From NCBI GenBank assembly GCA_019338205.1, contig GCA_019338205.1_4761.1: a stretch of DNA of 64,000 bases, one strand, 5' to 3'. How positions within the stretch are numbered: the first letter of the stretch is position 1; each line of letters starts with the position of its first letter. Below, in pieces: positions 1 to 64,000 of the stretch. The translations under genes were made by a program, and so were the position numbers. This DNA comes from a phage. The notes below the pieces were generated by a model. It did no database searches. It saw only the letters and a list, made by a program, of their open reading frames with translations, and had not been told where the DNA came from.

Positions 1-26
1 AATTTATACAAAGATTAAGATAGTAG

Positions 27-55
27 TTGACAATAAGAAATGGGAGTAGTAAAAT
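27..55 (+). promoter_or_regulatory. sigma70-type early promoter with embedded stem-loop (PeSL-like)
   Basis: TTGACA 27-32, 17-nt spacer, TAAAAT 50-55; inverted repeat GGGAGTA 42-48 / TACTCCC 55-61 spans the -10. Confidence 0.55.
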
Positions 56-86
56 ACTCCCATCTAATCAAGAAGGAGAATCAACA

Positions 87-359
87 ATGCGTAAGATGTT
101 TAAATCCGGTGTGGCCTATGTTTTTAAATCTGAGCAAGCACGTAAAGACTTCCTAGAGGATGACTACGAAGGATTGAAAGATACCTACGAAGTCATCAAG
201 AATGGGTTTACTGTTCTTAAAGTGTCACCTATTGGTTATGTAAGTGAAATCTCGGTTGATGGGAAAACATATACCGCTAAAGACTTTGATCCGCGTTGGG
301 AATTTATGCTTCTTCCGTGTGACCGCATTCTGTTTCGTGCTGTTCAATTAGTGAAATGA
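87..359 (+). CDS. hypothetical protein, repeat-domain family member A1 (GFxVLKV...DG.xYT motif)
   Basis: ATG at 87 preceded by AAGGAGAATCAA leader; track ORF 27..359 trimmed to first ATG; paralogous to 374..934, 998..2176, 2231..2725. Confidence 0.65.
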   Translation: MRKMFKSGVAYVFKSEQARKDFLEDDYEGLKDTYEVIKNGFTVLKVSPIGYVSEISVDGKTYTAKDFDPRWEFMLLPCDRILFRAVQLVK

Positions 360-373
360 TAGAGGATTATATT

Positions 374-934
374 ATGGTACAGAAAACATACAAAGTATAT
401 TCGGTTAAGTCACCCAATGACGCTGTTTTTGAACGAGGTCGTTACTATACTTTCCGTAGTGCAGAAACAGTCGCAGAATTTATCAAACGATGTCCGCAAC
501 ATAATAAGTTCTTGTATGACGTGCTTTGTAACGGCTTTAAAGTTCTCACTGTTGATGCGATGGGGCGTGTGTATCTGGTAGAAACTCATGAGTATGAAGG
601 TGCATCTGTTCTGATTGCTGCAAACGAGCGAAAATACTTTAAACGCATCACTAAAAAGCAGTTTGAAGAAATGAAACCAATTAAGAAAGAAGAATCTCTG
701 GAAGATCTGATTAACTTGTTTGCGAAGTCTTCTTTGGTATCATTGACGCTGGAAGATTTTAGCTTTGATAATCAGCTATACTTTAAAAATGCCGATGACT
801 TGAAAGATTTTCTGATTGAGAATAAACCTAAGCTAGAAACCTATATCAAAGGTGAGATTAAGCGCATGGAACATCAAGCAAAATATAGCGCAGATAAAGT
901 AGCTGAACTGAAAGAGATCCAAAGGTCACTTTAA
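374..934 (+). CDS. hypothetical protein, repeat-domain family A2 (domain ends NERKYFKRI, Lys/Glu-rich C-terminal tail)
   Basis: ATG 374 after GAGGATTATATT leader; shares NERKYFKRI and GFKVL motifs with 998..2176. Confidence 0.65.
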   Translation: MVQKTYKVYSVKSPNDAVFERGRYYTFRSAETVAEFIKRCPQHNKFLYDVLCNGFKVLTVDAMGRVYLVETHEYEGASVLIAANERKYFKRITKKQFEEMKPIKKEESLEDLINLFAKSSLVSLTLEDFSFDNQLYFKNADDLKDFLIENKPKLETYIKGEIKRMEHQAKYSADKVAELKEIQRSL

Positions 935-937
935 CGC

Positions 938-966
938 TTGACATGATGAAACGGGAGTAGTAAGAT
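938..966 (+). promoter_or_regulatory. PeSL-like early promoter
   Basis: TTGACA 938-943, TAAGAT 961-966, GGGAGTA/TACTCCC inverted repeat around the -10. Confidence 0.55.
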
Positions 967-997
967 ACTCCCATCTAAACAACGAGAGGATTATATT

Positions 998-2176
998 ATG
1001 GCTAAATTCTTTGAAGGGCATTACTACGCATTCCGTGAAGGCGGTAAAGATGAGTTTCTAGACTTTTCTCGCTATTCAATTACTCTGACCGATACTTCGC
1101 GCCGTGGTCATATTCGGGTTGCTGAAATTGTAGAAAAGGGCTTTAAAGTATTAGAAAAAGATGACCACGGTCATGTTGTTACTATTGAAGCTGGAGATGT
1201 AGTTTATTCCGCTGAGGATATCGTTTATTATTGGGCTACTATGATTATGCACAATGAGCGCAAATACTTTAAACGCATCTCAAAAGAGGCATACGAAGCG
1301 ATGAACAAGAAAGAGGATGCAATGCCGACTTACTTTGAAAAAGGTAAATGTTATTCGTTTACCCCGGAAGGTTTGCAAGAATTTAAGCGATTCTGGGGAG
1401 AGCATGATCCAGAGCACAAAGAAGCCATGAAACTTGTTGATTTTGTCGAATATGGCTTTTTAGTTGAAGAAGAATTGCACGGATCGGCTACCATGATCAC
1501 CGCGAAAGGTGAAACTGTTAAGGCGGATCGTTTTTGTGACCAATGGAATTGCTTGTTTGACGGTAGCGAATTTGAATACTTCGCGGAAATCACGCGAGTT
1601 GAATATGTCCGTATGCAAGAGCGTGGTCAGAGATTTAAAGTAGGCGAACGATACAAGCCAAATCCACATAATTTGCCTCATTGGTTTAATACTGAAACCG
1701 TATCCAGTCATGTTATTGAAATTATTAAAACGCTGGAACATGGATTTAAGGTAACTAAAGTAGATTCTTTCGGAAGTGTTGACGCTGTTGAAGTTGATGG
1801 TGTAGAATATACTCCTAAATCTTTCGGGCTTTGCTGGTATCACCTGATCAGCAATGATGAACGTTATTACTTTGTTGAACTGCCATCTGAACCGGAAGAA
1901 GCACTAGAAGATCATGATCATCTGTCTGAACTGGTTAAGCTGTTTGGTGATCTGCCGGATGGTGTAGGGGTGGCGGTAATGGGTGAAGGTGCTGTTATCC
2001 GAAACCTGAAAGACTTTAAAAAGTTCTTGATTGACATGCTGCCTAAACTTGATGATAATCTCGATAAAGATATTCAGAATCGCAAAGAAATTGTTAAAGA
2101 TACTGAAAAAGAGATCGAAGAGATTCGAGCAATTCGCCAGAAGGTGAAAGCAGTAAAGAAAAAAGTTAGTTCTTGA
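998..2176 (+). CDS. hypothetical protein with three tandem copies of the family repeat domain plus coiled-coil tail
   Basis: 392 aa; internal repeats ending NERKYFKRI / NDERYYFVEL; GFKVLEKDDHG, GFKVTKVDSFG motifs; GAGGATTATATTATG leader. Confidence 0.7.
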   Translation: MAKFFEGHYYAFREGGKDEFLDFSRYSITLTDTSRRGHIRVAEIVEKGFKVLEKDDHGHVVTIEAGDVVYSAEDIVYYWATMIMHNERKYFKRISKEAYEAMNKKEDAMPTYFEKGKCYSFTPEGLQEFKRFWGEHDPEHKEAMKLVDFVEYGFLVEEELHGSATMITAKGETVKADRFCDQWNCLFDGSEFEYFAEITRVEYVRMQERGQRFKVGERYKPNPHNLPHWFNTETVSSHVIEIIKTLEHGFKVTKVDSFGSVDAVEVDGVEYTPKSFGLCWYHLISNDERYYFVELPSEPEEALEDHDHLSELVKLFGDLPDGVGVAVMGEGAVIRNLKDFKKFLIDMLPKLDDNLDKDIQNRKEIVKDTEKEIEEIRAIRQKVKAVKKKVSS

Positions 2177-2200
2177 CATGCGAAGGGAGTATGCTATAAT
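2173..2200 (+). promoter_or_regulatory. PeSL-like early promoter
   Basis: TTGACA 2173-2178, 16-nt spacer, TATAAT 2195-2200, flanked by GGGAGTA/TACTCCC. Confidence 0.6.
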
Positions 2201-2230
2201 ACTCCCACTTAACAACGAGAGGATTATATT

Positions 2231-2725
2231 ATGTGGGTACAAGATGTTTGGTATACTGTAACTAAAGAAAACCTTGACGCATTCAGCGACCAATCTTGCG
2301 CTAATAGCTCAATTGCTGATATTCTTGAAGATGTGTTTGGTGGTGTAGATAAAATTCGTTTTAAAGTTGTTGTTAATTCTATGGGGTGTGTAAAAGACCT
2401 ATATACCGATGATAAAGACCTTGATCTTAAACTTCATCTTCGTATTGATAATGCAAGTCTAGGTTATTGGTTTGAAGATAACGAGTATGAATACTTCACA
2501 CCAGCAATTAAAGTTTTTGCAACTAAACTGGAAGCTGTACTAAATCTCCGACCAATTAATGTTGACGGTTACATTATCAAAAATATTCAGGAGTGGGATT
2601 CATATCTAGATCAGATTATCCGAAATAGTAAGCAGGAAGCCGCTAATAAGAAGCGACAAGAGATCAAACAACTGAAAGCTGAACTGGAAGCGGCGGAAAA
2701 AGAATTAGCAGAACTGGTAAAATAA
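2231..2725 (+). CDS. hypothetical protein, repeat-domain family A4 with coiled-coil C-terminus
   Basis: 164 aa; GAGGATTATATTATG leader; C-terminal KQLKAELEAAEKELAELVK. Confidence 0.65.
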   Translation: MWVQDVWYTVTKENLDAFSDQSCANSSIADILEDVFGGVDKIRFKVVVNSMGCVKDLYTDDKDLDLKLHLRIDNASLGYWFEDNEYEYFTPAIKVFATKLEAVLNLRPINVDGYIIKNIQEWDSYLDQIIRNSKQEAANKKRQEIKQLKAELEAAEKELAELVK

Positions 2726-2733
2726 CTATCAAC

Positions 2734-2758
2734 GAGCGGGAGAAATCCCGCTTTTTCA
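2734..2758 (+). terminator. rho-independent terminator-like hairpin
   Basis: GAGCGGGA-GAAA-TCCCGCT stem-loop followed by TTTTTC. Confidence 0.55.
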
Positions 2759-2769
2759 TAGGTGATACA

Positions 2770-4632
2770 ATGGAAAAACTAATCAAAGACATTACAGAGA
2801 TCGCAACGGGTAAAGAAAACGAAGTAAGCAAAGAGAACGCGAACAAAGACGCGCGAACATTCCCGACACGTCGAGATCTGATTGCTGGTGCTGTGTCTAA
2901 ACAGATTGCTAAAACCGTGTTACCTGAGCACATCTATAAAGCGCATGTAGACGGTGATATTCATTATCATGATATGGATTATGCACCCGCTATGCCGTTT
3001 ACTAACTGCTGTCTTGTTAATCTAAAAGACATGTTAGAGAATGGTTTTAAATTGGGTAGCGCACAAATCGAAAGTCCGAAATCAATCGGCGTTGCTTGTG
3101 CTGTAACCGCTCAAATTATCGCACAGGTGGCAAGTCATCAATATGGCGGGACCACAATTGCAAATATCGATCAGGTGTTAGCGCCGTATGTTGAGAAAAC
3201 ATATCATAAACACCTTGCTGATGCCGAAACCTACGGAATCAAAGCTAATACTCTCTATGCACAAGAGAAGACAGAAAAAGAAACGCTAGACGGATATCAG
3301 GCGTTGGAATATGAGATCAACACTTTGTTCTCTACCAACGGTCAAACACCTTTTGTGACTTTAACCTTTGGTATGGGTACTAGCTGGGAAGAAAAACTGA
3401 TTCAGAAAGCGATCTTGAAAGTTAGAATTAAAGGTTTAGGTAAAGATGGTATAACTCCGGTGTTTCCTAAGCTGGTGATGTTCTTAGAAGAAGGATTAAA
3501 CCTTAAACCGGAAGATCCGAACTACGACATTAAGCAACTTGCATTGGAATGTTCTAGTAAGCGTCTTTACCCTGATTATATCTCTGCGAAGAATAACCGT
3601 AGTATCACCGGATCTAGTGTTCCGGTTAGCCCGATGGGTTGTCGTAGCTTCCTGGGTGTGTGGCATAATGAGAAAGACGAGGAAGTATTAGACGGACGTA
3701 ATAACTTAGGTGTTGTGACTCTGAATCTTCCGCGTATTGCCCTTATTGCCTCGCGTCGTGCTGGTAAAGCGTCTGTAATGCGCAGAATTGAGCTATTCGA
3801 ACAAGAGCTAGCTAATCGTATGCCTATTTGCTTTGATGCGCTCATGAGTCGCGTAGACGCTTTAAAAGGGGCTAAAGCCAATGTTGCTCCGGTGCTGTAT
3901 ACAGAAGGTGCATTTTTCCGTATTCATCAAAACGATGAAATTTTGGAAGTGCTGAAAGATGGTCGCGCTAGTATCTCTCTTGGATATATTGGTTTACATG
4001 AGGTATTGAGCGTCCTGTTTGGTGTTCATCCGTTTGATTCGGAAGATGCGCAGCGATACGGTAAACATATTCTTAAGATCTTGCGTCATTATACTGAAAA
4101 ATGGAAGGATGAAACCGGACTTGGGTTTAGTCTTTACGGTACGCCAGCCGAGAGCCTTTGCTATCGATTTAATCGACTGGATCGAGAGCAATTTGGTATT
4201 GTTAAGGGTGCTACCGATAAAGACTGGTACACTAACTCATTCCACCTTGACGTAGACCGGAAAGTCACACCATTTGAGAAAATCGACTTTGAGAAAGATT
4301 ATCACTGGCTGGCGTCCGGTGGCATGATCTCTTATGTTGAGTTCCCAGACATGAAAAACAACCTGAAAGGTCTTGAAACTGTAGTAGACTATGCAATGGA
4401 TAAATTGCACTACTTCGGTGTTAATACTCCTTCTGATGTATGTCATGTATGCGGATCTAATAAGGAAATGAGAGCGACCGAGTCTGGTTTTGTTTGCCCT
4501 GATTGCGGCAATGACAATCTGGAAAAGATGAATGTTATCCGTCGCGTTAGTGGATATCTTGGATCTGTTGATCTGCGTCCATTTAACCACGGGAAACATT
4601 CCGAGATGGTAAACCGCGTTAAGCACATGTAA
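2770..4632 (+). CDS. nrdD: anaerobic ribonucleoside-triphosphate reductase (class III RNR), uninterrupted
   Basis: 620 aa; C-terminal glycyl-radical motif RVSGYLG and CxxC zinc ribbon (CHVCGS...CPDCG); same position as T4 nrdD. Confidence 0.93.
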   Translation: MEKLIKDITEIATGKENEVSKENANKDARTFPTRRDLIAGAVSKQIAKTVLPEHIYKAHVDGDIHYHDMDYAPAMPFTNCCLVNLKDMLENGFKLGSAQIESPKSIGVACAVTAQIIAQVASHQYGGTTIANIDQVLAPYVEKTYHKHLADAETYGIKANTLYAQEKTEKETLDGYQALEYEINTLFSTNGQTPFVTLTFGMGTSWEEKLIQKAILKVRIKGLGKDGITPVFPKLVMFLEEGLNLKPEDPNYDIKQLALECSSKRLYPDYISAKNNRSITGSSVPVSPMGCRSFLGVWHNEKDEEVLDGRNNLGVVTLNLPRIALIASRRAGKASVMRRIELFEQELANRMPICFDALMSRVDALKGAKANVAPVLYTEGAFFRIHQNDEILEVLKDGRASISLGYIGLHEVLSVLFGVHPFDSEDAQRYGKHILKILRHYTEKWKDETGLGFSLYGTPAESLCYRFNRLDREQFGIVKGATDKDWYTNSFHLDVDRKVTPFEKIDFEKDYHWLASGGMISYVEFPDMKNNLKGLETVVDYAMDKLHYFGVNTPSDVCHVCGSNKEMRATESGFVCPDCGNDNLEKMNVIRRVSGYLGSVDLRPFNHGKHSEMVNRVKHM

Positions 4633-4637
4633 TTTTC

Positions 4638-4669
4638 AGCCGATCCGAAAGGGTCGGCTTTTTCGTTTT
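4638..4669 (+). terminator. rho-independent terminator
   Basis: AGCCGATCCGAAAGGGTCGGCT hairpin followed by TTTTTCGTTTT directly after the nrdD stop. Confidence 0.7.
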
Positions 4670-4675
4670 GGGGTG

Positions 4676-4703
4676 TTGACAACCTGATTAGCTAATGTAT
4701 AAT
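4676..4703 (+). promoter_or_regulatory. sigma70-type early promoter
   Basis: TTGACA 4676-4681, 16-nt spacer, TATAAT 4698-4703. Confidence 0.6.
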
Positions 4704-4732
4704 GCTCACATCGAAAACAACGAGAGGACAAC

Positions 4733-5275
4733 ATGATGATGATGTTTTGTGTACTGAGCAAAGAAGTTAAACTTCGTAAACTGGAAATTGGCGATGGTGT
4801 TGTTGTTAAAATGCACGCTAGCACATTGGCTAGTTTTAATTTAAAGGAAAGTTTTTTTATTAGAGGAACGGTGGTTAATATCTGCTGGAGTCAATGCGAA
4901 GGAATCCGTAGCTTTTGCGTAATTGACGATGATAATAACCTGTATGTGATTCGCTATCATAATAATTCTGTATTGGTCTATACCGACAATTCACGAGAAT
5001 TATATACTCTTGAATTTGTTAAGCGTACTGATTGCGACCTATTTGTTCGTGCTTATGAAGAAGATGGCTGTTTTGCGACTGAAACAGAAACAAATGAATA
5101 TGTTCCTATGGAAGTAGGGGCAGAAATTAAACACAAGATCACGGATCGTATTTTTAAGGTTGTGGCGGTTGCTCATACTCAATTTGTAGCGCAAGCGCCG
5201 GATGAAGAATTTATTATCTACAATATTGGTAATGCAAGTTCTCATTTTCATAATGTACTATATCGCGACCTTTGA
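4733..5275 (+). CDS. hypothetical protein
   Basis: 180-aa ORF with GAGAGGACAAC leader; no recognisable motif. Confidence 0.6.
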   Translation: MMMMFCVLSKEVKLRKLEIGDGVVVKMHASTLASFNLKESFFIRGTVVNICWSQCEGIRSFCVIDDDNNLYVIRYHNNSVLVYTDNSRELYTLEFVKRTDCDLFVRAYEEDGCFATETETNEYVPMEVGAEIKHKITDRIFKVVAVAHTQFVAQAPDEEFIIYNIGNASSHFHNVLYRDL

Positions 5276-5292
5276 TAATGTGTGAGGTGAAT

Positions 5293-5814
5293 ATGAAATC
5301 ATTAAACCGTAAGCGTAAAGCACAACGACACAAAGAACGAGCTAAAAAGATTGCTATTGAACTCTGTGAGCGTGAGGATAGCTATTTGTCTACTGGTCGT
5401 TTGTATACATTCCATGCATTGATTGATGGTAAGCCAGTGTTGCATAATCATGATTGCTTGGCACTGTTTCACGAGATCGAACCAATCCATCGTGAATGTG
5501 ATGACAACAAAGCAAAAGGTCAATATTTCCTTACGTGTTCGTGTGGTCATGCTGGTTGTGCTGGATATTGGGAACCTGTTACTATCCGTGAGAAAAATGA
5601 TACCATTCAATGGGTCGCCCGTACCCGCGATGGTTATGATAAAGGTGCTGATGGTACTGGCGATAACGTAGTTTACTTTAATCGTGATTGGTATTATATG
5701 GCGCGATGTATGATCCTGTTTTATCTTGACTCGATGCCGTATGAATATTTCAGTTTCCAGAATGGGACCGAACTGACAGGGAAGGAATGGTCTGAATACA
5801 TTCGAAAAATTTAA
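5293..5814 (+). CDS. hypothetical Cys/His-rich protein
   Basis: track ORF 5272..5814 trimmed to ATG 5293 after GAGGTGA; contains CSCGHAGCAGYW. Confidence 0.55.
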   Translation: MKSLNRKRKAQRHKERAKKIAIELCEREDSYLSTGRLYTFHALIDGKPVLHNHDCLALFHEIEPIHRECDDNKAKGQYFLTCSCGHAGCAGYWEPVTIREKNDTIQWVARTRDGYDKGADGTGDNVVYFNRDWYYMARCMILFYLDSMPYEYFSFQNGTELTGKEWSEYIRKI

Positions 5815-5823
5815 AATAAATGC

Positions 5824-5852
5824 TTGACGGGGATCGCGAGATCCCCTATACT
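5824..5852 (+). promoter_or_regulatory. PeSL-like early promoter
   Basis: TTGACG 5824-5829, palindrome GGGGATC-GCGA-GATCCCC in the spacer, TATACT 5847-5852. Confidence 0.55.
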
Positions 5853-5894
5853 ATATTCATCAAGACGAGATACAACTTTACAGGAGAATCAAAT

Positions 5895-6047
5895 ATGTGG
5901 ACTTTACTGATTTGGGAAACTGAAAACGCACAAGTAGAAATCCGTGAATACGAATACCTAAGCCCAGCTTATCTATTAGCATCTCGCGGTGGTTACTATA
6001 AAGCGCAGATTGTAAACGAGTTCGGGGTGATTGAATATGAGTTCTGA
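5895..6047 (+). CDS. small hypothetical protein (50 aa)
   Basis: ATG 5895 after AGGAGAATCAAAT leader; track ORF 5820..6047 trimmed; overlaps the nrdG start. Confidence 0.5.
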   Translation: MWTLLIWETENAQVEIREYEYLSPAYLLASRGGYYKAQIVNEFGVIEYEF

Positions 6048-6540
6048 TACATACGGCAAACTACGCTATGCCGATATTAAAGATTGTGATATGGTTAACG
6101 GTGAGGGAGTGAGAGTCTCCCTTTACGTTACCGGATGTTCACACGCATGTGATGGTTGCTTTAATGCTAGCCTACTCAATCCTAAGAACGGGGAACCATT
6201 CACCGATGATACAATGGGATTGATTCTGGATCTGCTTAGACCTGATTTTATTCAGGGGCTAACATTCTTAGGTGGCGATCCACTGTATAAACGCAATTTA
6301 AAGGGTGTACAGCGGATCATCGATGAAGTAAAATCATGGATGCCAAATAAAGATATTTGGCTATGGTCTGGTTATACCCTTGACCAATTGAATGATGAGC
6401 AAAGAAAAATTGTAGAATCAGTTGACATGTTCATTGATGGGCGTTATATTAAAGATATGCCAACGAAGAAGCCGTGGCGGGGGTCTGACAATCAAGTACA
6501 ATACAAGATTGTTAATAGTATTCCAGTGAAAATTATTTGA
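6037..6540 (+). CDS. nrdG: anaerobic RNR activating protein (radical SAM)
   Basis: CxxxCxxC motif CSHACDGC near the N-terminus; about 167 aa; follows nrdD as in T4. Confidence 0.88.
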   Translation: MSSDTYGKLRYADIKDCDMVNGEGVRVSLYVTGCSHACDGCFNASLLNPKNGEPFTDDTMGLILDLLRPDFIQGLTFLGGDPLYKRNLKGVQRIIDEVKSWMPNKDIWLWSGYTLDQLNDEQRKIVESVDMFIDGRYIKDMPTKKPWRGSDNQVQYKIVNSIPVKII

Positions 6541-6550
6541 GGTGATTATT

Positions 6551-7078
6551 ATGAAATGGGAAGTTGGTAAAACTTACAAGATTGAATGCGAAGCGTCGAA
6601 AGCCGAACTAACTAAATTTTCGTCGTCTATTAACAGATGTATTGTTGACTTGTTGGCTGGTCGCCCGTTTAGGGTAGAAGACCTTGACGATGATGGTGAT
6701 GTTAGAGAAATTACTGTTATTGGTAGTAATTTCGACTCTATGACGTTAAAAGAATCCCCTATTGGCTGTTCCGGCGTGTGGTTTTGGTCGGGTGAGCGTC
6801 GTTTCTTTACCGAAGTTACTATTGAACCTAAGATTCCAGATTCGGAAGAAAAAGAAGAAGACCTAACTTTAGAACGCCTGGGTCTGCTTATGGAAGCCTA
6901 CGACATTCAGTTGATCGATAAGATGGGGTTACATAATAGCATTGCCAAAATTACTACCCTAGAAGGTATTAAGAGCGTACTGGATGGTATGCCTAGCCGG
7001 ATCGGTGCTATCCGAGAATACAAACAAACGCGCGACCGTATGATCCAATTAGAATCACGTATCAAAAATGAGAGATGA
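6551..7078 (+). CDS. hypothetical protein, repeat-domain family B1 (MKWEVGKTY... start)
   Basis: ATG 6551; N-terminal MKWEVGKTY shared with 7083 and 7560 ORFs; RPF...DG...W(F)...ERRFF motif; C-terminal coiled coil. Confidence 0.65.
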   Translation: MKWEVGKTYKIECEASKAELTKFSSSINRCIVDLLAGRPFRVEDLDDDGDVREITVIGSNFDSMTLKESPIGCSGVWFWSGERRFFTEVTIEPKIPDSEEKEEDLTLERLGLLMEAYDIQLIDKMGLHNSIAKITTLEGIKSVLDGMPSRIGAIREYKQTRDRMIQLESRIKNER

Positions 7079-7082
7079 TATT

Positions 7083-7547
7083 ATGAAATGGGAAGTTGGT
7101 AAAACCTATGCGTGGAAAGATGTAAAAGATGCAAACCAATTTTTTAAATGGTATGATGTTGATTATTTGAAATATCTGAGATTACCGTTTAAAGTTGCGT
7201 CGGTTGATGCGAAAAAAGGATACGTGCGGTCTGTATATCTTCATGATGGAACTTATATGAGTTCAACCGATGTAGGTCTATCTTGTTGGTTTCTGGATCA
7301 TGACCGTAGCAGATTTGAAGAAATTATTATTCCAGAAGAATCTAAATTAATTGATCTTCTCAAGTTGGCGATGGATAATTATAAAATCCGCTTTGAATGC
7401 AAATCACATGCGGCTATCGGTGCTAACGCATTGCGTCATATCTCCAGTTTTGAAGAGTTGAAAGATTTTCTTGACAAAATGCCGGAAAGAGTGCAAGCTA
7501 TACAGGAAGCAGAGAAAGCATTAAACGAACTTGATAAAATCGGTTAA
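7083..7547 (+). CDS. hypothetical protein, repeat-domain family B2
   Basis: MKWEVGKTYAWKD N-terminus; C-terminal KDFLDKMPERVQAIQEAEKALNELDKIG tail. Confidence 0.65.
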   Translation: MKWEVGKTYAWKDVKDANQFFKWYDVDYLKYLRLPFKVASVDAKKGYVRSVYLHDGTYMSSTDVGLSCWFLDHDRSRFEEIIIPEESKLIDLLKLAMDNYKIRFECKSHAAIGANALRHISSFEELKDFLDKMPERVQAIQEAEKALNELDKIG

Positions 7548-7559
7548 GGGGAATATATT

Positions 7560-8384
7560 ATGAAATGGGAAATTGGTAAAACTTACACCTGGAAAGACGA
7601 AAACGCTAAAACTGAGTTTATTACTAACGGAGAAGGTGTTCTTTCTCCACTTAACAGCGATATTAGTGCAGCTATTGGTGACAAGCCATTTACCATCATC
7701 GAGATCGAGGGTAACGGTTGGATTGATGCAATAGAGCTAGACGGTGTTTATCATACGGCGAAAACTGCTACAGGAAAAGACATTTGGACTGCAACATATT
7801 TCTTTAGTCCATTCGATAGAAAATTCTTTCGTGAAGTTGAAGAAGTTCCCCAGAAATGGGAAGTTGGTAAAACTTATACTTGGAAAGATGTGAATGCTAT
7901 GACAGACTTCTGCCATTATGCTGAAAACGCATCTAACCTTAATTATGTTATTGCACGAGCAATAAATTATAGACCTTTTACTGTTAAAAATGTTCGTCCA
8001 TGTGGGCAAATTGATGTAATTGAAATTGATGGTAAAGACCATACTCTAATGAGCGCAACCGAAGATAGAGACCATAAAGGAACTAGCTGGTTTATTGATT
8101 CTGATAGAAAATTCTTTCGTGAAGTAGAAGAATTGGAAGTTATAACCACTGATTCTAAGATCGTTGGACAGTTGAAACGTCTGTTTAGTAGTCGTTACGG
8201 CCTGACAATGGTTAAATTTGGCGAAGCAAATGAAGGTAAAACCTTTGAACGTTTCGATGATTTCATTGCGGCACTTGACAAGATGGATGAAATCATGCAA
8301 GATCGCCAGAAGATTAAAGACCTTCAAGAAGACATTAAACGTCGTGAAGTTGAATTTTTGATTGGTAAAGAGCGAGGTTGGTAA
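7560..8384 (+). CDS. hypothetical protein with two tandem copies of the family domain
   Basis: MKWEIGKTYTWKD...RKFFREVEEV then QKWEVGKTYTWKD...RKFFREVEEL internal duplication; 274 aa. Confidence 0.7.
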   Translation: MKWEIGKTYTWKDENAKTEFITNGEGVLSPLNSDISAAIGDKPFTIIEIEGNGWIDAIELDGVYHTAKTATGKDIWTATYFFSPFDRKFFREVEEVPQKWEVGKTYTWKDVNAMTDFCHYAENASNLNYVIARAINYRPFTVKNVRPCGQIDVIEIDGKDHTLMSATEDRDHKGTSWFIDSDRKFFREVEELEVITTDSKIVGQLKRLFSSRYGLTMVKFGEANEGKTFERFDDFIAALDKMDEIMQDRQKIKDLQEDIKRREVEFLIGKERGW

Positions 8385-8385
8385 T

Positions 8386-8868
8386 ATGTTTGTTGCTGGC
8401 GTGACCTATCAGTGGAAAGATAAGAAAACGAGAGAAGATTTTGCAAACTTTAGCGTTGCAAATGATGCAATAGCAGAGTTTATAGGCGACCGTCCATTTA
8501 AAGTTATCGCATTTGATCACCATGCATCGGATGTTGATTATGTTTCTGCGATTGAAATTGATGGCACGGTATACACCTGCTGCAATGTTGATGATGTACG
8601 GGAATACGCGCACAACTGGTTTTTGCAATCAGAAGAACGTCATTTTAAAGTGGTATCGGCAGAACTGACCACTGATGCAATGTTGGAACAATTTTTCAAC
8701 AACTACGAAGTTTCTGTACGTCGATACGGTGAAGAGGAAGTATTTAAAATTGATGACTATAATCAGTTTAAACGAGTATTCGCCACTAAGATCCAACGTG
8801 ATATTGAACGCGAGAAGCGCATTAAGGAACTGGAAGAAGAACTAGAAAGATTAAAGGCTGAGAAATGA
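8386..8868 (+). CDS. hypothetical protein, repeat-domain family B4
   Basis: track ORF 8362..8868 trimmed to internal ATG; VTYQWKD...RPFKV...IEIDG.VYT...WF..EERHFKVV; C-terminal ELEEELERLKAEK. Confidence 0.6.
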   Translation: MFVAGVTYQWKDKKTREDFANFSVANDAIAEFIGDRPFKVIAFDHHASDVDYVSAIEIDGTVYTCCNVDDVREYAHNWFLQSEERHFKVVSAELTTDAMLEQFFNNYEVSVRRYGEEEVFKIDDYNQFKRVFATKIQRDIEREKRIKELEEELERLKAEK

Positions 8869-9134
8869 TCGAGATATACGGTATACCGAAAGAGGCTTAT
8901 CATTGTTATGGTTGTATTAGTGCAATGAAGCTACTGGATGATCTGGGTATTCCGTATACACTTAAACCAGTATTCAAGCCGGTCGGGGTTGACATTATTC
9001 CCGACCGTGATATGATTGAAGAACTGGCGGGGAGGCTAAACTCAAAGAGCCTCCGGTTTGTATACCCCCAGATATTCATTGACAACGAGCACATTGGAGG
9101 CTATAAAGAACTGAGGGCGATTTATGATTATTGA
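8865..9134 (+). CDS. glutaredoxin/NrdH-like redoxin
   Basis: 89 aa; CxxC (HCYGC) near the N-terminus; sits between nrdG and gp55 where T4-type phages carry a glutaredoxin. Confidence 0.6.
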   Translation: MIEIYGIPKEAYHCYGCISAMKLLDDLGIPYTLKPVFKPVGVDIIPDRDMIEELAGRLNSKSLRFVYPQIFIDNEHIGGYKELRAIYDY

Positions 9135-9282
9135 GAATTTAGTTTCGGTGTTCATTATTGCTTTATTTGCTATAATGACTTTACCGTTGAAGAAGTGTAA
9201 GCACTGTAACGGAACAGGATTGCGTGGTGATGGGTGTTGCGCTCATTGTCATGGATCTGGTAAAGTAAGTATCATTAAGTAA
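9124..9282 (+). CDS. small membrane-anchored DnaJ-type zinc-finger peptide (about 52 aa), not on the ORF track
   Basis: hand translation MIIENLVSVFIIALFAIMTLPLKKCKHCNGTGLRGDGCCAHCHGSGKVSIIK: hydrophobic N-terminus plus two CxxCxGxG repeats; coordinates approximate. Confidence 0.4.
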   Translation: MIIENLVSVFIIALFAIMTLPLKKCKHCNGTGLRGDGCCAHCHGSGKVSIIK

Positions 9283-9303
9283 TTCTTGAGTGAGGAATAT
9301 ATT

Positions 9304-9591
9304 ATGTTAGTACACAATGCAATCGCACACATGGTTTATTCTCGATTTGGGCGCATGGAAGAAATCAATATTACCGACGCAGATTTAGATCTGATGCAAG
9401 TCGAAGGCCAGACATATCTGAAAAATAACGGCGTGAATATCGGTAAAGCGCGTGTGCGTGAATTGTTAGTTGAATATATTCTCTCTGAATTTGGCATTAG
9501 TGCTTTCGGTGTGAAAGAGATTGCACCTAAGCGCGAAATTTCTGATAAAATGATCAAGAAATGCCAGAAAGCACGACGTAAGGGTTTCTAA
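9304..9591 (+). CDS. hypothetical protein
   Basis: ATG 9304 after GAGGAATATATT; track ORF 9286..9591 trimmed. Confidence 0.55.
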   Translation: MLVHNAIAHMVYSRFGRMEEINITDADLDLMQVEGQTYLKNNGVNIGKARVRELLVEYILSEFGISAFGVKEIAPKREISDKMIKKCQKARRKGF

Positions 9592-11060
9592 TGAAGATTG
9601 AAACATTAATTGCATTGCCAGCGGCGGGGAAAACTGATGCTATACTTTCCCACGTCCTAGAGACAAAAGAAAAAGCGGTTATTGCTTCGCCATCTCGTGT
9701 TTTAAGTGAACAATCTTACAATAAGTTTAAAAGAATGGGCGGTCGTGCTGTCTTGATTGATAGCACAAGACTAAGAAGCCTTAAGACAGTGCAAGCGTCG
9801 ATAATGCAATCAGTTAAAGACGGTGCTGATGTGATATTCATTACACATACAGCGTTATCTAATATGGAACGTTCAAAAATGTTTGGTGAATATGCTCTTT
9901 ACATTGATGAAGTTCCTCAACTGGTTGAATTTAATGAGTATCCGTTTAAGTCTAATCTTGAACTTATCACGAAGCATTGCGAACCAATCGCCGACGAATC
10001 GGAATGCCTACAGAACTTAGTTCTAAAAGACTCTGAGAAGGCCGTTATCAAAGAAAAGATAGAAAGTGCAAAGGATGGTACTGATATGATCGATTCTTCT
10101 CTTAGAGGGCTTTATGAGGCGTTATTAGAGAAGAAAATCAACGTTATGGTAAAACATAACGAAGGACACCGGAAGAATGGGTCGAAAATTGTTTTCTTGA
10201 ACGATAACAAACACGGTACGTGGGGAGACTTTAAAAAGGTTACGATAGCATGTGCAAATCTCTTTGATACATATAGCGGGAAGTATCTACGATACTATGC
10301 AAATTGCGATTTTGTTCCGAGTGCGCTAGAATCCAGACTATATTTCAAAGAGTATAAAAATACAGATAGAGTTAATATCATCCTTATGACGGACTCTGAA
10401 CGATGGTCGCGTCACCAGTCAGAAACAAACAATACCTTTGAACGTCTTGTTGATATGGTTAAAAATGAATGTGGCGATGACTTCATTTATACCGTGAATC
10501 GGGACCGAGAAGCGTGTACAAATGGTATTGGTGAGCGGATACCTTACGGATCTTATGGTCTTAACTCTTACATTCATCATAAAAATGTTGCTGTGATGTT
10601 CAGCTTTAACCCGCAACGATGGGAGATTGATATTTTAAAAGGTCTTGCTAATAGTTGTGATCTCCCGACAAACGAGTTTTTGAAAGCGCGTCATGTGTCT
10701 GATTATCTGGAACCAGCATTTCAATTATGTTTGCGTTGTAACCTGAGAGACAACGAGAGCAAGGAGAATGTTAATCTATATGTTCCTGATTTGGCGTTGG
10801 TAGATTATCTAAAAACGTTTCTACCTGATGCCAATGTAATAACAGACCGAATGATTCCGCTAGAATGTGGTGAGCGTAAAGGGCGAAAATCATTTAAAAA
10901 GATGTTCGATTTTAACGAGCAAGAGAATGCAAGATTTAACGGATTTAAGTACCGCATGAAGAAAAAGGGAAAAACTCTTGATCCGTCTGACGGTGAATCT
11001 GTAGAGATGGTTAGAGTGTGGATAACTAAGCAAAGAAAGTATAATGGTAATGGGGAATAG
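9591..11060 (+). CDS. P-loop NTPase of unknown function (helicase/ATPase-like)
   Basis: 489 aa; Walker A-like ALPAAGKT at residues 9-16 and Walker B-like ALYIDEVPQ about 100 aa later. Confidence 0.7.
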   Translation: MKIETLIALPAAGKTDAILSHVLETKEKAVIASPSRVLSEQSYNKFKRMGGRAVLIDSTRLRSLKTVQASIMQSVKDGADVIFITHTALSNMERSKMFGEYALYIDEVPQLVEFNEYPFKSNLELITKHCEPIADESECLQNLVLKDSEKAVIKEKIESAKDGTDMIDSSLRGLYEALLEKKINVMVKHNEGHRKNGSKIVFLNDNKHGTWGDFKKVTIACANLFDTYSGKYLRYYANCDFVPSALESRLYFKEYKNTDRVNIILMTDSERWSRHQSETNNTFERLVDMVKNECGDDFIYTVNRDREACTNGIGERIPYGSYGLNSYIHHKNVAVMFSFNPQRWEIDILKGLANSCDLPTNEFLKARHVSDYLEPAFQLCLRCNLRDNESKENVNLYVPDLALVDYLKTFLPDANVITDRMIPLECGERKGRKSFKKMFDFNEQENARFNGFKYRMKKKGKTLDPSDGESVEMVRVWITKQRKYNGNGE

Positions 11061-11100
11061 CCCGAAAGGGTTATTTCCTAAATAATAGCGAGGGTGCGAA

Positions 11101-11634
11101 GTGTCTGATTATGTAAACAATAAAGAGCTTTACGAAGAAATTTGCCGTTGGAAACAACAAATTGCAGCAGAAGGTCGGCAAGTTCCAATGAGCGATCAAA
11201 TCGGCCTAGCAATTATGCAAATCTCTAAAAATCTATCACGTCGTTTTAACTTTTCTGGTTATAGTCAAACATGGCGCGAAGAAATGATCGACGACGGAAT
11301 CGAAGCGGCGGTCAAGGGTTTGATTAATTTTGACGAGACAAAGTATAAAAATCCTCATGCTTACATCACGCAAGCGTGCTTTAATGCTTTTGTACAGCGC
11401 ATTAAAAAAGAGAGAACAGCGACAGCCGCAAAATACAAATATTTTGTGCATCATGTATATGACGAACGCGACGCTGATATGTGCCAGATTGCTGATGAGG
11501 CATTCATACAGGACATTTACGATAAAATCAACAACTACGAGGAATCGGTCAATAAACCGAAAGCGCCAAAGGTTGAAGATGTATTGACCGAGGAATTGCC
11601 TAGCCTGGACCAATTTTATGAGATTGAAAATTAA
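11101..11634 (+). CDS. 55: late-transcription sigma factor gp55
   Basis: GTG start; [44 protein letters not shown] match remembered T4 gp55. Confidence 0.92.
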
Positions 11635-11851
11635 CATTTCCCGTTTGCTGGAAGAAGCAGAGTTTGAAACTGACCTTGTGCCGTATTTCGCCAAATTATT
11701 TTTGAGAGATTGCGGCGTTCCGGTGATTATCGATCCGTGCAATATCAAATCACCGGATCTTGAGGTCTTTACGGGTACAATCTCACATAGCTATAATGTA
11801 TCAGAAGATGAATTTTCTTTAATAATTGATTATATCCCAGAAGGAAAATAA
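11618..11851 (+). CDS. hypothetical protein
   Basis: 77-aa ORF overlapping the gp55 3' end. Confidence 0.45.
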
Positions 11852-11852
11852 C

Positions 11853-12140
11853 ATGACTTACGATGAACAGCATGACCAGATTGCAGTGAATGAAGTAGAC
11901 AAAGTACAAGCAGAACTAGAGGCTAAAGCCGCTAAGAAAGCGGAAAAGATCTTGCGTAAGAACTCGCGAGAGATTGCACGCCTTAAGCGGTGGGCTGAAC
12001 AAGCTATCATCGATGATAACCGTGATGCGTATATCTACGCTATCGGAAAGTTACGTGATATCTATAAACAGCCACACACGCCAGAACTGCTTTCTGCTAT
12101 GTGGATTAGTACACGGCAAACGGTATTAAGTATGCTGTAA
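11853..12140 (+). CDS. hypothetical protein
   Basis: ATG 11853 after AAGGAAAATAAC; track ORF 11826..12140 trimmed. Confidence 0.5.
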   Translation: MTYDEQHDQIAVNEVDKVQAELEAKAAKKAEKILRKNSREIARLKRWAEQAIIDDNRDAYIYAIGKLRDIYKQPHTPELLSAMWISTRQTVLSML

Positions 12141-12149
12141 TGGCTTTAT

Positions 12150-12187
12150 AAGGGAGACTCCGAAAGGGGTTTCCCTTTTTATTTTTC
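12150..12187 (+). terminator. possible terminator hairpin
   Basis: imperfect GC stem (AAGGGA...TCCCTT) followed by TTTTTATTTTTC. Confidence 0.4.
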
Positions 12188-12230
12188 TATGATATAGTGA
12201 GAGCATCGAAAACGAAGAGAGGAAGAGACT

Positions 12231-13256
12231 ATGAAAATTTTGCTTTTAGGTGATCTGCATACTGGCATCGGTGGCGATGATCCGTGGGTGCATGAATATA
12301 TTTTAGACACGATCAAGAAAGCGGTTGATTATTCTAAAGAAAACGGTATTAAGATATGGATTCAAACAGGGGATTGGTTTGATTGTCGCAAGGCTATCAC
12401 ACATGAAACCATGAAATTTAACCGTACTAAGGTCATCCCATTACTGGAAGAGGCAGGAATCACCTGTTATATCACGGTCGGGAATCATGATATGTTTAAG
12501 CGCAATAAGATCCAGCCTAACTCGCCGCGTGAAGTGTTAAGCCAGTATGATTGCATTAAGGTTATTGATAAGCCGGAAACAGTTACCTTTGATGGGGTAT
12601 CATTCGACCTGTTCCCGTGGTTTTGTGATGACAATAAATCCGAGGTTTTAGAGTTTATTCAAAATTCATTCAGCGAATATTGTGTAGGCCATTGGGAGTT
12701 GTCCGGCTACTATTTCTATAAAGGGTTAAAATCCGAAGGTTATAGCGCGGACTTCCTCAAGAAATACCGTGAAGTGTTTTCCGGTCACTTTCATACTATC
12801 AGTGATGGCGGTAACGTAACGTATATAGGTACACCATACACACTAACGGCGGGTGACGAAAACGATCCGCGTGGTTTTTGGGTATTCGATACAGATACAC
12901 ACAAAAAGGAGTTTATCCAGAATGACAAAACTTATCATGTGCGTATCACTTACCCGTCAGATGATAAAATCGATGTAGAACGCTTTAAAGGGCTTAGTGT
13001 GCGCCTAATTGCAACGGTCGCTGATAATGGGTTAACTAAGTTAGAAAGCGCGTTAGAGGCCGTTGTACACAAGCTAAAAGTGGTCCATAAGCTGGAGAGT
13101 AGCGCATCACAGGAAACAGGTGTTATTGAAGTTAAAAGCACTATTCAGATGGTCTATGAATATCTGGAAGAACAAAACCTAGAACCGGAAGAACTTGCGG
13201 CAGTTAAGCGTATCTCTGATGAACTTTTAGCCGAAGTAAATAGCGCAAAAAGTTAG
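12231..13256 (+). CDS. 47: recombination nuclease subunit gp47 (Mre11/SbcD-like)
   Basis: MKILLLGDLH, VGNHDM, GHFH phosphoesterase motifs; 341 aa; matches remembered T4 gp47. Confidence 0.92.
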   Translation: MKILLLGDLHTGIGGDDPWVHEYILDTIKKAVDYSKENGIKIWIQTGDWFDCRKAITHETMKFNRTKVIPLLEEAGITCYITVGNHDMFKRNKIQPNSPREVLSQYDCIKVIDKPETVTFDGVSFDLFPWFCDDNKSEVLEFIQNSFSEYCVGHWELSGYYFYKGLKSEGYSADFLKKYREVFSGHFHTISDGGNVTYIGTPYTLTAGDENDPRGFWVFDTDTHKKEFIQNDKTYHVRITYPSDDKIDVERFKGLSVRLIATVADNGLTKLESALEAVVHKLKVVHKLESSASQETGVIEVKSTIQMVYEYLEEQNLEPEELAAVKRISDELLAEVNSAKS

Positions 13257-13285
13257 TTGACGCGGGGAGAAATCCCCGTTATACT
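13257..13285 (+). promoter_or_regulatory. PeSL-like early promoter
   Basis: TTGACG 13257-13262, palindrome CGGGGA-GAAA-TCCCCG in the spacer, TATACT about 13280-13285. Confidence 0.55.
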
Positions 13286-13310
13286 CTCTAAAAATTGATG
13301 GGAGGTTATT

Positions 13311-13562
13311 ATGATTACTGACACACTGAAAGAATTTAACGCAAGTTTAGAGAAGTTTACTAAGATCCGAGTTTTTGAGGTTGTTCGGAATGGTCAACAT
13401 ATGCTATCCTTCCGTTCTAATTACGGGATGTGGACACATGATGAAATTCCTTTCGACCGAGACAATATCACTAGACTGGAACTAGCAACCATCGTATCCC
13501 GTAAGGTTGCTGATATTACCCAGAATGTTATTGCTCGTGGGTCTATGGAGTCTGTACGATGA
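13311..13562 (+). CDS. hypothetical protein
   Basis: 83-aa ORF with GGGAGG RBS. Confidence 0.6.
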   Translation: MITDTLKEFNASLEKFTKIRVFEVVRNGQHMLSFRSNYGMWTHDEIPFDRDNITRLELATIVSRKVADITQNVIARGSMESVR

Positions 13563-13876
13563 AAACACTTGCACAAAAAGTAATGGAATTTAATGCAGCG
13601 TTGCCTATGTTTGCTCGCCGTAAGGGGATCTCCGTTGATGTATGGTATTCCAAAGAGCATGAAGAAGTTCGGATGATGCTCGAAAAGCGACTCACTGACA
13701 CTACCGTTAAGTGTAAGTTTCGCTCTATTCCTCGCGATGAAATAGAATTTGATGAAAGCTATTACTTTACGCTGCGTCATGTGCTGAAACAAGCAATGGA
13801 TGAACTTTTAGAAGACCTGAAACAATATGAGATTGAAGGGGGAACATATTATGAATACGACTATGGTCGCGGCTGA
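13559..13876 (+). CDS. hypothetical protein
   Basis: 105-aa ORF, start overlaps the upstream stop (ATGA). Confidence 0.6.
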   Translation: MKTLAQKVMEFNAALPMFARRKGISVDVWYSKEHEEVRMMLEKRLTDTTVKCKFRSIPRDEIEFDESYYFTLRHVLKQAMDELLEDLKQYEIEGGTYYEYDYGRG

Positions 13877-14423
13877 TCCAGATAAATTGGTAATGCAACA
13901 TTTTATTACGCTGTTGCATAACTACACGATAAAACAATCACATTACAAGAATCCGATTTATGGTTATCTGAAAGCGAATATTTCATCTACGTGGGGTCAG
14001 CCAGTGGTTAAGCTGTATTATGATGATGGTTATCATCGTTATCTTAAAGTGATACATCCACAAGAATTGATGATCAATATGGATATGGGCGTATTTGTAA
14101 AAGACAAAGTAGAATCCATTATTAAGAGTGTGGTTGGTGAATATAATCCGATTGTATATGGTGCTTTCGTACAGTGGAAACAATCCAGCAAGTATTATTT
14201 TCCGAATACTCCATTGACGTTAACAGGTTGGATCTCTGTCATGCATAGTGGGGTATTCCTGGAAGCGTCAGAGACAATGTATAAAGGGTATATTCTCCCA
14301 CATCGACTGGTGAAGTGTGATTATCGCTTGACTGTAGGTGAATTTCGCGATATTCTGGAACAACAAGCGGAAGACCTGCAAGGTGAAATTGAAGAATTTT
14401 TAGAGGAACATAAACTAAAATGA
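13851..14423 (+). CDS. hypothetical protein
   Basis: track ORF 13827..14423 trimmed to ATG after GAAGGGGGAA. Confidence 0.55.
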   Translation: MNTTMVAADPDKLVMQHFITLLHNYTIKQSHYKNPIYGYLKANISSTWGQPVVKLYYDDGYHRYLKVIHPQELMINMDMGVFVKDKVESIIKSVVGEYNPIVYGAFVQWKQSSKYYFPNTPLTLTGWISVMHSGVFLEASETMYKGYILPHRLVKCDYRLTVGEFRDILEQQAEDLQGEIEEFLEEHKLK

Positions 14424-14683
14424 TTCTATCGATGACCTACCTTAGACACAGGGTTATAGAAGGTCTTCGCGAATATCTGGCATTGAATAAAGGGATTTAT
14501 GTTGATCCCTTTATGACATATGATCCTGCGACACTGGATTATGTGATCATGTTGCCAGATCGCAGAGACACATTAGTTAAAGTGAAGGCGGCAAGTGTTT
14601 ACAACATTGATGAAGATGTGTTAGCATTTAATATTATGGAATGTGTGATTGCGGAGTGGATTAATGGCAAAGTTAAATTTTAA
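14420..14683 (+). CDS. hypothetical protein
   Basis: 87-aa ORF with ATGA overlap. Confidence 0.55.
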   Translation: MILSMTYLRHRVIEGLREYLALNKGIYVDPFMTYDPATLDYVIMLPDRRDTLVKVKAASVYNIDEDVLAFNIMECVIAEWINGKVKF

Positions 14684-16346
14684 AACCTTGCGCTATCAAA
14701 ATATAATGAGCGTTGGTGCTGAACCTGTAGAGATTCAGCTAGACGGATTCAAAAAGACACTAATCACTGGCGTTAACGGTGCTGGTAAATCAACAATGAT
14801 CGAGGCGCTTTGCTTTGTGTTGTTCGGTAAACCGTTTCGTAGTATCAAGAAAGGCCAATTGATTAACAGCGTCAACAAAAAGAAACTGTTAGTCGAAGTC
14901 TGGTTTGAACTGGACGGGAAAGAGTTTTATATCAAACGTGGTCAAAAGCCGGAAGTATTCGAAGTGCATCGCGACGGTCAAAAGATCGACGAGAGCGCAA
15001 GCACCAAAGACTTTCAGGAATATTTTGAAGGTATCATAGGCATGAACCTAGCCAGCTTCAAACAGATCGTTGTTTTAGGCACTGCTGGTTATGTTCCGTT
15101 TATGAGTCTTCCGGCAGCGGGTCGCCGTAAACTGGTCGAGGATTTGCTTGATATTGCTACGCTAGGCGAAATGGATAAACTGAATAAAGCGTATGTGCGC
15201 GAGATTACCCAGAATATCCAAATGCAGGAAATGAAAGCTAATCACGTTCAGCAACAAATCAACACTCATAAAAAGTACATAGAAGACGCTAGCAAGGCGA
15301 GTGCCGAGAATCTCCAGCGTTTACAGAATATGTATGATAAAGAGGTGGAATCGGCTAAAGCATTTAAAGCCGAAGAAACTCGCTTGACCGATGAGCTATT
15401 GGCTGTTGTTATGCCGGAAGATCCTAGCGCGGCATTGGCTAAAATTAATACGGCTATCGCACAGATTGGTGCGCAGATCCAGAACTTTGACCGTGTTATT
15501 CATATGCATGAGAAAGGAGGGATCTGTCCTACGTGCACACAACCGATCATTCAGGGTAATGATCAAGCGGTGCGCGAGCAAAAAGCACAAGCAGAACATA
15601 AGCTGTCTCTGATTGACGAGAAGCGCGTAGAATACGCAGAGAAAGCCAATTCTTTCCAGACAGCACAAACTAAGGTCTTGGAAATTAAACGCGCTATAGA
15701 GTCACAGAGAGCTAATTTAACGGCATCTGTAGGTCGGGCTAAACAGATCCAGAAAGCAATTCAGGAATTACAAAAAGAAAGGGTTGACAATTCCGAAGAA
15801 CTTGCTAAACTGGAACACGAACTGGTAGAGATCACTAATGAAAAATCAAAACTAGTTCTTGAAAAATATCACCGTGGATTTGTAACAGAAATGTTGAAGG
15901 ATTCCGGTGTTAAGGCGTCTATCGTCAAGAAATATATTCCATATTTCAATGATCGGATTGCGTATTATCTTGATATCATGGAAGCGGATTATATCTTTAC
16001 GCTAGATGAAGAGTTTAACGAAACAATCAAATCACGGGGGCGTGAATCGTTTTCGTATACATCGTTCAGTCAAGGCGAAAAGGCACGTATTGACCTTGCG
16101 ATGCTCTTTACATGGCGTGATGTTGCTGGTAAAGTATCTGGTACTAATATTTCTTTGTTGGTACTCGACGAAATTTATGATGGGGCTACTGACGTTCAGG
16201 GCGTAAAAGCACTTGATTCCATCATTGACAAGTTAGATGATAACGTGTATATTATCAGCCATCGTGACCATAACCCTGATGATTTTAGCCGTCATCTCAA
16301 GATGGTTAAACGTGGGCGATTCACTGAAATGAATGTTAACATTTGA
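14664..16346 (+). CDS. 46: recombination endonuclease subunit gp46 (Rad50/SbcC-like ATPase)
   Basis: Walker A GVNGAGKST, coiled-coil middle, C-terminal LLVLDE signature; matches remembered T4 gp46; ATG 14664. Confidence 0.92.
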   Translation: MAKLNFKTLRYQNIMSVGAEPVEIQLDGFKKTLITGVNGAGKSTMIEALCFVLFGKPFRSIKKGQLINSVNKKKLLVEVWFELDGKEFYIKRGQKPEVFEVHRDGQKIDESASTKDFQEYFEGIIGMNLASFKQIVVLGTAGYVPFMSLPAAGRRKLVEDLLDIATLGEMDKLNKAYVREITQNIQMQEMKANHVQQQINTHKKYIEDASKASAENLQRLQNMYDKEVESAKAFKAEETRLTDELLAVVMPEDPSAALAKINTAIAQIGAQIQNFDRVIHMHEKGGICPTCTQPIIQGNDQAVREQKAQAEHKLSLIDEKRVEYAEKANSFQTAQTKVLEIKRAIESQRANLTASVGRAKQIQKAIQELQKERVDNSEELAKLEHELVEITNEKSKLVLEKYHRGFVTEMLKDSGVKASIVKKYIPYFNDRIAYYLDIMEADYIFTLDEEFNETIKSRGRESFSYTSFSQGEKARIDLAMLFTWRDVAGKVSGTNISLLVLDEIYDGATDVQGVKALDSIIDKLDDNVYIISHRDHNPDDFSRHLKMVKRGRFTEMNVNI

Positions 16347-16563
16347 CAGAGTAACGCAGCCGGAGTTAGAATTGTATACCTTAATCAATCTATATTCCGG
16401 TGAAGAATATGTAGTTAGTATGGGGGATATGAAAAACAGCATATACAGCGATGCAGACATAACAAAAATGTTGTCTTGTCGTCATCATGAGTTTATGCTG
16501 GTCCCCAACTTTGATAAACTCGATTACCCTGATGCTGGGGTTGCAACAAACTTTAGAACGTGA
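16333..16563 (+). CDS. hypothetical protein
   Basis: 76-aa ORF overlapping the gp46 end; start uncertain. Confidence 0.4.
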   Translation: MLTFDRVTQPELELYTLINLYSGEEYVVSMGDMKNSIYSDADITKMLSCRHHEFMLVPNFDKLDYPDAGVATNFRT

Positions 16564-16569
16564 TATACT
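16541..16569 (+). promoter_or_regulatory. sigma70-type early promoter
   Basis: TTGCAA 16541-16546, 17-nt spacer, TATACT 16564-16569. Confidence 0.5.
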
Positions 16570-16593
16570 GATTTTATTTTGGAGATTAATATT

Positions 16594-16971
16594 ATGACTA
16601 CTTCCGCAAACCTGGCTAAAATTACTGTAGCAGACATTCAGAACAAGAAAACCAGTCTCGAATTTGACCGAGCAATGAACAAGATCCGTAAAGCGTGGGT
16701 ACTACAAATGCCGGAAAGCGAGAAAGCTAAAATGAAGGTTATCCCACAGCAAGCACGCTTTGAACTGTACGCGCATATTGATGATATGGTGCAAAAAGAA
16801 TGGATCGCGGCAATGCGCAAGTATTACGATGATTCAATTGCTAAAGGTGCTAAAACTATTCGAGGTAAAGATATTCTCGAAAAAGGTTATCAGATTGACA
16901 CTGATGAACTGCTGATTGAAGCCGCTAGCGTAGTAGTAACTCGTCTGATCGCAATTGCTGATGGGAAGTGA
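16594..16971 (+). CDS. hypothetical protein at the position of T4 rpbA
   Basis: 125 aa between gp46 and gp45; identity rests on synteny only. Confidence 0.55.
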   Translation: MTTSANLAKITVADIQNKKTSLEFDRAMNKIRKAWVLQMPESEKAKMKVIPQQARFELYAHIDDMVQKEWIAAMRKYYDDSIAKGAKTIRGKDILEKGYQIDTDELLIEAASVVVTRLIAIADGK

Positions 16972-16975
16972 TAGA

Positions 16976-17353
16976 ATGAAACGTATGAGCTTAAAAGAAC
17001 AAATGCTATTCATCCTACAAAATAGTAAATTATGTCATATTCCGTTTGACTATATCAAAGATAATGATGTAATGAACTACCGTCACAGGATAGAGTGTAT
17101 TGAGTGGTATTTTGTCCTAGATAAATTTGTTGATGATGTGATTCGTCGTAAACTTGCGTTTGATGTTCGTGGTGATCTGGTATATCTCGACGGAAAAAAG
17201 ACCGCAAAGAATCCTGTTACTGTCTATGCTCTGCAACAATACTTGACAGCTTACATTGGATTGAAGTATACTCACTCATCCGATAAGGAAGCCGAGAAAA
17301 AATTTATCGAAAGAATGCTAAAGATTCAAAATGAGCACGAAGTAAACCCATAA
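16976..17353 (+). CDS. hypothetical protein
   Basis: track ORF 16955..17353 trimmed to ATG 16976. Confidence 0.55.
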   Translation: MKRMSLKEQMLFILQNSKLCHIPFDYIKDNDVMNYRHRIECIEWYFVLDKFVDDVIRRKLAFDVRGDLVYLDGKKTAKNPVTVYALQQYLTAYIGLKYTHSSDKEAEKKFIERMLKIQNEHEVNP

Positions 17354-17383
17354 TTAATTGATTAACATGATAAAGGTGATTTG

Positions 17384-18070
17384 ATGAAACTGACTAAAGA
17401 AACCATTGCTACCCTGAAAAACTTTTCCGCTATTAACCCAGGTATCATCCTGAAAAAAGGAAACGTCCTGATCACCAAAAACATGACAAACGTTGTATAT
17501 GGTGAAGCGACTCTGAATCAAGAACTGGAACACGAAATTGGGATCTATGATCTTAACTCTTTCTTGGGTATTCTGAATCTGGTAGGCGATGAAGCAGATA
17601 TTACGGTTGATGACCGCACCGGAAACATTCGTGTGTCTAATGATCGTCTGAAAATTAATTATCCTGGTGCTAGTGCTGCCGCCATCGTATCACCGAAAGG
17701 CCGAGTTACTCCACCTGCAAGCGATGTAGATTACGAACTGAGCAACGACGATCTGAAACAGCTTATGAAAATGAGCAATCAGCTTAAAGTGGATCGCCTT
17801 GAATTTCTTCCGATTGATGGTCGTCTGATGATCAAAGGCTGGGAAGAGATTGACAAAAATAATCCGAATGAGATGTTTTGTCTTGATATGGGCGAATATA
17901 CCGGAACCGCAGACTTCCATTTCTTTATTCGTAAAGATAACATGAAACTGGTTGCTACTGACTTCGGCGATTACAAACTTAGCTTCACTCGCCGTAAGGC
18001 TGTATGGCTGGCAAGTGAAACCGTATCTTATATGATCGCGTGTGACCTTGACTCCAGCTACACCGACTAA
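17384..18070 (+). CDS. 45: sliding clamp gp45
   Basis: MKLTKETIATLKNFSAINPGIILK...IYDLNSFLGIL closely matches remembered T4 gp45; 228 aa. Confidence 0.93.
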   Translation: MKLTKETIATLKNFSAINPGIILKKGNVLITKNMTNVVYGEATLNQELEHEIGIYDLNSFLGILNLVGDEADITVDDRTGNIRVSNDRLKINYPGASAAAIVSPKGRVTPPASDVDYELSNDDLKQLMKMSNQLKVDRLEFLPIDGRLMIKGWEEIDKNNPNEMFCLDMGEYTGTADFHFFIRKDNMKLVATDFGDYKLSFTRRKAVWLASETVSYMIACDLDSSYTD

Positions 18071-18082
18071 TATAATGATTGT

Positions 18083-18108
18083 GGGGAGTGTAAATACTCC
18101 CCGTTTTA
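18083..18108 (+). promoter_or_regulatory. PeSL-like stem-loop with T-run (possible terminator/promoter element)
   Basis: GGGGAGT-GTAAAT-ACTCCCC followed by GTTTTA; TATAAT at 18071-18076 just upstream. Confidence 0.4.
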
Positions 18109-18135
18109 ATGATGTAATTTGTGAGAGGTGATTAT

Positions 18136-19110
18136 ATGCTGAGTGTTAATGAAAATGAGTTTCAGTGGGAACAGAAATACCGTCCGAAATCAATTTCTGA
18201 ATGTATTCTGCCGGAAGCAGATAAAAAGATCTTCGCGCAGATTGTTAAGCAAGGCCGAATCCCTTCTATGATCCTGCATAGCCCATCGCCAGGTACTGGT
18301 AAAACAACCGTTGCTAAGGCGCTTTGCGAAGATGTGGGTGTTGATTATCTGTTTGTTAACGGCGCAGATTGTAAGATTGATTTTATCCGCGATGAGATTA
18401 CACGCTTTGCGCAGAGTGTATCACTCGATGAAGAAAAAAGAGAAAAAGGCAAAGTTGTTATTATCGATGAGTATGACCGAGCGGGGCTAGCTGATGCTCA
18501 AAGACACTTGCGTAGTTTCTCTGAGGCATACTCAAACAACGTGACATTCATTATCACAGCAAACGATCTAGAAGGTATTATCCCAGCGTTACGATCTCGA
18601 TTTGACCCCATCACGTTTGGATCTCCGACTAAAGATGATCAGCTTCGCATGATGAAAGAAATGATCGTCCGGTGTAAAGCAATTCTTGATAAAGAAGGTG
18701 TACCAGTAGAAGAAATGCGCGTATTAGCGGAATTGGTTAAGCAGAACTTCCCAGACTTCCGGCGCGTAATGAAACTTTTGGACCGCTACGCTAAACACGG
18801 TAAAATTGATGCTGGCGTATTGAGTATGGTTATCGAAAGTAGCAATACCGAAGTAACCGATGTGGTGGAAGCACTTAAAACTAAACAGTTTGCTAATGTG
18901 CGTAAACTTGCACCACGCTATACCAATACATACGCTCAATTTGTCAAGAAACTTTATAATGAGTTGTATACTCAAGTTAAGCCAGCTTCTATTATTCGTC
19001 TGACCGAGATTATCGGTGAAAATAATCAGATGTTTGCGCACGCGGCTGATAAAGAGATTCACATTGTCTTTTTGTTAATGCAATTAATGGTTGAATTGGA
19101 GTTCGTATAA
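18136..19110 (+). CDS. 44: clamp loader large subunit gp44 (AAA+)
   Basis: EQKYRP, Walker A SPSPGTGKTT, VVIIDEYD; matches remembered T4 gp44. Confidence 0.93.
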   Translation: MLSVNENEFQWEQKYRPKSISECILPEADKKIFAQIVKQGRIPSMILHSPSPGTGKTTVAKALCEDVGVDYLFVNGADCKIDFIRDEITRFAQSVSLDEEKREKGKVVIIDEYDRAGLADAQRHLRSFSEAYSNNVTFIITANDLEGIIPALRSRFDPITFGSPTKDDQLRMMKEMIVRCKAILDKEGVPVEEMRVLAELVKQNFPDFRRVMKLLDRYAKHGKIDAGVLSMVIESSNTEVTDVVEALKTKQFANVRKLAPRYTNTYAQFVKKLYNELYTQVKPASIIRLTEIIGENNQMFAHAADKEIHIVFLLMQLMVELEFV

Positions 19111-19688
19111 TGTTAGGTCAATTTTTCGGTGAAGATGATACACAATTAAACGAGCATGAAATTGCATGGCGCTCTCGTGATTGGGAAAAGGTGTCTGAAT
19201 TAGCGGATACATTCACCGAGAAAACCGACAATGCATTATTTGCTCTGATGGATCATATCACCTTAGATAAACAGCGCGTTAATGTTGGGAACAATTCTGC
19301 ATACAATCAGAGATGGATTAATACCGCTCTTTCCCAGCACGCAGATTGTCTATATAGCGCGTATGTGATGAATTTAATCGGTCATGGCCTCCCAGATCAA
19401 ATGCATTTTGATTATCTCTTACAGAGTATTTCTAAGGGGAAACGATACGGTAAATGGGCTAAAATAACAGAAGAATTGGACCAAAAATTGGTTTTAATGG
19501 CAGTGGCGAAAGCATATTGTGTAAATATGGATGACGCCCGGTTTTATCTCGATTTGGCTAATGAAAAGGGATATATGGACAAGTTATTGAAGCACATTAA
19601 ACCGTATGCGACCGATGAACTTTTGGCGGGTGTTACTAAGAATCAGACAGAAAGGAAACGACTTAAAAAGATTATAGAAAGGTGGTAA
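19110..19688 (+). CDS. 62: clamp loader small subunit gp62
   Basis: DDTQLNEHEIAWRSRDW and GKRYGKWAK match remembered T4 gp62; ATG overlaps the gp44 stop. Confidence 0.9.
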   Translation: MLGQFFGEDDTQLNEHEIAWRSRDWEKVSELADTFTEKTDNALFALMDHITLDKQRVNVGNNSAYNQRWINTALSQHADCLYSAYVMNLIGHGLPDQMHFDYLLQSISKGKRYGKWAKITEELDQKLVLMAVAKAYCVNMDDARFYLDLANEKGYMDKLLKHIKPYATDELLAGVTKNQTERKRLKKIIERW

Positions 19689-19689
19689 A

Positions 19690-20052
19690 ATGATTGAAAT
19701 TAATTTGATTAGTCCTGAAAACTTCCTTAAAATTAAGGAAACTTTAACCCGCTGCGGCATTGCCAACAATCGTGACAAGACACTGTATCAGTCTTGTCAT
19801 ATTCTCCAGAAGAAAGGGCGCTATTACATCGTTCATTTCAAGGAGTTGTTGAAATTAGATGGTCGTAGTGTTAAAATGACGTGGGAAGATGAATTGCGCC
19901 GTAATAACATTGCAAAACTTCTTGCGCAGTGGAATCTATGCACCCTGATTGATAGTGATTTTGAAACTACCGAAGTTAATAATTTCCGTGTACTGTCTTT
20001 TAAACAGAAAGAAGAGTGGACGCTGATCGAGAAATATCAGATCGGGCGATAA
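19690..20052 (+). CDS. regA: translational repressor RegA
   Basis: MIEINLISPENFLKIKETLTRCGIANNRDKTLYQSCHILQKKG nearly identical in pattern to remembered T4 RegA. Confidence 0.93.
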   Translation: MIEINLISPENFLKIKETLTRCGIANNRDKTLYQSCHILQKKGRYYIVHFKELLKLDGRSVKMTWEDELRRNNIAKLLAQWNLCTLIDSDFETTEVNNFRVLSFKQKEEWTLIEKYQIGR

Positions 20053-20073
20053 GATACTGATGGGATAGGGGTA

Positions 20074-20102
20074 TTGACAAACTAAGTCGATTCCCCTATA
20101 AT
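20074..20102 (+). promoter_or_regulatory. sigma70-type early promoter with the -35 inside a stem-loop
   Basis: TTGACA 20074-20079, 17-nt spacer, TATAAT 20097-20102; TAGGGG...CCCCTA inverted repeat flanks the -35. Confidence 0.55.
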
Positions 20103-20134
20103 GAGTGTCTTTCGTAAGTGAAGGAGTTTATATT

Positions 20135-22813
20135 ATGTATTTTCTGTCATGTGAGCGAGTAGGTGATAAGATCTACGAGCGTTATATTGATTATGCTGGA
20201 CAAGAACAAGAGCGTTACGTTGAATATACGCCAACATTATTTCATCATGCCGCGCCTGGTATGGTTACGAATTATAAAGATATCTATGGCAAGCCTTGCA
20301 TTGCTAAAAAATTCCCATCTATGAACGAGGCCAACAAATGGCGTAAAAAGATGGGAGAAATGGGGCAAGAGGCACTAGGGATGGATGATTTTATCATCTC
20401 CTATCTGTCCGATACATATAAAGGCGAGATTCGATATGACCGAAATAAAATCCGTGTAGCGTGGGTTGATATTGAGGTCACTGCCCCAGAATTTCCTAAA
20501 CCAGAAGAAGCGAAATATCCTATCGATGCAATTACGCATTATGATTCCGTACATGATCGTTTCTTTGTATTTGATTTGAAAGGAAAAAACGGTGAAATCT
20601 GGGAAGCAAGCAAGTCTATTCTTCGACCTGATATTGTGGAGCGCGTTGTTTATAACGTTTATGACACAGAAGATGAATTGCTGTTAGAATACATCCGATT
20701 CTTTGAGGAAAACCGACCCGTTGGTTTCACTGGCTGGAACACAGAAACATTCGATATTCCATATATCATTAAGCGTATCAGCAATAAGTTTGGAAGTCGA
20801 ACGGCAAACCGTTTAAGCCCGTGCGGTAAGATTAAATCCCGAATCTCACAGGATGATTTTGGCAACGAGCGTGAAGCATTTACGATCATGGGGATCGAAA
20901 GCCTTGATTATATTGACCTGTACAAGAAATTTAGCTTTACGACTCAACCAACATATGCGTTAGATTATGTTGCTGAATATGAGACAGGAATCGGTAAGGT
21001 TGATTATGATGGTCCGTTAAAGAAATTGCGTGATGACAATCATCAACTTTACATCGATTATAACATCGGCGACGTTGATCGTGTGCTGGCGATTGATAAA
21101 AAGCGTGGATTTATCGATCTTGTGTATAGTCTATGTTTCTATGCAAAGATTAAATTTAACCATGTTTATAACCCGATGAAAGTATGGGATGCTATCATCT
21201 TCGGATCTCTGAAAGCTGAGGGTAAAGTAGTACCGGAAAATAAGATACAGCCTAAGCAGACTTATCCGGGCGCATTCGTAAAAGAACCTGTGCCGAATGC
21301 TTACCGTTGGATGATGAGCTTTGACTTAACAAGTCTGTACCCATCTATTATTCGACAGGTTAATATTTCTCCTGAAACAATCGCTGGATCTTTTGATGCT
21401 GCACCGATGCACGAGTATATCAATAAAACTGCACCACGTCCGAGTGATGAGTATTCTTGCTCGCCTAACGGATGGATGTATAGAAAAGATATTCATGGTA
21501 TCGTACCGATTGAGATTAAAAAGGTATTCGATCAGCGTAAGCAGTACAAAAACATGATGTTGGCATGTGATCGCAATGCTGAACTATGTAAAGCGATTCT
21601 ACACGATGAAAATCATGTTTATGGGGGAACCATTAGCTATAGCGTTGAAGTGCGTCACGACTTTGATGAAGCGTTTAAATCGATGCTTTCTGAATTAAGT
21701 AAAGATGCCTTAGAGAAATTGCTGGAAGAATGTAAAGACGAGTCGATCTTGTGCAATACAAACCAGCTTTCTCGAAAAGTTTTGATTAACTCCCTTTATG
21801 GTGCGTTGGGGAATCCTAAATTCCGTTTTTATGATCTCCGTAACGCTAGTGCGATCACCTTGTTTGGTCAGCTTGCAATTCAGTGGATTGAGCGTAAGAT
21901 TAACGAATACTTAAACGAGCTTTGCGGAACAACCGATTTTGCATATGTTCGTTATTGTGATACTGACTCCGTTTATGTGCTGGTTAACAATGTTGTTGAT
22001 AAGGTTGGCGGGGAAGACCGTTTCGACGATACCGAAAAACTTGTTGACTTCCTTGATAATTTCGGTAAACATCGAATGGAACCGATTATCGACAAAGGAT
22101 ATCGCGAGTTATGCGAGTACATGAACAACTACGAGCACTTGATGTTTATGGACCGCGAGGCAATTGCTGGTCCTCCGTTGAAATCTGCGGGTATCGGTGG
22201 ATTCTGGACTGGTAAAAAGCGTTATGCTCTTAATGTTTGGGATATGGAAGGAACGCGCTTTGCTGAACCTAAGCTAAAAATCATGGGCTTGGAAACGCAA
22301 CGTAGCTCTACACCTAAAGCATGTCAGAAATCACTGAAAGAATGTATTCGCCGTATGTTGCAGGAAGGGGAAGAATCGCTACAGAAATACTACGGTATTT
22401 TTGAGCAAGAATTTAGAAAACTTGACTATCTTGAGGTTGCTGCGGTATCATCTGCAAACAACCTACAGAAATACAGCGATTCAAACGGGTATCCGATTAA
22501 GGGTTGTCCGTATGCGGTTAAGAGTGTATTGTGTTATAATCGTAATGCTCGAAAATTCGGACTAGATCCGATTCGTGAAGGCGAGAAGGTTATGATTGTA
22601 CCGCTTAAAGATCGAAATCCGTTTGGAGAAATCTGTTTTGGTTGGTTGTCTGGTACTCGTATTCCTCCAGAAATTGAATCAGAGGTGTTGAAGTGGTTGG
22701 ACTGGCCTTTGTTGTTTAATAAGACTTTCGTCAAACCACTGGAGAACATTACCACGGCTGCAAAGCTGCAATATGAAAAGGTGGCATCGCTCACGGACCT
22801 GTTTGACATTTAA
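20135..22813 (+). CDS. 43: DNA polymerase gp43 (family B)
   Basis: ATG 20135 after GAAGGAG; exonuclease and polymerase motifs (FDIETT-like DIEVT, SLYPSII, YCDTDS); matches remembered T4 gp43. Confidence 0.95.
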   Translation: MYFLSCERVGDKIYERYIDYAGQEQERYVEYTPTLFHHAAPGMVTNYKDIYGKPCIAKKFPSMNEANKWRKKMGEMGQEALGMDDFIISYLSDTYKGEIRYDRNKIRVAWVDIEVTAPEFPKPEEAKYPIDAITHYDSVHDRFFVFDLKGKNGEIWEASKSILRPDIVERVVYNVYDTEDELLLEYIRFFEENRPVGFTGWNTETFDIPYIIKRISNKFGSRTANRLSPCGKIKSRISQDDFGNEREAFTIMGIESLDYIDLYKKFSFTTQPTYALDYVAEYETGIGKVDYDGPLKKLRDDNHQLYIDYNIGDVDRVLAIDKKRGFIDLVYSLCFYAKIKFNHVYNPMKVWDAIIFGSLKAEGKVVPENKIQPKQTYPGAFVKEPVPNAYRWMMSFDLTSLYPSIIRQVNISPETIAGSFDAAPMHEYINKTAPRPSDEYSCSPNGWMYRKDIHGIVPIEIKKVFDQRKQYKNMMLACDRNAELCKAILHDENHVYGGTISYSVEVRHDFDEAFKSMLSELSKDALEKLLEECKDESILCNTNQLSRKVLINSLYGALGNPKFRFYDLRNASAITLFGQLAIQWIERKINEYLNELCGTTDFAYVRYCDTDSVYVLVNNVVDKVGGEDRFDDTEKLVDFLDNFGKHRMEPIIDKGYRELCEYMNNYEHLMFMDREAIAGPPLKSAGIGGFWTGKKRYALNVWDMEGTRFAEPKLKIMGLETQRSSTPKACQKSLKECIRRMLQEGEESLQKYYGIFEQEFRKLDYLEVAAVSSANNLQKYSDSNGYPIKGCPYAVKSVLCYNRNARKFGLDPIREGEKVMIVPLKDRNPFGEICFGWLSGTRIPPEIESEVLKWLDWPLLFNKTFVKPLENITTAAKLQYEKVASLTDLFDI

Positions 22814-22830
22814 GATAAAGTGTGTATAAT
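22803..22830 (+). promoter_or_regulatory. sigma70-type early promoter overlapping the gp43 3' end
   Basis: TTGACA 22803-22808, 16-nt spacer, TATAAT 22825-22830. Confidence 0.55.
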
Positions 22831-22874
22831 GGCGGGTGTTGGGTTACGATACCCACCAATGTGAGAAATATATT

Positions 22875-23063
22875 ATGAGAGACATTGAAAAGATTAAACG
22901 TGAACGTGAGGAAGGCATAGAGCATTTCAAGAAAGTTCACGGAAATCACAGCAACGAAGTATTTGTGACGATCAATGTTGATGCGATGAAAAAGTTAATT
23001 CAAGAGCACTACAAAGATCGAATAACAATGAAGCAATTAAAGTATTACGGATTAACTGAATAG
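22875..23063 (+). CDS. small hypothetical protein (62 aa)
   Basis: ATG 22875; the only ORF between gp43 and uvsX. Confidence 0.5.
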   Translation: MRDIEKIKREREEGIEHFKKVHGNHSNEVFVTINVDAMKKLIQEHYKDRITMKQLKYYGLTE

Positions 23064-23074
23064 AGGTATTAATA

Positions 23075-24145
23075 ATGTCTGTACTGGAAAAACTGAAAAA
23101 GAACTCTACCCTGAAAACTACTGCGGTACTGTCTAAATCCAGCTTCTTTAACGAAAAAACAAATACTCGCACTAAGATCCCGATGCTGAATATTGCGTTT
23201 TCAGGTGATCTTAAAAAGGGCTTTCAATCTGGTCTGATTTTCTTTGCTGGTCCGTCTAAGCACTTTAAATCAAACATGGGATTAACTTGTGTTAGTGCAT
23301 ACATGAAACAGAATCCTGATGCGGCGTGTTTGTTCTTTGATTCTGAGTTCGGTATTACACCCGCTTATCTTGAATCTATGGGTGTAGATCCTGATCGCGT
23401 GGTGCATGTTCCAATCAAGAACATCGAAGAACTTAAATTTGAAATCATGAACCAGCTTGAGCAAATTACCCGTGAAGATAAAGTGATCATCTTTATTGAC
23501 TCAATCGGTAACTTAGCAAGTAAAAAAGAAGTTGAAGACGCGATTAATGAGAAATCCGCACAGGATATGACGCGAGCGAAAGCACTTAAAGGCTTGTTCC
23601 GTATGGTTACGCCGTATCTGACTATGAATGATATCCCGTGCATCGCTATTAACCACACTTACGAAACGCAAGAAATGTTTAGTAAGACCGTTATGTCCGG
23701 CGGTACGGGCGCGATGTATTCAGCCAATGAAGTTTTCATTATTGGTCGTCGTCAGCAGAAAGAAGGAACCGAAATTACTGGTTATGATTTTATCCTGAAT
23801 GCGGAAAAATCACGAACCGTTAAAGAAAAATCGAAGTTCCCGATTAGCGTAACATTTAGCGGTGGCATCGATCCTTATTCTGGCTTGCTGGAATTGGCTG
23901 TAGAGTTAGGTTGGGTAGTGAAACCGTCAAACGGCTGGTATTCTCGTTCCATCCTGAATACTGAGACCGGAGAGATGGAAACCGAAGAACGCAAGTTCCG
24001 TGCTAAAGAAACCAATAGCATTGAGTTCTGGAAACCACTTCTGACAAACGATAAGTTTAACGAAGCAATCAACGATCATTATAAGCTGGGGCAAGTGATC
24101 AGCGACGAAGCAGTTGACAAAGAAATCGAAGATATGTTAGCATAA
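23075..24145 (+). CDS. uvsX: RecA-like recombinase UvsX
   Basis: Walker A GPSKHFKS-like loop, FDSEFG, and overall match to remembered T4 UvsX. Confidence 0.93.
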   Translation: MSVLEKLKKNSTLKTTAVLSKSSFFNEKTNTRTKIPMLNIAFSGDLKKGFQSGLIFFAGPSKHFKSNMGLTCVSAYMKQNPDAACLFFDSEFGITPAYLESMGVDPDRVVHVPIKNIEELKFEIMNQLEQITREDKVIIFIDSIGNLASKKEVEDAINEKSAQDMTRAKALKGLFRMVTPYLTMNDIPCIAINHTYETQEMFSKTVMSGGTGAMYSANEVFIIGRRQQKEGTEITGYDFILNAEKSRTVKEKSKFPISVTFSGGIDPYSGLLELAVELGWVVKPSNGWYSRSILNTETGEMETEERKFRAKETNSIEFWKPLLTNDKFNEAINDHYKLGQVISDEAVDKEIEDMLA

Positions 24146-24157
24146 CAATGGTAGTAA

Positions 24158-24180
24158 AGGGGCTACGTGCCCCTTTTTCA
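24158..24180 (+). terminator. rho-independent terminator
   Basis: AGGGGC-TACGT-GCCCCT hairpin followed by TTTTTC after the uvsX stop. Confidence 0.65.
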
Positions 24181-24200
24181 TATCTAGAGAGGATTATATT

Positions 24201-24518
24201 ATGGATAAGAAACCAACAAGTTTAGAAGAAGCACACAGCTTGATTCAAGAAGCAATGAAGACAGTTATTCAGGAATTGATAATTGTTGATGAAGAGGGAG
24301 AACATCATATTGTCTATATTCATAATGTTGAATACGATCCAGACACTAAAGGTATTATGGTCGACTACTCCACGCCGTCAGATCGTGATGTGGTATATCC
24401 ACACGTCATTAAGGCGTTAACCGCGCAGATCAAAGAAGCAGAAGAAAAGTTGAAAAAAGAAACTTTCTGGTATAAACTCAAGACCTTTGTTATGCGTGTA
24501 GTTGGGGGCTATGTATGA
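24201..24518 (+). CDS. hypothetical protein at the position of T4 gene 40
   Basis: 105 aa between uvsX and gp41; hydrophobic C-terminus; identity by synteny only. Confidence 0.6.
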   Translation: MDKKPTSLEEAHSLIQEAMKTVIQELIIVDEEGEHHIVYIHNVEYDPDTKGIMVDYSTPSDRDVVYPHVIKALTAQIKEAEEKLKKETFWYKLKTFVMRVVGGYV

Positions 24519-25927
24519 TTAAAACTATCTTTTCACAGTTGATTTACAATGGCGCATTCTTTACGAATGTATGGCCTCACCTTAAAGCGGACTACTTCAC
24601 CGAAGACGAAGAAAAACTGATTTATAAGCTGATTAAAAAGCACGTAGACGAATATTCCAATATTCCTACGCCAACTGCATTACAGATTGCTTTAGACAAG
24701 GAGAGAGGCAATCAGACAACATATGAAGGGGCTAAAACTCTTCTTGATTCGCTTGAGAATACACCGGAAGACCTTGATTGGTTAATGAAGGAAACCGAAA
24801 AATTTATTCGTGACCGCGCTATGTATAATGCAATGTCACGGGCGCTAGAGATTCAGGCGAACGCACAACTACCAAAAGAGAAACAGAATAAGAAATTGCC
24901 GAGTGAGGGTGCTATCCCTGAGATCATGCAGGAAGCACTATCCATTACGTTTGATTCTGATGTAGGTCATGACTGGTTTAATGACTTTGAAAAACGATTC
25001 TTGCTATATCAGACTAAGGCGAATAAGATCCCGTTTAAGCTGCCGATGTTGAATAAAATCACGAAAGGAGGGGCGGAAAGAAAAACGCTAAATGTGTTGC
25101 TTGCTGGTGTAAACGTTGGTAAATCGCTTGGCTTGTGTTCTCTTGCTGCGGATTATATGGAATGTGGTTATGATGTATTGTATATCTCAATGGAGATGGC
25201 AGAGCATGTCGTAGCCAAACGTATCGACGCAAACTTGCTTGACATTACATTAGATGAATTGGATAATGGTAATGTTTCTTTTGCGGAATATTCCGCACGT
25301 ATGAAGCGTGTTAAGAATAAGAAGATCGGGGATCGTCCGGTTGGAAAATTGATGATCAAGCAGTATCCGACTGGTGGCGCAAACTCCAATCACTTTGAGG
25401 CGTTAATGAATGAATTGCGACTCAAGAAACAGTTTAAACCTGATGTTGTGATTGTTGACTATCTGGGGATTTGCGCATCGTCTCGCTTGCGTGTATACTC
25501 TGAAAATAGTTACACACTAGTTAAGGCGATTGCGGAAGAACTGCGAGGATTTTTTGTTAAGTGGGATGTTGTTGGTTGGACTGCGGCACAGACTACCCGC
25601 GAGGGTTGGGATGCTTCCGACCTTAACATGAGTGATACCGCTGAATCAGCAGGTCTTCCGGCTACTGCCGACTTTATGTTGGGTGTTATCGAAACCGAAG
25701 ACCTGGCTAAAATGGGCGTCCAACTCATGAAGCAGATCAAGTCTCGTTACGGTGATAAGAACTATTATTCACGGTTTAACGTTGGTGTGAAGAAAGGCAA
25801 TCAGCGTTGGTATGAAGTACCAAACCAGATCGCAGATCAGGAGAATGCACAAGTTAAACCACAAAGCGCACAGCAAGCCGAGAAACGAGAAAAACTCGAC
25901 GAGCTAGCAAATAACATGACTTTCTAA
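24515..25927 (+). CDS. 41: replicative DNA helicase gp41 (DnaB-like)
   Basis: Walker A LLAGVNVGKS, Walker B VVIVDYLG; 470 aa. Confidence 0.92.
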   Translation: MIKTIFSQLIYNGAFFTNVWPHLKADYFTEDEEKLIYKLIKKHVDEYSNIPTPTALQIALDKERGNQTTYEGAKTLLDSLENTPEDLDWLMKETEKFIRDRAMYNAMSRALEIQANAQLPKEKQNKKLPSEGAIPEIMQEALSITFDSDVGHDWFNDFEKRFLLYQTKANKIPFKLPMLNKITKGGAERKTLNVLLAGVNVGKSLGLCSLAADYMECGYDVLYISMEMAEHVVAKRIDANLLDITLDELDNGNVSFAEYSARMKRVKNKKIGDRPVGKLMIKQYPTGGANSNHFEALMNELRLKKQFKPDVVIVDYLGICASSRLRVYSENSYTLVKAIAEELRGFFVKWDVVGWTAAQTTREGWDASDLNMSDTAESAGLPATADFMLGVIETEDLAKMGVQLMKQIKSRYGDKNYYSRFNVGVKKGNQRWYEVPNQIADQENAQVKPQSAQQAEKREKLDELANNMTF

Positions 25928-25933
25928 TAAAAT

Positions 25934-25949
25934 GCGCCCTACGGGGCGC
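25934..25949. terminator. GC-rich stem-loop after gp41 (T-run only on the minus strand)
   Basis: GCGCCC-TACG-GGGCGC perfect hairpin; A-rich upstream on the plus strand. Confidence 0.35.
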
Positions 25950-25977
25950 TGGTGAATGATTTGATAGGAGATATAAC

Positions 25978-26613
25978 ATGATCGCTAATGCTTTACCGCC
26001 AAAATGGATCGTAAGTCGCTTTTATACTCTCAAGGAAGGTAACGCACCTGATGGTCGTCCGATCCGAGATCTGTTTCTGGAGATGACTACAGCCGAAGCA
26101 CAGTTTTATAATGATCTGACAGACGATAAGCCATTTCTCGTAAATTCGGTGGACCTTGATGGCAATGTCACATCAATCATCACACATGGTGGGGGAGTGA
26201 AAAATATTACTTCTCTGCGTGATCACGGTTGGGAAATTGCTTGTGTATTTCCTGCGGATGTACGCGGATTCTTTGATGAGGTATCTGATATTAAAGTAAA
26301 TGCACTGGAACCATATGACGAGATCCCACCACTGAAAGAAGAAAAAGAGTTGACACCGGAAGATGTAGATAGTACACTACACCCCGACCTATTTAAGAAG
26401 ATTAGCGGTTTATGGACTGTTACCCTGTATCCAACCGCATTAGGTCTAGAATTGGGTATGCCAACTTATTCTGATATTGATAACTGGAATAAGAGCATTG
26501 ATAAAGATGTTGAAAAACAGCGAAATAATGCTAAAATGCAACTTAAAGAGAAACGCAAAGATCTTGAACGACAACTGAAAGAAACAAAACATTTGCTTTC
26601 TACATTCGCTTGA
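25978..26613 (+). CDS. hypothetical protein
   Basis: 211-aa ORF with C-terminal Lys/Glu-rich region. Confidence 0.6.
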   Translation: MIANALPPKWIVSRFYTLKEGNAPDGRPIRDLFLEMTTAEAQFYNDLTDDKPFLVNSVDLDGNVTSIITHGGGVKNITSLRDHGWEIACVFPADVRGFFDEVSDIKVNALEPYDEIPPLKEEKELTPEDVDSTLHPDLFKKISGLWTVTLYPTALGLELGMPTYSDIDNWNKSIDKDVEKQRNNAKMQLKEKRKDLERQLKETKHLLSTFA

Positions 26614-26643
26614 TCTATAATGAAACTCTAAGGAGACTATATT

Positions 26644-27021
26644 ATGAAAAATATGATTACGCCGGAAGATGTAGCATTCAAAACCGCATTCAACGGAGAT
26701 ATTCTTATTTTTATCGACGGTAAACACGCCGGAATGATTGAACCGGAAGGTCGCTGGGGTGTTGCTGAACTATATAACGTGGCGGGTGTAGAAGGTCATA
26801 AAACAGCACTTGTTTTCTTGTCAGATAAAGATCAAATGCGTCGAAAAATTGCTGCGCTCTATAATGAAGCAGTATATTTCTACGAACCGTTTCATCGTAT
26901 TAAAACGATCTCCCGCGTGACTCGAAAAGATGTTAATGCTTGTGTTATCAAGATTGTAGAGAATCAGGATAAACTGACGAAAGACCAGATTGTTGACTTA
27001 CTGAAAGAGATTATTCTATGA
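26644..27021 (+). CDS. hypothetical protein
   Basis: 125-aa ORF with AAGGAGACTATATT leader. Confidence 0.6.
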   Translation: MKNMITPEDVAFKTAFNGDILIFIDGKHAGMIEPEGRWGVAELYNVAGVEGHKTALVFLSDKDQMRRKIAALYNEAVYFYEPFHRIKTISRVTRKDVNACVIKIVENQDKLTKDQIVDLLKEIIL

Positions 27022-27194
27022 TTGGATTTAAACAGTTTGTTGAAGAAAATAAACTCAAAGAAGATATGACCGCTGGCGATGCTGGCGGCAATCCTGAGAA
27101 GATCGCAGCAGGTGAAACGAGCGGATCTATTACCAATCGTGGACCTAGTGTAGCGGGTAAAGAAAAACGCAAAAAGGAGAAAGACGGTGCTTAG
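27018..27194 (+). CDS. small hypothetical protein (58 aa, Gly/Lys-rich), not on the ORF track
   Basis: hand translation MIGFKQFVEENKLKEDMTAGDAGGNPEKIAAGETSGS...; ATGA overlap with the upstream stop. Confidence 0.4.
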   Translation: MIGFKQFVEENKLKEDMTAGDAGGNPEKIAAGETSGSITNRGPSVAGKEKRKKEKDGA

Positions 27195-27201
27195 TATCAT
27201 C

Positions 27202-27345
27202 ATGTTTATCGTTGGCTTGCTGTCCGCTATTGTCGGTGTTGTTGTTTTCGGATTATCTGGACACAAAACAAAAACAGAAAAGTTATCCGAGATCACAATG
27301 TATGTTGGTGTAGTTCTCATTCTGTTGTCGGTGGCGCTTAAATGA
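27202..27345 (+). CDS. small two-helix membrane peptide (47 aa), not on the ORF track
   Basis: hand translation MFIVGLLSAIVGVVVFGLSGHKTKTEKLSEITMYVGVVLILLSVALK; two hydrophobic segments. Confidence 0.45.
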   Translation: MFIVGLLSAIVGVVVFGLSGHKTKTEKLSEITMYVGVVLILLSVALK

Positions 27346-27545
27346 TTACGATGAAATGTCTTAAAAGCACATATGCACTTTTTGAAGCCGGAAAAGAATA
27401 TGAATTTACAGAACTTGATTCGGTAGGCCGTTTTCGTGTATTCTCTTACACATCGCCAGATGGTAGTGTCTACAAATTTGGCTTAGATGAAAACGGAGAG
27501 AATGAAAATGAAAGTGTAGGAACTTTCATGAAATTTGAGCTATAA
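27342..27545 (+). CDS. hypothetical protein
   Basis: 67-aa ORF immediately upstream of gp61. Confidence 0.5.
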   Translation: MITMKCLKSTYALFEAGKEYEFTELDSVGRFRVFSYTSPDGSVYKFGLDENGENENESVGTFMKFEL

Positions 27546-27554
27546 GAGGTTATT

Positions 27555-28583
27555 ATGATTTACTACGCAGATTATGAAATAGCGGAAAAAGCCATATACG
27601 GCGAACGAAATTTTAAACGGTTGCATACTAGCTCATTTACGCTGGTCTGTAGTTGTCCGATCTGCGGTGACTCAAAGAAAAATCATACTCAAGCGCGATT
27701 CCGTATCTATACCTATAAGGATAGTTTGCGTTGCGGCTGTTTCAACTGTAACTACAATCAGCCATTAGGTGAATTTCTCAAACAGTATAAGCCGGACCTA
27801 TTCAGGGAATGGCTTATGGAACGACGGAAGGAACAAGGCGACCACAAGAACACCACGTTCAAGCCACTGAAAAAGGTAGAAAAGCCGGAGATTAAGAAAG
27901 TGCAAACATTGCCTTTCTGCGAGAGATTAGATACTCTTCCGGCTAATCATCCTATAATAAAGTATGTCAGTGATCGCTGTATTCCTCACGATAAATGGGA
28001 TCTTCTGTATTTCACGAGAGAATGGCAAAAGGTAGCAAATCACATTAAGGCTGATACTTTCAAGAATCCACAACCTGAACCGCGTTTAGTGATTCCTATC
28101 TTTAACCGCGAGAACAAGATAGAATCCATTCAGGGGCGAGCATTGAGAAAGGATTACGGAAAGACCAAATATATGACGATTAAAACTCATGAGTTAGCGA
28201 GTAAGGTCTATGGTCTTGAACGCGCCGATCCGAGTAAACCAGTGTATTTCTTAGAAGGTCCGATCGATTCATTGTTTATTGATAACGGGTGTGCAATTAC
28301 TGGCGGTACTTTGGGATTAGATGAAATCCCTTTCCCAGACCAGCGAGTGTTTGTACTTGATGCGGAACCACGGTCTGCCGATACAATGCACCGACTGGAA
28401 AAGTTTATCAATGCAGGGGAAAAGATTGTATTGTGGGACCGTTGCCCGTGGCATTCTAAAGACGTTAACGCCATGATTCAGGACGAGGGCGCTACACGCG
28501 ACCAGATCATGGAATATATCAAAGAGAACACCGTACAAGGTCTGATGGCTAAAATGCGGTTTATGAAATATTGTAAATTTTAA
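27555..28583 (+). CDS. 61: DNA primase gp61
   Basis: 342 aa; N-terminal zinc ribbon CPICGDS...CGCFNC; TOPRIM-like FLEGPIDSLF; same length as T4 gp61. Confidence 0.9.
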   Translation: MIYYADYEIAEKAIYGERNFKRLHTSSFTLVCSCPICGDSKKNHTQARFRIYTYKDSLRCGCFNCNYNQPLGEFLKQYKPDLFREWLMERRKEQGDHKNTTFKPLKKVEKPEIKKVQTLPFCERLDTLPANHPIIKYVSDRCIPHDKWDLLYFTREWQKVANHIKADTFKNPQPEPRLVIPIFNRENKIESIQGRALRKDYGKTKYMTIKTHELASKVYGLERADPSKPVYFLEGPIDSLFIDNGCAITGGTLGLDEIPFPDQRVFVLDAEPRSADTMHRLEKFINAGEKIVLWDRCPWHSKDVNAMIQDEGATRDQIMEYIKENTVQGLMAKMRFMKYCKF

Positions 28584-28597
28584 TTAATGAGGTGAAT

Positions 28598-29116
28598 ATG
28601 TCAGAATTTAATTCTTGTGCTGGTCTGGTTAACGAAAAAGATATTAACGCGGCTATCGCCGCATATCATCACGCGATTGCAGAAGGTAAAGATCCGTTTC
28701 AGGTGATGCTAGAAATGCAAACTGGTTTGCAGGTTGCATTATCCGAAAAATTTGATTGGGTCCCAAATCCAACTAAGCTAGAGACTTGCGGTGAAATGCT
28801 GGATTGGATGCAACGGATGGATGACGCTATCGCAGACGAAACACGAGAGCTTTACACATCGCTGGGTGGAATGTCCAATGGTAAAGATGCAAGTGCAATC
28901 TGGAAAATGTGGAAAAAGAACCACGGAGAAGCGCGAGCGCGTAAATTCTCTGAACTGTCACCGGAAGATCAGCTTGAAGTGAAATTTGAATTTGTGGACG
29001 CGATCCACTTCATTCTGTCAAAGATGATCCCGCTGGGTATTGACGCTCAAGAACTCTTTATTCTGTACTATCTGAAAAATGCTGAAAACTTCGCCCGTCA
29101 AGAACGCGGCTACTAA
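28598..29116 (+). CDS. all-alpha NTP pyrophosphatase (MazG / gp56 dCTPase-dUTPase-like)
   Basis: about 172 aa; acidic motifs ETCGEM...ADETRELY; position downstream of gp61 matches T4 gene 56; family assignment tentative. Confidence 0.5.
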   Translation: MSEFNSCAGLVNEKDINAAIAAYHHAIAEGKDPFQVMLEMQTGLQVALSEKFDWVPNPTKLETCGEMLDWMQRMDDAIADETRELYTSLGGMSNGKDASAIWKMWKKNHGEARARKFSELSPEDQLEVKFEFVDAIHFILSKMIPLGIDAQELFILYYLKNAENFARQERGY

Positions 29117-29123
29117 AAATTAG

Positions 29124-29152
29124 TTGACACTACTCTATAATGGTTTTATTAT
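29124..29152 (+). promoter_or_regulatory. sigma70-type promoter
   Basis: TTGACA 29124-29129, 17-nt spacer, TATTAT 29147-29152. Confidence 0.45.
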
Positions 29153-29153
29153 G

Positions 29154-29185
29154 CCTCCCGTCGAAAGATTGGAGGCTTTTTTATT
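29154..29185 (+). promoter_or_regulatory. leader hairpin that sequesters the RBS, terminator-like
   Basis: GCCTCC...GGAGGC stem whose 3' arm is the Shine-Dalgarno, followed by TTTTTTATT and then ATG 29186. Confidence 0.45.
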
Positions 29186-29689
29186 ATGCAATTTACACCA
29201 GAAGAACTTAACATCATTGATGAAGTGATGAACTCTAAAGAAAATATCGATATGTCGATCCTTAATGGATTGATCGAAAAGACTGAGCGGTTAGTGCATC
29301 ATGAAGCCTTGTATCGCGGTGTGAGCAAAAGAGAAGGCCGTAAGCTGGATACCTTAATTGTTGGTGATTCTTTCGTTGTAGAGCGTCCTATGAGCTTTAC
29401 GCCACTGCAATCAACAGCAGAGGACTTTGCAACCGATGTTTATGCAACAGGAAAGATTATTGCAATAAAACCTACCAAGCCTTGCATGAATTATTACGAA
29501 CATGCTATTGACCGAGTGGTGTCTAAAGAGTATGACAATCCGACTACTCGACTGTCTTTGTATGCTATGTTGGCAGATGAGCGCGAGTGCATATACAAGA
29601 CAGGGACGACCATGATCCTTGATGAGATCGAGGAAGTTTACGCGTGTAATGGCGATCTGATAGAGATTTACAAATTTTCTTTAATTTAA
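29186..29689 (+). CDS. hypothetical protein, possible ADP-ribosyltransferase (ModA/ModB position)
   Basis: 167 aa; YRG ... STA ... EIEE spaced like R-S-E ART motifs; syntenic with T4 modA/modB; weak. Confidence 0.55.
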   Translation: MQFTPEELNIIDEVMNSKENIDMSILNGLIEKTERLVHHEALYRGVSKREGRKLDTLIVGDSFVVERPMSFTPLQSTAEDFATDVYATGKIIAIKPTKPCMNYYEHAIDRVVSKEYDNPTTRLSLYAMLADERECIYKTGTTMILDEIEEVYACNGDLIEIYKFSLI

Positions 29690-29692
29690 GTG

Positions 29693-29721
29693 TTGACAGC
29701 ACAAACCAGATAGACAATAAT
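29693..29721 (+). promoter_or_regulatory. sigma70-type early promoter with conserved ATAATACAC.CATACCAA leader
   Basis: TTGACA 29693-29698, -10 around 29715-29721; leader almost identical to the one at 43039-43075. Confidence 0.5.
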
Positions 29722-29750
29722 ACACCCATACCAACTAAGGAGAATCAATT

Positions 29751-30506
29751 ATGAAACTGTTTGCTTTTAAATCTAACGAAGAATTGGCGCTGGTTGTTTT
29801 CCGTCTGAACTCTATCATGGCTGGCGCTTCACGTCGCAACAAAGACTTCTCTATGAGCTTAGTCACTGTGCGTAACATTTACCGTCAGACTCATTGCGCA
29901 TATTCAGGTGAAGCGTTCGGTGAAGGTGATGATGGACTCTCCTTAGAGCGCATTGATTGCAATCTAGGATATGTTGATGGCAATGTAATTCCGGTTAAAC
30001 TGAAATACAATTCTTTCCGTGGCAATCACACTATCGAATCTCTTAAAGAGATCCAGGAACTAGGAACTAACGGTAAACTTTCTGATGATGAAATTGCCCT
30101 ACGTGCGAAGTACATCGAGTGGATCGAACTTAACGAGAATCGCATCAAAAATCAGGAAATAGCAATCGAAGAAAAGAAGTTAGCAATCGAGCGCCACAAA
30201 AAGCACAACGAACCGGAGAAAGCAGAGGCAGCCGAGCGAGCGATTAAAAATACTCTCTTCCGTATGGAAGAACGTTATCAGAAAATTACAGATCTCAAGC
30301 AAGCCCTTAGCGAAATCAACAAGAAAGAAGAAAAACTTAAGGCTATTGCAAACAATACCGAAGTCGTGCTAAAATATACCAGCGTTTTGATTGAATCTCT
30401 TTCTAAGTATGAGAACTTAACGCCAGCACAAAAAGAACGCGTGAAATACGGGCTTCCGATTGATGCGTCGTGGATTGAATTGATGAAAGCGAAGGTAGGT
30501 TTATAA
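29751..30506 (+). CDS. hypothetical protein with degenerate HNH-like N-terminal region and coiled-coil C-terminus (position of T4 srd)
   Basis: 251 aa; CAYSGEAF...LERIDCNLGYVDGNVIPV...YNSFRG resembles an HNH motif lacking the catalytic His; AAGGAGAATCAATT leader. Confidence 0.6.
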   Translation: MKLFAFKSNEELALVVFRLNSIMAGASRRNKDFSMSLVTVRNIYRQTHCAYSGEAFGEGDDGLSLERIDCNLGYVDGNVIPVKLKYNSFRGNHTIESLKEIQELGTNGKLSDDEIALRAKYIEWIELNENRIKNQEIAIEEKKLAIERHKKHNEPEKAEAAERAIKNTLFRMEERYQKITDLKQALSEINKKEEKLKAIANNTEVVLKYTSVLIESLSKYENLTPAQKERVKYGLPIDASWIELMKAKVGL

Positions 30507-30820
30507 TGCATGTATTTGCTGTATGTTATCGTGATAAAGACGGATTCTTTCAATACTCAGTGGACGCGAAGGGTCGCGTCCTAACTTGCGAAACACATGA
30601 TGCTGCGTTAGCGTCAATGTGTGATCAGATAGATTATTGTGAGAGTCTATTGGCAGGTGAACCGAAATACAAGGTTGTACCTAAACGAAAATTTGGCATA
30701 ATCCGGTCTTCTGAAATTGTTCGGGATGGTATCGAATATAAAATTCCTGAATATGAAAAAGAACGGGTACGGCGAGAACTCAATACTATCTGTGTTCGCA
30801 AGGTGAGGATTTTAGGATAA
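30506..30820 (+). CDS. hypothetical protein
   Basis: 104-aa ORF directly upstream of dda. Confidence 0.55.
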   Translation: MHVFAVCYRDKDGFFQYSVDAKGRVLTCETHDAALASMCDQIDYCESLLAGEPKYKVVPKRKFGIIRSSEIVRDGIEYKIPEYEKERVRRELNTICVRKVRILG

Positions 30821-32211
30821 TGAGCAGAGTATTAACTTTCGATATGTTAACAGACGGACAAAAACATGCTTTTGATGTTCTAATGAAACGCATTGAACAA
30901 AAGAAGCATACAACTGTCCGTGGTGCGGCGGGTACTGGTAAAACCGCAATGATGAAATTCATTGTTCAGGAAATGGTCCGTCGTGGTGTAACTGGTGTGG
31001 TTTTGGCAACGCCTACCCACCAGGCTAAAAAAGTTTTGAGTAAAGCGGTAGGTCGTCAAGCATTTACTTTACATGCACTACTGCGACTAAACCCGACCAA
31101 CTATGAAGATACTCAAGTATTTGAGCAAAAAGATACTCCTAAGCTAGATGATGTTCAGATCATCATTGTTGATGAAGCGAGTATGGTCGATAAGAAACTA
31201 TTTGATATTCTCATGAAGAGTATCAACGGTCGAATTGTTATTATTGCCGTGGGTGATCTGTACCAGTTACGACCAGTTGATCCGAGCGGTGCAACGTCGA
31301 TCTCTCCTTTCTTCACCGATGAAAGGTTTCAGAATGTAGAACTTACAGAGATTAAACGATCTAATGCGCCAATAATTGATGTGGCGACCGCTGTCCGTAA
31401 TGGTAAATGGGTATTCGAAAAGCAGTGCGGTAACGAGGGTGTATTCCATAGCTCAACTCTGCCGGAGTTTATGAAGCATTATTTCGAAACCGTTAAAACG
31501 CCGGAAGACCTTCTAGAAAACCGTATTCTGGCCTACACTAACAAGAGCGTCGAAAAACTCAATGAAATTGTACGTAAGCGCGTTTATAACACCGATGAAC
31601 CAGTGATTGTAGATGAAATTCTGGTTACTCAGGAACCATTGATCGAATATCTGCGAGATGAACGCGGGAAGAAGATTCCCAATGTTATTTTTAACAATGG
31701 TGAGATGATCCGAGTTAAAGAGGTCATCCCGCGTGAATTTACATTACGTTGCACGGGGGTAGATCCGCAACCAGTTTTAGGCTATACTCTGAAAGTGGAA
31801 AGCGTCGATGATGACGAAGACAAAGAAATCCTAAATCAGAAAGTTGGTTTAGATGCAGTCGGAATCACTACAGATAAACCGGATTTAGTAGAAATCAACA
31901 TTCTGACAGAACAACGCCAGAAGAACATTTTCTCTATCTATCTGAATACGGTCGCCGGACAATATCGCGAAATGAAGAAAGAGAATCCAAAATTTAAACC
32001 AGATTGGGATTCCTTCTGGACGATGAAACGTATGTTCTTGAATGTAAAAGCATTACCAGCTTGCACCATTCATAAGTCACAAGGGATCAGCGTAGACCGC
32101 GTGTTCCTGTATACTCCTTGCATGTGTACAGACAATGTTGACTTTGAATTGGCAATGCAGTTATTATATGTGGGTGTTACCCGTGCGCGGTATCGAGTAG
32201 ACTATATTTGA
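30820..32211 (+). CDS. dda: SF1 DNA helicase Dda
   Basis: Walker A GAAGTGKT, IIIVDEASM, FNNGEMIRV, and TPCMCTDNVDFELAMQLLYVGVTRARYRVDYI closely match remembered T4 Dda. Confidence 0.93.
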   Translation: MSRVLTFDMLTDGQKHAFDVLMKRIEQKKHTTVRGAAGTGKTAMMKFIVQEMVRRGVTGVVLATPTHQAKKVLSKAVGRQAFTLHALLRLNPTNYEDTQVFEQKDTPKLDDVQIIIVDEASMVDKKLFDILMKSINGRIVIIAVGDLYQLRPVDPSGATSISPFFTDERFQNVELTEIKRSNAPIIDVATAVRNGKWVFEKQCGNEGVFHSSTLPEFMKHYFETVKTPEDLLENRILAYTNKSVEKLNEIVRKRVYNTDEPVIVDEILVTQEPLIEYLRDERGKKIPNVIFNNGEMIRVKEVIPREFTLRCTGVDPQPVLGYTLKVESVDDDEDKEILNQKVGLDAVGITTDKPDLVEINILTEQRQKNIFSIYLNTVAGQYREMKKENPKFKPDWDSFWTMKRMFLNVKALPACTIHKSQGISVDRVFLYTPCMCTDNVDFELAMQLLYVGVTRARYRVDYI

Positions 32212-32221
32212 GGAAATTATT

Positions 32222-32389
32222 ATGATTATGCGAAGTATCCCAGAATTTGACGAAGTGACGGTACGCCGTCACAATGGAACTGTTACCATGTGTTTTAGTT
32301 GGGGTCATTATGGATGGAACGTATCCGGCGACAGTGAAGCTGAATGTATCAATAAAATGATCGAATATTTCACTAAGCGAGGGTTTTGA
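32222..32389 (+). CDS. small hypothetical protein (55 aa), not on the ORF track
   Basis: hand translation MIMRSIPEFDEVTVRRHNGT...ECINKMIEYFTKRGF; C-terminus lies in the direct repeat. Confidence 0.4.
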   Translation: MIMRSIPEFDEVTVRRHNGTVTMCFSWGHYGWNVSGDSEAECINKMIEYFTKRGF

Positions 32390-32400
32390 TATGGCTAATG
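32343..32400 (+). repeat. direct repeat copy 1 (about 58 bp)
   Basis: TGTATCAATAAAATGATCGAATATTTCACTAAGCGAGGGTTTTGATATGGCTAATG, about 85 percent identical to copy 2. Confidence 0.6.
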
Positions 32401-32567
32401 AAGCCAGAAGAACGAAGAGTTTAGATACGCGGTGTAAGCCAAAAATGACAAACGAACAGTTACAGGATTTTTTGGCTGTAGCTCTTAATTCGTCAAAAAA
32501 ATCTCGTGACTACCAAGCTGTATGTATCAATAAAATACCAGAACATTTCATTAAGCGAGGGTTTTGA
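32391..32567 (+). CDS. small hypothetical protein (58 aa), not on the ORF track
   Basis: hand translation MANEARRTKSLDTRCKPKMTNEQLQDF...VCINKIPEHFIKRGF; C-terminal tail paralogous to the previous ORF. Confidence 0.4.
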   Translation: MANEARRTKSLDTRCKPKMTNEQLQDFLAVALNSSKKSRDYQAVCINKIPEHFIKRGF

Positions 32568-32596
32568 TATGGTTGTTATTAATGATATGGCTAATG
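32519..32596 (+). repeat. direct repeat copy 2
   Basis: TGTATCAATAAAATACCAGAACATTTCATTAAGCGAGGGTTTTGATATGG...ATGGCTAATG. Confidence 0.6.
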
Positions 32597-32811
32597 TAAT
32601 ACATCTACAATCAATTGTCGCGTGGAACCGTCAAAAGATTCATTGTGACTATGCACAACATGTAATTAATTTTAACAACAAAGTACGCGCATACATGGCA
32701 ACGGACCGACTGTTAACCGATAATTACGGTAACGGGATTATTGATTGTAGCGGTTTCATTCTGGATAAAAACGATCTGGAGTTGTTCCGGCATATCGCGG
32801 AGGATATTTAA
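32569..32811 (+). CDS. hypothetical protein
   Basis: track ORF 32506..32811 trimmed to ATG 32569 (MVVINDMANV...). Confidence 0.5.
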   Translation: MVVINDMANVIHLQSIVAWNRQKIHCDYAQHVINFNNKVRAYMATDRLLTDNYGNGIIDCSGFILDKNDLELFRHIAEDI

Positions 32812-32812
32812 A

Positions 32813-33481
32813 ATGCTTCCAGTGGATTTAATGATTGACTTTGAAAGTTTAGGTTATCCGCCTGATGGGGCGGTTATCAATATGGCGGCAATCGGATTTA
32901 AAGAAGATCCGCACAATCCACCTACATTTAAAGAACTGATTGACAATTCCTTTCTGGTAAAATTTGATATTCCTTCCCAGAAAGGTGTAAGGGTGTTTGA
33001 TCATGGTGTGGTTGAATGGTGGAAGAATACCGCCTCAGAAGGCATGAGAAAGCAATTAATCACAAATGGTACGGAAGTATCAACTAAAGAAGGTTTAGCG
33101 CGTTTTAACGCATTCTGTGAAGCCGTAGGAGTAGATCCGGTTAAATCCGTATTGTGGTCACGCGGTAATGCGTTTGATATTCCGTTACTAGTTGATATGA
33201 TCCGCCGTGCACACAATACACGAGAGACGTTCAGCCTTGAGCCTGTGCGATTCTGGAATATCCGAGATGTTCGCACCGCCATTGAGCGTACATTGATGCA
33301 TCGCGGGATGTGTGAGTGTCCGTTACCAATGGGTACGCTAGATGGTTTTATCGCACATGATGCAATTCATGATTGCGCTCGCGATATTCTTATGCTAATC
33401 TATGCACAACGTTATGCTATGGGTCTGGAAGACCTACCAGAAAATCCAGATCCAAATTCAGTTAAGAAACAAAGGGGATAA
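32813..33481 (+). CDS. dexA: exonuclease A (DEDD family)
   Basis: DFESLGYP, WSRGNAFDIPLL, GTLDGFIAHDAIHDCARDILM, YAMGLED match remembered T4 DexA; ATG 32813. Confidence 0.92.
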   Translation: MLPVDLMIDFESLGYPPDGAVINMAAIGFKEDPHNPPTFKELIDNSFLVKFDIPSQKGVRVFDHGVVEWWKNTASEGMRKQLITNGTEVSTKEGLARFNAFCEAVGVDPVKSVLWSRGNAFDIPLLVDMIRRAHNTRETFSLEPVRFWNIRDVRTAIERTLMHRGMCECPLPMGTLDGFIAHDAIHDCARDILMLIYAQRYAMGLEDLPENPDPNSVKKQRG

Positions 33482-33482
33482 T

Positions 33483-33656
33483 ATGCCATTATACGATTAT
33501 TCTTGTGAAGAACACGGTCAATTTCAGAAAATCCGCAAAATTTCCGAGCGTGAAAAGGCAGAATGCCCTGAATGTGGTAAAGAATGCAAACAGGGATTAA
33601 CTGCCCCGCGCGGGATTAATGGCGGGTACTATGATAAAAATGTGCGCGTGTCATGA
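33483..33656 (+). CDS. FmdB-type zinc-ribbon protein (57 aa)
   Basis: MPLYDYSCEEHGQF...CPECGKECKQ; track ORF 33402..33656 trimmed to ATG. Confidence 0.5.
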   Translation: MPLYDYSCEEHGQFQKIRKISEREKAECPECGKECKQGLTAPRGINGGYYDKNVRVS

Positions 33657-33665
33657 GTCATATAC

Positions 33666-33694
33666 TTGACAATCACTCAATTTTTAATATGATT
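33666..33694 (+). promoter_or_regulatory. possible sigma70-type promoter upstream of gp39
   Basis: TTGACA 33666-33671, weak -10 (TATGAT) about 17 nt downstream. Confidence 0.3.
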
Positions 33695-33755
33695 GTTGCA
33701 GCCGTCTTTGTGGCGGTTGCAGTAAGTTATGGTTATGTTATGAAGAGGTTTAATA

Positions 33756-35579
33756 ATGAGTGAGTTCCGCATTTTATCGGATCGTGAACATGTTCTTAAG
33801 CGTGCAGGAATGTACATAGGATCAACAACTTACGAAGAACATCAACGTTTCCTGTTCGGTAAATGGACAAAAATTTCATATGTTCCTGGACTGGTTAAAA
33901 TCATTGATGAGATCATCGACAACTCTGTAGACGAGGCGATTCGCACTAATTTTGAATTTGCCAATGTGATTAGCGTCGATATCCAAAACAATATTGTTAC
34001 GGTAACAGACAATGGTCGCGGTATTCCTCAACATATGGTTACTACCCCAGAGGGCACGCAGATTCCGCAACCTGTAGCCGCATGGACACGAACAAAAGCA
34101 GGGTCTAACTTTGATGATACCAATCGATTAACGCAAGGGATGAACGGTGTGGGGTCGTCGTTGTCAAATTTCTTTAGCGATTGGTTTACTGGTGTGACCT
34201 GTGACGGCGAAACAGAAATGACCGTTCAATGTACAAACGGTGCTGAAAATATCACATGGTCATCGAAACCATCAAAATTGAAGGGAACAAAGGTTACATT
34301 TTGCCCAGACTTCGACCACTTCGAAGGTTATATGATGGACAACTCTGTTTTAGATATTGTTCATGATCGTCTGCAATCATTGAGCGTAATATTTCCTAAG
34401 ATCACGTTTAAGTTTAATGGTAAACGTATTGTTAGTAAGTTCAAGGATTATGCTAAACTATACAATGATGATCCGTTTGTCATTGAAGATAAAAACTTTT
34501 CACTTGCCCTAGTTCCGGCGGTCGAGGGAGAAGGTTTTAAATCAGTATCCTTTGCTAACGGTCTGTTTACCAAAAACGGGGGAACACACGTTGATTATGT
34601 GACAGATGATCTTTGTGAAGAGATTGTAAAACGAATCAAGAAAGAATATAAGGTTGATGTTACTAAAGCTGCGGTTAAATCTGGATTGACCTGTATTCTT
34701 ATTGTTCGTGAATTGCCTAACCTTCGTTTTGATTCACAGACAAAAGAACGCTTGACTAACCCGACTGGTGATATCAAGCGTCATATTGATCTTGATTTTA
34801 AAAAGCTGGCTAAAGTCATTGCTAAGAAAGAAAACATTATCATGCCTATTATTGCTGTAGTCCTGGCACGCAAAGAGGCAGCAGATAAAGCGGCAGCGAC
34901 TAAAGCAGCAAAGGCAGCAAAACGGGCTAAGGTAGCAAAACACGTTAAAGCTAACCTTATTGGAACTGACGCAGAAACTACCCTGTTTTTGACGGAAGGT
35001 GATTCCGCGATCAACTATCTGATCTCTGTACGTGATCAAGATTTACATGGCGGTTTCCCGTTGCGAGGTAAAACTCTTACAACGTGGGAACAACCGGAGG
35101 CAAAGATCGTTAAGAACGCCGAAATTTTTAACATCATGGCGATCACTGGCTTGCAATTTGGTGTTGATGCATTGGAAGTTATGCAATACAAAAATATTGC
35201 GATTATGACCGACGCTGATACTGACGGGATCGGGTCTATTAAACCTAGTCTGATCTCTTTCTTTGCACGTTGGCCTGAATTGTTCGAAGATGGACGAATC
35301 CGGTTTATCAAAACACCTATTATCATTGCTGAACCAAAGAAAGGTGGTGATGTTCGATGGTATTATGACCTAGAAGATTTCGAGAACGACCGAGATAATA
35401 TCAAAGGTTACAACATTCGATATATCAAAGGTTTAGCATCGCTCACAGAATCAGACTATCATCGCGTGATCAACGATCCTGTCATGGAGATCATCACGTT
35501 ACCGGAAAACTATAAAGAGCTATTCGATTTGCTCTATAGTGAAGATGCAGATCAGCGCAAAATTTGGATGCAATCATAA
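33756..35579 (+). CDS. 39: DNA topoisomerase II large subunit, unsplit gp39+gp60 (GyrB-like)
   Basis: 607 aa; GHKL ATPase motifs (DNGRGIP, GMNGVGSS) and TOPRIM (LTEGDSA, MTDADTDG); the C-terminal 150 aa correspond to T4 gp60. Confidence 0.93.
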   Translation: MSEFRILSDREHVLKRAGMYIGSTTYEEHQRFLFGKWTKISYVPGLVKIIDEIIDNSVDEAIRTNFEFANVISVDIQNNIVTVTDNGRGIPQHMVTTPEGTQIPQPVAAWTRTKAGSNFDDTNRLTQGMNGVGSSLSNFFSDWFTGVTCDGETEMTVQCTNGAENITWSSKPSKLKGTKVTFCPDFDHFEGYMMDNSVLDIVHDRLQSLSVIFPKITFKFNGKRIVSKFKDYAKLYNDDPFVIEDKNFSLALVPAVEGEGFKSVSFANGLFTKNGGTHVDYVTDDLCEEIVKRIKKEYKVDVTKAAVKSGLTCILIVRELPNLRFDSQTKERLTNPTGDIKRHIDLDFKKLAKVIAKKENIIMPIIAVVLARKEAADKAAATKAAKAAKRAKVAKHVKANLIGTDAETTLFLTEGDSAINYLISVRDQDLHGGFPLRGKTLTTWEQPEAKIVKNAEIFNIMAITGLQFGVDALEVMQYKNIAIMTDADTDGIGSIKPSLISFFARWPELFEDGRIRFIKTPIIIAEPKKGGDVRWYYDLEDFENDRDNIKGYNIRYIKGLASLTESDYHRVINDPVMEIITLPENYKELFDLLYSEDADQRKIWMQS

Positions 35580-35582
35580 CAC

Positions 35583-35630
35583 TTGACATACAAGGGAGAT
35601 TCTCTATAATGGGAGTCTCCCTTTTCTTTT
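35583..35630 (+). promoter_or_regulatory. PeSL-like early promoter with terminator-like T-run
   Basis: TTGACA 35583-35588, TATAAT 35605-35610 inside the loop of GGGAGA...TCTCCC, followed by TTTTCTTTT. Confidence 0.55.
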
Positions 35631-35644
35631 ATGAGGATTTAATA

Positions 35645-35944
35645 ATGAGCAAAAAGAATAACATGATGATGAGTATGGCAAAGTTCATGGAAGCAGACCT
35701 GATCAAAAATACAGTACAGCATGAACGCCAGCGCGAAGCCGCAGTGATTGCAGAACAAGGTTTTCAGGTTATTCACAATCCACCTAAAGATACGATTAAA
35801 TCGAAATACAGAGACGATCTGAAAGACCATGAAGTACGGGAACTGGTTAATGATCTGCATGACATTGCCATCAAATATCATGGTTATCAGTGCTTACGAG
35901 AACTGATCGCAGAGCGAGTAATGGATGCATTGAAAAAAGATTAA
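35645..35944 (+). CDS. hypothetical protein
   Basis: track ORF 35564..35944 trimmed to ATG after GAGGATTTAATA. Confidence 0.55.
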   Translation: MSKKNNMMMSMAKFMEADLIKNTVQHERQREAAVIAEQGFQVIHNPPKDTIKSKYRDDLKDHEVRELVNDLHDIAIKYHGYQCLRELIAERVMDALKKD

Positions 35945-35951
35945 AAATCTG

Positions 35952-35980
35952 TTGACACTGGACCGGGGATATATCATAAT
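35952..35980 (+). promoter_or_regulatory. PeSL-like early promoter
   Basis: TTGACA 35952-35957, CATAAT 35975-35980 inside the GGGGA...TCCCC inverted repeat. Confidence 0.55.
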
Positions 35981-36010
35981 GTCCCCATCGAAAACAAAAG
36001 GTTGACTTAT

Positions 36011-36205
36011 ATGAAACCGTTTAAGAATGAAGAAACTCAAAAATTTTGTGAAAAAATTGCAGAAATCTACTTGACAGGGGAGAAGGAAAAAGCTAATATT
36101 ATGTTCAATAAGTCAGTTTCCATGATGAAAGTAGCACGCTGGGAACTGATCGCAATGCAAGACCAAATTCGTTATCTAGTAACAAAGGAGAATCAAAATG
36201 CGTAA
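36011..36205 (+). CDS. small hypothetical protein
   Basis: ATG 36011; 64 aa. Confidence 0.5.
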   Translation: MKPFKNEETQKFCEKIAEIYLTGEKEKANIMFNKSVSMMKVARWELIAMQDQIRYLVTKENQNA

Positions 36206-36392
36206 CCATTACATCGAACTGGCAAGCCGTAAAGTTTCAGACCTGAAAGGCGTAATTGCTTACTATGAAGAAGTCCTGAAAAACAAAATTGCTGATTGGG
36301 AACGTAAAGAATACAGCAAGTGCTTAGAGAAAAGCCGCGCTGAACTGGTTGACGCAGAAGCCCATCTGCAATGGGTGATTGAAAATGTATAA
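36198..36392 (+). CDS. small hypothetical protein
   Basis: 64 aa; AAGGAGAATCAAA leader. Confidence 0.55.
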   Translation: MRNHYIELASRKVSDLKGVIAYYEEVLKNKIADWERKEYSKCLEKSRAELVDAEAHLQWVIENV

Positions 36393-36402
36393 GGAGTAGA
36401 AA

Positions 36403-36660
36403 ATGAGTCGAAGTTTTGATTTTCTGATCGCCAAGTGTCATCGAGAAAAGAAATCGATGGACCTGTTTATGGAGTGTTTGAGGTATGAATATGCGCATCT
36501 TCGTAAACACAAAATTGACCCGCAGGTTTCCTACGAAAACATCAAGAAATATGCGAAAGAAGTGATTGACAACGATTGCACCGTGACATATAATGCGTTT
36601 ATTGATTTATGGGCTTGGGATGTAATCTACGCAGAGATGGACAAAGAAGATTTTAATTAA
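36403..36660 (+). CDS. small hypothetical protein
   Basis: 85 aa; AAGGAGTAGAAA leader. Confidence 0.55.
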   Translation: MSRSFDFLIAKCHREKKSMDLFMECLRYEYAHLRKHKIDPQVSYENIKKYAKEVIDNDCTVTYNAFIDLWAWDVIYAEMDKEDFN

Positions 36661-36674
36661 GTGAGGATCATATT

Positions 36675-38783
36675 ATGAAAATGCATATTGATAATGAAGA
36701 AGTATTTGGCAGTGACTTGAGCGGTGCGGTTGATTTTTCACTGAAAGCAAGTAGCAAGGCTTTTATGGTGCTTTCTAAGAACACTTATCAATATTGTGAG
36801 CGTGCTTGCGTCCGTGAGTATTCGTGCAATGCTACCGACACTCACAAAGAAGCCGGAACCTTAGATCGTCCGTTTGATATTCATTTACCGACTGCAATCG
36901 AACCGTATTTTTCTGTGCGTGATTATGGTACGGGTATTCCGTCTAAGAAAGAATTAGAACAACTGTTTACGGTTTACTTTGAATCAACAAAAGACCAGAC
37001 TAATGATTATATCGGATCTTTTGGTTTAGGTGCGAAGTCTGCTTATAGCTATACTGACAACTTTACAATCGTAAACTACTACAATGGTCGCGCTTATGGC
37101 TTTACTGCATTTGTGCAAAACTCTATGCCGAAAATGGTGCAGATTTTCGACGAACCGACCTATGAAGACAACGGTCTGAAAATCACTATTCCGGTGAAAG
37201 AAAAAGACATTCAGACATGGCATCGAGAAGCACAATTTGTACTTCGTCATTTTGGGGAACACAAACCTAATATCAATGCAATCGAAATTAATTATTTCCC
37301 TAGCTTTGATAATTATTATGTTTGCAATGGGCGTGATAACGATTCCTATGTAGTATATGCAATCATGGGTAAGATCCAGTATCCGATCCCGTATGAATAT
37401 GTTCGCGGAACATGGTTAGAAGCTGTAAACCGCCAGCACCAGACCATTTACATTAATTTTGAGTTGGGTGATCTGGACCTGATGCCATCGCGTGAAGAAG
37501 TTCACTTGTCAATTGAGACTAAAGCGAACATCGAAAAACGCATTGCAGAAATCAATGAAATGATGTTGGAAAAGGTTAAAGAAAAGATCGCCAACATTAA
37601 AACAGAGCGTAAACTTGCTCAATTTATGAGCGAGTATTCATCGACGCAACGCAATATTATTAGCAAGATGGGTAAGATCGGACAATGGGACGATCCGGTA
37701 GCAATCTATAATAAGTTTGTGAATGCGGGTAAAGATTCGCCTAATGACGTAGAAGGTCAGGTGTATACTCTGTATCGTACTCGTCACACAATCAGTAAAT
37801 TGCGCCCTGCTTTCGTTAGCAGTCAATACAACATTACGCATTTTGTATGGATGCATAAAGAAGATATTATGTGTCTTATTGATGATACCGATAAACCGAA
37901 ACTGCGTGCACTGACTCTTAACGGCATGGTCCAGGAATACGGCATCAATAAAAAGGTACTTGTGTTCCGTCAGCGCAACGAAAAACATATGGAGACTTTC
38001 GAGTACATCAAACAGTATTATGATGATTCTGAAATGACCGTGATTAAAGTGTCTGAGGCCGATGATCTGCGTGCTAAAGCAGTTAAACCGGAGAAGACCG
38101 AGCGTACACAACGTGAAGCGACTCCTAAGCTGCCTAACGTGTATATTATGGAAAAGATTGGTGACAGTTGGCATAAAACCAGCCATCACATGAAAGCGGC
38201 AGAGATTCGCGAGTTATCAGGCTTGCACATGTTCCGCGTGGGTGATGCATTCGAAAGCCGTAGCCGTCAATCGATCTATAATGAAAATACATTACACACG
38301 GCGCTTGACTACTTCGGGGTAACAAAGTATATTATTACACGTAACGAGACACAAAAATATCTCGTTGACGAACAATTGGAATGTGCGCTAGAATTTGTTC
38401 GCGGTAAGCTGGCTGGTCTGGCTAAGAAGGTTAAGACCAATCATCTGGGGTATGGCGAATATCTGGGTGTGATCACTATGTTGTTTCATGACGATGAATT
38501 AGAACGCTGTATTCCAGAATTTATTGACAGACTGTACGGTCGTCATTATAATAAAGAGGTTTCCAAGTTACTCCTTCGTACTCGTTGGATTATGGACGAA
38601 GAAACTAAAAAGATCTGTGATGAAAAATTCACGGCAGCAAACGAACGAATTAAAGCAGTTTGTGCGAAGTTTAAAGAGAATAGCCCGTTACTGTATGATA
38701 TTGTAGATAACTGGTATCGTATTCTGCATAACGACAAACGCGCACAAGACTTTATGAAACTGGTTAAGAATGTTAAATTTTAA
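36675..38783 (+). CDS. rIIA: RIIA protein (GHKL ATPase-like, lysis inhibition / membrane integrity)
   Basis: 702 aa; DYGTGIP and DYIGSFGLGAKSAYSYTDNFTIVNYYNG match the remembered T4 RIIA ATPase-like core. Confidence 0.88.
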   Translation: MKMHIDNEEVFGSDLSGAVDFSLKASSKAFMVLSKNTYQYCERACVREYSCNATDTHKEAGTLDRPFDIHLPTAIEPYFSVRDYGTGIPSKKELEQLFTVYFESTKDQTNDYIGSFGLGAKSAYSYTDNFTIVNYYNGRAYGFTAFVQNSMPKMVQIFDEPTYEDNGLKITIPVKEKDIQTWHREAQFVLRHFGEHKPNINAIEINYFPSFDNYYVCNGRDNDSYVVYAIMGKIQYPIPYEYVRGTWLEAVNRQHQTIYINFELGDLDLMPSREEVHLSIETKANIEKRIAEINEMMLEKVKEKIANIKTERKLAQFMSEYSSTQRNIISKMGKIGQWDDPVAIYNKFVNAGKDSPNDVEGQVYTLYRTRHTISKLRPAFVSSQYNITHFVWMHKEDIMCLIDDTDKPKLRALTLNGMVQEYGINKKVLVFRQRNEKHMETFEYIKQYYDDSEMTVIKVSEADDLRAKAVKPEKTERTQREATPKLPNVYIMEKIGDSWHKTSHHMKAAEIRELSGLHMFRVGDAFESRSRQSIYNENTLHTALDYFGVTKYIITRNETQKYLVDEQLECALEFVRGKLAGLAKKVKTNHLGYGEYLGVITMLFHDDELERCIPEFIDRLYGRHYNKEVSKLLLRTRWIMDEETKKICDEKFTAANERIKAVCAKFKENSPLLYDIVDNWYRILHNDKRAQDFMKLVKNVKF

Positions 38784-38793
38784 GAGGTGATAT

Positions 38794-38919
38794 TATGACT
38801 AAACTGACCGCTATCCAGAAAGAAACCATCCGTAAACAATACGCTCGCGGCTTGACTAAAGGCGAACTGGCACGAATCTATAATGTATCAGACCGCACAA
38901 TCCGCAAGGTTGTCGAAGC
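38794..38919 (+). CDS. small helix-turn-helix protein (about 41 aa) paralogous to the RIIB N-terminus, not on the ORF track
   Basis: hand translation MTKLTAIQKETIRKQYARGLTKGELARIYNVSDRTIRKVVEAK; strong RBS AAGAGGTGATATT; coordinates approximate. Confidence 0.45.
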
Positions 38920-38988
38920 AAAATAATTCTGGTATAATGATGTGAATCGGGCGGCGATAGTCGCCCAACTAATAGAGGAATGAATACT

Positions 38989-39981
38989 ATGACTAAAGCA
39001 AAAATCACCGTCTCTGACCGTAACGTTCAATGCCTGGATTCTGAAAAACAAATCAAACTGGCTAAACAGTGGGGCGAAGGTAAGTTTACTACCCGCGAAG
39101 CACTTGCGGCAGCATTTGGGGTATCTCGTCGTACTGCCTCCCGTGTATTACTGATTCAGAAAGACGCAGTAGCGGAAGGTCGCAAGGCACTAGAAAAACG
39201 TAAAGCACGCCGTAAAACCAGTAAAGGAAAAGGCGGTGAACGCGCAAAAAAGCCCGTGACTACTTCCTCAAAAATCGTAGCAATAGCCTCAACTAAGTTT
39301 ATTACTATTACATGTGGTGACATTGTTTATACTGCTGATCCGTCGCATGTTAACTTTAATGAAGCACTGGAAGCGATTAAACATAATGATTTCATCAAAG
39401 CTATTACGCTGATTGACATTAAGAAAGCGGTTGAAGTATATTATCACGGCGCTTTCCGTATCGAAAATGGTATTGTGTATTATCATAATATTGTTCTTGA
39501 TAATAATCTGACTCGTCGAGTTGTGGAGTCGATTAAAGAGAATAAGCCATATACGCACTATCTGAACTTCTTTGAGAAGTGCAAGAAAAACCCTAGCCGT
39601 AAGGCCGTAGATCGTCTATTTGACTTCTTAGAGCACAACGACATTGAGATCGTGGAAGATGGTTGTTTCTATGCATGGAAACGTGTTGATGTTGATTATA
39701 AAGATTTCTTTACGCATACGTTTGATAATAGCCCAGGTCGCACGGTTAAAATGAAGCGTAAAGACGTGGACCCAGATGATGATCGCACTTGCTCTAATGG
39801 CCTCCACGTTGCAGCGAAACACTATATTCCGCACTATGGCGGTGGACGAGGCCGAATCATTAAATGTAAAGTTGATCCGCGTCACGTTGTAAGTATCCCG
39901 AAAGATTATGCGAATGCCAAAATGCGCTGTCATCGTTACTATGTGGTTGAAGATGTAACCGAAGGTTTTAGCCATTACTAA
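38989..39981 (+). CDS. rIIB: RIIB protein
   Basis: RLFDFLEHNDIEIVEDGCFYAWKRV...CSNGLHV...KVDPRHVVSIPKDYANAKMRCHRYYVVEDVTEGF matches remembered T4 RIIB; start taken at second ATG. Confidence 0.9.
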   Translation: MTKAKITVSDRNVQCLDSEKQIKLAKQWGEGKFTTREALAAAFGVSRRTASRVLLIQKDAVAEGRKALEKRKARRKTSKGKGGERAKKPVTTSSKIVAIASTKFITITCGDIVYTADPSHVNFNEALEAIKHNDFIKAITLIDIKKAVEVYYHGAFRIENGIVYYHNIVLDNNLTRRVVESIKENKPYTHYLNFFEKCKKNPSRKAVDRLFDFLEHNDIEIVEDGCFYAWKRVDVDYKDFFTHTFDNSPGRTVKMKRKDVDPDDDRTCSNGLHVAAKHYIPHYGGGRGRIIKCKVDPRHVVSIPKDYANAKMRCHRYYVVEDVTEGFSHY

Positions 39982-39995
39982 CAGAGGAATTAATT

Positions 39996-40313
39996 ATGGT
40001 TGATATGAAAGTTACTTGCGAAAGTGCACATGTTGAAGTAGAACAGGTAGCATATCCATCTCGACGCGTTACGGTGACTTTAGACGATGTGGATCTGGCT
40101 AATAATGTTACCGTTGAAGATATCGTTAATGAGTATGATCATAGCGAACTGCTAGATGCAATCCCTGAACATGTTGTTATTCAGCACGTAGTAAGCAATA
40201 ATGATCCATCGACTTTCATTAAAGAATATGGCGCTGATGAAATGCTCGATGAAATTGGTGAAAAGATTGTTATTGCATGGCTTGAAAACAACGGCTATAC
40301 TGTAGAACAATAA
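39996..40313 (+). CDS. hypothetical acidic protein
   Basis: 105 aa, strongly acidic; AGAGGAATTAATT leader. Confidence 0.6.
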   Translation: MVDMKVTCESAHVEVEQVAYPSRRVTVTLDDVDLANNVTVEDIVNEYDHSELLDAIPEHVVIQHVVSNNDPSTFIKEYGADEMLDEIGEKIVIAWLENNGYTVEQ

Positions 40314-40318
40314 TAAAC

Positions 40319-40343
40319 ATAGGCCGCGCAAAGCGGCCTTTCT
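40319..40343 (+). terminator. rho-independent terminator
   Basis: AGGCCGC-GCAAA-GCGGCCT hairpin followed by TTCTT. Confidence 0.6.
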
Positions 40344-40358
40344 TAGAGGGAATACATT

Positions 40359-40652
40359 ATGACGGTCACGATTATTACCAAATACGACGACGAAAATGTG
40401 ATTTACGGTGATGTGGTTGTTGTTCACGGTCGTAGCATGAAAGTTACTGGTAATTGTAAAGATGGTGCTATTATTTGCGGTGAATTGGTGAGAACCGTCA
40501 ATCCTATCACCGACGAACAAAAGCGAGTCATTATCAGAAAACTTAAAGACAGTGGATATTGTAACGTTGTGGTGATTCAGGAAAAATTTGAAGTAGGCCA
40601 CTTATACACAAATCAGAAAACAATTCCGGTATCAATGGTTAAAGGCGGTTAA
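40359..40652 (+). CDS. hypothetical protein
   Basis: 97 aa; GAGGGAATACATT leader. Confidence 0.6.
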   Translation: MTVTIITKYDDENVIYGDVVVVHGRSMKVTGNCKDGAIICGELVRTVNPITDEQKRVIIRKLKDSGYCNVVVIQEKFEVGHLYTNQKTIPVSMVKGG

Positions 40653-40654
40653 TA

Positions 40655-41017
40655 ATGCTAGGTCATTCTAAAATAGAAGATTGCTCATTCAGAGCAATGA
40701 AAGATGATTTTTCGGTCCTGTACGCGTCTATCCGAGAGTTGTTTGTAGATTTTAAGCAATTCAGAGAATACAAAGGCGTTAAGATGCGGGAGTGGGTATT
40801 CTGGCCTTTCTATATCATTACTCTGTTTTCTATGGTATTTTGTTTTGTCGGGATCACTATCGCTAGCTTTGTTACTTGCGTTTTCTTGATTATCCGGTGT
40901 ATCATGTTTGCTTTGATTGCTGCCCCGTTTATTGTGTCAATCCTTCCGTTAAAATGGCTATTGGATTGGGCTGATAAATCTGATAAAGTAAAGAATGTGA
41001 TTTGTAAGCGTGTATGA
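40655..41017 (+). CDS. predicted integral membrane protein
   Basis: 120 aa with two or three hydrophobic helices (FYIITLFSMVFCFVGITIASFV, IMFALIAAPFIVSILPL); adjacent to gp52. Confidence 0.6.
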   Translation: MLGHSKIEDCSFRAMKDDFSVLYASIRELFVDFKQFREYKGVKMREWVFWPFYIITLFSMVFCFVGITIASFVTCVFLIIRCIMFALIAAPFIVSILPLKWLLDWADKSDKVKNVICKRV

Positions 41018-41024
41018 GGTGAAG

Positions 41025-42371
41025 ATGAATAAATCAGTTACTTACCGCAGCCTTGAAAGCATTGTACATAATGAAGCTAAGGAATATGCGATCTATTCCG
41101 CCGAGGAACGCGGTATTCCTCAATTAGTAGATGGTCTTAAACCAGTGCAACGCTTTGTTATGGAATGCGCTTTGCAAAAGAGTAAAGGCGACCGTAAGAA
41201 ATTCCGTAAGATGGCAGATATTGGATCTGGTGTTGCTGAGTTGGGTTATCACCACGGGGAAACTAATGCCGTAGAAGCCGGATCACTCATGGCGAATACA
41301 TGGAGCAATAATACTCCACTGCTTGACGGTCAAGGTAACTTCGGATCGCGTTTAGTCCAGAAAGCGGGTGCGGCACGTTATATTTTTGCTCGTGTGCATG
41401 AAAACTTCTTTAAAATCTATAAAGATATGAATTGCGCACCTAAGCACGAAGATCTGGAACACATCCCGCCAGCGTTCTACTTGCCAGTTGTGCCAATGGT
41501 ATTGGCTAATGGTATTAGTGGTATTGCTACAGGGTATAAAACTGACATTTTACCGCATTCACTGGAAAGCCTCATTGAATGCACAGAGCTAGCACTTGCC
41601 GGAAAACTGGATAAAGAACCTAGTGTTCAATTCCCGAAATTCACGGGTAAAGTTATCCCGCGAGATGATCGCGATGGTGTGATTCTTGAGGGTACATATG
41701 AACTAAACGGCAAGACTAAGCTGACAATATCAGAAGTTCCTTATAAGTTCGACCGTGAAGAATATGTAGCGGTACTGGATGCACTGGAAGAAAAAGATCT
41801 GATTGTATCGTATAATGACCGTTGCTCTAAGGATGGATTCAGATTTGAAGTAACACTGAAACGCGATTATTTCAAAAGCGAAGATGAATCCGCTCGACAT
41901 GAGCAAATCATGAAGGATTTTAAACTAACACAGTTAGTAGCCCAGAATATCGTAGTGGTTAATGAACGTGGTTTAGTAGAAGTATTCGAGAAAGCGAGCG
42001 ATCTGATCCGTCGATTCGTCGAAATCCGATTAGGGTATGTCGATAAGCGCATTGAATTGATGCAAGCGGAAACGCTGGAAGCATACAATTATGCAATGGC
42101 TAAAGCCGAATTTATCGATCGCGTAATTAAGGGCGAAATCGAGCTACAGGGAAAGAAAAAGGCCGAGGTAATGCAATCCATCAATGGACATGAAAAACTG
42201 CGTCCATACGCCGATAAGCTAGTTTCTATGCCATTGTATAGCGTTACTCAAGAAGAGTATGATCGACTGGTCAAAGATGCCGAGAAACATCATAGTGAAT
42301 ATGAGTATTGGACAAAGACGACCGCAATGAAGGAATATAAGAAAGATCTTAAAGAACTTAAGAAGGGTTGA
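41025..42371 (+). CDS. 52: DNA topoisomerase II medium subunit gp52 (GyrA-like)
   Basis: PVQRFV, GYHHGE, DGQGNFGS, RYIFAR with active-site Tyr region; matches remembered T4 gp52. Confidence 0.93.
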   Translation: MNKSVTYRSLESIVHNEAKEYAIYSAEERGIPQLVDGLKPVQRFVMECALQKSKGDRKKFRKMADIGSGVAELGYHHGETNAVEAGSLMANTWSNNTPLLDGQGNFGSRLVQKAGAARYIFARVHENFFKIYKDMNCAPKHEDLEHIPPAFYLPVVPMVLANGISGIATGYKTDILPHSLESLIECTELALAGKLDKEPSVQFPKFTGKVIPRDDRDGVILEGTYELNGKTKLTISEVPYKFDREEYVAVLDALEEKDLIVSYNDRCSKDGFRFEVTLKRDYFKSEDESARHEQIMKDFKLTQLVAQNIVVVNERGLVEVFEKASDLIRRFVEIRLGYVDKRIELMQAETLEAYNYAMAKAEFIDRVIKGEIELQGKKKAEVMQSINGHEKLRPYADKLVSMPLYSVTQEEYDRLVKDAEKHHSEYEYWTKTTAMKEYKKDLKELKKG

Positions 42372-42577
42372 TTATGAAAGAATATCCAGAAGGCGGTTAT
42401 GTGGCTTTCGTGTACAACAATAAAAAGATTGTGCCAATGGTCGTTGAGACTATGGAAGAAGCCAACCGGATCACTATTGAATCTCTGAATAAGTTAGCAG
42501 AGATAACAAACACACCAGAACACAGAGCAACGATAGACTATTTGATGAAAGAATTTTTGGAGGGAAAGTATGACTGA
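42368..42577 (+). CDS. hypothetical protein
   Basis: 69 aa; ATGA overlap with gp52. Confidence 0.55.
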   Translation: MIMKEYPEGGYVAFVYNNKKIVPMVVETMEEANRITIESLNKLAEITNTPEHRATIDYLMKEFLEGKYD

Positions 42578-42965
42578 ACGACGCATTACTTCAAATGGTT
42601 TGGGTACTCATCATGCCTGGATGGTTGACCCAGACAAAAATCCTTATAAACTTTACGATACAACGATTAAACCGTGGAATAATGGCGTATGGAAAACACC
42701 ACCCACAACAGCACCTATTATGACTGATCCGCAACCGATTAGCCCTATGGCGGAACCAGTACAGATTAAGCCGTTACCTTACCAGATAACAACGAATAGC
42801 ATCGCCAACAAACAAGAAAATGATATTGATATGATCTACGAGATGATTAAACTTTGGCGTGATGTTTATCTGGGCGTTCTCTGCAACACAGATAAAAGTG
42901 CACATGCGGCAGCGGTACTGGCATCTCATGCGGTAGACGAAGCCAAAAAGAAATTTAGTAAGTAA
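42570..42965 (+). CDS. hypothetical protein
   Basis: 131 aa. Confidence 0.55.
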   Translation: MTERRITSNGLGTHHAWMVDPDKNPYKLYDTTIKPWNNGVWKTPPTTAPIMTDPQPISPMAEPVQIKPLPYQITTNSIANKQENDIDMIYEMIKLWRDVYLGVLCNTDKSAHAAAVLASHAVDEAKKKFSK

Positions 42966-42974
42966 CTGATTATT

Positions 42975-43006
42975 AAGCCGATCCTTGTGGTCGGCTTTTT
43001 TATTTT
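42975..43006 (+). terminator. rho-independent terminator
   Basis: AAGCCGATCCTTGTGGTCGGCTT hairpin followed by TTTTTTATTTT. Confidence 0.75.
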
Positions 43007-43015
43007 AAAAAGTTG

Positions 43016-43044
43016 TTGACTTCACGAATCCAGCCTCGCATAAT
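43016..43044 (+). promoter_or_regulatory. sigma70-type early promoter with conserved ATAATACAC.CATACCAA leader
   Basis: TTGACT 43016-43021, 17-nt spacer, CATAAT 43039-43044. Confidence 0.55.
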
Positions 43045-43075
43045 ACACACATACCAAACAAAAGGAGAATCAAAG

Positions 43076-43348
43076 ATGAGCAACGAAAACAGCAAAGTGT
43101 TAGCAATTGCAAATAAAGTAGGTTACTGGAAATGCTGGGATGATATGGAGAAATTAGGCGGTCGCTATCTCGATAACTTAGAGTTGCATTATTGCCAAGC
43201 GCGTAATGCAGAAGTTGCGGGAGTAGCAATCGAAGATATTCCGTCTAAGGTCTTCGGATTCTCTAAAGATGATACTTTAGAATATGTTTTCAAGGCTGTT
43301 ATGGATCAAGCATGGGAAGACGCAGAGACACGCGCTCTTGATTGGTGA
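43076..43348 (+). CDS. hypothetical protein
   Basis: ATG 43076 after AAAGGAGAATCAAAG; 90 aa. Confidence 0.6.
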   Translation: MSNENSKVLAIANKVGYWKCWDDMEKLGGRYLDNLELHYCQARNAEVAGVAIEDIPSKVFGFSKDDTLEYVFKAVMDQAWEDAETRALDW

Positions 43349-43352
43349 TAAT

Positions 43353-43514
43353 ATGAACTGGTATAAAATTTGGAAAAATCAGGTGGAGGCTTATCTAGGG
43401 TATAAGCCCACCGACGAAGAATTACTTGAAGCAATGTACGAAGACGGACTAAATCCGAAAGTAGCCGCGCAAGAATACGCGGAATGGGTGAAGGTCGAAA
43501 ATAATTTAAAATAG
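43353..43514 (+). CDS. small hypothetical protein (53 aa)
   Basis: track ORF 43284..43514 trimmed to ATG 43353. Confidence 0.45.
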   Translation: MNWYKIWKNQVEAYLGYKPTDEELLEAMYEDGLNPKVAAQEYAEWVKVENNLK

Positions 43515-43517
43515 TTG

Positions 43518-43546
43518 TTGACGTAAAGAAACGGGAGTAGTAATAT
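43518..43546 (+). promoter_or_regulatory. PeSL-like early promoter
   Basis: TTGACG 43518-43523, TAATAT 43541-43546, GGGAGTA/TACTCCC inverted repeat. Confidence 0.55.
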
Positions 43547-43578
43547 ACTCCCATACCAAACGAAAGAAGGAGAATCAC

Positions 43579-43791
43579 ATGAAATCTAGTGAGCAAGTAG
43601 TGACTGAATTTATGAGCTACGAAGGAAACCGCATCTTTGGACGTTCTCAAGTTCGCGAGATCGTAGAAGAAGTTGCGGGAGAGTTTGCGGAATCTGGTCA
43701 CGTTATCACGCAAGAACGTAAAGAAGAAGCAGTAAGCCAGATCATGGCTATGCAGAAAATGCGTATTAATGCACGAGCGGGTAAAAATTAA
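43579..43791 (+). CDS. hypothetical protein
   Basis: 70 aa; GAAGGAGAATCAC leader. Confidence 0.6.
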   Translation: MKSSEQVVTEFMSYEGNRIFGRSQVREIVEEVAGEFAESGHVITQERKEEAVSQIMAMQKMRINARAGKN

Positions 43792-43801
43792 AAAATAGTT
43801 G

Positions 43802-43830
43802 TTGACAGGGGATCGGCGATCCCCTATACT
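43802..43830 (+). promoter_or_regulatory. PeSL-like early promoter
   Basis: TTGACA 43802-43807, palindrome GGGGATC-GGC-GATCCCC in the spacer, TATACT 43825-43830. Confidence 0.55.
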
Positions 43831-43861
43831 AAACTCATCAAGACAACGAAGGAGAATCAAA

Positions 43862-44017
43862 ATGAAACATACTCACAAATTAATGGTTAAATTTTAAGGC
43901 GCTAAAGGATATGAACGTTACGGTGTATTCTTCTCTGAGGATGATGCATGGAATGCTGGTCTGGCAACGTTCGCCGAGCACAACAACATTGAAGACTTTA
44001 CTGTAGAAGAAATTTAA
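43862..44017 (+). pseudogene. small ORF interrupted by an in-frame TAA after codon 11 (nonsense allele or readthrough candidate)
   Basis: ATG 43862 with AAGGAGAATCAAA RBS; MKHTHKLMVKF, then TAA at about 43895-43897, then 39 further in-frame sense codons to a stop at about 44015-44017. Confidence 0.4.
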
Positions 44018-44024
44018 AAAGTAG

Positions 44025-44053
44025 TTGACACCGGATTAAGGGAGTAGTAAGAT
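44025..44053 (+). promoter_or_regulatory. PeSL-like early promoter
   Basis: TTGACA 44025-44030, TAAGAT 44048-44053, GGGAGTA/TACTCCC inverted repeat. Confidence 0.55.
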
Positions 44054-44087
44054 ACTCCCATCAAGACAAAACACTGAGGAATATATT

Positions 44088-44846
44088 ATGAAAAACATTA
44101 TCGCTGCTATCGTTCTTTCTGCTACTGCTTTCGGTGCTAACGCTGCGTCCTTTGATTGCGCTAAAGCTACTACCAAATCAGAGAAGTTTATTTGTGCTAA
44201 TGAGTCTATCTCCGCACTGGACTCTAAACTTCATGAAGTGTATGTTAAGGCTGTTAAGATTGATCCGTCTCTGAAACAAGAGCAACGAAACTGGAATAAA
44301 ACTGTTCGTGATACAATGATCAATATCGGGCAGATTCAGCCACTGGAGGCTGTATACAACGCTCAAATCCAAAACTTGATGAATGTATTACCTAAAGAAG
44401 AAACCGCGTCAGAAAGCGATTCAGAGACTTCTGCGAAGGTTGAAGAAGAACAACCGAAACAGGAAGCAAAAGTGGTAGAAGAACCGAAGGTCGAAACTTT
44501 TACCTATCAATGCACTGTTCGCTATGAGTGGAGTATTAAAGATGGAATTTCTACCAAAATTAAAGAAGCGCCACTGTATGCCAAATATGGAAATCAACCA
44601 GGAGATCTTAAAGTAACCATTAAAAATGGGAAGATGGTTGATTTTGTATACATTGATGAATACAACGTACACAAAGCAAACGTACAAGAAACCGTTATGA
44701 CTAAAGGCGGGTTTTATAAGAATGTTGGCAAGAAAGATCTATATGAATACTCCGTTTTCGAACCAAACGACGGAACTATTCGATTTGAAAAACGTCATCC
44801 TACATTCGGTGGAGCAATTGATGTAGATCAATACGTTTGCAAGTAA
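44088..44846 (+). CDS. secreted protein with LprI/DUF1311-like N-terminal domain
   Basis: signal peptide MKNIIAAIVLSATAFGANA; SFDCAKATTKSEKFIC...LDSKL..VY...QRNW...RD pattern typical of DUF1311; acidic linker; 252 aa. Confidence 0.7.
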   Translation: MKNIIAAIVLSATAFGANAASFDCAKATTKSEKFICANESISALDSKLHEVYVKAVKIDPSLKQEQRNWNKTVRDTMINIGQIQPLEAVYNAQIQNLMNVLPKEETASESDSETSAKVEEEQPKQEAKVVEEPKVETFTYQCTVRYEWSIKDGISTKIKEAPLYAKYGNQPGDLKVTIKNGKMVDFVYIDEYNVHKANVQETVMTKGGFYKNVGKKDLYEYSVFEPNDGTIRFEKRHPTFGGAIDVDQYVCK

Positions 44847-44857
44847 GAGGTTAAATT

Positions 44858-45145
44858 ATGCAATTCAATAACATGAAGATTACAAAAGATTGGTGGAAGG
44901 CGATGCAAGATACTCCAGAAACCAAATTGAATGAGACCACAACAACAATACAAGTTGATTACGAAGATCCGAAAGACATATACAGAGAGATTTTAATCAG
45001 AGAGCTTATAAAAGCTGGAAACTATCAAACACCAGATGGCCTTATTGACATGATGGTTAAAGGTCTGTATAGTGGTAAAAATCCAGATATTTTACCGTGG
45101 TACGAGGGATATTTTAAAACATATCGTGACCACAACCGAAAATAA
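44858..45145 (+). CDS. hypothetical protein
   Basis: 95 aa. Confidence 0.55.
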   Translation: MQFNNMKITKDWWKAMQDTPETKLNETTTTIQVDYEDPKDIYREILIRELIKAGNYQTPDGLIDMMVKGLYSGKNPDILPWYEGYFKTYRDHNRK

Positions 45146-45168
45146 GTTGTTGACGTGAGGATTATATT

Positions 45169-45360
45169 ATGGTAATTTTTAATCGTGATGGTATCATAGT
45201 TCGGCAACATCCATTCCTTGAATACTATCAGGTTGAACAATGGGGATATGGGGATTGCTCGCGCTCATACGGTCAAAGCTGGGGATACCGTACAGTTTTT
45301 GAATCAACTAATATTGACAAAATACGACAGAAAGTTTTAGAACTTCTGAACGATAAGTGA
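45169..45360 (+). CDS. hypothetical protein
   Basis: 63 aa; GAGGATTATATTATG leader directly after a TTGACG remnant. Confidence 0.5.
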   Translation: MVIFNRDGIIVRQHPFLEYYQVEQWGYGDCSRSYGQSWGYRTVFESTNIDKIRQKVLELLNDK

Positions 45361-45370
45361 GGATTGCATC

Positions 45371-45739
45371 ATGGAAATTCAAAACAATTACGAAAAATGT
45401 GTTATTATCAATGATCTGCAACGTCAATTGCATCATTACGAAACCGATTATAAAACATCAACAAAAACCGGAAAGTTGAAAGTGTGGGAAGTCTGGTATA
45501 ACCGAAACTATCTGGGAAGCATCCACAAACTTGATCGCAGTGATGTTTATACAATGCATGTAGGCGCTTGTGGTGAATCGGATGTAGCATCTAATTTCAT
45601 GGAAGCACTTGCATTCTATGTAGAATATCTGGTAGACTATATCGAGTTGGAAGAGGAAGTGGTAGAATTGCTTCCTCCACCGGAAGAAGCGCCGGAAGCA
45701 ACGATCCTGAAAGCATTAAAGAAAATCTTTGTTAAGTGA
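45371..45739 (+). CDS. hypothetical protein
   Basis: 122 aa. Confidence 0.55.
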   Translation: MEIQNNYEKCVIINDLQRQLHHYETDYKTSTKTGKLKVWEVWYNRNYLGSIHKLDRSDVYTMHVGACGESDVASNFMEALAFYVEYLVDYIELEEEVVELLPPPEEAPEATILKALKKIFVK

Positions 45740-45747
45740 GGTGAACT

Positions 45748-46080
45748 ATGAAAAATGTACTGATTGTGTGGGAACTGATTCCAGAAACTACTGAATTATA
45801 CATGGTACAGGTTGATAATAAAGAATTTGAAATTCTGAAACGCGTCAACTGCAAATATATTAACATTGATGACATAACCCCAGAAATGGACTATGTAAAC
45901 TATGCTCTCATGCAGCCTAGTTGGATTATGGATGAAACTAAAGCAGACGCCGAATCGCTGGGTGTACCGGAAGAAGTATTAGCGAAATGGCATCAATTCA
46001 AAGTTGAAATAAAGGAGGGCGAACCGTTTATTCCTAGCGGTATGATCGATGCGGTGATCGTAACAGGTTTTCATCTGTAA
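45748..46080 (+). CDS. hypothetical protein
   Basis: 110 aa. Confidence 0.55.
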   Translation: MKNVLIVWELIPETTELYMVQVDNKEFEILKRVNCKYINIDDITPEMDYVNYALMQPSWIMDETKADAESLGVPEEVLAKWHQFKVEIKEGEPFIPSGMIDAVIVTGFHL

Positions 46081-46092
46081 GGAGATTATACA

Positions 46093-46425
46093 ATGTTTAA
46101 CTATGACAAATATGAATCATGGAAAGCGACCGAATTGAAAGAGGCAGCGCGGTTAATCACACCGCGTCTTTATCCGGTGCTGTTTAGCGCCGATAAAGTA
46201 ACAAGGGAAGTCAACGAGGCGCTATCGGTTTTAGGCTATCTGATCGATAAAGTAGAGAAAACATCGGTATTCACAAATAGCGTAGAATATACACGGTATC
46301 GAGTGTTTTTAGATTCCTTGCTCGTTGTCATTAAGGCACTAAATGATCATAACTACACCATGAACATGACGAAAATAATCGACGAAGCAAGAATTATGAC
46401 AGAGAATATTTTCGGTAAATTTTGA
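46093..46425 (+). CDS. hypothetical protein, paralog of 46540..46863
   Basis: 110 aa; C-terminus ...ARIMTENIFGKF versus ...ARKLAENVYGKF in the next gene. Confidence 0.55.
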   Translation: MFNYDKYESWKATELKEAARLITPRLYPVLFSADKVTREVNEALSVLGYLIDKVEKTSVFTNSVEYTRYRVFLDSLLVVIKALNDHNYTMNMTKIIDEARIMTENIFGKF

Positions 46426-46428
46426 TTA

Positions 46429-46554
46429 TGAAAGATGATGAATCATTGAAAATTGCACTGGTTATGTTATTACACTGTATAGAATTAGCAAACCACGAAA
46501 AAATGTTGAAACAACAGCGTGAAATTATGAGAGGTGATTATGATCGAGTTTGAA
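46429..46554 (+). CDS. possible small ORF (about 41 aa), not on the ORF track
   Basis: hand translation MKDDESLKIALVMLLHCIELANHEKMLKQQREIMRGDYDRV; coordinates approximate. Confidence 0.3.
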
Positions 46555-46863
46555 ATTGACAACTTTCACGAAAAAGCAGAAGACATAACCAAAATTTTGA
46601 TTAGTCGAGGTGCATATAATACTAAAGATATTATAAAAGAAGTTAATGTAGCGATGGACGCGATCCGAAATGAATTTAAACATATTTCAGAGATTGGAGA
46701 AAATGGTCATCTTGAAGATGTTGAGCTGGTAGCACTGCGACGCTATTACTTCTTTGTTGATTGCATCATTGATCTAGCTAAAAATTATAGTCATTACATG
46801 AAAGATATTGTAAAAGATGCACGTAAGCTGGCAGAGAATGTTTACGGGAAGTTTCCAGAATGA
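46540..46863 (+). CDS. hypothetical protein, paralog of 46093..46425
   Basis: track ORF 46534..46863 trimmed to ATG. Confidence 0.55.
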   Translation: MIEFEIDNFHEKAEDITKILISRGAYNTKDIIKEVNVAMDAIRNEFKHISEIGENGHLEDVELVALRRYYFFVDCIIDLAKNYSHYMKDIVKDARKLAENVYGKFPE

Positions 46864-47108
46864 AATTAGAACAAGCGATTGTATACTTTGAGATGGGCTA
46901 TGATATTGCTCGTGTAGAGTGGGAAGATGGTGATTTTGTCCGATTGATTGATCTTCCAGAAACAGCTATTGCACTGGTCAAAGTAGAAAACGGCATACAA
47001 CGCAATTACGCGTTTTCTGACGAAGACAAACAAGCCGATGACTGGTACGCTACATGTTTTCATCATACAGCGTCAAAATGCGATTCAGGCGCGTCTATGC
47101 GTCAATAA
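46860..47108 (+). CDS. DUF2829-like small protein (candidate Tad2-type anti-defence sponge)
   Basis: 82 aa; N-terminal MKLEQAIVYFEMGYDIARVEW and C-terminal YAFSDEDKQADDWY fit my recollection of the DUF2829 pattern. Confidence 0.5.
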   Translation: MKLEQAIVYFEMGYDIARVEWEDGDFVRLIDLPETAIALVKVENGIQRNYAFSDEDKQADDWYATCFHHTASKCDSGASMRQ

Positions 47109-47140
47109 AAAAGAAGGGGAGGCCGAAAGGCTTCCCCTTT
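47106..47140. terminator. bidirectional terminator at the convergence of the plus-strand early cluster and the minus-strand late operon
   Basis: AAGGGGAGGCCGAAAGGCTTCCCCTT hairpin; A-run upstream gives a T-run on the minus strand directly after holin t. Confidence 0.7.
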
Positions 47141-47143
47141 AAG

Positions 47144-47800
47144 TTATCTAATCCTTCCGAGGATTCTGGCAGATTGATTGCAAAGAGTATCTAAATTCTC
47201 AATGTCAATATCCGGTTTATTCTTCCATGCAATGGAGATACTACCAGAATAGACATTGTCGAGATTGAATATAGGACAAGAATACATAACCCCTATATCG
47301 ATACTCTCTAATTTCTTTTCTCTTGATGGAATATACTGGAAATCTTTATCGGTAAAATAGGATTTACCTAAAAGATGCCTACGATATTCTTCACTCGTTT
47401 TATTGATAGGGAATCCGCCTAAATTCTTTTCGTCGATCGTATGAGGTAGCTTTCCTTCATATGCCACCAAATCAACAAAATAGTTTAGGTTTTTCGGACG
47501 AAAACTAAAAACAGCAGAAAAATCGGCATCAGCCGACACATGAACTATCTGTAACTGCTCCTGTGCTGCATTATCAAAATTGCGGTCTTTCTCTACCTGG
47601 AGAACGTGAGCATAAGTCTCATAACGAGTCTCTTTATAAAGCGCAAATAACTCGTTTTTACTATAAACGACAAATGCTAATATAGACAACACGACGGCAG
47701 CAAAAACACGAAGTACGAGCAACTCCGTGCTTTTAGTTGTGAAAATAGCGCGCAGGACATTTGAGATAGCAAAGTCTTTCCCTTTTTCAGAAACTTGCAT
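47144..47800 (-). CDS. t: holin T
   Basis: 218 aa, same length as T4 T; LEQLQIVHVSADADFSAVFSFRPKNLNYFVDLVAYEGKLP and CNQSARILGR match remembered T4 holin; N-terminal transmembrane segment. Confidence 0.93.
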   Translation of the reverse strand: MQVSEKGKDFAISNVLRAIFTTKSTELLVLRVFAAVVLSILAFVVYSKNELFALYKETRYETYAHVLQVEKDRNFDNAAQEQLQIVHVSADADFSAVFSFRPKNLNYFVDLVAYEGKLPHTIDEKNLGGFPINKTSEEYRRHLLGKSYFTDKDFQYIPSREKKLESIDIGVMYSCPIFNLDNVYSGSISIAWKNKPDIDIENLDTLCNQSARILGRIR

Positions 47801-47833
47801 ATAATGCCCTAAGATAACTATGACAGTGTACTC

Positions 47834-48073
47834 TTATTTAGGTACTTGACTATCACTAGGTTTATCTTGCTCGTTGCTATCTTCTGACTGATCTTTATTA
47901 AACTCCTTATAAAGTTCTTCCACAAAACGATCATCAATTGGCGTATTGGTATAAGCCGCAAGACGACGAGCGCAATAGAAGAAAATTTTAGTGAGCATCT
48001 TTTCACTAATTAACTTTGACAATAGTTTCATTCCGAAATTAGACAAAGCACCAATGACGATATTATAGACCAT
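47834..48073 (-). CDS. hypothetical protein with hydrophobic N-terminus
   Basis: 79 aa; strong RBS AAGGAGAAACGGCT before the ATG; between the Gly-rich ORFs and holin. Confidence 0.6.
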   Translation of the reverse strand: MVYNIVIGALSNFGMKLLSKLISEKMLTKIFFYCARRLAAYTNTPIDDRFVEELYKEFNKDQSEDSNEQDKPSDSQVPK

Positions 48074-48126
48074 AGCCGTTTCTCCTTAGTAGTTCCCTTC
48101 CCTGGGAGTTTTCCTTAATTCTTTTT

Positions 48127-48429
48127 TTAACGGTTGCTCAAGCGTCTATAACGAAGATGGGAAATACCCCTGTTTGTAGTTACCGTGATCGTTACTCCCT
48201 GCGGCACAATACAAGAATGGATCTGTCCCCAATCATGACCCTTATGACTTCCAGACACACAGAAGCCATGCAAAAGCAATTCTGAGTCACCACCGCCACC
48301 ACCAGAAGAACTAGCACCAAATGAAACCGTACCGAAAGCGTCGGCTGTCCAACCGTTAGGAATATCAAACCATCCCTGATTCGCTTTACCGGCTTTATTG
48401 TCTAAAACTCCATACACCCAATATCCCAT
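48127..48429 (-). CDS. glycine-rich small protein, paralog 3 of 3
   Basis: 100 aa; W.DIPNGW motif and GGGGG run; tightly packed with its paralogs. Confidence 0.6.
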   Translation of the reverse strand: MGYWVYGVLDNKAGKANQGWFDIPNGWTADAFGTVSFGASSSGGGGGDSELLLHGFCVSGSHKGHDWGQIHSCIVPQGVTITVTTNRGISHLRYRRLSNR

Positions 48430-48734
48430 TAATGCATTCTCCTAAATTGGAAGTGGTTTAAACTTCCTTTACCAATACTAAAACTGACAGTAGCGCCAGC
48501 ACCAACTAAAGAACTTGCTCCCCAACTTCCTGCATTACCAGCGTGATGACCTGATTCGAGAGTACCGTTTACATATAATTCTGCGTCCAGGTCACCACCG
48601 CCACCAACGGCTTCGGCATGAACAGACACAATACCGCATGAATCAGCCACCCAACCATTAGGGATACCAAACCACCCACCATTAGCATAAATGCTAATAG
48701 CATTAGCCATTCTTCCCGCAACCCATCCAGCCAT
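48429..48734 (-). CDS. glycine-rich small protein, paralog 2 of 3
   Basis: 101 aa; GGWFGIPNGWVADSCG, GGGGD. Confidence 0.6.
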   Translation of the reverse strand: MAGWVAGRMANAISIYANGGWFGIPNGWVADSCGIVSVHAEAVGGGGDLDAELYVNGTLESGHHAGNAGSWGASSLVGAGATVSFSIGKGSLNHFQFRRMH

Positions 48735-48736
48735 AA

Positions 48737-49033
48737 TTAAAACTCCATAAATTTAAAGTATTCAATACCACCGCCACCACCATGACCAAAGGTGACAGTA
48801 CATCCAGCAGGAACAAACGCATTAACCGTAAATCCCCAATCCCCACCACCACGACGACGCGCGGCGACCACACCGTCAACGGAAATATGAATATCACCCC
48901 AAACATCACGAGCGGTATGCCGCAAAACGGCAACACCAGCACGACCGGGGACATATCCATTAGGAATGTCAAATACATGCCATTTTACAGCATCGATTTT
49001 AGTTCCTTGTTCATTACTTACCCAATAGCCCAT
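48737..49033 (-). CDS. glycine-rich small protein, paralog 1 of 3
   Basis: 98 aa; FDIPNGYVP, GGGGG near the C-terminus; immediately downstream of gp37. Confidence 0.6.
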   Translation of the reverse strand: MGYWVSNEQGTKIDAVKWHVFDIPNGYVPGRAGVAVLRHTARDVWGDIHISVDGVVAARRRGGGDWGFTVNAFVPAGCTVTFGHGGGGGIEYFKFMEF

Positions 49034-49039
49034 TTAAAA

Positions 49040-49062
49040 TCCTTAGCGGGGATTTCTCCCCG
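49040..49062 (-). promoter_or_regulatory. intercistronic stem-loop
   Basis: perfect inverted repeat AGCGGGGA-N-TCCCCGCT between gp37 and the first Gly-rich ORF. Confidence 0.5.
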
Positions 49063-49071
49063 CTATTTAAA

Positions 49072-52000
49072 TTAACCAAATAATTTTGCTTCAATTGCAG
49101 CAAGACGATCATGAAGAATTTTATTTTCTTCTTTCAGACGGTTATTTTCTTCTTTAAGAAGTGCGATTTCTTCGGTGTGTTCGTTGATTGCCGCAGTATT
49201 TAAACCAATTACACCGTTATAGTTCAAACGAAGTAGAGCTTCGCCATCAGGGTCACCTTCAACTAATTCTGGTAAAATAGCTTGAACTTCTTGAGCAATT
49301 AAACCGGCGTTAGGTTCCCATTTCTGATTGCCTTCTTCATCTAGGCCTCGCTTCTGCATATAAGTGTAACCATTAATTTTGGAAAGCCTCTCAGAAGCAT
49401 TTTCAAATTTAACAAGGTCTTTTTTAACACGAATATCAGAACGAACATAAACATCGCGGACATATGTGGAATAGGAATCGCTTTGTTGGATTAAATGACC
49501 AAAAGAAATAATAGCTCTTCCGTGTTCAGTCCACAGAGCACCAGTGGTATCCCAAAGACCTTCATGGAGATGGTAAGCGGACGACCATGAAGCAATATGC
49601 ATTCCATTTGCAACCATATTGATTCGGCCGTCACCACCATGAACTAATCCAGTATCATTATCACCAATAACAACACATGCGCCTGTCCATACAGGGTCAC
49701 CTCCACCAGCTGATACTCTTACTCCAGCTTTAACCATGTCAGGAACGTACATGTTTCCATTATGGTGGAATTCGAAGACAGCTTGCGGATCAGAACCATT
49801 TTCCTGGTTACCTACACGAATAATACCTTGTGCCCAGTTATTAGGAATGCGTCGCATACCAAAATCAACGCCAGAAAAATATCCTTCGTTAGTAATACCA
49901 GATTTTCCTTTAATAATAGGGTAATAGCAGTCATTACCGACATAACCAAAATCCACAAATATAGGAGCTTCTTGACGCCATTGATTTCCCCAATCGCCGG
50001 CCTGGTGTGCGATCCATTGTGTACCGTTTATATGAAGGCGGTCTCTATTAAAATTAAATGTTCCTTGTCCTTGAGGAGAAAGCGATATTTCGCCGTTATT
50101 TGTTATGTATACAGCGCCTTGTGTAATGTAACTGTAAAAGCCTAGACCATTGTCACCACCGCCTTTGCCTATATACCAGTTACCTGTACCGTCTATGTCA
50201 CCACGAATATGCAAAGAATTACTAGCAGTTGTTGATAATACAATAGAATCACCCGGACGTTTAATAATCAATCTACCTTCGGATTCAACTTCACCAAAAA
50301 ATTTAGTCTTAATTGCACCAGTCGCTAAAGTACGTTCAGTGGAAAAATGAACGCCTTTGCTATCTTCTAACTGGATGATGTTATCACGAGCATTATTACT
50401 ATCACCCCAATGGTTAAATTTAAAATAATCTCGTGATCCTAAACGTCCGGCGTCAAAAATCATCAAGCCTTTCATGTTAATATCACCACCAAAAAATGCG
50501 GTGAGAGAATCACATTTTAATTTTAAAACGTTAGCACGACTAGTACCACCTAAAGAAACATCACCAGTGCTAAATTCATAACTGAAAGGTCTATTTGTAT
50601 TAAAGTTTCCATCTTTATCATTTTCGTCGGTGGAAAGAATATAAAGACGCGAGCTATCAGCACGGAAAATTGTACCAAAATTTCCGCCATACATACGGAA
50701 AGCATTAGCTGGGCGGAATTTAACTTCTGCGTTAAAAGTTGTAGTTGATTTAAACGTGGTTGCAGCACCGAAGTTAACTGCACCATTAAAATCTTGTTGA
50801 GCTGTCCATGTATGGCGACCATCTTCAAGAACAACACGACGAACTCTGCAACTTCTATTTCCCGGATTACCAGCAACACGAACGACAAAATAACGGTAGT
50901 TATTTTGTGTCACAGTACCGCGCCAAACCTGAACAGTACGCCCTGTGCTAGTGTGTTCGCTAGGACCGACGGAAAACAGAATCAAGTTTTCATCAATCGT
51001 GCCCCAATCCATATTTTCTGGCATGTTCTTTATTTTGTTCAAAGGAACGCTAAACATACTACCGGGGACAAAATCAAAAGTTTGCCAATCTAACTCTGTT
51101 AATTTAGATTTAACACCACCCATACCCAAAGTAATTGGCATAGAATAGGACGTATATACTTCGTACCAATTGCCCCAGATGTTATTTGTCATCGCACGTT
51201 CAAACACGCGAGATCGCGTAGTTTCACCCGTTCCTGCGGTAGTGAAACGTTGGAAAATAGCGCCGCCGGAAGCACGCTGTTTAACCTCAAGCAATCCGGT
51301 CATCTCAACCGGAACACCTTCTGCAACTGGACGGTTAATAACGGCATCAGTGCCTAAAATATTATATAAGCCAGGAGAACGAAAATTATTAAGATCCCCG
51401 TCATAAAATGTGCTGGGAGTAACCATGCCTACTTGTTGCCACGGTCCCCAATTCGGAGCTTCTGGATCCCATGCACCAGCAAGACAACGAACATATACAA
51501 CACCCATTCGGGTAGTATAACGTTGCGTGCGAGAATAGTTACCACCTTCATAAATTTCTAAAAGACCTTGCGCGAGACCACCTTCTTCTGGGTAATTTCG
51601 AGAAAATGATGCAATGGAACTTGAACTATTTCGCCATAACCCAAAATGAGAAGCATCACCTAAAGTATTCAAGTCTAGTGTAGTTGATAGTGGACGTGTG
51701 CCAGTTTGAATATTGCGCCACGGACCCCATGGACCATCTACGCCATTCCATTTCGCGGACAAAGAACGGATATAAACGTTACCAGACCGAACCGTATAAC
51801 GCTGAGTGCCAGCAAATTGACCAGCCACAAATACTTCTAATACACCTACAGCATTCTCTTCTGGGAATTTATTTGCTGGCTGCGCATTTGTTGAAGTTGA
51901 TTTAGACCAAACGCCAGTAAATTTACCAGTAGGTCCATAATTATCTAAATTTGCATCAGATGGCAACTCACCGCGAAAGTGTCCCAAAGTAATTACATTA

Positions 52001-52134
52001 TTGCTGTCATCTTTTGTATATAGTTCTCGATCCGCTAGGTTAATAGCAAGTTCACCCGGAGTTAGAATATTCGCATCCGGCTTGCGACCTGCCGTACTTG
52101 TTCTTTTAAATTGGATTCTCTGTAAATCTGCCAT
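49072..52134 (-). CDS. 37: long tail fibre distal subunit gp37 with C-terminal intramolecular chaperone domain
   Basis: N-terminus MADLQRIQFKRTSTAGRKP...GELAINL...TKDDS matches remembered T4 gp37; C-terminal 150 aa look like the self-cleaving chaperone of tailspike/endosialidase proteins (SDIRVKKDL...NAGLIAQEVQAILPELV...). Confidence 0.9.
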   Translation of the reverse strand: MADLQRIQFKRTSTAGRKPDANILTPGELAINLADRELYTKDDSNNVITLGHFRGELPSDANLDNYGPTGKFTGVWSKSTSTNAQPANKFPEENAVGVLEVFVAGQFAGTQRYTVRSGNVYIRSLSAKWNGVDGPWGPWRNIQTGTRPLSTTLDLNTLGDASHFGLWRNSSSSIASFSRNYPEEGGLAQGLLEIYEGGNYSRTQRYTTRMGVVYVRCLAGAWDPEAPNWGPWQQVGMVTPSTFYDGDLNNFRSPGLYNILGTDAVINRPVAEGVPVEMTGLLEVKQRASGGAIFQRFTTAGTGETTRSRVFERAMTNNIWGNWYEVYTSYSMPITLGMGGVKSKLTELDWQTFDFVPGSMFSVPLNKIKNMPENMDWGTIDENLILFSVGPSEHTSTGRTVQVWRGTVTQNNYRYFVVRVAGNPGNRSCRVRRVVLEDGRHTWTAQQDFNGAVNFGAATTFKSTTTFNAEVKFRPANAFRMYGGNFGTIFRADSSRLYILSTDENDKDGNFNTNRPFSYEFSTGDVSLGGTSRANVLKLKCDSLTAFFGGDINMKGLMIFDAGRLGSRDYFKFNHWGDSNNARDNIIQLEDSKGVHFSTERTLATGAIKTKFFGEVESEGRLIIKRPGDSIVLSTTASNSLHIRGDIDGTGNWYIGKGGGDNGLGFYSYITQGAVYITNNGEISLSPQGQGTFNFNRDRLHINGTQWIAHQAGDWGNQWRQEAPIFVDFGYVGNDCYYPIIKGKSGITNEGYFSGVDFGMRRIPNNWAQGIIRVGNQENGSDPQAVFEFHHNGNMYVPDMVKAGVRVSAGGGDPVWTGACVVIGDNDTGLVHGGDGRINMVANGMHIASWSSAYHLHEGLWDTTGALWTEHGRAIISFGHLIQQSDSYSTYVRDVYVRSDIRVKKDLVKFENASERLSKINGYTYMQKRGLDEEGNQKWEPNAGLIAQEVQAILPELVEGDPDGEALLRLNYNGVIGLNTAAINEHTEEIALLKEENNRLKEENKILHDRLAAIEAKLFG

Positions 52135-52171
52135 TTTATAAAATCCTTAACGGTTGTTAGAATAATATTAT

Positions 52172-52196
52172 TTAGAAAAGCGGGGATTATCCCCGC
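52172..52196 (-). terminator. stem-loop with T-run between gp36 and gp37
   Basis: AGCGGGGA-TAA-TCCCCGCT hairpin followed by TTTTCT on the minus strand; TAAATAAT late-promoter-like motif downstream. Confidence 0.45.
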
Positions 52197-52201
52197 TAGA
52201 A

Positions 52202-53692
52202 TTAGAAAGTACCAAAATCAATTACCGCATTAAGCGGAACCGCGCCAACTTCGGCAGGGGTAGGTTTGTGTCCTTCGTGGTATAATTCAAATGTATCGGT
52301 GTCCTGAGTATTGTTGCGTGATTTAACGAAAATAATTTTAGAATCATGTGTGATGCCTAGTTTCTCGTGCGCTTTAATATCACTAACACGATGAATCATT
52401 GCTGTGCCATCTAAGCTATTAAGTCCAGCGTAGCAATTATCACCATTATAGTTAGCTTTTGCGGTACGAACGCCGTTTGCAGCGGGAACTGTCAAAGCAC
52501 CTCTCATGGTATCGCCAGTAACATTAACATAGCGAGCATCAGCCAATTTACGGTTATCTACATAGTTCCATGCAGTCCATGATTCATTAGAACAAGAACG
52601 CCAGCACATCGGATGATCAATAGATTCAGGATAGTATACCTGAACAATTCGACGAGTACCGACCGCATCTTCTGGGCGATATACCATCAAAACGCCGTTA
52701 TAATAGCTATCAGACGGTTTATTAGTACCTGATCCAGCATTTTCCACACGATAGATACCGCGATTAATAAGAGTGTTCCAATCAACGTTTCCAATGATTG
52801 TTGGATTTGCTACCATTGATTTTTTCTCAAAGTAGCTCAAACGAACCAATTCATTAGGACCAGCAGGATCGTTTGTCGCCAACATTCTAGGCGCTTGCAA
52901 GTTACCTTCCATAATATCACCAGCACGTTTAACCTGTGCATCATTGGTGACATTGCCTAGCCCAACATCGGCTTTAGTTGGTTTATTGTTGGTGTGATAA
53001 AAACGACCTTCTCTGCCATTAACAAAAATGGTAGGCTCATCTTTACTTCGGAAGACCAACGTATCAAGAACGTTACCATAATAGATCTTAGTCGCATCAA
53101 AATTAATTAAATCACGTTCCCTTGCAATTAATTTCGAATCAACCGATAGTTTAACAGTGACAGTGTTTAAATTATATGTTCCTGTGAGAGTATCACCGCG
53201 ACGAGACACCAAATCTAAATCATTATTCGTTGGTTTATTAACAGGGCTATAGACGCGTTGACCTGTGTCTTTAATGGTTGTCCCTTCGATAGTCCCTTTA
53301 GACTTAAATTCGCCCGTTGTGGTGTCAATATACGCCATAATAACGCCATCACGGGCATTAACAAAGCCGATTGACTTCCATGAATGCAAACCCCAGCTTA
53401 CGCCGTCAAAATTAGCAGCGTCGCTCTGACCTTTAAAGATACCATTCTTTTTGGTTTCTCCAGCCGATGCGCTACCTACGCTTAAACCTTCCTCGAAATG
53501 AACTTGCTTTTGAAATGTGCCACCTTCGGATGCACTAACAGCATCAAAATCGGTAGCCGAAGGTCTATCAAAAGCGGTATAGATTTTATGACCTTTGTAG
53601 AAAAGCTGATCCCCCGCTGGCTGGATCGTCAAGTTTCCTTGCGTCCAAATGGGAGATCCACCTACAGTAGATCCATATTTCAAATCTGCCAT
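52202..53692 (-). CDS. 36: long tail fibre subunit gp36 (enlarged relative to T4)
   Basis: N-terminus MADLKYGSTVGGSPIWTQGN matches remembered T4 gp36; 496 aa. Confidence 0.85.
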   Translation of the reverse strand: MADLKYGSTVGGSPIWTQGNLTIQPAGDQLFYKGHKIYTAFDRPSATDFDAVSASEGGTFQKQVHFEEGLSVGSASAGETKKNGIFKGQSDAANFDGVSWGLHSWKSIGFVNARDGVIMAYIDTTTGEFKSKGTIEGTTIKDTGQRVYSPVNKPTNNDLDLVSRRGDTLTGTYNLNTVTVKLSVDSKLIARERDLINFDATKIYYGNVLDTLVFRSKDEPTIFVNGREGRFYHTNNKPTKADVGLGNVTNDAQVKRAGDIMEGNLQAPRMLATNDPAGPNELVRLSYFEKKSMVANPTIIGNVDWNTLINRGIYRVENAGSGTNKPSDSYYNGVLMVYRPEDAVGTRRIVQVYYPESIDHPMCWRSCSNESWTAWNYVDNRKLADARYVNVTGDTMRGALTVPAANGVRTAKANYNGDNCYAGLNSLDGTAMIHRVSDIKAHEKLGITHDSKIIFVKSRNNTQDTDTFELYHEGHKPTPAEVGAVPLNAVIDFGTF

Positions 53693-53725
53693 AAAGTAAC
53701 CTCAAAAATTAGTTATAGTTCCGAG

Positions 53726-53733
53726 TATTTATA
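53726..53733 (-). promoter_or_regulatory. T4-type late promoter (TATAAATA)
   Basis: TATAAATA on the minus strand about 33 nt upstream of the gp36 ATG. Confidence 0.6.
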
Positions 53734-53849
53734 GAATGTTAACAAAATATCGCTTCGCGACGTGCCGTAGGCACTGACTAATTTTTAACCGAAACAAACT
53801 TTTCTATATTCTAAAGATCTTTCTTCGTTTTGGTTACATTTTAACCAAC

Positions 53850-53884
53850 TGTATAAAAATAAAGCCGACCACATGGATCGGCTT
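53850..53884 (-). terminator. rho-independent terminator after gp35
   Basis: AAGCCGA(T)CCATGTGGTCGGCTT hairpin followed by TATTTTTAT on the minus strand. Confidence 0.6.
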
Positions 53885-53894
53885 GTTAAAAATG

Positions 53895-55034
53895 TTAATC
53901 AACATCGAACTCTTTAAAGTTGTTGGATGTGATGTGTTTATTATCTCTAGGAAGTTTAAGAAGACTCATTACAGGGTTAGTAAAATCACCGTTATCCTGA
54001 ATATGAGTTGTTCTAACACCATTAACACCAAATGAAGTAGGACCAGTAGTTTTGACGACTCCACTGATCGGCGTTATTAGTATGTTTCTAATTTTAACAA
54101 TACCTTCATTTGAGTTGGTTGGATATCTGATACAACCAGTTACTACACTATCGACACCTTCCGGCACGGTATAGACGGCTTCAAACTTTTCCCATTGGTC
54201 TTTTTTGCTGGCATTGTATCGAACACCAGTTTTATATTGTCCATCGGTGAAGTAGTTGTGATAGAAACGCGCTGTTACGTTGGCTGCGGCTGCGGCACTA
54301 TCACGGAACAATTCAAATGATAATGATAGTTTGTCACCTGCCTTTATGTTAAAATATTCAAGTGGTGCGCTGATCTCATCATGAGGCCATTGTATTAGCT
54401 CGAAATGTTCGGCATCTTCACTAACATACTCAACCGGATAATCTAAAAATCGTTGTGGTGTTCCTGTTATAGCAAGATCATCTATAGTATCATAGACTTT
54501 CTCAATTTGTATAGATGAATCTTGTCCTTCCCCGTGGGTCGCTTGCATCCCTTCGCACACAATTTTACCCATTTTAGTAGAATAAATTGCTGCATAGGAT
54601 ACACGAGGCATTTGCTGTAGCAAAATGTGATTCGGGAATGATACAGATCCCATCTTAGAAAATACAACATCACTTATCGGATCTGCAAACAATTCTCCAT
54701 GCGTTGCCATCGCAATGATATAGTCACCTTTCAGCAAAGAAAGATAATCACGCATTGCCAAAACAGCACCGCGACCATAGAATACCTTTTCTTCGTGTAG
54801 TTGTCCAGTTGGAGTAAGAACTTTAAAATTTAGGCCATTTTCATAGCCAGTGCCAACGATCTCCACTCCATTAAATCTAATCCTTGCTGGTTTGGTAGAA
54901 TCCGCATTAGATCCGCGAACTTCCAGCTTATACATCACAGAGTTATTTTCTGAAATGCTGGTAAATGTCGCAGAGTCTTCGTCGAAATGCGCAAACCTAA
55001 TTCCAGTGTTGCGTAATTCTATATCTTGTGTCAT
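53895..55034 (-). CDS. 35: long tail fibre hinge protein at the gp35 position
   Basis: 379 aa between gp34 and gp36; assignment by synteny and size. Confidence 0.7.
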   Translation of the reverse strand: MTQDIELRNTGIRFAHFDEDSATFTSISENNSVMYKLEVRGSNADSTKPARIRFNGVEIVGTGYENGLNFKVLTPTGQLHEEKVFYGRGAVLAMRDYLSLLKGDYIIAMATHGELFADPISDVVFSKMGSVSFPNHILLQQMPRVSYAAIYSTKMGKIVCEGMQATHGEGQDSSIQIEKVYDTIDDLAITGTPQRFLDYPVEYVSEDAEHFELIQWPHDEISAPLEYFNIKAGDKLSLSFELFRDSAAAAANVTARFYHNYFTDGQYKTGVRYNASKKDQWEKFEAVYTVPEGVDSVVTGCIRYPTNSNEGIVKIRNILITPISGVVKTTGPTSFGVNGVRTTHIQDNGDFTNPVMSLLKLPRDNKHITSNNFKEFDVD

Positions 55035-55068
55035 AATAACCCCATAGGGGGACTTTCGCCCCCTTTAA

Positions 55069-58000
55069 TTAGTCTTCCCAGATAAAGTCTACGGTACGAG
55101 TCAGATTATTGGCGATGATTTTAACATTACCAACTTTGATCCAATCACGAACCGTCATAGAGTTCATTAAACCACCTTCTGCAACTACTGCCCCGATTTC
55201 CTGAGCGGTAGGCTTATTCTGTTTGGTGTAAATTTCACCCCATGCGGTCCATTGACCACCAGTACCGGAACGGATATAATGTTTATGAGTACCATCGGGG
55301 GACCAAAGCTGGGTAAGCCCGTCCGCGTCAGTACCCCATTGCATCAGAGTACCGTTTTTCTTCTCTGGATAAGTTTCTTTGATGTTCTGGGTAGAAACGC
55401 GCATATTCCAGAAACCGATGTTACCAATTGCTGGTGCAGTAGTAGCGATCGCTTCATGCTTAACTGATACAATAGACGCATTATCCATAATCAATTTACC
55501 AGTCATTGTATCACCAGCATTCTTAACAAACTGACGATTAAGAACTTCGTCTGCGTTTCCTGCGTGGACGATCTGATATTTCTGTCCGGCAATCTCTGTA
55601 GTAAGCGTCTGATAACCTGCTTTGATGTTAACACTTCCACCGTGACCGATATTCAGCATACCATCTGGGGAACGAGTCATTGCCGGATTAGACTGGTCAA
55701 CAATGTATAAACCGCCTTGTTTCGCATACAGGTTGCGACCTGCAATAAAGTCTCTATATGCTGTCGCGTCGCCATTGTGTTTCATAGCAAAGGCGTAATG
55801 CTCAACGACTCCACCATCATTGATTTTACCGAAAGCGATAGCATCACTATCAACAACTTGCGCTGTTCCAGTACCACCAACGATAATAGACCATGAGTTT
55901 TTCATGCCTTCCGATGCGGTTGTGCCATGCAGAGTAATTCCGGTGTGTCCGTCAACTCCACGCTCACCCAACACCAGATGACCATTACTCGGATCATCAG
56001 TAGAGTTCTTAGTCACAGACAGAGTTTCAAAGGAACCAGATTTTAAACAATCTAAATCGCCCTTCACGTTAACGTTTTTATTAAACGTGTAATTGCTCTC
56101 AATGGTCTGGTCAATGTCTCTACGCGCCCATTTAGCGGCCTCTACGTCACCCAATTTCAAACTATTCTGAGCGGTTGCCATCTTAGGTAAGAAATTAGCA
56201 AGTGCGTAGTTTAATCCTTTAGGGGTAACAGCAATTCCGTCATGCTGGTAGTTTCCTAGTTCTTGAGTAGAACCTTGCAGATTGTCACCAACAAAACAGT
56301 TTTCCTGAGTAGCAACTTTCAAGAAACCACGACGAGCTTCGGTTGCTTTCCATGTATCCTCTGTCTGAACAACATATTTGAAGTTCTTCGGAGAAATTGC
56401 TACATTAGCCAGTGTACCAGCCACGGTTTCGGCTTGAGTACCAACGCGGATAATACCTTCTTTACCTTCGGTGGCCTTTTTGCCTTGCAGCTTTTTAGGA
56501 GTGATGATTGTAGTATCATCTTGACCAACATCCGTAAGCTGAGTAGTAGCAACTTTAGCGACACCTTTTGTGTCTTCGGTTGCATCAAGACCTCTGATCA
56601 TGATACCTTGCCACAAGTCACCAGTAAGGTTAAGCCCCTGAGTCGGGTCTACTTTCAAACGCTGTGCATTCTCAAAGAAGGTTTTAATCTTCAATGGGGT
56701 AGAAATGCGAGCATCGTCACGACCTGCGTCAAACTCTTCTTGAGTTGCAATTTCTGCTAAACCATGTAAAGTTTCCGTTGCGCGGCGAGTATGCAGCTTT
56801 TTAGGCGTGATGATATGGTTATCACTTTGACCTAAGTTTGTTTCTTCCTGAGTTGCAATTTCAGCGATACCAGTACGCGATTCGGTAGCAGTACGTTTCG
56901 TTAGCGTGCGAGTCGTGATTAGTAAAGCATCTTGCGGGGTTGATTCTGTAGCCCCTTGCACTTCCGCGTCAGTTGCCAGATACCCAACACCACGGGAAGT
57001 TTCGGTCGCCTTAACTTCGTTGATGTTTTGCGGAGTAACGATTTTAGCGTGGTCATTGATGTTATAGATCCCTGTACCAGCTTCACCCCTTAGAGCGGCA
57101 GCATTACCGCCTACCTGAACAATTTCAGCGATACCAGCAAGATCCTCTGACGCTCGACGCTCTTCTAACTTCTTAGGAGTGATTGCGCGGGTATCGTCTA
57201 AACCTTCGTTGGTTTCATGTTGAGTTGCAATTTCCATCACACCACGACGGTCTTCGGTAGCAACACAGTCATTTAACTTTTTAGGTGTAACGATAACATC
57301 ATCCAGGAAGCTGGAACCAGTATCTTGATGCGTTTCCGCTTGAGTTGCAATGCGAGCAATACCGCGTCGAGTTTCGTTGGCTGTTTTATTAGCCAGAACC
57401 TTTGGAGTCACCGCAACTTCGTCGCTAGGATTCTCTTCATGGTTTTTATTCGTTTCAGTCTGGGTAGCCAGTGCAATTACACCAACACGATCTTTACGAG
57501 TCGGATCTACTCGTTCTACAATCGGGTGAGCATGTGCCACCAACCAGTATTTCTTACCATCATCACCTTCTGAATAAGAGAACTCCAGATAAGGTACATA
57601 ATCATTTGCAGCGTTGAAAGACAATTCAGATACTCCCGTCCATGTATCGGTCCCATTGAATGGGTACTCGCTACGCTTAGGAAACTGAACCGTGTTTTTC
57701 TGCATAAGGATTTTTGTATCCTCTTCTGAGGTAATGATTCGGCAAGTCTGGTTTCCGCGCATATACTGCATAGAAACTTGAATACGATCACCCGGCTCGA
57801 CATTGGTCGGTAAAGTCAAGGTAACATCACGATCACCAAATACTGCAACATAGCTATTAGGGGATAAGCGAGTATCACTAATGATAGGATTCAAGCGAAC
57901 AGACTGATCACCATCCCACAAACGCCATAAGTTTTCCGGTTTGTCAAATATGAATACACCATGACCGCTACGCTTACCAACAATTTCTTTTACCCCGAAA

Positions 58001-58809
58001 GTACCGATCGATTGTTCTTGCGCACCTTCATGCACTTTTACCGTAACATGGTTGGTTGCAGTCAATCCGTCAAGATCGGTAGTCTGGATCATATCACCGT
58101 TATTAGCAAACTTAGGAAGCATCAAAACAATGTTACCCAAAGAACTACGGCGGAATACCTGATCACCGTTTTGCATCTGGATCGGGTCGATAGATGGTTG
58201 TGCATATACCCCGCGTGGCTCCGTTCCCGTCTGGTAAACGTGCCAGCGATTGCGAACAAAAATGAAGTAGTTCATTGCATAAGGGGTAGTACAGTACCAT
58301 TTGCGGTTGTTTACCACACCATTATGATAGAACTCATGACCAACCGAAAGGAACGATAACTCATTAACACCGCACTTGCCACCGATATCTTTTACTGTTA
58401 TAGTGTCGCCCTCTACAGGATTAGTAGGCATTGAGAATGTCAAGTTTGCAAACTGACAGTCCGCTGCGATATAGTCACCGGACTTTAAAGGAGTATCGCC
58501 GGAAGTTGCTGCAACATAATCCCAACGTGGGTCCGTGCGCAGTGCTTGCCATTTAGTCGGGTCAAAGTCACCTGCTGGTTTTGCGATATCTTCTTTTGCA
58601 TAATACGGACGGTTTTGATAGATTGTAGTGCCGTATTGATCATAACCGCGAGTTGTGTCATACTGAGTAATACCATTATGGTAATTGAAAAATTCAACGT
58701 TGACCGCATCCGTTGATGTGTTTTTATCTGCGTATGCTACATTGACGACCTTTTCATTACCAGCGTCAAAGCCAAAGGTGGCCTTGAAATGTTGAGAAAA
58801 ATCTGCCAT
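55069..58809 (-). CDS. 34: long tail fibre proximal subunit gp34
   Basis: 1246 aa; repeated ...ETRRGIARIATQAE... / ...TPKKL... modules and FPKRSEYP...YVPYLEFSY match remembered T4 gp34. Confidence 0.93.
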   Translation of the reverse strand: MADFSQHFKATFGFDAGNEKVVNVAYADKNTSTDAVNVEFFNYHNGITQYDTTRGYDQYGTTIYQNRPYYAKEDIAKPAGDFDPTKWQALRTDPRWDYVAATSGDTPLKSGDYIAADCQFANLTFSMPTNPVEGDTITVKDIGGKCGVNELSFLSVGHEFYHNGVVNNRKWYCTTPYAMNYFIFVRNRWHVYQTGTEPRGVYAQPSIDPIQMQNGDQVFRRSSLGNIVLMLPKFANNGDMIQTTDLDGLTATNHVTVKVHEGAQEQSIGTFGVKEIVGKRSGHGVFIFDKPENLWRLWDGDQSVRLNPIISDTRLSPNSYVAVFGDRDVTLTLPTNVEPGDRIQVSMQYMRGNQTCRIITSEEDTKILMQKNTVQFPKRSEYPFNGTDTWTGVSELSFNAANDYVPYLEFSYSEGDDGKKYWLVAHAHPIVERVDPTRKDRVGVIALATQTETNKNHEENPSDEVAVTPKVLANKTANETRRGIARIATQAETHQDTGSSFLDDVIVTPKKLNDCVATEDRRGVMEIATQHETNEGLDDTRAITPKKLEERRASEDLAGIAEIVQVGGNAAALRGEAGTGIYNINDHAKIVTPQNINEVKATETSRGVGYLATDAEVQGATESTPQDALLITTRTLTKRTATESRTGIAEIATQEETNLGQSDNHIITPKKLHTRRATETLHGLAEIATQEEFDAGRDDARISTPLKIKTFFENAQRLKVDPTQGLNLTGDLWQGIMIRGLDATEDTKGVAKVATTQLTDVGQDDTTIITPKKLQGKKATEGKEGIIRVGTQAETVAGTLANVAISPKNFKYVVQTEDTWKATEARRGFLKVATQENCFVGDNLQGSTQELGNYQHDGIAVTPKGLNYALANFLPKMATAQNSLKLGDVEAAKWARRDIDQTIESNYTFNKNVNVKGDLDCLKSGSFETLSVTKNSTDDPSNGHLVLGERGVDGHTGITLHGTTASEGMKNSWSIIVGGTGTAQVVDSDAIAFGKINDGGVVEHYAFAMKHNGDATAYRDFIAGRNLYAKQGGLYIVDQSNPAMTRSPDGMLNIGHGGSVNIKAGYQTLTTEIAGQKYQIVHAGNADEVLNRQFVKNAGDTMTGKLIMDNASIVSVKHEAIATTAPAIGNIGFWNMRVSTQNIKETYPEKKNGTLMQWGTDADGLTQLWSPDGTHKHYIRSGTGGQWTAWGEIYTKQNKPTAQEIGAVVAEGGLMNSMTVRDWIKVGNVKIIANNLTRTVDFIWED

Positions 58810-58843
58810 TATTGGGTCTCCTGTTATAATATGAAATTATTTA

Positions 58844-59425
58844 TTGTGTGAGGTGTTTGTTGTGGCAAAAACAAAATTTTGGGATATCGAGACACAGAAA
58901 GCGATAAAAGGTAGATTCTATCATGTCGATGGAATATTATACCATTTAAAGGATTCTGTAGCTGCTGGATTCCGAAAAGAAGGGTCCATATACAAAAAAG
59001 GTGATGTGGTAAGGGTATGTCTCCATAAAGAAGGATATTTATACTTTACATTTTACAACAATGATCATAAACTTAATCTGTTTGTACATAGAGTTGTCTG
59101 GTTTTTAGAGTATGGTACTCAGGTTGAACGAATAGATCACATAGACCAAGACAAAACTAACAATAGACCGTCAAACATGAGAGAAGCAACCGAACAGCAA
59201 AATCAGTTTAACGTCTCAAAGAAAAAGGCTTGCCATAGCAAATATAAAGGTGTATCATTATCACCAAGCAAGAAAAAGCCGTGGAAGGCGTATATTGTTA
59301 TCAATCGAAAGAATATACATCTAGGATACTTTGAGACAGAAGTTGAGGCGGCTAAGGCTTATGACCGTGCAGCACATGAAATAGTTGGCGAGTATGCTTA
59401 TTTAAATTTTCCAAAAAGAGGATGA
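58844..59425 (+). mobile_element. free-standing HNH homing endonuclease with C-terminal AP2 DNA-binding domain
   Basis: HNH motif HRVVWFLEYGTQVERIDHIDQDKTNNRPSNM; AP2 motif YKGVSLSPSKKKPWKAYIVINRKNIHLGYFETEVEAAKAYDRAA; TTG/GTG start, exact start uncertain. Confidence 0.85.
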
Positions 59426-59431
59426 TATATT

Positions 59432-59617
59432 ATGGTTAAAGTTGATTTGTCGGACGGTGCAAAATGGGTAGTTGACAGAATCCCTGATAGGGATTATAAT
59501 TATTTCCGTGCCGAATTAAACAATGCAATTCTGCGAGTTATGGAGAAGTACGGGTATGATCGTGAAGTATCTAACTCGTTTGGCGAATATGTTGTTGTGA
59601 GAGTGGAGAGAACTTAA
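59432..59617 (+). CDS. small hypothetical protein
   Basis: 61 aa; AAGAGGATGATATATT leader. Confidence 0.55.
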   Translation: MVKVDLSDGAKWVVDRIPDRDYNYFRAELNNAILRVMEKYGYDREVSNSFGEYVVVRVERT

Positions 59618-59619
59618 TT

Positions 59620-60567
59620 ATGACGTATAACCCGTTTACAAAAACTACCGCTACACTTAATGATTTCTTTGATGATCCAGAAGATAAACTACCGGAAGGT
59701 GTGCATTTGATTGATATGTCGCAGCTTATGATTGCTACTATCTCGCATACCTTTAAACCGGAAGATCCTATTAATGAAGGCATGATCCGTCATCTTATCC
59801 TTGACACCATGCGTTATAATATGACAAAATTCAAAGAGCAATACCCAATTACGGTACTTGCCTTTGATTCAAGTAAAGGTTACTGGCGACGTGATATCGC
59901 CCCTTACTATAAACGCAACCGTAAGGAAAAACGAGACGCAGATCCGCGTGATTGGGAGATGATCTTTGCTGCGATCAATAAGATCACCGAAGAGTTTAAA
60001 GAGAACATGCCTTATCACGTTATTAAGGTTGACAAAGTTGAAGCAGATGATATAATCGCTGTATTAACTAAAAAGTTTTCTGTCGAAGGTCGCCAGGTGC
60101 TGATCAACTCAGGTGATGGTGACTACACACAGTTGCACAAATACAAAAACGTGAAACAGTGGTCGCCAGTACAGAAAGCGTGGAAGAAATGCAAATATGG
60201 TAGCCCTTACAAAGACCTTATGGTAAAATGTGTTAAGGGTGACGCAAAAGACGGTGTAGCTTCTATCAAGTGCCGTAGTGATTTCATTATCTCACGACTG
60301 GAAGGGGAACGAGCTAAACCAATTGCAACCAAATGGTTAGAGCAAATTTTCGATGCCGAAGATCCAAAGTCTTTGATGACAGAGGAAGAAGCAAGACGTT
60401 TTGACGAAAACCGAGAACTTATTGATTTCGAATTTATTCCCGATAACATCGAATATGAAATTTTGTTAGCATGGGAAAAATCTAAACCAGCACCACGCGG
60501 TAAAATTTATAACTATTTTGTAACAAATGCGTTAGTTAAAATGTTGCAGAAAATTGGTGAGTTCTAA
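59620..60567 (+). CDS. rnh: RNase H (5'-3' flap exonuclease)
   Basis: GYWRRD, FSVEGRQVLINSGDGDYTQLHKYKNVKQWSP, GDAKDGVASIK, LIDFEFIPDNI match remembered T4 RNase H. Confidence 0.93.
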   Translation: MTYNPFTKTTATLNDFFDDPEDKLPEGVHLIDMSQLMIATISHTFKPEDPINEGMIRHLILDTMRYNMTKFKEQYPITVLAFDSSKGYWRRDIAPYYKRNRKEKRDADPRDWEMIFAAINKITEEFKENMPYHVIKVDKVEADDIIAVLTKKFSVEGRQVLINSGDGDYTQLHKYKNVKQWSPVQKAWKKCKYGSPYKDLMVKCVKGDAKDGVASIKCRSDFIISRLEGERAKPIATKWLEQIFDAEDPKSLMTEEEARRFDENRELIDFEFIPDNIEYEILLAWEKSKPAPRGKIYNYFVTNALVKMLQKIGEF

Positions 60568-60577
60568 GGGTTGACAT

Positions 60578-61174
60578 ATGAAAGAACTTGAATTAAAATA
60601 CTATGCACACTCACAAATTGGCGTCGAAACAATCTGTGATTTGTGGGTAGCAATGTATGACGGGTACAATCTAGTAGATCGTGCTAACACTCTAAAACAC
60701 GAATTTTATTATGATACCGAAGATCATGCACTACGTCGAAAAGGAATTTATGCTCGACTTGACGTTAATAGATCATTGATCATGGTCAAAATAGGTGATA
60801 GTGAATCTGGACTCTTCAACCGAGAAGAAATTACTTTTTCAACAACGGATGATTTCTATCACTATGTTGATAGTCTAGGCGTAAACTACGACCTTATCGT
60901 TCCTTTACTTCAAGTAATGACATACCGCAAGTCATTGACACTTGACCTTGAGGGTGCTATAGTGGAAATGTGCAAAGACACTTTCTATTATTGCAAAGTC
61001 GGCGAAAGAATGGGAGAGGCTCACTATGAACTTGAGTTCGAGTTAAAATCAGGTGATGAAAAAGCACTTGACATTATCCGAGAAATGATGCTAGAATATG
61101 TTGGTGACGATTTAAGTCCTAGCGAAATTTCAAAAGCTGAACGTGGTTTTCAATTAATGACGAAAGAGGGTTAA
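60578..61174 (+). CDS. CYTH-like (triphosphate tunnel metalloenzyme) domain protein
   Basis: N-terminal ExExK (MKELELKYY), Arg-rich strand LRRKGIYARLD, C-terminal YELEFELK; 198 aa; family assignment from motifs only. Confidence 0.7.
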   Translation: MKELELKYYAHSQIGVETICDLWVAMYDGYNLVDRANTLKHEFYYDTEDHALRRKGIYARLDVNRSLIMVKIGDSESGLFNREEITFSTTDDFYHYVDSLGVNYDLIVPLLQVMTYRKSLTLDLEGAIVEMCKDTFYYCKVGERMGEAHYELEFELKSGDEKALDIIREMMLEYVGDDLSPSEISKAERGFQLMTKEG

Positions 61175-61178
61175 TATT

Positions 61179-61454
61179 ATGACTGAACAGAAAAAAGAAA
61201 AAGTAGTATTTGACGAAGCAGTGCACGGAAATACCCTGGCACAACTGATTAAAGAAGCCAGCGATCAGAAAACCATTCAAGAAGCATACGGCGATAAGAT
61301 CAAAGAGATCAAACAGCGTGCTAAAGAAGAATTAGGCGTAGATGGTAAAATGTGGGGCATTCTGTTTAAACTGTATCACCAGCAACAGCGCGAAACCTTC
61401 GAAGCAGAACGCGATGAAGCTGTAGAACTCTATGATCGGGTGTTCAATGCTTAA
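61179..61454 (+). CDS. hypothetical protein at the position of T4 dsbA
   Basis: 91 aa between rnh and gp33; assignment by synteny and size. Confidence 0.6.
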   Translation: MTEQKKEKVVFDEAVHGNTLAQLIKEASDQKTIQEAYGDKIKEIKQRAKEELGVDGKMWGILFKLYHQQQRETFEAERDEAVELYDRVFNA

Positions 61455-61701
61455 TGAACATGCGGTAAAAGCCGCGAACAAAACAGCAAACGGTCTTGCA
61501 ATAGAAAAACTGGTTGTTGAAGAGGGATTGACTTATCTTGAAGCGACAACGCAGTTTGTAGAGGAAAACTCTATCGAATATGGTCACTATCAGAAGTATA
61601 TTCCGGTGTCCATTATTGACAAGATCACACAAGAATGTATAGTAAATAGAACGCTCAGGAAGGGAGTGATCGACGAACCGACCAACACTCTCGATATTTA
61701 A
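61447..61701 (+). CDS. 33: late transcription co-activator gp33
   Basis: IEKLVVEEGLTYLEATTQFVEENSIE matches remembered T4 gp33 (EKMVEEFGMSYLEATTAFLEENSIP). Confidence 0.85.
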   Translation: MLNEHAVKAANKTANGLAIEKLVVEEGLTYLEATTQFVEENSIEYGHYQKYIPVSIIDKITQECIVNRTLRKGVIDEPTNTLDI

Positions 61702-61710
61702 GGGGTATGT

Positions 61711-62391
61711 ATGATCAGAAACCGTCTTCCTCCAGATCCAGATATGCGAATTAATGCTAAATCTGTGTATATGTTATATTGCATGATGAAAGCTCACATG
61801 AACGGGCGTTATGATTGCGTAAAATACAATTGGAGGATGCGGTTGTCTGATGCCGCATTCAATAAACGCAGAGATAAGTATTATTTCGCAAAATTAGCGG
61901 AAAAGTACAATCTAAGAGAATTATACTTCCTATTCCTAAGCAATCTGGTAGCTAATACCGATGCATGGGTAGGTGAAATCACTGATGTTGACGCATACGG
62001 CTTTTATATGGAATACATAGGAAAGATAACCGATGCAGCAACACGATTTGACGATGACATTAAAAGTCTGGTATACTTCTCCGAGAAACGCGGGGTTACT
62101 CTTAAAGAGCTAATTACATACAATCCCGCAACCGAAACTAGCGGTATCTTTAAACTACTGCAAAATCGGATTATATCGTTTGAGTCGTTTATGTTGTTGG
62201 ATAGCTTTCTAAATATAATCGATGAACACGACAAGGTAGCCAAAGACTTGATTTGGCAAACTTATAGTGTTAAAATGAAGGCGTACAAGAAACTACTTGT
62301 TATTGACGCCGCAAAAGCAAGAGCATTATTTGTTAAAGTAGTTAAAGAGTGTAAAGAAATATCTCAATTAAAAGCCGAAACAAATAGTTGA
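61711..62391 (+). CDS. 59: helicase loader gp59
   Basis: YMLYCMMKAHMNGRYDCVKYNW...YYFAKLAEKYNLRELYFLF matches remembered T4 gp59. Confidence 0.9.
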   Translation: MIRNRLPPDPDMRINAKSVYMLYCMMKAHMNGRYDCVKYNWRMRLSDAAFNKRRDKYYFAKLAEKYNLRELYFLFLSNLVANTDAWVGEITDVDAYGFYMEYIGKITDAATRFDDDIKSLVYFSEKRGVTLKELITYNPATETSGIFKLLQNRIISFESFMLLDSFLNIIDEHDKVAKDLIWQTYSVKMKAYKKLLVIDAAKARALFVKVVKECKEISQLKAETNS

Positions 62392-62415
62392 CAAGTAAAC
62401 TTAAATCTGTATAAT
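62388..62415 (+). promoter_or_regulatory. sigma70-type promoter upstream of gene 32
   Basis: TTGACA 62388-62393, 16-nt spacer, TATAAT 62410-62415. Confidence 0.6.
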
Positions 62416-62451
62416 AGTCTAGTAAATTAATCAAAAGAAGGAATAGTGAAT

Positions 62452-63420
62452 ATGTTTAAACGCCAAGATTCTTCCAAACTGCAAGCTCAACTGGCCGCAC
62501 TGAAAGGTGGCAACGGTTTCTCCAAAGAAGATCCGAAAGAGTGGAAGATTAAGACTGATGCAGCAGGTAACGGTGAAGCCCTGATTCGCTTCCTGCCGTC
62601 TAAGACAGAAGACGGTCTGCCGATTGTGAAACTGGTAAACCATTCCTTCAAAGTTAATGGTAAATGGTATTGGGAAAACTGCTCCAGCACCCACGGTGAT
62701 TTTGATTCTTGCCCTGTGTGCAAATATATTAACGAAAAAGATCTGTACAATACCGATAAAACAGAATGGCAACTGATTAAGCGTAAAGCCTCTTACTACG
62801 CAAATATTCTGGTACTGAAAGATCCTCAAGCACCAGAAAATGAAGGTAAGGTATTCAAATTCCGCTTCGGTCAGAAAATTTATGATAAGATCGTTGCAAT
62901 GGTGAACGTGAATACCGACATGGGCGAAGTTCCGGTAGATGTAACTTGTGTGTTCTCCGGTGCTAACTTCCTCCTGAAAGCTAAGAAGGTTGATAAACAC
63001 CAGAACTATGATGATTCTCGTTTCATGCAGCAATCACAGCTTCCGAAAATTGAAGACGAAGCATATCAGAAATATCTGATGGAAAACATGGTTGATCTGA
63101 GTGAGATTGTAGCGCCTAGCCAGTTTAAACCGTTCGATGAACTGGAAACCAAATTTAAGAAAACTATGGGCGTTTCTATGGTAGCTGGTGCTGCGGCTTC
63201 CAGTGCTGCGGCAGCGATTAACAGCCAGCTTGACGATTTTGACGCACAGATGAATGCATTCGATTCTGGTATGACCGCAGCTAGCACTGTAGTTGGTATT
63301 AACGCAGCTAGCACGGCGTTAGATTCTTCCGCTGATGACCTGATGGCATCTCTGGACCTGGGTGGCGGTACTTCCTCCGCTTCTGATCTGGATGATCTTG
63401 ACGCTCTGTTAGGGATGTAA
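62452..63420 (+). CDS. 32: single-stranded DNA-binding protein gp32
   Basis: MFKRQDSS...[10 protein letters not shown]...[20 protein letters not shown]...[12 protein letters not shown] and acidic C-terminus match remembered T4 gp32; ATG 62452. Confidence 0.95.
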
Positions 63421-63430
63421 TGAATTTTAC

Positions 63431-63458
63431 AGCCTCCCTCCGGGGAGGCTTTTTTATT
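63431..63458 (+). terminator. rho-independent terminator after gene 32
   Basis: AGCCTCCC-TCCG-GGGAGGCT hairpin followed by TTTTTTATT. Confidence 0.75.
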
Positions 63459-63481
63459 GCCTAAAATTTTATGAAAAGGTG

Positions 63482-63509
63482 TTGACATGCTTATGTGGTA
63501 ATGTATAAT
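63482..63509 (+). promoter_or_regulatory. sigma70-type early promoter
   Basis: TTGACA 63482-63487, 16-nt spacer, TATAAT 63504-63509. Confidence 0.6.
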
Positions 63510-63539
63510 GCACACATCGAAACAATGGAGGATAAAAAT

Positions 63540-64000
63540 ATGTTAGTACGTCAAGCGCATGAAATTGAATGGACTAAGGAGAAACATAATTGTAGAGCGA
63601 AAAGCCCAACAGATTTTTATGGTAAAATTTTAGAAATATGTAAAACAGAAAATTTAGTTTTTGTCGGCTTTGTTGGTGAGTGGAAAGGATGCCGCACAAA
63701 AATAAAACTTAGCTGCAAACACGGTCATGAATGGATATCTTCCATATTACATTTTGTGTATCAAAATACTCGCTGTCCTGTATGTGTTGGTAGATTGTCT
63801 ATCGACGATAGAATGATACAGATTAATCAAGTTTGCAATTCTTTAGGTTATGTAATAATTAAGATCCACGAAGAATGGAAAAACACAGAAACTAAAATTG
63901 ATGTTAAATGTTTATGTGATTATATATGGACAACAACAATACATAGAGTCATACATGGGACTACAGGTTGCAGAAAGTGTGCTACATATGGATACAATAC
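63540..64000 (+). CDS. Cys/His-rich repeat protein, partial (runs off the window end); possible free-standing endonuclease
   Basis: ATG about 63540 after GGAGGATAAAAAT; two repeated modules C.HGHEW...CPVCVG and KCLCDYIW...GCRKC; 3' end not in window. Confidence 0.45.
   Translation, partial: MLVRQAHEIEWTKEKHNCRAKSPTDFYGKILEICKTENLVFVGFVGEWKGCRTKIKLSCKHGHEWISSILHFVYQNTRCPVCVGRLSIDDRMIQINQVCNSLGYVIIKIHEEWKNTETKIDVKCLCDYIWTTTIHRVIHGTTGCRKCATYGYN

Follow-up and report, generated by a model that had tools for sequence, protein, structure and literature searches.

Phages of the T4 type are the reference system for the biochemistry of the replisome and of recombination, and the phage helicases Dda (SF1B), UvsW (SF2) and gp41 (DnaB-like) belong to this same replication and recombination system. 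XPD, Rad3 and DinG are SF2 helicases that act on DNA in the 5′→3′ direction. CasDinG, the helicase of type IV-A CRISPR systems (8s35, 7xf0, 8e2w), is recruited by the CRISPR effector and has a vestigial Fe-S domain and an N-terminal domain. Herpesvirus UL9, an origin-binding SF2 helicase, is a viral protein linked to the initiation of replication.

In 2018 Kazlauskas et al. described pVOG1685 and pVOG9714 as a "novel helicase family specific to viruses and plasmids" in which SF2-like helicase domains are fused to All3500-type AEP primases and have their closest homologs among uncharacterised proteins from "some T4-like phages" (Kazlauskas et al., 2018; PMC5862659). They also pointed out that pVOG9714, the sister group, resembles UL9. 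The family had thus already been flagged in passing as a predicted helicase; their paper gives no structure and no link to DinG/XPD, and it does not describe an order with the helicase first and the primase last.

Here we describe a member of what is almost certainly this family, matched by description and not by pVOG number. It is encoded directly upstream of gene 55 in a 64,000-nucleotide stretch of phage DNA (contig GCA_019338205.1_4761.1 of GenBank assembly GCA_019338205.1; below, the window), which is of the RB49/Phi1/JSE-type Krischvirus kind.

The gene and its surroundings

The original prediction had placed an ORF of 489 aa upstream of gp55, and it lies exactly there, with gene 55 beginning at 11101. 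The features of the locus are:

9304–9591, + strand: gene 55.2 (DUF7570), the upstream neighbour; product 42% identical to T4 gp55.2 (E 9e-19)
9580–9584, + strand: Shine-Dalgarno sequence AAGGG, 6 nt 5′ of the helicase ATG and within the end of 55.2
9591–11060, + strand: complete helicase ORF with ATG start, 489 aa; ortholog of Phi1 ORF044; PHROG 2467
11051–11080, + strand: hairpin of 13 bp with a GAAA tetraloop; dG −20.1 kcal/mol, z −4.0 against shuffles
11101–11634: gene 55 (late sigma factor, gp55), after a spacer of 40 nt

The protein shares 99.2% identity with Phi1 ORF044 and 99.4% with its RB49 counterpart. In every listed record the homologs are annotated as "hypothetical protein" or "conserved hypothetical protein" or not at all, and PHROG 2467, which the protein matches with E 1e-173, is labelled "unknown function". 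Judged by sequence conservation the ORF is a real gene and far beyond a chance ORF, because it matches PHROG 2467, recurs in 244 phage records and 1,363 cluster representatives, and has invariant catalytic residues.

The TAA stop codon of 55.2 overlaps the ATG of the helicase gene (TAATG), which suggests translational coupling and gives a weak hint that the two genes are co-expressed. The hairpin at 11051–11080 covers the stop codon of the helicase gene, lies between it and gene 55 and is not followed by a T-run; it may be an element of mRNA stability or processing between the two genes. The equivalent spacer in Aeromonas phage 31 carries an annotated repeat element (L002 6571–6641). Between a-gt.4 and gene 47 there is a second hairpin, intrinsic terminator-like (12150–12180; 12 bp, GAAA loop, then a T-run), which suggests a transcription-unit boundary 3′ of the block formed by the helicase gene and gene 55. 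Upstream, a sigma-70 promoter-like site (8989–9016; TTGACA, 16 nt, TG-TATGAT, 11/12) lies inside nrdH, ahead of ORF046, 55.2 and the helicase gene. Since a scan of the window for such sites gave no enrichment over shuffles (15 found, 11.3 expected), we claim no promoter. Rfam families were not found in the window.

Several neighbouring genes were recorded along with the locus. Homologs of T4 a-gt.5 and a-gt.4 occupy 11618–12140, between genes 55 and 47; the alpha-glucosyltransferase gene, mobB, a-gt.2 and a-gt.3, present in T4 (L010), are absent from this interval, and their absence would fit a phage without glucosyl-HMC DNA. Between nrdG and nrdH, at 6542–8868, four tandem paralogous ORFs begin with MKWE(V/I)GKTY (6542–7078, 7068–7547, 7560–8384 and 8362–8868) and, from their sequence likeness, form a gene family amplified at this place. 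In the third the domain is present twice; this ORF and the fourth, the two that were scanned, match PHROG 5347/622 and also have hits to "goF mRNA metabolism modulator" families (E 1e-10 to 3e-5). An ORF of 52 aa at 9124–9282, which overlaps the end of nrdH, encodes an N-terminal hydrophobic helix followed by CxxCxGxG...CxxCxGxG, the pattern of a DnaJ-type zinc finger; it corresponds to Phi1 ORF046 (hypothetical) and to PHROG 3931 (unknown function).

Motifs and invariant residues

The motif residues were read from an alignment of 31 sequences (A1), and their conservation at a distance was scored over 131 full-length relatives. The motifs are:

9612–9635, + strand: motif I (Walker A), ALPAAGKT, residues 8–15; G13, K14 and T15 invariant
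9681–9716, + strand: motif Ia-like IASPSRVLSEQS, residues 31–42; by eye like VVSTANVALQDQI of DinG
9825–9857, + strand: ADVIFITHTAL block, residues 79–89; T85/H86 highly conserved; by eye like AEVVVANHALV of DinG
9897–9920, + strand: motif II (Walker B), LYIDEVPQ, residues 103–110; D106 and E107 in 131/131 distant relatives
9921–10235, + strand: insertion of ~105 residues between motifs II and III; strands and two long helices, at the position of the XPD/DinG Arch domain
10242–10262, + strand: motif III-like TIACANL, residues 218–224; N223 invariant in the T4-like subgroup
10482–10622, + strand: motifs IV, V and Va of the second RecA-like domain, from motif mapping and alignment
10716–10751, + strand: motif VI-like AFQLCLRCNLRD, residues 376–387; Q378, R382 and R386 in 131/131; arginine fingers
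10881–11057, + strand: basic, mostly helical C-terminal tail, residues 431–489; pI 10.0 (core, 6.1)

Within the second RecA-like domain, motif IV is represented by FIYTVNRDR (residues 298–306; N303 in 123 of the 131), motif V by YGSYGLNSY (residues 319–327; G323 and N325 in all 131) and motif Va by MFSFNPQRW (residues 336–344). Eight residues, K14, D106, E107, G323, N325, Q378, R382 and R386, are without exception across the 131 distant relatives, and N303, T85/H86, S273 and D400 are nearly invariant. The same residues are invariant in separate alignments of the long forms (A3) and of the distant short forms (A4) of the family introduced below. We read this pattern as that of a functional NTPase whose motif VI provides an arginine finger.

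An earlier proposal from the bare sequence, a P-loop NTPase with the layout of SF1/SF2 enzymes, thus becomes more specific. The Walker A-like and Walker B-like motifs that it named stand ~92 residues apart and survive careful alignment (K14, D106 and E107 in every distant relative), and the protein has what defines SF2: tandem RecA-like domains, motifs I–VI in order, the Walker A lysine, the Walker B Asp-Glu pair and an arginine finger in motif VI. Atypical are the spacing of motif VI (Q-x3-R-x3-R), the form DEVP of motif II and the form ANL of motif III.

The tail (residues 431–489, with W477) is confined to the T4-like subgroup; in the long-form relatives the same position leads into a primase-like domain. 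C130 and C380 are invariant only within the T4-like subgroup. Neither cysteine is kept in the wider family, and the protein has no Fe-S or zinc site.

Comparison with XPD, DinG and other SF2 helicases

Sequence libraries gave little. Pfam returned a marginal match to PF00270 (DEAD; residues 11–130, 27.4 bits with a cutoff of 26) and AAA_34 below threshold, and a sequence search of the PDB up to E = 10 returned nothing for either the protein or the family profile. The AF2 model is confident (pLDDT 87.8, pTM 0.77), and a Foldseek search gave independent agreement on the fold: all of its top 16 PDB matches are DinG, CasDinG, XPD or Rad3 proteins. The XPD/DinG matches align 80–100 more residues than other SF2 matches; the insertion between motifs II and III is half the usual Arch size. 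The modelled fold is that of a two-RecA-domain helicase closest to XPD/DinG, not that of a transferase.

The motif map explains the fold match. Among the XPD/Rad3/DinG helicases (for example 3crv, 6fwr and 9kqh), E. coli DinG has the same order of motifs, and its Arch takes up ~200 residues between motifs II and III; at this position the phage protein has an insertion of ~105 residues, a candidate counterpart of the Arch. Between motif Ia and the AEVVVANH block E. coli DinG accommodates its Fe-S domain in 124 residues; the phage protein has 36 residues between motif Ia and the ADVIFITH block, which leaves no room for an Fe-S domain. By this mapping the protein has an insertion at the Arch site and none at the Fe-S site. 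It further differs from XPD/DinG in having no conserved cysteines, in its total length of only 489 aa and in its motifs (DEVP, ANL and Q-x3-R-x3-R as against DEAH/DEGH and SAT). From CasDinG it differs in lacking both the vestigial Fe-S domain and the N-terminal domain, and in being the product of a lytic-phage gene rather than a component recruited by a CRISPR effector.

Membership of the DinG/XPD family on the basis of sequence was rejected. In hhalign the A1 family profile and E. coli DinG gave a probability of 0.4, which is not significant, and neither the protein nor any of 31 homologs had a Pfam match to DEAD_2 (PF06733) or Helicase_C_2 (PF13307). By sequence and by the Fe-S criterion the protein is therefore classified as a distinct variant and not as a DinG/XPD member.

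Another reading is a DEAD-box-type RNA helicase or RNP remodeller that would act on phage or host transcripts. DEAD-box RNA helicases have a Q motif, DEAD, SAT and ~30 residues between motifs II and III, whereas the phage protein has DEVP, ANL and 107 residues between these motifs; its Walker A begins as early as residue 8, with no Q motif ahead of it. The whole-protein structural matches are DNA helicases, with ~100 more residues aligned, and the primase fusions described below also favour DNA. An RNA helicase is, of the explanations considered here, the one to which we give least credence. Only a little more probable, and still improbable, is a Snf2/HsdR-like motor that translocates on dsDNA and clears RNA polymerase or nucleoid proteins without separating the strands. 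Snf2/HsdR-like structures do occur among the matches; they score clearly below XPD/DinG with ~100 fewer residues aligned, and the protein has neither Snf2-specific insertions nor a Pfam SNF2 match.

Distribution and synteny in T4-like phages

By tblastn the gene was found in 244 of 50,697 phage records. In 59 of these the match is at the Krischvirus level (at least 95% identity); the other 185, at less than 60% identity, include Aeromonas phages 31, 25, 65, Aes012 and others, the RB16-type Pseudotevenvirus and T4-like phages of Cronobacter, Proteus, Serratia, Erwinia and Yersinia. As the original prediction had supposed, there is no T4 counterpart: tblastn found no homolog in T4-type phages, and the T4 record has at the position of the helicase gene, between 55.2 and 55, the ORFan 55.1 of 87 aa. 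In genome contigs from MAGs only three close T4-like contigs were found and no bacterial chromosomal homologs, and a search of plasmids gave only three weak Sinorhizobium fragments.

Seven T4-like lineages were inspected. In six the helicase gene stands between the nrd/55.2 block on one side and gene 55 on the other, with a-gt.4, 47 and 46 next in order; the exception is RB16, where gene 34 follows. Between genera the helicase is 39–64% identical, in the range of gp55 (34–64%) and gp47 (41–51%); with the few taxa available, the rank order of its divergence did not correlate significantly with that of gp55 or gp47.

In five of the seven lineages, among them RB16, phage 65, Proteus PM2 and Cronobacter S13, the helicase gene is adjacent to 55.2, whose T4 product binds DNA and inhibits host topoisomerase I (PMC4396842). 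A functional pairing of the two was considered and downgraded: in Aeromonas 31 and Serratia PS2 an unrelated gene stands 5′ of the helicase in place of 55.2, and in T4 the locus retains 55.2 although there is no helicase gene. For the latter reason the pairing is read mainly as inherited synteny. The gene that overlaps the helicase start in Aeromonas phage 31 (L002 4441–5004; 187 aa) is annotated "DprA-like DNA recombination-mediator"; it had no Pfam match at E ≤0.01.

The window also encodes gp41 (24515–25927), gp61 (27555–28583), Dda (30820–32211) and UvsX, so the helicase is an addition and not a replacement.

The original prediction had suggested a role in DNA modification or anti-restriction. 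The protein could, for example, be a translocase that strips or decoys host complexes, or the partner of a methyltransferase. The locus is indeed hyperplastic in T4, the structurally related CasDinG, Hna and DdmD act in defence systems, and a gene for an N6/N4 methyltransferase lies 1–3 genes upstream of the homolog in the Agrobacterium jumbo phage Atu_ph07 and in some members of a distant clade of phages with genomes of 130–146 kb. This gene is the sole hint of modification; it is missing from all T4-like loci examined and from other members of the clade. The remaining neighbours in that clade look like homing endonucleases. (The CapR-domain protein, the 584-aa ORF and the HNH/NUMOD4 genes beside distant homologs were rejected as partners, being homing endonuclease-like.) A link to cytosine hydroxymethylation was likewise rejected, since the helicase gene occurs independently of the HMC pathway: Aeromonas 31 and 25 have the dCMP hydroxymethylase gene 42, the RB49 type and RB16 do not (gene 42 according to Table 4 of PMC2993671), and all of them carry the helicase gene. 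NCBIfam had no match for the protein, and PADLOC a single marginal one (RTasSLATT; E 0.009, 13.6 bits). The gene stays at one locus and is conserved like a core gene among genera that infect different hosts, which sets it apart from arms-race genes. Together with the helicase fold and the primase-fused relatives, these results speak against the suggestion, and we regard a counter-defence or modification role as very improbable.

Relatives fused to primases

An exhaustive profile search found 1,363 cluster representatives, 810 of them at E ≤1e-10. The best 150 of the 1,363 fall into two size classes of ~450–620 aa and ~720–890 aa, and the dominant architecture, found in 55 of these 150, has the helicase first and the primase last. 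A homologous C-terminal domain of ~350 aa is common to all 55 long forms examined. It has the patterns LDxDxG, RYRV and GxDxxK (alignment A2), repeatedly matches "DNA primase" families of PHROG (9765 at E 3e-9 to 1e-8, and 2135) and, in 2 of 19 members, weakly matches Pfam PriCT_1; its profile found nothing among PDB sequences. On the PHROG matches, the motif patterns and the literature we assign it as a putative AEP primase domain. Helicase domains homologous to the T4-like proteins and fused to AEP/PriCT primase domains are thus found by profile search. In the window and the related T4-like loci no separately encoded primase-like domain was found.

In the metagenomic protein P0117 the order is reversed: AEP-like motifs (IVFDFDED, GSGHVYV) and a weak PHROG primase match at the N-terminus precede the helicase. 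The description of pVOG1685/pVOG9714 fits the T4-like proteins and also this N-terminal AEP-helicase fusion. N-terminal extensions of ~370–400 aa were seen in P0117, where the extension is AEP primase-like, and in the likewise metagenomic P0150, a protein of 1,266 aa extended at both ends with a primase-like domain as its C-terminal extension.

Gp191 of Atu_ph07 is a long form. On a 16-kb wastewater phage contig a long form is the first gene of the block that separates the tail-fibre genes from the terminase gene, and it is the only recognisable replication gene there.

In the distant 130–146-kb clade (L020 8489–10246; L017 10498–11671; L021 9604–11293; L019 12565–13808) the helicase homolog is the last gene of a rightward block, in most cases directly after a small MerR/HTH_17 gene. 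Behind it come 1.2–1.8 kb without called genes or tRNAs, with dispersed short palindromes such as TATAGCGTTGCTATA (three times) or TATTGCGTAGCAATA. This stretch may be an origin or have a regulatory function.

These relatives bring up a helicase for the initiation or restart of replication, a stand-alone remnant of a phage primase-helicase that would open origins or reload the replisome independently of gp59/gp41, by analogy with UL9 or a primosome helicase. The repeated fusion to primase domains, the long form that is apparently the sole replication gene of a small phage contig and the arrangement in the distant clade, with a small MerR/HTH gene before the helicase and repeated palindromes in the gene-free DNA after it, point in this direction. 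So do the UL9 similarity of pVOG9714 (Kazlauskas et al., 2018) and the weaker Foldseek matches in BFVD, among them herpes and algal-virus origin-binding proteins (E 4e-5; UL9 itself, 4.5e-5). However, the phage protein lacks the origin-binding C-terminal domain of UL9 and any recognisable sequence-specific DNA-binding domain, Pfam Herpes_ori_bp is absent among matches up to E = 1, and the matches to the DinG/XPD fold are far stronger than the UL9-like ones. Nor is there a gene-free or repeat-rich region beside the gene in the window, only the 40-nt spacer before gene 55, and the phage has the full gp41/gp61 system. A dedicated initiation or restart helicase is therefore unlikely, though less so than the other alternatives.

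Proposed function

We propose, with a probability of roughly 0.6, that the gene encodes an active SF2 DNA helicase or translocase, XPD/DinG-like and without an Fe-S cluster, that is auxiliary in the replication and recombination of T4-like phages. The protein would be an ATP-driven motor built from two RecA-like domains, in which an accessory domain separates motif II from motif III, and would probably translocate 5′→3′ on ssDNA as XPD and DinG do. Since the XPD-type wedge for strand separation is missing when there is neither an Fe-S nor a vestigial Fe-S domain, it is uncertain in which direction the protein moves and even whether it truly unwinds DNA or only translocates.

A role in replication is favoured because distant relatives are fused to primases, and it must be auxiliary because the phage already has gp41, gp61 and Dda and because T4 does without the gene. 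The protein, predicted to be expressed early and to act on DNA rather than RNA, most likely works beside gp41/gp61 and Dda as an accessory helicase, with forks, D-loops or R-loops as its substrates in replication or recombination. Members of this large family of phages and mobile elements are often fused, at either end, to a primase of archaeo-eukaryotic type (with PriCT), and in such fusions they would presumably do the unwinding for a primase-helicase; the RB49-type and many other non-T-even T4-like phages have the helicase module alone.

A bolder version, which we consider doubtful, is that the short form in T4-like phages comes from a second primosome lineage, independent of gp41, of which it is the helicase half, and that non-T-even T4-like phages retain it to initiate or restart replication. 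The Fe-S-free DinG/XPD-like SF2 helicase would then be the replicative helicase fused to an AEP primase in many small phages. In T4-like phages it might unwind R-loops or D-loops at origins, possibly together with the co-translated topoisomerase I inhibitor gp55.2, which would promote negative supercoiling and R-loop formation.

Implications

The helicase is conserved about as well as gp55 and gp47 in Krischvirus, Pseudotevenvirus, the Aeromonas T4-like phages and several other genera, and it is without an assigned function because T4 itself lacks the gene. Its placement as XPD/DinG-like and Fe-S-free, together with its link to a family exceeding 1,000 clusters in which fusion to AEP primases recurs, provides a concrete hypothesis that is biochemically testable, and the label "hypothetical protein" could be replaced in hundreds of phage genomes. 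If the long forms are replicative primase-helicases, an SF2/XPD-like motor would join the DnaB, MCM, SF3 and RepA-like types of replicative helicase. If, moreover, the T4-like short form does descend from a second primosome, the family, XPD-like in architecture, would stand as a new class among replicative or initiator helicases.

Follow-up and report, generated by a model that had tools for sequence, protein, structure and literature searches.

Gene 56 and modB are separated by a gap of 69 nt with a hairpin that lies between a promoter and the ATG of modB, and whose 3' arm holds the Shine-Dalgarno (SD) sequence of that gene. The question raised by this locus is on which RNA the hairpin acts: on the transcript of modB itself, as a preliminary description had proposed when it read the structure as a leader that attenuates or translationally controls a host-modifying enzyme, or on the transcripts that arrive from the genes located upstream. 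Our main reading, to which we give a probability of about 0.6, is that the gap is a compact and overlapping promoter-terminator cassette of the PeSL kind, which would work by a three-step mechanism.

Genomic context of the modB locus

The window, that is, the whole stretch of 64,000 nucleotides that was analysed, belongs to a Krischvirus and shares 99% identity with phage RB49; over the segment 28592-30820, Escherichia phage RB49 and about 55 further Krischvirus genomes match it at 99% identity. Positions of RB49 were converted to positions of the window as 29186 + (9420 - RB49 position), and the features of the locus are collected in Table 1. On the + strand, genes 41, dc2, dc1, 61.1, two small ORFs, 61, 56, modB, srd, ORF012 and dda follow one another, an order that matches the T4 order 56 ... 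modB/modA, srd, dda.1, dda. The placement of the ORF between gene 56 and srd/dda is the T4 modA/modB position, as had been recognised in the preliminary description. The two maps differ in that the T4 genes between 56 and modB are absent here, and in that there is one mod gene where T4 has two.

Gene 56, whose TAA stop occupies 29114-29116 and for which the ORF list also allows an earlier GTG start at 28592, is the final gene of the upstream early transcription unit. Beyond modB, a custom hairpin scan revealed no terminator ahead of srd, and transcripts of modB should therefore run on into srd, ORF012 and dda. According to this, modB should head a new unit composed of modB, srd, ORF012 and dda, in which srd has an additional promoter of its own.

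Table 1. Features of the gene 56-modB region (positions in the window)
Feature	Position	Strand	Basis or remark
gene 56 (dCTPase/dUTPase)	28598..29116	+	RB49 annotation mapped; phrog_173 E=5e-37; Pfam dUTPase_2
A/T-rich stretch TAAAAATTAG	29114..29123	+	sequence; directly upstream of -35
sigma-70-type early promoter of modB	29124..29152	+	11/12 consensus; = RB49 Pe:9496
stem-loop GCCUCC-c-GUC-GAAA-GAU-u-GGAGGC	29153..29176	+	= RB49 TransTerm terminator "modB<--56"
predicted transcription start (+/-1 nt)	29159..29159	+	7th base after -10; promoter geometry
modB Shine-Dalgarno GGAGG	29171..29175	+	in hairpin 3' arm, 10 nt before ATG 29186
T6 run (terminator U-tract, also SD-to-AUG spacer)	29177..29182	+	sequence; 5 to 7 T in relatives
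modB, predicted 167-aa ADP-ribosyltransferase	29186..29689	+	100% identity to RB49 ModB; phrog_832 E=1e-20
early promoter before srd (TTGACA, N17, AATAAT)	29693..29721	+	= RB49 Pe:8927

The product of modB

Judged by homology and predicted fold, the ORF downstream of the hairpin is an ADP-ribosyltransferase (ART) of the T4 ModA/ModB family, an identity that is already known, since the gene has been annotated as modB from the deposit of the RB49 genome onwards. The PHROGs family that it matches is that of the RNA polymerase ADP-ribosylase; tblastn to T4-type ModA/ModB genes gave about 29% identity, with E values of 1e-9 to 1e-10, and the domain PF26816 (Mod_ADP_RT) is recorded on near-identical database homologs. 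The local Pfam copy returned only an insignificant DUF5507 match, and neither NCBIfam nor a sequence search of the PDB gave any match to the ORF. Since these searches produced nothing significant, the ART assignment rests on PHROGs, tblastn, the alignment and the fold.

When the ORF was aligned with T4 ModA and ModB plus eight more members of the family, R44, G45 and S70 proved invariant, and E132 and E134 were found in 9/10 aligned sequences, the tenth being truncated. The codons of the triad are located at 29315-29317 (R44), 29393-29395 (S70), 29579-29581 (E132) and 29585-29587 (E134), with S70 in the motif MSFT and E132-x-E134 in DERECI. R44-G45 aligns with R73-G74 of T4 ModB, the residues that were mutated in the inactive enzyme, where R73 is catalytically important and the motif is R-S-EXE (PMC10468400). 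Among the motifs to which the preliminary description had pointed, YRG holds the conserved R44, whereas STA (76-78) and EIEE (147-150) are not part of the triad according to the alignment.

The AlphaFold (AF2) model, built with a 10-sequence alignment, reached a mean pLDDT of 89.4 and a pTM of 0.81, and when it was compared with the PDB by Foldseek, the best 50 matches were all R-S-E ARTs (probability 1.00, TM about 0.5-0.6). Certhrax, CDTa, BECa, VIP2, C3, iota toxin, ExoT and HopU1 were among them, and E was about 1e-6 to 1e-7 for the C3-like and binary toxins. Structure prediction, which had been suggested as a check of the ART fold, did find it, and the ART-like character proposed earlier for the 167-aa ORF agrees with the phrog_832 match, the RB49 annotation and these structural matches.

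Besides the neighbourhood described above, the protein shares with its T4 counterparts the conserved R-S-ExE residues and an identity across the ART domain of 23% to ModA and 27% to ModB, values that do not discriminate target specificity; T4 also has an early promoter of its own directly upstream. The ModB of the window differs in lacking their roughly 30-residue N-terminal extension. As for the T4 specificities, ModA acts on RNA polymerase alpha, and ModB on S1, EF-Tu and trigger factor, and in RNAylation.

The hairpin as a probable terminator of the upstream unit

The gap reads TAA-AAATTAG-TTGACA-(17 nt)-TATTAT-GCCTCC-c-GTC-GAAA-GAT-t-GGAGGC-TTTTTT-ATT-ATG. All the elements listed in the preliminary description, namely the GCCTCC...GGAGGC hairpin, the SD in its 3' arm, the T-run and the ATG at 29186, are present in it; only the coordinate given for the start, 29154, has to be moved, as it falls one base inside the stem, which begins at 29153. 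The 5' arm (29153-29158) and the 3' arm (29171-29176) form an outer stem of 6 bp, 5 of them G-C pairs, and a GAAA tetraloop is closed by an inner 3-bp stem, GUC/GAU. Folding gave a dG of -13.8 kcal/mol for the 24-nt hairpin, and when the surrounding 111 nt were folded it dominated the MFE as well as the centroid structure.

The structure has the sequence features of an intrinsic terminator, that is, a GC-rich stem-loop followed by a U-tract, situated on the coding strand 3' of a stop codon, in this case 37 nt past that of gene 56. Nolan 2006 had predicted at RB49 9430-9453 a TransTerm terminator, "modB<--56", with a score of 100, and these positions map exactly onto 29153-29176 of the window. 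In the GenBank records MN709127 and MN882349 the hairpin is annotated as "terminator", with the modB RBS feature nested inside it. The built-in terminator scan missed it, given that its loop rule disallows an inner stem with a mismatch, and a custom scan with a shuffle control was used in its place: on the + strand of the window, 4 hairpins have dG <= -13 and a run of 5 or more T behind them, whereas 20 dinucleotide shuffles contain 0.4 on average. The terminator-like nature that had been noticed before is thus backed by the TransTerm score, by two GenBank annotations and by the excess over shuffled sequences, and the hairpin most likely serves as intrinsic terminator for the transcription unit ...61-56 that lies upstream. 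No 3'-end data were found for the gene 56-modB gap, and a search of the literature for Krischvirus transcriptomes came back empty.

The promoter of modB and its predicted start

The early promoter of modB is made up of a -35 TTGACA (29124-29129), a 17-nt spacer and a -10 TATTAT (29147-29152). A UP-like A-rich region at the position of the A/T-rich stretch has been described for the early promoters of RB49 (PMC1524935) and for PeSLs (PMC2839356). In additional file 3 of Nolan 2006, the early promoter Pe:9496 was predicted at RB49 9446-9496, which corresponds to 29110-29160 of the window, so that the published promoter and the published terminator (29153-29176) overlap by 8 nt. With the last base of the -10 at 29152 and the first base of the 5' arm at 29153, there are 0 nt between the two.

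In sigma-70 promoters, transcription starts about 7 nt past the -10, which here points to 29159, an unpaired base between the outer and the inner stems. The published model leads to the same base: in the numbering of Nolan 2006, with T at -7, A at -11, G at -33 and the start as nucleotide 0, the start is 29159, and TCC occupies positions -3 to -1. Of the remaining 17 intergenic early promoters in the window, 12 have an A as the seventh base after the -10, usually within C-A-T-C, and their positions 4-6 are C-rich, as they are in modB. At modB itself position 7 is a C and not the consensus A, and in the relatives L003 and L004 the base equivalent to 29159 is an A. Since the start predicted from promoter geometry and from the published model lies inside the hairpin, the mRNA that modB makes from its own promoter should lack the 5' arm.

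This result bears directly on the proposal that the hairpin, placed in the leader of modB, is an attenuator or translational operator that restrains a toxic host-modifying enzyme. It is true that the hairpin, which includes the SD, is placed after promoter-like hexamers and before the ATG, and that a single -10 would put the whole hairpin in the RNA, namely a perfect TATAAT (29136-29141) with a start expected near 29148 and a cost of SD opening of 12.4 kcal/mol; moreover, at least one promoter of the window, at 18048, has a stem-loop wholly downstream of its predicted start. However, the -35 that would serve this TATAAT (CTAAAA, at 17 nt) matches at only 3/6 positions, and the hexamer reads AAACAA in L004, the most divergent relative, where the hairpin and TTGACA-N17-TATGAT persist. 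A transcript carrying the full hairpin and the U-tract would mostly terminate after about 30 nt, neither the MFE nor the centroid fold contains an antiterminator, and no leader peptide or known riboswitch was recognised; a scan of the whole window with Rfam at the gathering thresholds gave 0 matches. With 0 nt between the -10 and the stem, neither a leader peptide nor an antiterminator fits. Considering also that the published RB49 promoter model puts the start inside the hairpin, we regard control through modB's own leader as quite unlikely, and the attenuation that had been proposed earlier is probably wrong: the -10 ends at 29152 and a start at 29159 excludes the 5' arm.

Predicted masking of the Shine-Dalgarno sequence

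The GGAGG of the 3' arm is the sole SD-like sequence before the modB ATG. In the read-through context its predicted pairing probability is 1.00, the second highest among 94 starts that were called heuristically; the one ranked above it is an ATG called by mistake within a different stem-loop, so that the modB SD is the highest among the correctly called starts. The outer stem cannot form in an RNA that starts at 29158 or later, and the predicted cost of opening the SD amounts to 11.4 kcal/mol in the read-through RNA versus 3.2 kcal/mol in an RNA that starts at 29159. The latter cost, modest as it is, is retained by the RNA from 29159 and counts against a full exposure of the SD. The spacing between SD and ATG, which is set by the U-tract, is 9-11 nt, as compared with 8 nt in the typical GAGG-ATTATATT-ATG sites of this phage, and this longer distance suggests that the terminator and SD functions were accommodated together.

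A more economical interpretation is that the hairpin serves only to terminate the gene 56 message and to stabilise its 3' end, and that the overlap with the SD reflects compression, with no translational consequence. The features of the structure are canonical for a terminator, it was predicted as such in RB49, and the window has another terminator, at 63432-63449, with the same GCCTCC...GGAGGC-T6-ATT arms and no start codon near, from which it follows that an arm containing GGAGG need not be an SD. Furthermore, if termination is efficient, little read-through RNA would be left to repress. Against this, GGAGG is here the annotated RBS and has no competitor before the ATG, and the spacing from it to the ATG exceeds the 8 nt that are typical of the phage. 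We consider a pure terminator somewhat unlikely, and it departs from the promoter-terminator cassette solely in the third step, the masking of the SD.

Two further considerations concern the overlap. Efficient termination would make read-through rare, so that masking of the SD would add little; and SD and arm may share bases only as a side effect of placing a G-rich arm beside a start codon.

Relationship to the PeSL class

PeSLs were described by Arbiol et al. 2010 (PMC2839356) as strong sigma-70-like promoters combined with stem-loops that terminate or attenuate upstream transcription; one such stem-loop cut lacZ expression as much as rrnB T1 did. Their stem-loop can occupy five possible positions relative to the promoter, among them downstream of the -10, and PeSLs recombine and form mini-circles (PMC2839356). 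The stem type G(n)-loop-C(n) is that of RB49 and phi1 (Comeau et al. 2014, PMC4122927) and is called "frequent" in PMC2839356, and therefore we read it as a frequent property of PeSLs and not as a strict criterion.

The modB gap resembles these elements in several respects. It comes from the same phage genus (RB49/phi1), its promoter is near-consensus (TTGACA-N17-TATTAT versus TTGACA-N17-TATAAT), it has the A/T-rich TAAAAATTAG, a stable stem-loop after the -10, and the SD and ATG at its 3' end, and modB shows allele exchange in L003. It differs in that the stem has its C-rich arm 5' and its G-rich arm 3', which departs from G(n)-loop-C(n), in that a true U-tract follows the stem, and in that the SD is the 3' arm itself, whereas the published figures of PeSLs show a separate SD. 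In addition, modB is a known family in a conserved block, while PeSLs precede an ORFan in a hyperplastic region. In RB49 the authors of PMC2839356 counted 51 PeSLs; their main text does not mention modB, and the GenBank record of phi1 carries no PeSL features. By the criteria described, except for the polarity of the stem, the gene 56-modB gap fits the published PeSL class.

Other elements of this kind are found in the window: GGGAGT...ACTCCC spans the -10 at 27, 938, 2173 and 44025, the spacer contains GGGGATC...GATCCCC at 5824 and 43802, and further early promoters with inverted repeats are located at 13257, 35583 and 35952. The terminators at 4639, 42977 and 63432 consist of a GC-rich hairpin with a GNRA-type or small loop and T5-6, and are accompanied by a TTGACA-N16/17 promoter, an SD and an ATG. 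In these three cases the order is terminator, promoter and SD within about 100-120 nt; modB differs from them, as the order is promoter and then terminator/SD within 69 nt, the two overlapping.

Conservation of the cassette in relatives

Phage, IMG/VR and metagenome collections yielded only five distinct versions of the cassette, and most relatives are too similar to be informative. Among Krischvirus genomes it is invariant except for the length of the T-run, from 5 to 7. The promoter is kept at the same spacing in L003, L007 and L004, and the hairpin is kept in relatives in which the identity of the ModB protein is only 63-75%. In L007 (ModB 75% identical) the mismatch base is altered. L004 (ModB 63% identical) presents a double substitution from U-A to C-G, which results in a GCCCCC/GGGGGC stem, and maintains the -35, the 17-nt spacing, a -10 TATGAT and the T-run. 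This compensatory change is suggestive only, as it affects one pair in one of five sequences and is equalled in 103/500 shuffles, which is not statistically significant.

At the nucleotide level, the intergenic region is 98.6% identical to the window in L003 versus 73% for modB, and 93% in L007 versus 73.5%. The flanks and the two intergenic regions of L003 share 95-99% identity with the window, and the divergence, which starts at about 29199-29242 and stops at 29680, is confined to modB between the two near-identical intergenic regions. In L007 the intergenic regions (93-95%) are likewise better conserved than the genes. As a separate case, the insertion of an HNH endonuclease gene in phage G37-3 lies immediately before the -35 and leaves the unit from -35 to ATG intact.

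Such mosaics could be taken to mean that the cassette is chiefly a module for recombination at the DNA level, in which PeSL-mediated modular shuffling exchanges modB alleles and the RNA structure is secondary. The pattern of L003, the better conservation of the intergenic regions in L007, the insertion site in G37-3 and the recombination demonstrated for PeSLs all go in this direction. Nevertheless, this explanation leaves unexplained the compensatory change in the stem, the U-tract and the fact that the -10 and the 5' arm adjoin without a gap, and a role in recombination is compatible with a transcriptional one, being additional to it rather than an alternative. We therefore judge it very improbable that recombination is the chief function of the cassette.

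Comparison with T4 and RB69

In T4, the SD or AUG of genes e, soc, 49 and I-TevI is sequestered in long early transcripts and is free in those from a proximal promoter (PMC3014915). The modB locus is similar in that its SD is predicted to be paired in RNA initiated upstream. By promoter geometry and the published model, the proximal promoter of modB would start within the structure, so that its RNA would lack the 5' part and could be translated. The differences are that the proximal promoters of these T4 genes are late (gp55) and provide temporal control, whereas that of modB is an early sigma-70 promoter, as is the upstream one, and that the structure at modB doubles as an intrinsic terminator. 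No late promoter TATAAATA was found in the gene 56-modB gap.

The same design was looked for in T4 and RB69 and discarded: the modB promoter of T4 has no hairpin, and in RB69 the terminator is upstream of the promoter. In both phages there is no hairpin over the modB SD.

Proposed mechanism and significance

In the promoter-terminator cassette that we favour, the first step would concern the upstream early unit, which would start from RB49 Pe:12110 (about 26500 in the window) and run through dc1, 61.1, 61 and 56. A polymerase coming from upstream would transcribe both arms, and the hairpin with its U-tract would end most transcripts at about 29177-29185. In the second step, a polymerase from the modB promoter would start at about 29159, after the 5' arm, so the outer stem could not form; the RNA from modB's own promoter would escape termination and its GGAGG would be largely unpaired. 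In the third step, those upstream transcripts that read through would have the modB SD locked in the hairpin and would be poorly translated, a logic established for the T4 genes e, soc, 49 and I-TevI. As a net effect, synthesis of ModB would depend almost entirely on its own early promoter and would be insulated from the upstream unit of replication genes.

The terminator and the promoter were each predicted in 2006 for RB49, and the composite PeSL class was described in 2010 in the same genus, so these components are already known. For the modB locus, the precise way in which the elements are nested, the start falling between the two arms and the SD lying within the 3' arm, seems not to have been made explicit before, and no explicit description of the dual-use arrangement exists for modB or for any PeSL. 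The cassette varies known themes only slightly; the exact overlap may merit one sentence in the annotation of Krischvirus genomes, and beyond tidy annotation it matters little. We propose only tentatively the full dual use, in which one hairpin both terminates transcription and masks the SD, the start lies between its arms and ModB is thereby strictly tied to the firing of its own early promoter of the UP-element type, with a self-limiting pulse of the enzyme if it is ModA-like.

This arrangement would be a compact design principle with a possible use in synthetic biology, and a simple case of transcript-selective translation. For the phage, the 69-nt cassette should insulate ModB from upstream transcription, both transcriptionally and translationally; and if the Mod protein of RB49 acts on RNA polymerase alpha as T4 ModA does, its own promoter would be shut off and its synthesis would take the form of a self-limiting pulse.

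Early promoters and PeSL cassettes

The nine early promoters with inverted repeats listed in the table are promoter-early stem-loop (PeSL) cassettes of the RB49/phi1 class. In these sites the repeat is either GGGAGT...ACTCCC, lying across the -10 element, or GGGGATC...GATCCCC, occupying the spacer, and in most of the cassettes the 3' arm ends at -1 from the predicted start. A count of promoter-like matches (TTGACA-N16-18-TAnnnT, at least 10/12 positions) over both strands of the whole window gave 60 for the + strand, many of them located inside coding sequence, and 6 for the - strand.

Coordinates of the promoter, hairpin and insertion features
Feature	Location	Details
Early promoter + inverted repeat	27-63	
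Early promoter + inverted repeat	938-972	
Early promoter + inverted repeat	2173-2206	
Early promoter + inverted repeat	5824-5846	
Early promoter + inverted repeat	13257-13289	
Early promoter + inverted repeat	35583-35623	
Early promoter + inverted repeat	35952-35986	
Early promoter + inverted repeat	43802-43835	
Early promoter + inverted repeat	44025-44059	
Promoter + downstream stem-loop	18048-18136	TTGACT-N17-TATAAT
Stem-loop	18083-18102	GGGGAGT-GTAAAT-ACTCCCC; dG -12.1, then GTTTT
Second terminator	63432-63458	GCCTCCCTCCGGGGAGGC-TTTTTTATT
HNH endonuclease gene insertion, gene 56/modB gap	L019:515-1444	phage vB_EcoM_G37-3 (MK327941); opposite strand

At the promoter at 18048, the stem-loop lies wholly 3' of the predicted start, and the promoter's own transcript should carry this hairpin, in contrast to the situation at modB. 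The second terminator, downstream of which lie a separate promoter (63482) and Shine-Dalgarno sequence, has in common with the modB hairpin a 5' GCCTCCC and a 3' GGAGGCTTTTTTATT; the two structures may be a related module or the product of convergence.

The predicted 5' start of several PeSL transcripts (4704-4712, 35981-35990 and 63510-63518) is ATCGAAAAC or ATCGAAAC. The inner stem and loop of the modB hairpin, CGTCGAAAGA (29159-29168), is similar to this conserved start with a one-base shift, a likeness which hints that the modB cassette was derived from the standard PeSL template.

The modB locus and its relatives

The Krischvirus Mod protein (29186-29689, 167 aa) is devoid of the N-terminal segment of about 30 residues present in the T4-type ModA and ModB (200-207 aa), and its identity, 23% to ModA versus 27% to ModB, cannot decide between the two assignments. 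Upstream, the start of gene 56 is ambiguous (28592-28600): ORF calling places it at the GTG at 28592, and the RB49 annotation at the ATG at 28598.

In phage vB_EcoM_G37-3, homology to the window restarts after the HNH insertion exactly at the TTGACA -35 element (29124), and the A/T-rich stretch 5' of the modB promoter is replaced. Another relative (L003:1-1672, compared with 28492-30163) is a mosaic: modB is 73% identical, versus 95-99% for the genes on either side and the two intergenic regions, and the divergence is limited to approximately 29242-29680. In this mosaic it looks as if the modB allele lying between the two promoter-bearing intergenic regions was exchanged.

Follow-up and report, generated by a model that had tools for sequence, protein, structure and literature searches.

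A 58-nt direct repeat between dda and dexA of a Krischvirus as the probable target duplication of a plasmid gene capture

The source of phage ORFans is a standing question in phage genomics. It is raised in a compact form by a locus of a Krischvirus (RB49-like phage), where two adjacent small ORFs between dda and dexA differ in their bodies and end in the same C-terminal tail. How did the two genes come to share this tail, and where does the body of the second one originate? In what follows, the window is the whole 64,000-nucleotide stretch of phage DNA that was analysed, and all positions refer to it.

Two small ORFs with a common tail

The interval between dda (30820-32211) and dexA (32813-33481) holds homologues of ORF010, ORF009.1 and ORF009, all on the plus strand. 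The ORF010 homologue (32222-32389, 55 aa; taken from the ORF list and annotated as ORF010 in RB49 and Phi1) ends in ...ECINKMIEYFTKRGF, and the ORF009.1 homologue (32391-32567, 58 aa; the 'ORFan009.1' of Phi1) ends in ...VCINKIPEHFIKRGF. The ORF009 homologue (32569-32811, 80 aa) lies downstream of the junction. A repeat search returned a two-copy direct repeat of 58 nt on the plus strand, at 32337-32394 and 32515-32572, with 51/58 identical positions (88 %) and a start-to-start spacing of 178. The 21-mer at its 3' end occurs exactly twice in the 64-kb window, with 0.00 occurrences expected from 100 shuffles, and the window contains no other copy of the repeat. A sequence-only reading of this DNA had described a direct repeat of ~58 bp with copies about 180 bp apart between dda and dexA, and the precise alignment confirms that the repeat is real and so placed. 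The coordinates given in that reading, 32343-32596, were accurate except at the upstream end, as the repeat begins 6 nt further upstream, at AAGCTG. The repeat blocks read TGTATCAATAAAAT on the 5' side and TAAGCGAGG.TTTTGATATGG on the 3' side.

According to the ORF list, the copies close two adjacent ORFs in frame, and each contains the final ~16 codons and the stop of a small ORF together with a GAGG ribosome-binding site and the ATG that follows. Copy 1 covers the last 16 codons of ORF010, with the Shine–Dalgarno GAGG at 32379-32382, the stop codon TGA at 32387-32389 and the ATG of the next ORF at 32391-32393. Copy 2 forms the tail of ORF009.1, with the GAGG at 32557-32560, the stop codon TGA at 32565-32567 and the ATG of ORF009 at 32569-32571. 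An 18-nt stretch (32573-32590), which is absent after copy 1, parts copy 2 from CTAATG, and a second exact repeat, the 14-mer TGATATGGCTAATG, is found at 32387-32400 and 32583-32596.

The shared endings that had been claimed for the two small ORFs are thus paralogous tails, in frame in both. The last 16 codons of ORF010 and ORF009.1 match, and the bodies of the two genes share neither DNA nor protein similarity and have different external homologues. The tail is native to ORF010 only, since it is retained (as CINSMIDHFTKRGY) in the diverged KFS-EC allele of ORF010 and since distant, Kagunavirus-type ORF010 homologues can be aligned through residue 53.

Plasmid homology within the limits of the repeat

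Sequence searches of Pfam, NCBIfam, PADLOC and PDB with ORF009.1, ORF010 and ORF009 gave nothing significant. A protein search with ORF009.1 against 5.8 billion sequences returned Krischvirus variants only, and an exhaustive HMMER scan found only such variants and one weak repeat protein, P0010. The origin of ORF009.1 was recovered solely via a nucleotide search against E. coli genomes, the plasmid gene having been missed by the protein searches. In blastn, the ORF009.1 body matched E. coli sequences at 88.1 % over 126 nt (E 6e-36); the matches were limited to two plasmids of ~3.1 kb, with no chromosomal match in 5,426 genomes. The matched gene encodes 50 aa and resides on small ColE1-type enterobacterial plasmids, and residues 1-43 of ORF009.1 are homologous to residues 1-42 of its product. 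Reciprocally, plasmid nt ~2473-2606 is the only segment that matches Krischviruses; other plasmid segments gave only ColE1 ori-like matches among phages, in unrelated or vector-contaminated records.

The window insert is identical to pWP4 at 115/127 positions (90.6 %) from the ATG to AAGCTG. The identity of the inserts to the start of the plasmid gene is 88-91 %, and 98.4 % in one metagenomic Krischvirus; metagenomic Krischviruses share these junctions, and their bodies are 94.5 % (VALL22) and 98.4 % (k141) identical to the plasmid. Relative to the closest plasmid allele in the sample, the window insert shows 12 substitutions and a 3-nt indel, so that either the actual donor would be unsampled or phage divergence would be fast. 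The true donor plasmid allele would be expected to carry QDFLAVALNSSKKS. The duplication had been called recent, which is doubtful for the window, where the insert stands ~9 % from the nearest plasmid allele and the repeat copies have diverged by 12 % from each other.

The homology begins at GGTTTyGATATGG, which represents the ribosome-binding site and ATG of the plasmid gene, and stops at AAGCTG; these limits fall on the 3' end and the 5' end, respectively, of the repeat in the phage. Because the plasmid homology ends where the repeat ends, the repeat is best read as a target duplication. By blastn and alignments, the unambiguously plasmid-derived core of the insert spans 32395-32514 on the plus strand, and the full homology, including the microhomologies at both junctions, spans 32382-32520. 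At the left junction (32382-32400), phage GGTTTTGATATGG (+CTAATG) corresponds to plasmid GGTTTCGATATGGCTAATG. At the right junction, copy 2 opens with AAGCTG (32515-32520), which is also where sharing with the plasmid gene ends; copy 1 starts with this hexamer as well (32337-32342), and the plasmid gene reads ...TACCAAGCTG up to the junction and ATATCAC beyond it.

Two candidates exist for the left junction, namely a 12/13 match to GGTTT(T/C)GATATGG or the exact 13-nt GATATGGCTAATG within ORF009. The second copy of TGATATGGCTAATG, in ORF009 codons 5-10 (32583-32596), has the exact start of the plasmid gene as its last 13 nt and is a possible alternative left crossover site. No sampled allele lacks the 18-nt deletion that a junction inside ORF009 would imply. 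Among phages with an empty site, ELT3 and JK32 are examples that have GATATGGCTAATG in ORF009. This region of ORF009 is polymorphic among Krischviruses and shows no linkage to the presence of the insert: a linkage of GATATGG versus AATGTGG (ORF009 codons 6-7) to the insert was suggested by 5 genomes and rejected with 27.

We consider it likely, with a probability of roughly 0.8, that the repeat is the target duplication left when a Krischvirus captured the 5' part of the plasmid gene. ORF009.1 would accordingly be a chimera to which the plasmid gene contributed residues 1-43 and the copied end of ORF010 residues 44-58. All the elements of a microhomology insertion with target duplication, i.e. 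a donor, two junction homologies, a duplicated target and an empty allele, have been found. The suggestion of a duplication or recombination scar is therefore right in that a true duplication arose by recombination; it was not a stand-alone event, as the copies flank a captured foreign segment. Alternatively, ORF010 or the ORF010/ORF009 junction might have been duplicated in tandem and have diverged afterwards, with the ends kept alike by conversion. This would fit the similar lengths of the adjoining ORF010 (55 aa) and ORF009.1 (58 aa), the period of 178, which is near the gene length, and the gene conversion between copies that occurs in Makalu. However, the dissimilarity of the bodies in both DNA and protein, together with a plasmid homologue of one body (E 6e-36) whose homology ends exactly at the repeat, renders this explanation extremely improbable.

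Proposed route of capture and alleles of the locus

In the proposed route, synthesis or strand exchange would exit from the phage at GGTTTTGATATGG, at the junction of the ORF010 stop and the ORF009 start, or alternatively at GATATGGCTAATG just inside ORF009, with a subsequent 18-nt slippage deletion. The first ~127 nt of the plasmid gene, from the start codon to codon 42 of 50, would be captured, and the phage would be re-entered at AAGCTG, which lies 58 nt before the exit. With re-entry ahead of the exit, the intervening sequence, made up of 16 ORF010 codons and their stop as well as the ribosome-binding site and start codon of the next gene, would be copied twice. The captured fragment would be provided with a ribosome-binding site and a stop codon of the phage and would be extended in frame by 15 residues, and ORF009 would keep its native translational-coupling junction. 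The insertion would be seamless, since the tail, stop codon, ribosome-binding site and ATG are all supplied by the duplicated stretch. The repeat now provides a substrate for phage homologous recombination, by which the 178-bp cassette is precisely lost and the copies undergo gene conversion.

We infer that the capture took place once and proceeded by template switching or join-copy recombination; two break-join events would fit the sequences as well as template switching does. The locus resembles FoSTeS/MMBIR-type template switching in its short homologies at both junctions, its duplicated recipient stretch and its unoccupied allele. To our knowledge, no T4-type case has been described in which target duplication keeps both the fragment and the downstream gene translatable by furnishing a C-terminal tail together with a stop codon and a coupled ribosome-binding site. 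T4 join-copy recombination is reported to need only short homology (Singer et al. 1982, as cited in PMC2839356).

Modular shuffling mediated by PeSLs, with the formation of mini-circles, has been described in RB49 and Phi1 (Arbiol et al. 2010, PMC2839356), i.e. in the same genus. Repeat-flanked ORFans have been reported to be excisable as circles, and ORFan009.1 is among the Phi1-specific genes (PMC2839356). The topology is also alike, with a repeat-bracketed ORFan, a single-repeat empty allele in sister phages, and loss, possibly also regain, by homologous recombination between repeats. The repeat could thus be considered a pair of promoter/stem-loop elements with an ORFan that moves as a mini-circle. 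Nevertheless, this is very improbable. The repeat consists of a coding tail, stop, ribosome-binding site and start, and not of a regulatory cassette with a sigma-70-like promoter or a stem-loop terminator. Both copies are free of promoter-like sites, those at 32138-32167 and 32582-32611 being the nearest, and no terminator-like site is found in 32200-32800; the module boundary that had been proposed here is hence not one of the PeSL type. ORFan009.1 was moreover placed outside the hyperplastic regions (PMC2839356), and the 64-kb window holds no further repeat copies, the repeat being a de novo target duplication at one site and not a member of a dispersed family. Finally, the plasmid homology accounts for the origin of the insert, whereas PMC2839356 treats ORFan009.1 as homologue-free.

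Among GenBank records, 34 lack exactly 178 bp and 18 carry the insert; Phi1 and GEC-3S are among the carriers. The single-copy arrangement, which had been proposed as a check on the duplication, is found in RB49, JSE, Cognac, FL20 and others, as well as in the deeply diverged KFS-EC allele pair. Most of these two-ORF alleles fit both an ancestral empty site and a deletion product with a 3' crossover. The small ORFs between dda and dexA in outgroup genera (L008, L009), tried for polarizing the indel, are unrelated and hence uninformative.

The repeat itself is still recombining, by both deletion and gene conversion. The single tail of PHB13 equals copy 2 of 011D4, including its A5 frameshift, yet lies in the upstream context of copy 1, and PHB13 is a secondary deletion derivative that lost the insert precisely. 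In Makalu the copies are identical at 57/58 positions and show gene conversion; those of VALL22 differ by one substitution and one indel, and a GAGG(G/T) polymorphism is common to both copies. The alignments display the plasmid homology with its boundaries, the empty-site alleles, and the deletion and conversion derivatives. In k141, the body is 98.4 % plasmid-like, yet the repeat copies differ at 4/58 positions; a single old capture would be insufficient for this allele, which would need a later plasmid re-conversion or a second capture at the site.

Small multicopy plasmids of the propagation host are common contaminants of phage sequencing libraries, and plasmid reads mis-joined into a phage assembly might be suspected. 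Such an artefact has next to no probability here, as identical junctions recur in 15 or more genomes, which come from several countries and were sequenced independently, as well as in 170-kb metagenomic contigs, and as the inserts have diverged from the plasmid by 2-11 %, allele by allele.

Transfer from plasmid to phage is the best-supported direction on the available alleles. Similarity itself is directionless, and Gamaleyaviruses also carry phage relatives of the protein family, so that the plasmid gene might have been acquired from a Krischvirus. This reverse transfer is nonetheless very improbable for several reasons. In the phage, duplicated phage sequence flanks the homologous stretch, a hallmark of insertion, and the phage version lacks the last 8 codons of the plasmid gene. 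The plasmid alleles are full length and more diverse (79 % nucleotide identity between E. coli and Serratia; pS ~0.6), are under purifying selection (pN/pS 0.15-0.18) and are paired with a toxin gene wherever that gene is intact. The phage alleles fall inside a single plasmid clade, together with the pWP4-type allele of E. coli: they are 89-98 % identical to this type and 68-79 % identical to the Serratia allele, and their pN/pS against the plasmid is about 1-2.4. The carriers form only a subset of one phage genus.

The plasmid gene and its possible role in phages

In 17 of 18 contexts, covering four alleles, the 50-aa gene lies 36-39 nt upstream of a co-oriented gene of the PF13957 (YafO_toxin) family, which encodes 169-172 aa. 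In the 18th context, that of the Serratia plasmid, a Tn3/blaTEM-1 insertion cuts the downstream ORF short, to 93 aa. The 50-aa protein is presumed to be the antitoxin of the YafO-like toxin. It has no Pfam, NCBIfam, PADLOC or PDB match and belongs to no recognized antitoxin family; the YafN antitoxin is a member of the Phd/YefM family. AlphaFold2 predicts a single helix at residues 21-36 (pLDDT 67), too weak for a fold search. YafO toxins with unknown partners are on record (PMC3141249). Within the literature covered, searches on Krischvirus antitoxins and on YafO on ColE1 or small plasmids found no description of the module or of the capture. If the plasmid protein is an antitoxin, ORF009.1 would conform to the sequence pattern of an orphan antitoxin, as its neighbours are ORF010 and ORF009 and no toxin gene adjoins it.

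ORF009.1 appears to be decaying in many phages. It is intact in the window and frameshifted in 6/15 alleles. The A7 homopolymer at 32495-32501 (plus strand) is a frameshift hotspot, with A8 in ECD7 and A6 in Makalu, and its counterpart in k141, of the plasmid type A6, has become A5. ORF010 is intact in 23/24 genomes, the sole exception being a tail frameshift in PHB13, and ORF009 is intact in every genome in which anchoring was possible.

If ORF009.1 has any role, that of a decoy for the plasmid protein, the presumed antitoxin, is tentatively favoured, at somewhat less than even odds. There is about an even chance that the capture origin is correct and that ORF009.1 is a selectively neutral passenger devoid of function. 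Its frameshifts beside intact neighbours (24 genomes, bar the PHB13 ORF010 tail) and a pN/pS of about 1-2.4 for the phage alleles relative to the plasmid donor speak for the latter, as do the absence of the gene from most Krischviruses, its secondary loss in at least one lineage (PHB13) and the rarity of the plasmid gene, present in 2/5,426 complete E. coli genomes. On the other hand, 5/6 frameshifts spare residues 1-36, which include the only predicted helix, and one phage allele is 98.4 % plasmid-like. Furthermore, an N4-like phage has independently captured the 5' part of a family member, a stretch of 97 nt that matches another plasmid allele at 92.8 % (a target duplication was searched for at this site and none was found), and a conserved homologue of 57-61 aa is encoded in the early region of Gamaleyaviruses.

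The 50-aa protein may, at somewhat less than even odds, be the founder of an undescribed antitoxin family, in which the N-terminal ~32-43 residues suffice and which lytic coliphages have repeatedly taken or kept as an early-expressed decoy against plasmid-borne abortive infection; the 58-nt repeat would then be the scar of one such theft. The carriers in this reading of repeated theft are the Krischvirus ORF009.1, the N4-like phage gene and the Gamaleyavirus 57-61-aa protein.

T4 Dmd counters RnlA/LsoA. The AdfN protein of a T4-like phage counters DarTG1, being an enzyme of demonstrated activity with distant similarity to DarG (PMC11257639). ORF009.1 resembles both in being a small early-region gene of a T4-type phage, antitoxin-related or antitoxin-mimicking, with no adjacent toxin gene. 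Unlike AdfN, it is truncated, fused to a foreign tail and often frameshifted, and its function is putative; because its DNA is up to 98 % identical to the plasmid counterpart, the acquisition event is still visible. A further parallel is the escape phage PhiTE-F (Blower et al. 2012, PMC3475682), which recombined with a toxIN plasmid and thereby acquired its antitoxin, ToxI. Here too a lytic myovirus recombined with a resident plasmid and gained an antitoxin-side component, with mosaic junction repeats. However, ToxI is an RNA antitoxin and the event was selected in the laboratory via a pre-existing pseudo-ToxI homology, whereas the Krischvirus capture concerns a protein-coding fragment, is natural and involved microhomologies of 6-13 nt, and the antitoxin function of the plasmid protein and of the phage chimera alike is presumed.

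The locus provides a base-resolved origin for an ORFan of a T4-type phage that is recorded in the literature as homologue-free. It displays the mechanics of a probable capture, with two microhomologies and a 58-nt duplication that supplies the tail, stop codon and coupled ribosome-binding site, which would make the insertion non-polar in a tightly packed early operon. Public data contain all the evolutionary stages side by side: the empty site, a capture that is almost unaltered (98.4 %), intact copies that have diverged, copies with frameshifts, repeats homogenized by gene conversion, and the scar of a secondary deletion. The locus may therefore serve as a small natural model for how virulent phages gain and lose genes. 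The source gene occupies the antitoxin position of an uncharacterized plasmid YafO-type module and has relatives in two other coliphage lineages, which opens the hypothesis of a new toxin–antitoxin pair, with a possible anti-phage function of the plasmid and a matching phage counter-measure.

The repeated ORF010 tail and the 178-bp cassette

Between dda (30820-32211) and dexA (32813-33481), the window carries three tightly packed small ORFs on the + strand, homologues of the Phi1 genes ORF010 (55 aa; 32222-32389), ORF009.1 (58 aa; 32391-32567) and ORF009 (80 aa; 32569-32811). A repeat search identified a direct repeat of 58 nt at 32337-32394 and 32515-32572 (identity 51/58, spacing 178 nt), as well as an exact 14-mer, TGATATGGCTAATG, at 32387-32400 and 32583-32596; the repeat's 3' 21-mer is present at exactly two places in the 64 kb, where chance would give 0.00. 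The sequence-only reading, which had described a direct repeat giving adjacent small ORFs the same C-terminal ending, was accurate in this respect, as each copy holds an ORF's final 16 codons (…A-x-CINK…F-x-KRGF), TGA, a GAGG Shine-Dalgarno and the ATG of the next ORF, with a TGA-T-ATG stop/start layout.

The region is 95-99% identical to phages of Krischvirus, the RB49 group of T4-like coliphages, with ECD7 as the top match (98.6%). The matches fall into two classes, 1201 bp with three small ORFs and 1023 bp with two, which differ by exactly 178 bp. In the annotations, Phi1 has ORF010, ORF009.1 and ORF009, and RB49 has ORF010 and ORF009 only. In alignment, the sequence missing from RB49-type genomes is precisely one repeat unit plus the ORF009.1 body, and the single-copy arrangement that the earlier reading suggested seeking in relatives was thereby found. 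This cassette is present in 18 GenBank phage records and absent in 34. ORFan009.1 has been listed as a Phi1-specific ORFan outside the hyperplastic regions, its flanks being undiscussed (Arbiol et al. 2010, PMC2839356).

The repeated tail is native to ORF010, since it is kept (as CINSMIDHFTKRGY) in the deeply diverged ORF010 allele of phage KFS-EC, which lacks ORF009.1, and since relatives of the Kagunavirus type align through residue 53. These distant relatives, from Kagunavirus-type and Raoultella siphophages, share ~34% identity over residues 8-53, and one is annotated as NinH; ORF010 had no match in Pfam or NCBIfam.

Other variation was observed around this locus. The ORF010/ORF009 pair of KFS-EC (L027 2486-2909, corresponding to window 32222-32811) is deeply diverged (ORF010 pS 0.65, 67% amino acid identity) and its flanking genes are nearly identical (dda pS 0.09, dexA pS 0.007); it is a local mosaic replacement of ORF010 and ORF009 alone. 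ORF009 codons 6-10 (window 32584-32598) are unusually variable among Krischviruses (D/N, M/V/I, A/S, N/K; variants include NDMAN, NNVAN and NDISK), independently of insert presence. Just upstream of the topoisomerase large-subunit gene, Skers, JK32, JEP8 and PHB13 carry a 729-nt endonuclease-like ORF (L012 3360-4088, L023 3182-3910, L026 3183-3911 and L028 3862-4590), which is absent from the corresponding site of the window (~33650-33760) and probably represents a homing-endonuclease presence/absence polymorphism.

The plasmid source gene and a proposed mechanism of capture

Apart from the weak match to P0010 described below, protein searches with ORF009.1 returned nothing beyond Krischvirus variants. 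At the nucleotide level, a search of 5,426 complete E. coli genomes matched its body to two plasmids of ~3.1 kb and to nothing else (88.1% identity over 126 nt, E 6e-36). On these plasmids the match is to a gene for a hypothetical protein of 50 aa (MANEVRRTKRLDTRRKPKMTNEQLLAFLAAGINASKNRDYQADITLEAHH), and 36 nt downstream starts a gene of 172 aa with the annotation YafO-family type II toxin; its product matches Pfam PF13957 (35.2 bits, cutoff 25). The pairing is strongly conserved: a PF13957 gene follows the 50-aa gene 36-39 nt on in all 15 metagenomic and draft-genome contexts, which include three alleles of the small gene, and the order is the same on the two RefSeq plasmids. Rop, a marker of ColE1-type plasmids, is often encoded on the small plasmids with the pair, and a divergent HTH_36 gene lies upstream; a Serratia plasmid carries the same module, with the downstream ORF cut short by Tn3. 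The exact 50-aa protein occurs on about 777 contigs, mostly of 2-5 kb. It had no match in Pfam, NCBIfam, PADLOC or PDB, so that the grounds for calling it a putative antitoxin are gene order, the conserved pairing and purifying selection. Known partners of YafO toxins are Phd-type and unclassified (PMC3141249).

In plasmid pWP4-S18-ESBL-07_7 (L030 257-293), a 10-bp hairpin (GAAUCCCUGU…GCAGGGAUUC) lies between the two genes, with its 3' arm ending at the toxin AUG (76-nt fold, z = -3.65 against shuffles). The same arms occur in the P0014-type allele, and the hairpin may control toxin translation. Separately, residues 2-35 of ORF009.1 match P0010, a 535-aa metagenomic protein with six ~90-aa repeat units (40% identity; E 2.5e-7, boosted by these repeats), which hints at a helix-turn-helix-like motif or is due to chance.

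Phage/plasmid homology starts ~10 nt 5' of the ATG (phage GGTTTTGATATGGCTAATG, plasmid GGTTTCGATATGGCTAATG) and stops at …GTGACTACCAAGCTG, past which the plasmid reads ATATCACTTTAGAAGCCCACCATTAA and the phage reads (T/A/C)ATGTATCAATAAAAT…, the ORF010 tail. In the reciprocal search with the whole plasmid, Krischviruses matched only at plasmid nt ~2473-2606. These boundaries place the left end of the foreign segment against the 3' end of repeat copy 1 (…GATATGG) and its right end at the hexamer AAGCTG, the first six bases of both copies.

T4-type phages prime replication by recombination and recombine at short homologies. For the latter, PMC2839356 cites Singer et al. 1982. In the simplest reading, replication or strand exchange would have switched from phage to plasmid at the junction of ORF010 and ORF009, proceeded along the plasmid gene, from the start as far as codon 42, and then returned to phage sequence at AAGCTG; as this point of return lies 58 nt upstream of the exit, the stretch in between would have been duplicated. 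Alternatively, the exit may have been at a 13-nt exact match inside ORF009 (GATATGGCTAATG; 32584-32596), which accounts for the second "CTAATG" element of the sequence-only reading; such an exit would need an extra 18-nt deletion between two TGATATGG octamers. In mechanism, the locus would correspond to microhomology-mediated templated insertion with target duplication, all four defining features of which were found. The topology of the locus also resembles PeSL-mediated shuffling in the same phages, but the repeat lacks the promoter, terminator and dispersed family that define PeSLs (promoter/stem-loop cassettes).

Sequence comparison strongly favours transfer from plasmid to phage, because the copy in the phage is incomplete and has duplicated phage sequence on either side, while the alleles on plasmids are full length, differ far more among themselves (78.7% identity and pS ~0.6 between those of E. 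coli and Serratia) and evolve under purifying selection (pN/pS 0.15-0.18). Moreover, the phage alleles nest with the pWP4-type allele of E. coli, to which they are 89-98% identical (68-79% to the Serratia allele), and their pN/pS measured against the plasmid is about 1-2.4. The earlier interpretation was thus partly right: a recombination scar had been proposed, and the repeat appears to be the scar of a plasmid-to-phage gene capture.

Subsequent recombination and age of the insert

The capture produced a chimeric ORF, within a cassette that is prone to recombination and varies among Krischviruses, and allele comparisons show that the repeat is still recombining. In PHB13, which has two ORFs, the lone tail is identical to copy 2 of 011D4, including an A4-to-A5 frameshift, and its upstream context is of the copy 1 type; this combination indicates a deletion that arose secondarily, by crossing-over within the 5' part of the repeat, and left ORF010 truncated. 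Most other two-ORF alleles have a copy-1-type tail, which would fit either an ancestral empty site or a deletion by 3' crossover. The copies in Makalu are 57/58 identical because the copy-1 middle, GATCGAATAT, sits in copy 2; those of VALL22, a metagenomic Krischvirus (170 kb), are one substitution and one indel apart. The GAGG(G/T) polymorphism is seen in either copy in various combinations, and both ORF010 body haplotypes are found with and without the cassette.

Inserts of several ages coexist. Those in GenBank are 89-93% identical to the pWP4 gene (window, 115/127) and all have an extra codon. The VALL22 insert is 94.5% identical, and that of k141, another metagenomic Krischvirus (171 kb), is identical at 124/126 positions (98.4%), with the same junctions and with repeat copies differing at 4/58 positions. 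Synonymous divergence between the window and k141 is ~0.18-0.21 in dda and dexA, so the 11% difference between their inserts is about neutral. Its split relative to the plasmid allele is lopsided (12 changes versus 2), which suggests either that the k141 body was later converted again from a plasmid or that change was accelerated in the GenBank clade.

Possible roles of ORF009.1

The chances are about even that ORF009.1 is a neutral passenger. Six of its 15 alleles carry frameshifts, each from a different homopolymer indel; in the 24 genomes compared, no break was found in dda, ORF009, dexA or the 39.2-like gene wherever these could be anchored, and ORF010 is broken in PHB13 only. Most of the substitutions between ORF009.1 and the donor are non-synonymous, and the majority of Krischviruses do without the gene. 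In favour of a function, however, five of the six frameshifts spare residues 1-36, including the sole predicted helix (residues 21-36), and the same plasmid gene family recurs in other phages. In N4-like metagenomic contigs (L049-L051; L049 3001-3150), 97 nt covering codons 1-32 are 92.8% identical to the P0014-type plasmid allele, adjoin an N4 Gp1 homologue, have their own ribosome-binding site (AGGAGGAGG, an AGGAGG site) and give way to unrelated sequence; neither flanking homology nor target duplication was found at this site. The segment represents an independent capture, from a plasmid allele other than the Krischvirus donor type. Gamaleyaviruses, furthermore, have a conserved 57-61-aa protein (…TRLKPVMTNEQLQEFIDAGLKQSKAR…) in the N4-type early region near Gp1/Gp2 homologues (L029 553-732, 'nithesis'; L048 3001-3183), which is a distant homologue of the plasmid protein (hhalign probability 97.2%, E 2.8e-11, 51% identity over 37 columns). 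A role of ORF009.1 as a decoy acting against toxin-antitoxin systems is a tentative proposal, somewhat less probable than neutrality.

The closest biological cases are PhiTE-F, which gained the ToxI antitoxin through recombination with a plasmid (PMC3475682), and genes of the AdfN type, AdfN being an orphan antitoxin-like gene of T4-like phages (PMC11257639). Among the papers searched, none was found to describe the plasmid module or this capture. The capture can be regarded as a new, well-resolved example of kinds of process that are already known, and it yields a counter-defence hypothesis that is open to test.

Follow-up and report, generated by a model that had tools for sequence, protein, structure and literature searches.

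How should a phage reading frame be understood when it stands behind a strong promoter and ribosome-binding site, stops after 11 codons and then stays open, in the same frame, for dozens more? The question is raised by positions 43862-44017 (plus strand) of the 64-kb stretch of phage DNA analysed here (the window), in which an ATG at 43862 opens the peptide MKHTHKLMVKF, a TAA follows at 43895-43897, and 39 further in-frame sense codons (GAKGYERYGVFFSEDDAWNAGLATFAEHNNIEDFTVEEI) lead to a second TAA at 44015-44017. The original prediction had described exactly this order, as a direct reading of the frame confirms, and had left the choice between a natural nonsense allele, a sequencing error, and a readthrough or leader-peptide arrangement. 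On composition alone the 39-codon open stretch is unremarkable, the chance of that many sense codons following a stop being P about 0.07 at 40.5% GC, and it is homology that gives the stretch its meaning. The features concerned are these:

43783 to 43830, plus strand: PeSL (promoter-early stem-loop), made up of an AT-rich upstream element, a -35 element, a spacer hairpin and a -10 element
43850 to 43854, plus strand: Shine-Dalgarno sequence AGGAG, 7 nt 5' of the ATG at 43862
43862 to 43897, plus strand: remaining translatable ORF, 11 codons (MKHTHKLMVKF) and the premature TAA
43895, plus strand: G-to-T substitution, private to this genome, by which the GAA of Glu12 becomes TAA
43898 to 44017, plus strand: remnant that is presumably no longer translated, with codons 13-51 of the ORF261c ortholog and the original TAA
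44006 to 44061, plus strand: next PeSL, with -35 TTGACA at 44025-44030, -10 TAAGAT at 44048-44053 and hairpin GGGAGTA-GTAAGA-TACTCCC

The signals in front of the short frame are as had been proposed. Its promoter pairs a -35 element, TTGACA (43802-43807), with a -10 element, TATACT (43825-43830), across a 17-nt spacer; the pair matches 11 of 12 consensus positions and is sigma-70-like and near-consensus, and the whole of the spacer (43808-43824) is a G/C hairpin, GGGGATC-GGC-GATCCCC, with a dG of -14.3 kcal/mol and a z-score of -2.96, which folded better than any of 200 shuffled versions. This combination of a strong sigma-70-like -35/-10 pair, AT-rich sequence upstream and an adjacent stable stem-loop is the PeSL architecture of RB49-type phages, which the arrangement at 43783-43830 matches, and in vivo promoter and terminator activity has been demonstrated for other PeSLs, copies elsewhere than 43783-43830 (PMC2839356). 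The ribosome-binding site is equally sound, AGGAG lying 7 nt from the ATG. The AAGGAGAATCA motif (repeat family D4) recurs 5' of neighbouring ORFs, and the 5' parts of the PeSLs (the AAAAATAGTTGTTGAC repeat, family D1) are found at 42997, 43499, 43783 and 44006. Judged by its elements, the PeSL at 44006-44061 closes the cassette and should drive the downstream homolog of RB49 ORF260c independently. That homolog (44088-44846, plus strand) is a protein of 252 aa with a signal-peptide-like N-terminus and a Pfam LprI (lysozyme inhibitor) domain at residues 24-76, scoring 25.8 bits against a curated cut-off of 22 (E 1.4e-5), and early expression of a secreted LprI-like protein, as the sequence predicts, is a curious thing to find in a lytic phage.

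The identity of the interrupted frame comes from its relatives. Megablast assigns the window to the genus Krischvirus (RB49-like T4-type coliphages), and because the nearest records over 24 kb are 94-97% identical and mosaic, the source phage is a distinct isolate outside the collections searched. A 156-nt CDS is annotated at exactly the same place in RB49 (RB49ORF261c), G5211 (G5211_00259), JSE (EpJSE_00266) and Phi1 (phi1p263), and the intact 51-aa ortholog has the product MKHTHKLMVKFEGAKGYERYGVFFSEDDAWNAGLATFAEHNNIEDFTVEEI. The window shares its PeSL promoter, ribosome-binding site, position and 156-nt frame with RB49 ORF261c (AAQ15468.1), Phi1 ORF263 (ABR24772.1) and JSE EpJSE_00266 (ACL78215.1), and synteny is kept, the frame sitting between the ORF262c and ORF260c homologs. 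Compared with RB49 ORF261c, 155 of 156 nt and 50 of 51 codons are identical, and the protein encoded by the remnant equals residues 13-51 at 100% identity; codon 12 is TAA here and GAA in the ORF261c family, which leaves 11 translatable residues. When the stop is repaired, the 51-aa protein matches phrog_19699 with an E-value of 3e-41 over positions 1-51 of 51, so that of the attributes of this family the homology over all 51 codons and the synteny are both present and only the uninterrupted 51-aa frame is missing. From this comparison the locus belongs to the RB49 ORF261c family as a nonsense allele or pseudogene, not as a functional member.

Other parts of the window also depart from RB49. 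The distal tail-fibre gene gp37 (49129-52134, minus strand) is 35-68% identical to RB49 gp37 in patches, with neighbours at about 99%, and it looks like a swapped receptor-recognition module, which would fit the mosaicism of the nearest records; divergence of this kind is expected of a host-range protein such as the distal tail-fibre adhesin gp37. No equivalent of RB49 ORF238c is present in the window, ORF239c finds a match of only about 24% identity near the window end, and the gene content beside frd and gene 32, at 63495-63992 (plus strand) and at the window's 3' end, seems unlike that of RB49.

The difference at codon 12 is a single base. Aligned across the ORF with RB49 and G5211, the window differs only by a G-to-T change at 43895, which converts GAA (Glu12) to TAA, and this is the one column of the ORF where the window alone departs from the other four aligned sequences. 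Orthologs had been named in the original prediction as the place to look for a sense codon, and they supply it throughout: codon 12 is GAA in 25 of 25 related loci read directly. A 30-mer carrying the T allele, built so that no 28-nt megablast seed could avoid the T, retrieved 0 records among 50,697 phage genomes, the corresponding G-allele 30-mer used as a positive control matched 24 records, and the remaining records, which have variants nearby, all proved to be GAA when read directly. Furthermore, the exact T-allele pattern had no match in IMG/VR, degenerate pattern scans of IMG/VR and of metagenome contigs returned GAA alleles and no T allele, and a pattern scan of GTDB genome contigs gave zero matches, while a divergent homolog with 78% protein identity, present on 18 contigs, keeps both the 51 codons and the GAA at codon 12. 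With Glu at this position in every related locus read, the suggestion of a natural nonsense allele is supported, and the reading I consider very probable from these comparisons is a strain-private ochre loss-of-function allele of a dispensable PeSL-cassette ORFan, the ortholog of RB49 ORF261c.

An allele seen in one sequence only might also be a sequencing or assembly error, in which case the real phage would carry GAA and an intact 51-aa gene, or a minority variant that the assembly has fixed, and a little room has to be left for this. The frame is otherwise identical to RB49 and G5211, with 0 further differences across 156 nt, and such a lack of further decay fits a very recent mutation and equally an error. 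Public data suggest that errors do occur at this locus, in that three other alleles there are disrupted by +1 homopolymer insertions, a typical error signature: phage Whisky (MZ504878.1, 382-540 of the excerpt) has GGTG changed to GGGGG, a +1 shift at codons 20-21; metagenome contig MAVA01000080.1 has GAAGAC changed to GAAAGAC, +1 near codon 45; and ERZ28620656 scaffold_47 (89.5 kb; 1501-1660 of the excerpt) has GGGG changed to GGGGG, +1 at codon 31. These three disruptions appear independent and could stem either from faulty sequencing or from true slippage, and whichever cause applies, the ORF261c family often appears broken in databases. The change in the window, however, is no homopolymer indel but a G-to-T substitution, and at the depth to which phages are normally sequenced a wrong base rarely survives into the consensus. 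When the 97 CDSs annotated in the part of RB49 equivalent to the window were compared with it by tblastn, 93 were full-length, free of stops and frame changes and had a median identity of 98.9%; ORF261c was the sole one with an internal stop, none was frameshifted, and the other genes that were not clean were the divergent gp37 and two at the window edge that are replaced. A low-quality assembly was accordingly rejected, there being no frameshift across 64 kb and 93 clean alignable genes, and since the assembly is free of frameshifts and looks accurate, a consensus substitution error is unlikely as well. I infer that the T allele is genuinely present in the phage stock, and with it I return to the loss-of-function reading.

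Did the relatives ever use the whole frame? With the RB49 allele set against the divergent one, dN/dS (Nei-Gojobori) comes to 0.17 over the entire frame and 0.14 over codons 13-51, with dS about 0.82, and among 16 distinct alleles many codons vary synonymously only. The whole 51-codon frame, codons 13-51 included, is under purifying selection in the relatives, which rules out that this family is built as a brief leader ORF with non-coding RNA behind it. A non-coding downstream region in orthologs, the outcome against which the original prediction had set itself, is thus the reverse of what the dN/dS of 0.14 indicates.

The same results bear on the idea that the 11-codon ORF is itself functional, as a leader peptide or regulatory small ORF, with the stretch downstream serving as regulatory RNA. 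A very short ORF with a strong ribosome-binding site behind a strong promoter does resemble such a device, but an 11-codon ORF with its stop at codon 12 occurs in this genome only and was not found in the other phages searched, the relatives have a continuous 51-codon ORF that is selected over its full length, and the gene that follows is served by a separate promoter, with a PeSL hairpin before it, so that there is no target for attenuation. I regard this explanation as scarcely credible.

Nor is there much to recommend functional recoding, in which readthrough of the UAA, an ochre suppressor of phage or host, or a downstream restart would still allow the whole protein or its C-terminal part to be made. 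The promoter, the ribosome-binding site and the 39 codons after the stop, still in frame, are all intact, but an intact remnant is expected of any recent mutation. Genuine genes of the window use TAA as their stop more often than any other codon, in 56 of 93 cases, and TAAG, the tetranucleotide of the premature stop, ends 14 of the 93 and is in this respect ordinary; UAA is moreover the stop that is terminated most efficiently in E. coli, which counts against recoding. ARAGORN found no tRNA genes, suppressors included, in the 64-kb window. The stop itself is unconserved, the 25 loci read having GAA, and the relatives thus encode Glu directly, so readthrough is not a conserved feature. As for restarts, the codons 3' of the premature TAA include no in-frame ATG, GTG or TTG, only a CTG at codon 34 and ATT at codons 43 and 51. 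Genome-wide recoding of a stop codon was considered separately and rejected, no other compared gene in the window having an in-frame stop. Recoding is in sum highly improbable, and the readthrough or leader-peptide arrangement originally put forward goes unsupported, given the continuous 51-codon gene of the relatives, the normal TAA and TAAG stop, the window without a tRNA and the lack of a canonical restart. A bolder form of the idea would have the source phage or its propagation host supply a UAA suppressor and ORF261 act as a low-level, conditional, natural suppressor-dependent dosage switch on the PeSL cassette, and the likelihood of this I put at very slight.

What was lost with the stop can be described from the intact protein. 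It has no Pfam match, and phrog_19699 has no assigned function; a search of 5.8 billion proteins gave four 90%-identity clusters only, all of them Krischvirus-like, and a profile search of 1.84 billion representatives found nothing beyond the ORF261c family. AlphaFold models the intact protein with a pLDDT of 71 as beta-beta-alpha-beta, with strands at residues 3-11, 17-24 and 46-50 and a helix at 28-40, and Foldseek returned no significant structural match in the PDB (best E 0.67), while in BFVD the RB49 ortholog itself was the sole significant match. PaaB and RB69 Dmd, which look alike at a TM of about 0.6, were set aside with E-values above 0.6. From its PeSL promoter ORF261c is presumably an early gene, and in terms of the model the 11-residue product would amount at most to the first predicted strand.

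The cassette as a whole comes and goes among these phages. The ORF is missing from 23 of 59 matching Krischvirus records, which match the downstream PeSL only, and the ORF together with its upstream PeSL (43783-44005) is an exact 223-nt insertion/deletion unit, bounded by repeated AAAAA(T/G)TAGTTGAC PeSL 5' sequence. Phage GEC-3S (HE978309.1) and 22 other Krischvirus records lack exactly these 223 nt, as expected of an ORFan inserted or deleted through PeSLs, and the GEC-3S junction, at about 895-915 of the excerpt (L027), falls inside the repeated AT-rich/-35 part of the PeSL, at the place of the closing PeSL (44006-44061). The unit is a clean example of PeSL-mediated cassette gain or loss, and PeSL regions have been described as rich in non-essential ORFans shuffled via PeSLs (Arbiol et al., PMC2839356). 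Since the PeSL-bounded cassette is missing from 23 of 59 related genomes, loss of the ORF261c ortholog is evidently tolerated, and since the downstream gene has its own PeSL promoter, no polar effect is expected.

The region just upstream is variable too. Overlapping small ORFs lie at 43013-43348 (111 aa, with a TTG start as called by program) and 43284-43514 (76 aa) on the plus strand, and further PeSL-like promoters occur at 43016 and 43518. Among the relatives, an additional ORF263.1 is present in Phi1, and where RB49 has an ORF of 177 nt, that of G5211 and JSE measures 162 nt. On these comparisons 43013-43514 appears to be a hotspot of cassette variation.

A simple course of events would connect these observations. 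The ancestor would have carried a 51-aa early ORFan in a cassette of 223 nt bounded by PeSLs, located where Krischvirus genomes are hyperplastic, and a single G-to-T transversion at 43895 would then have put an ochre TAA in place of the GAA of Glu12. Transcripts presumably still start at the PeSL promoter and translation at the strong ribosome-binding site, and ribosomes would terminate after 11 residues, the first predicted beta-strand, giving a peptide that is probably without function and leaving no functional product. The mutation would be neutral or nearly so and without polar effect, because the gene is accessory and its downstream neighbour has a separate PeSL promoter. Such a mutation is ordinary and the locus is of a known type, with no readthrough or leader-peptide device.

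For annotation, the locus should be entered as a pseudogene or nonsense allele of the ORF261c family instead of a new small ORF, and it has little significance beyond that. The allele adds slightly to the evidence that the phage can do without this PeSL-flanked ORFan when growing on its isolation host, evidence that otherwise consists of the relatives without the gene and the three disrupted database alleles. If the allele is real, the source phage is also a ready natural knockout for probing the function of ORF261c.

Besides the ORF261c genes themselves, the closest known systems include the cassettes of PeSL and ORFan in RB49-type phages (Arbiol et al. 2010, PMC2839356; Comeau et al. 2014, PMC4122927), in which an early promoter and a G/C hairpin likewise flank a small ORFan and presence/absence polymorphism has its junction inside the PeSL, as here; whereas those cassettes lose genes by PeSL-mediated excision or replacement, the gene here has been inactivated by a point mutation. 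In that respect it recalls the classical ochre (UAA) mutants of the T-even phages, where a single-base change likewise creates a UAA in a phage ORF and expression would need an ochre suppressor. The classical conditional-lethal mutants, however, concern essential genes and depend on suppressor hosts, whereas the gene interrupted here is a dispensable ORFan and the phage propagates without a suppressor.
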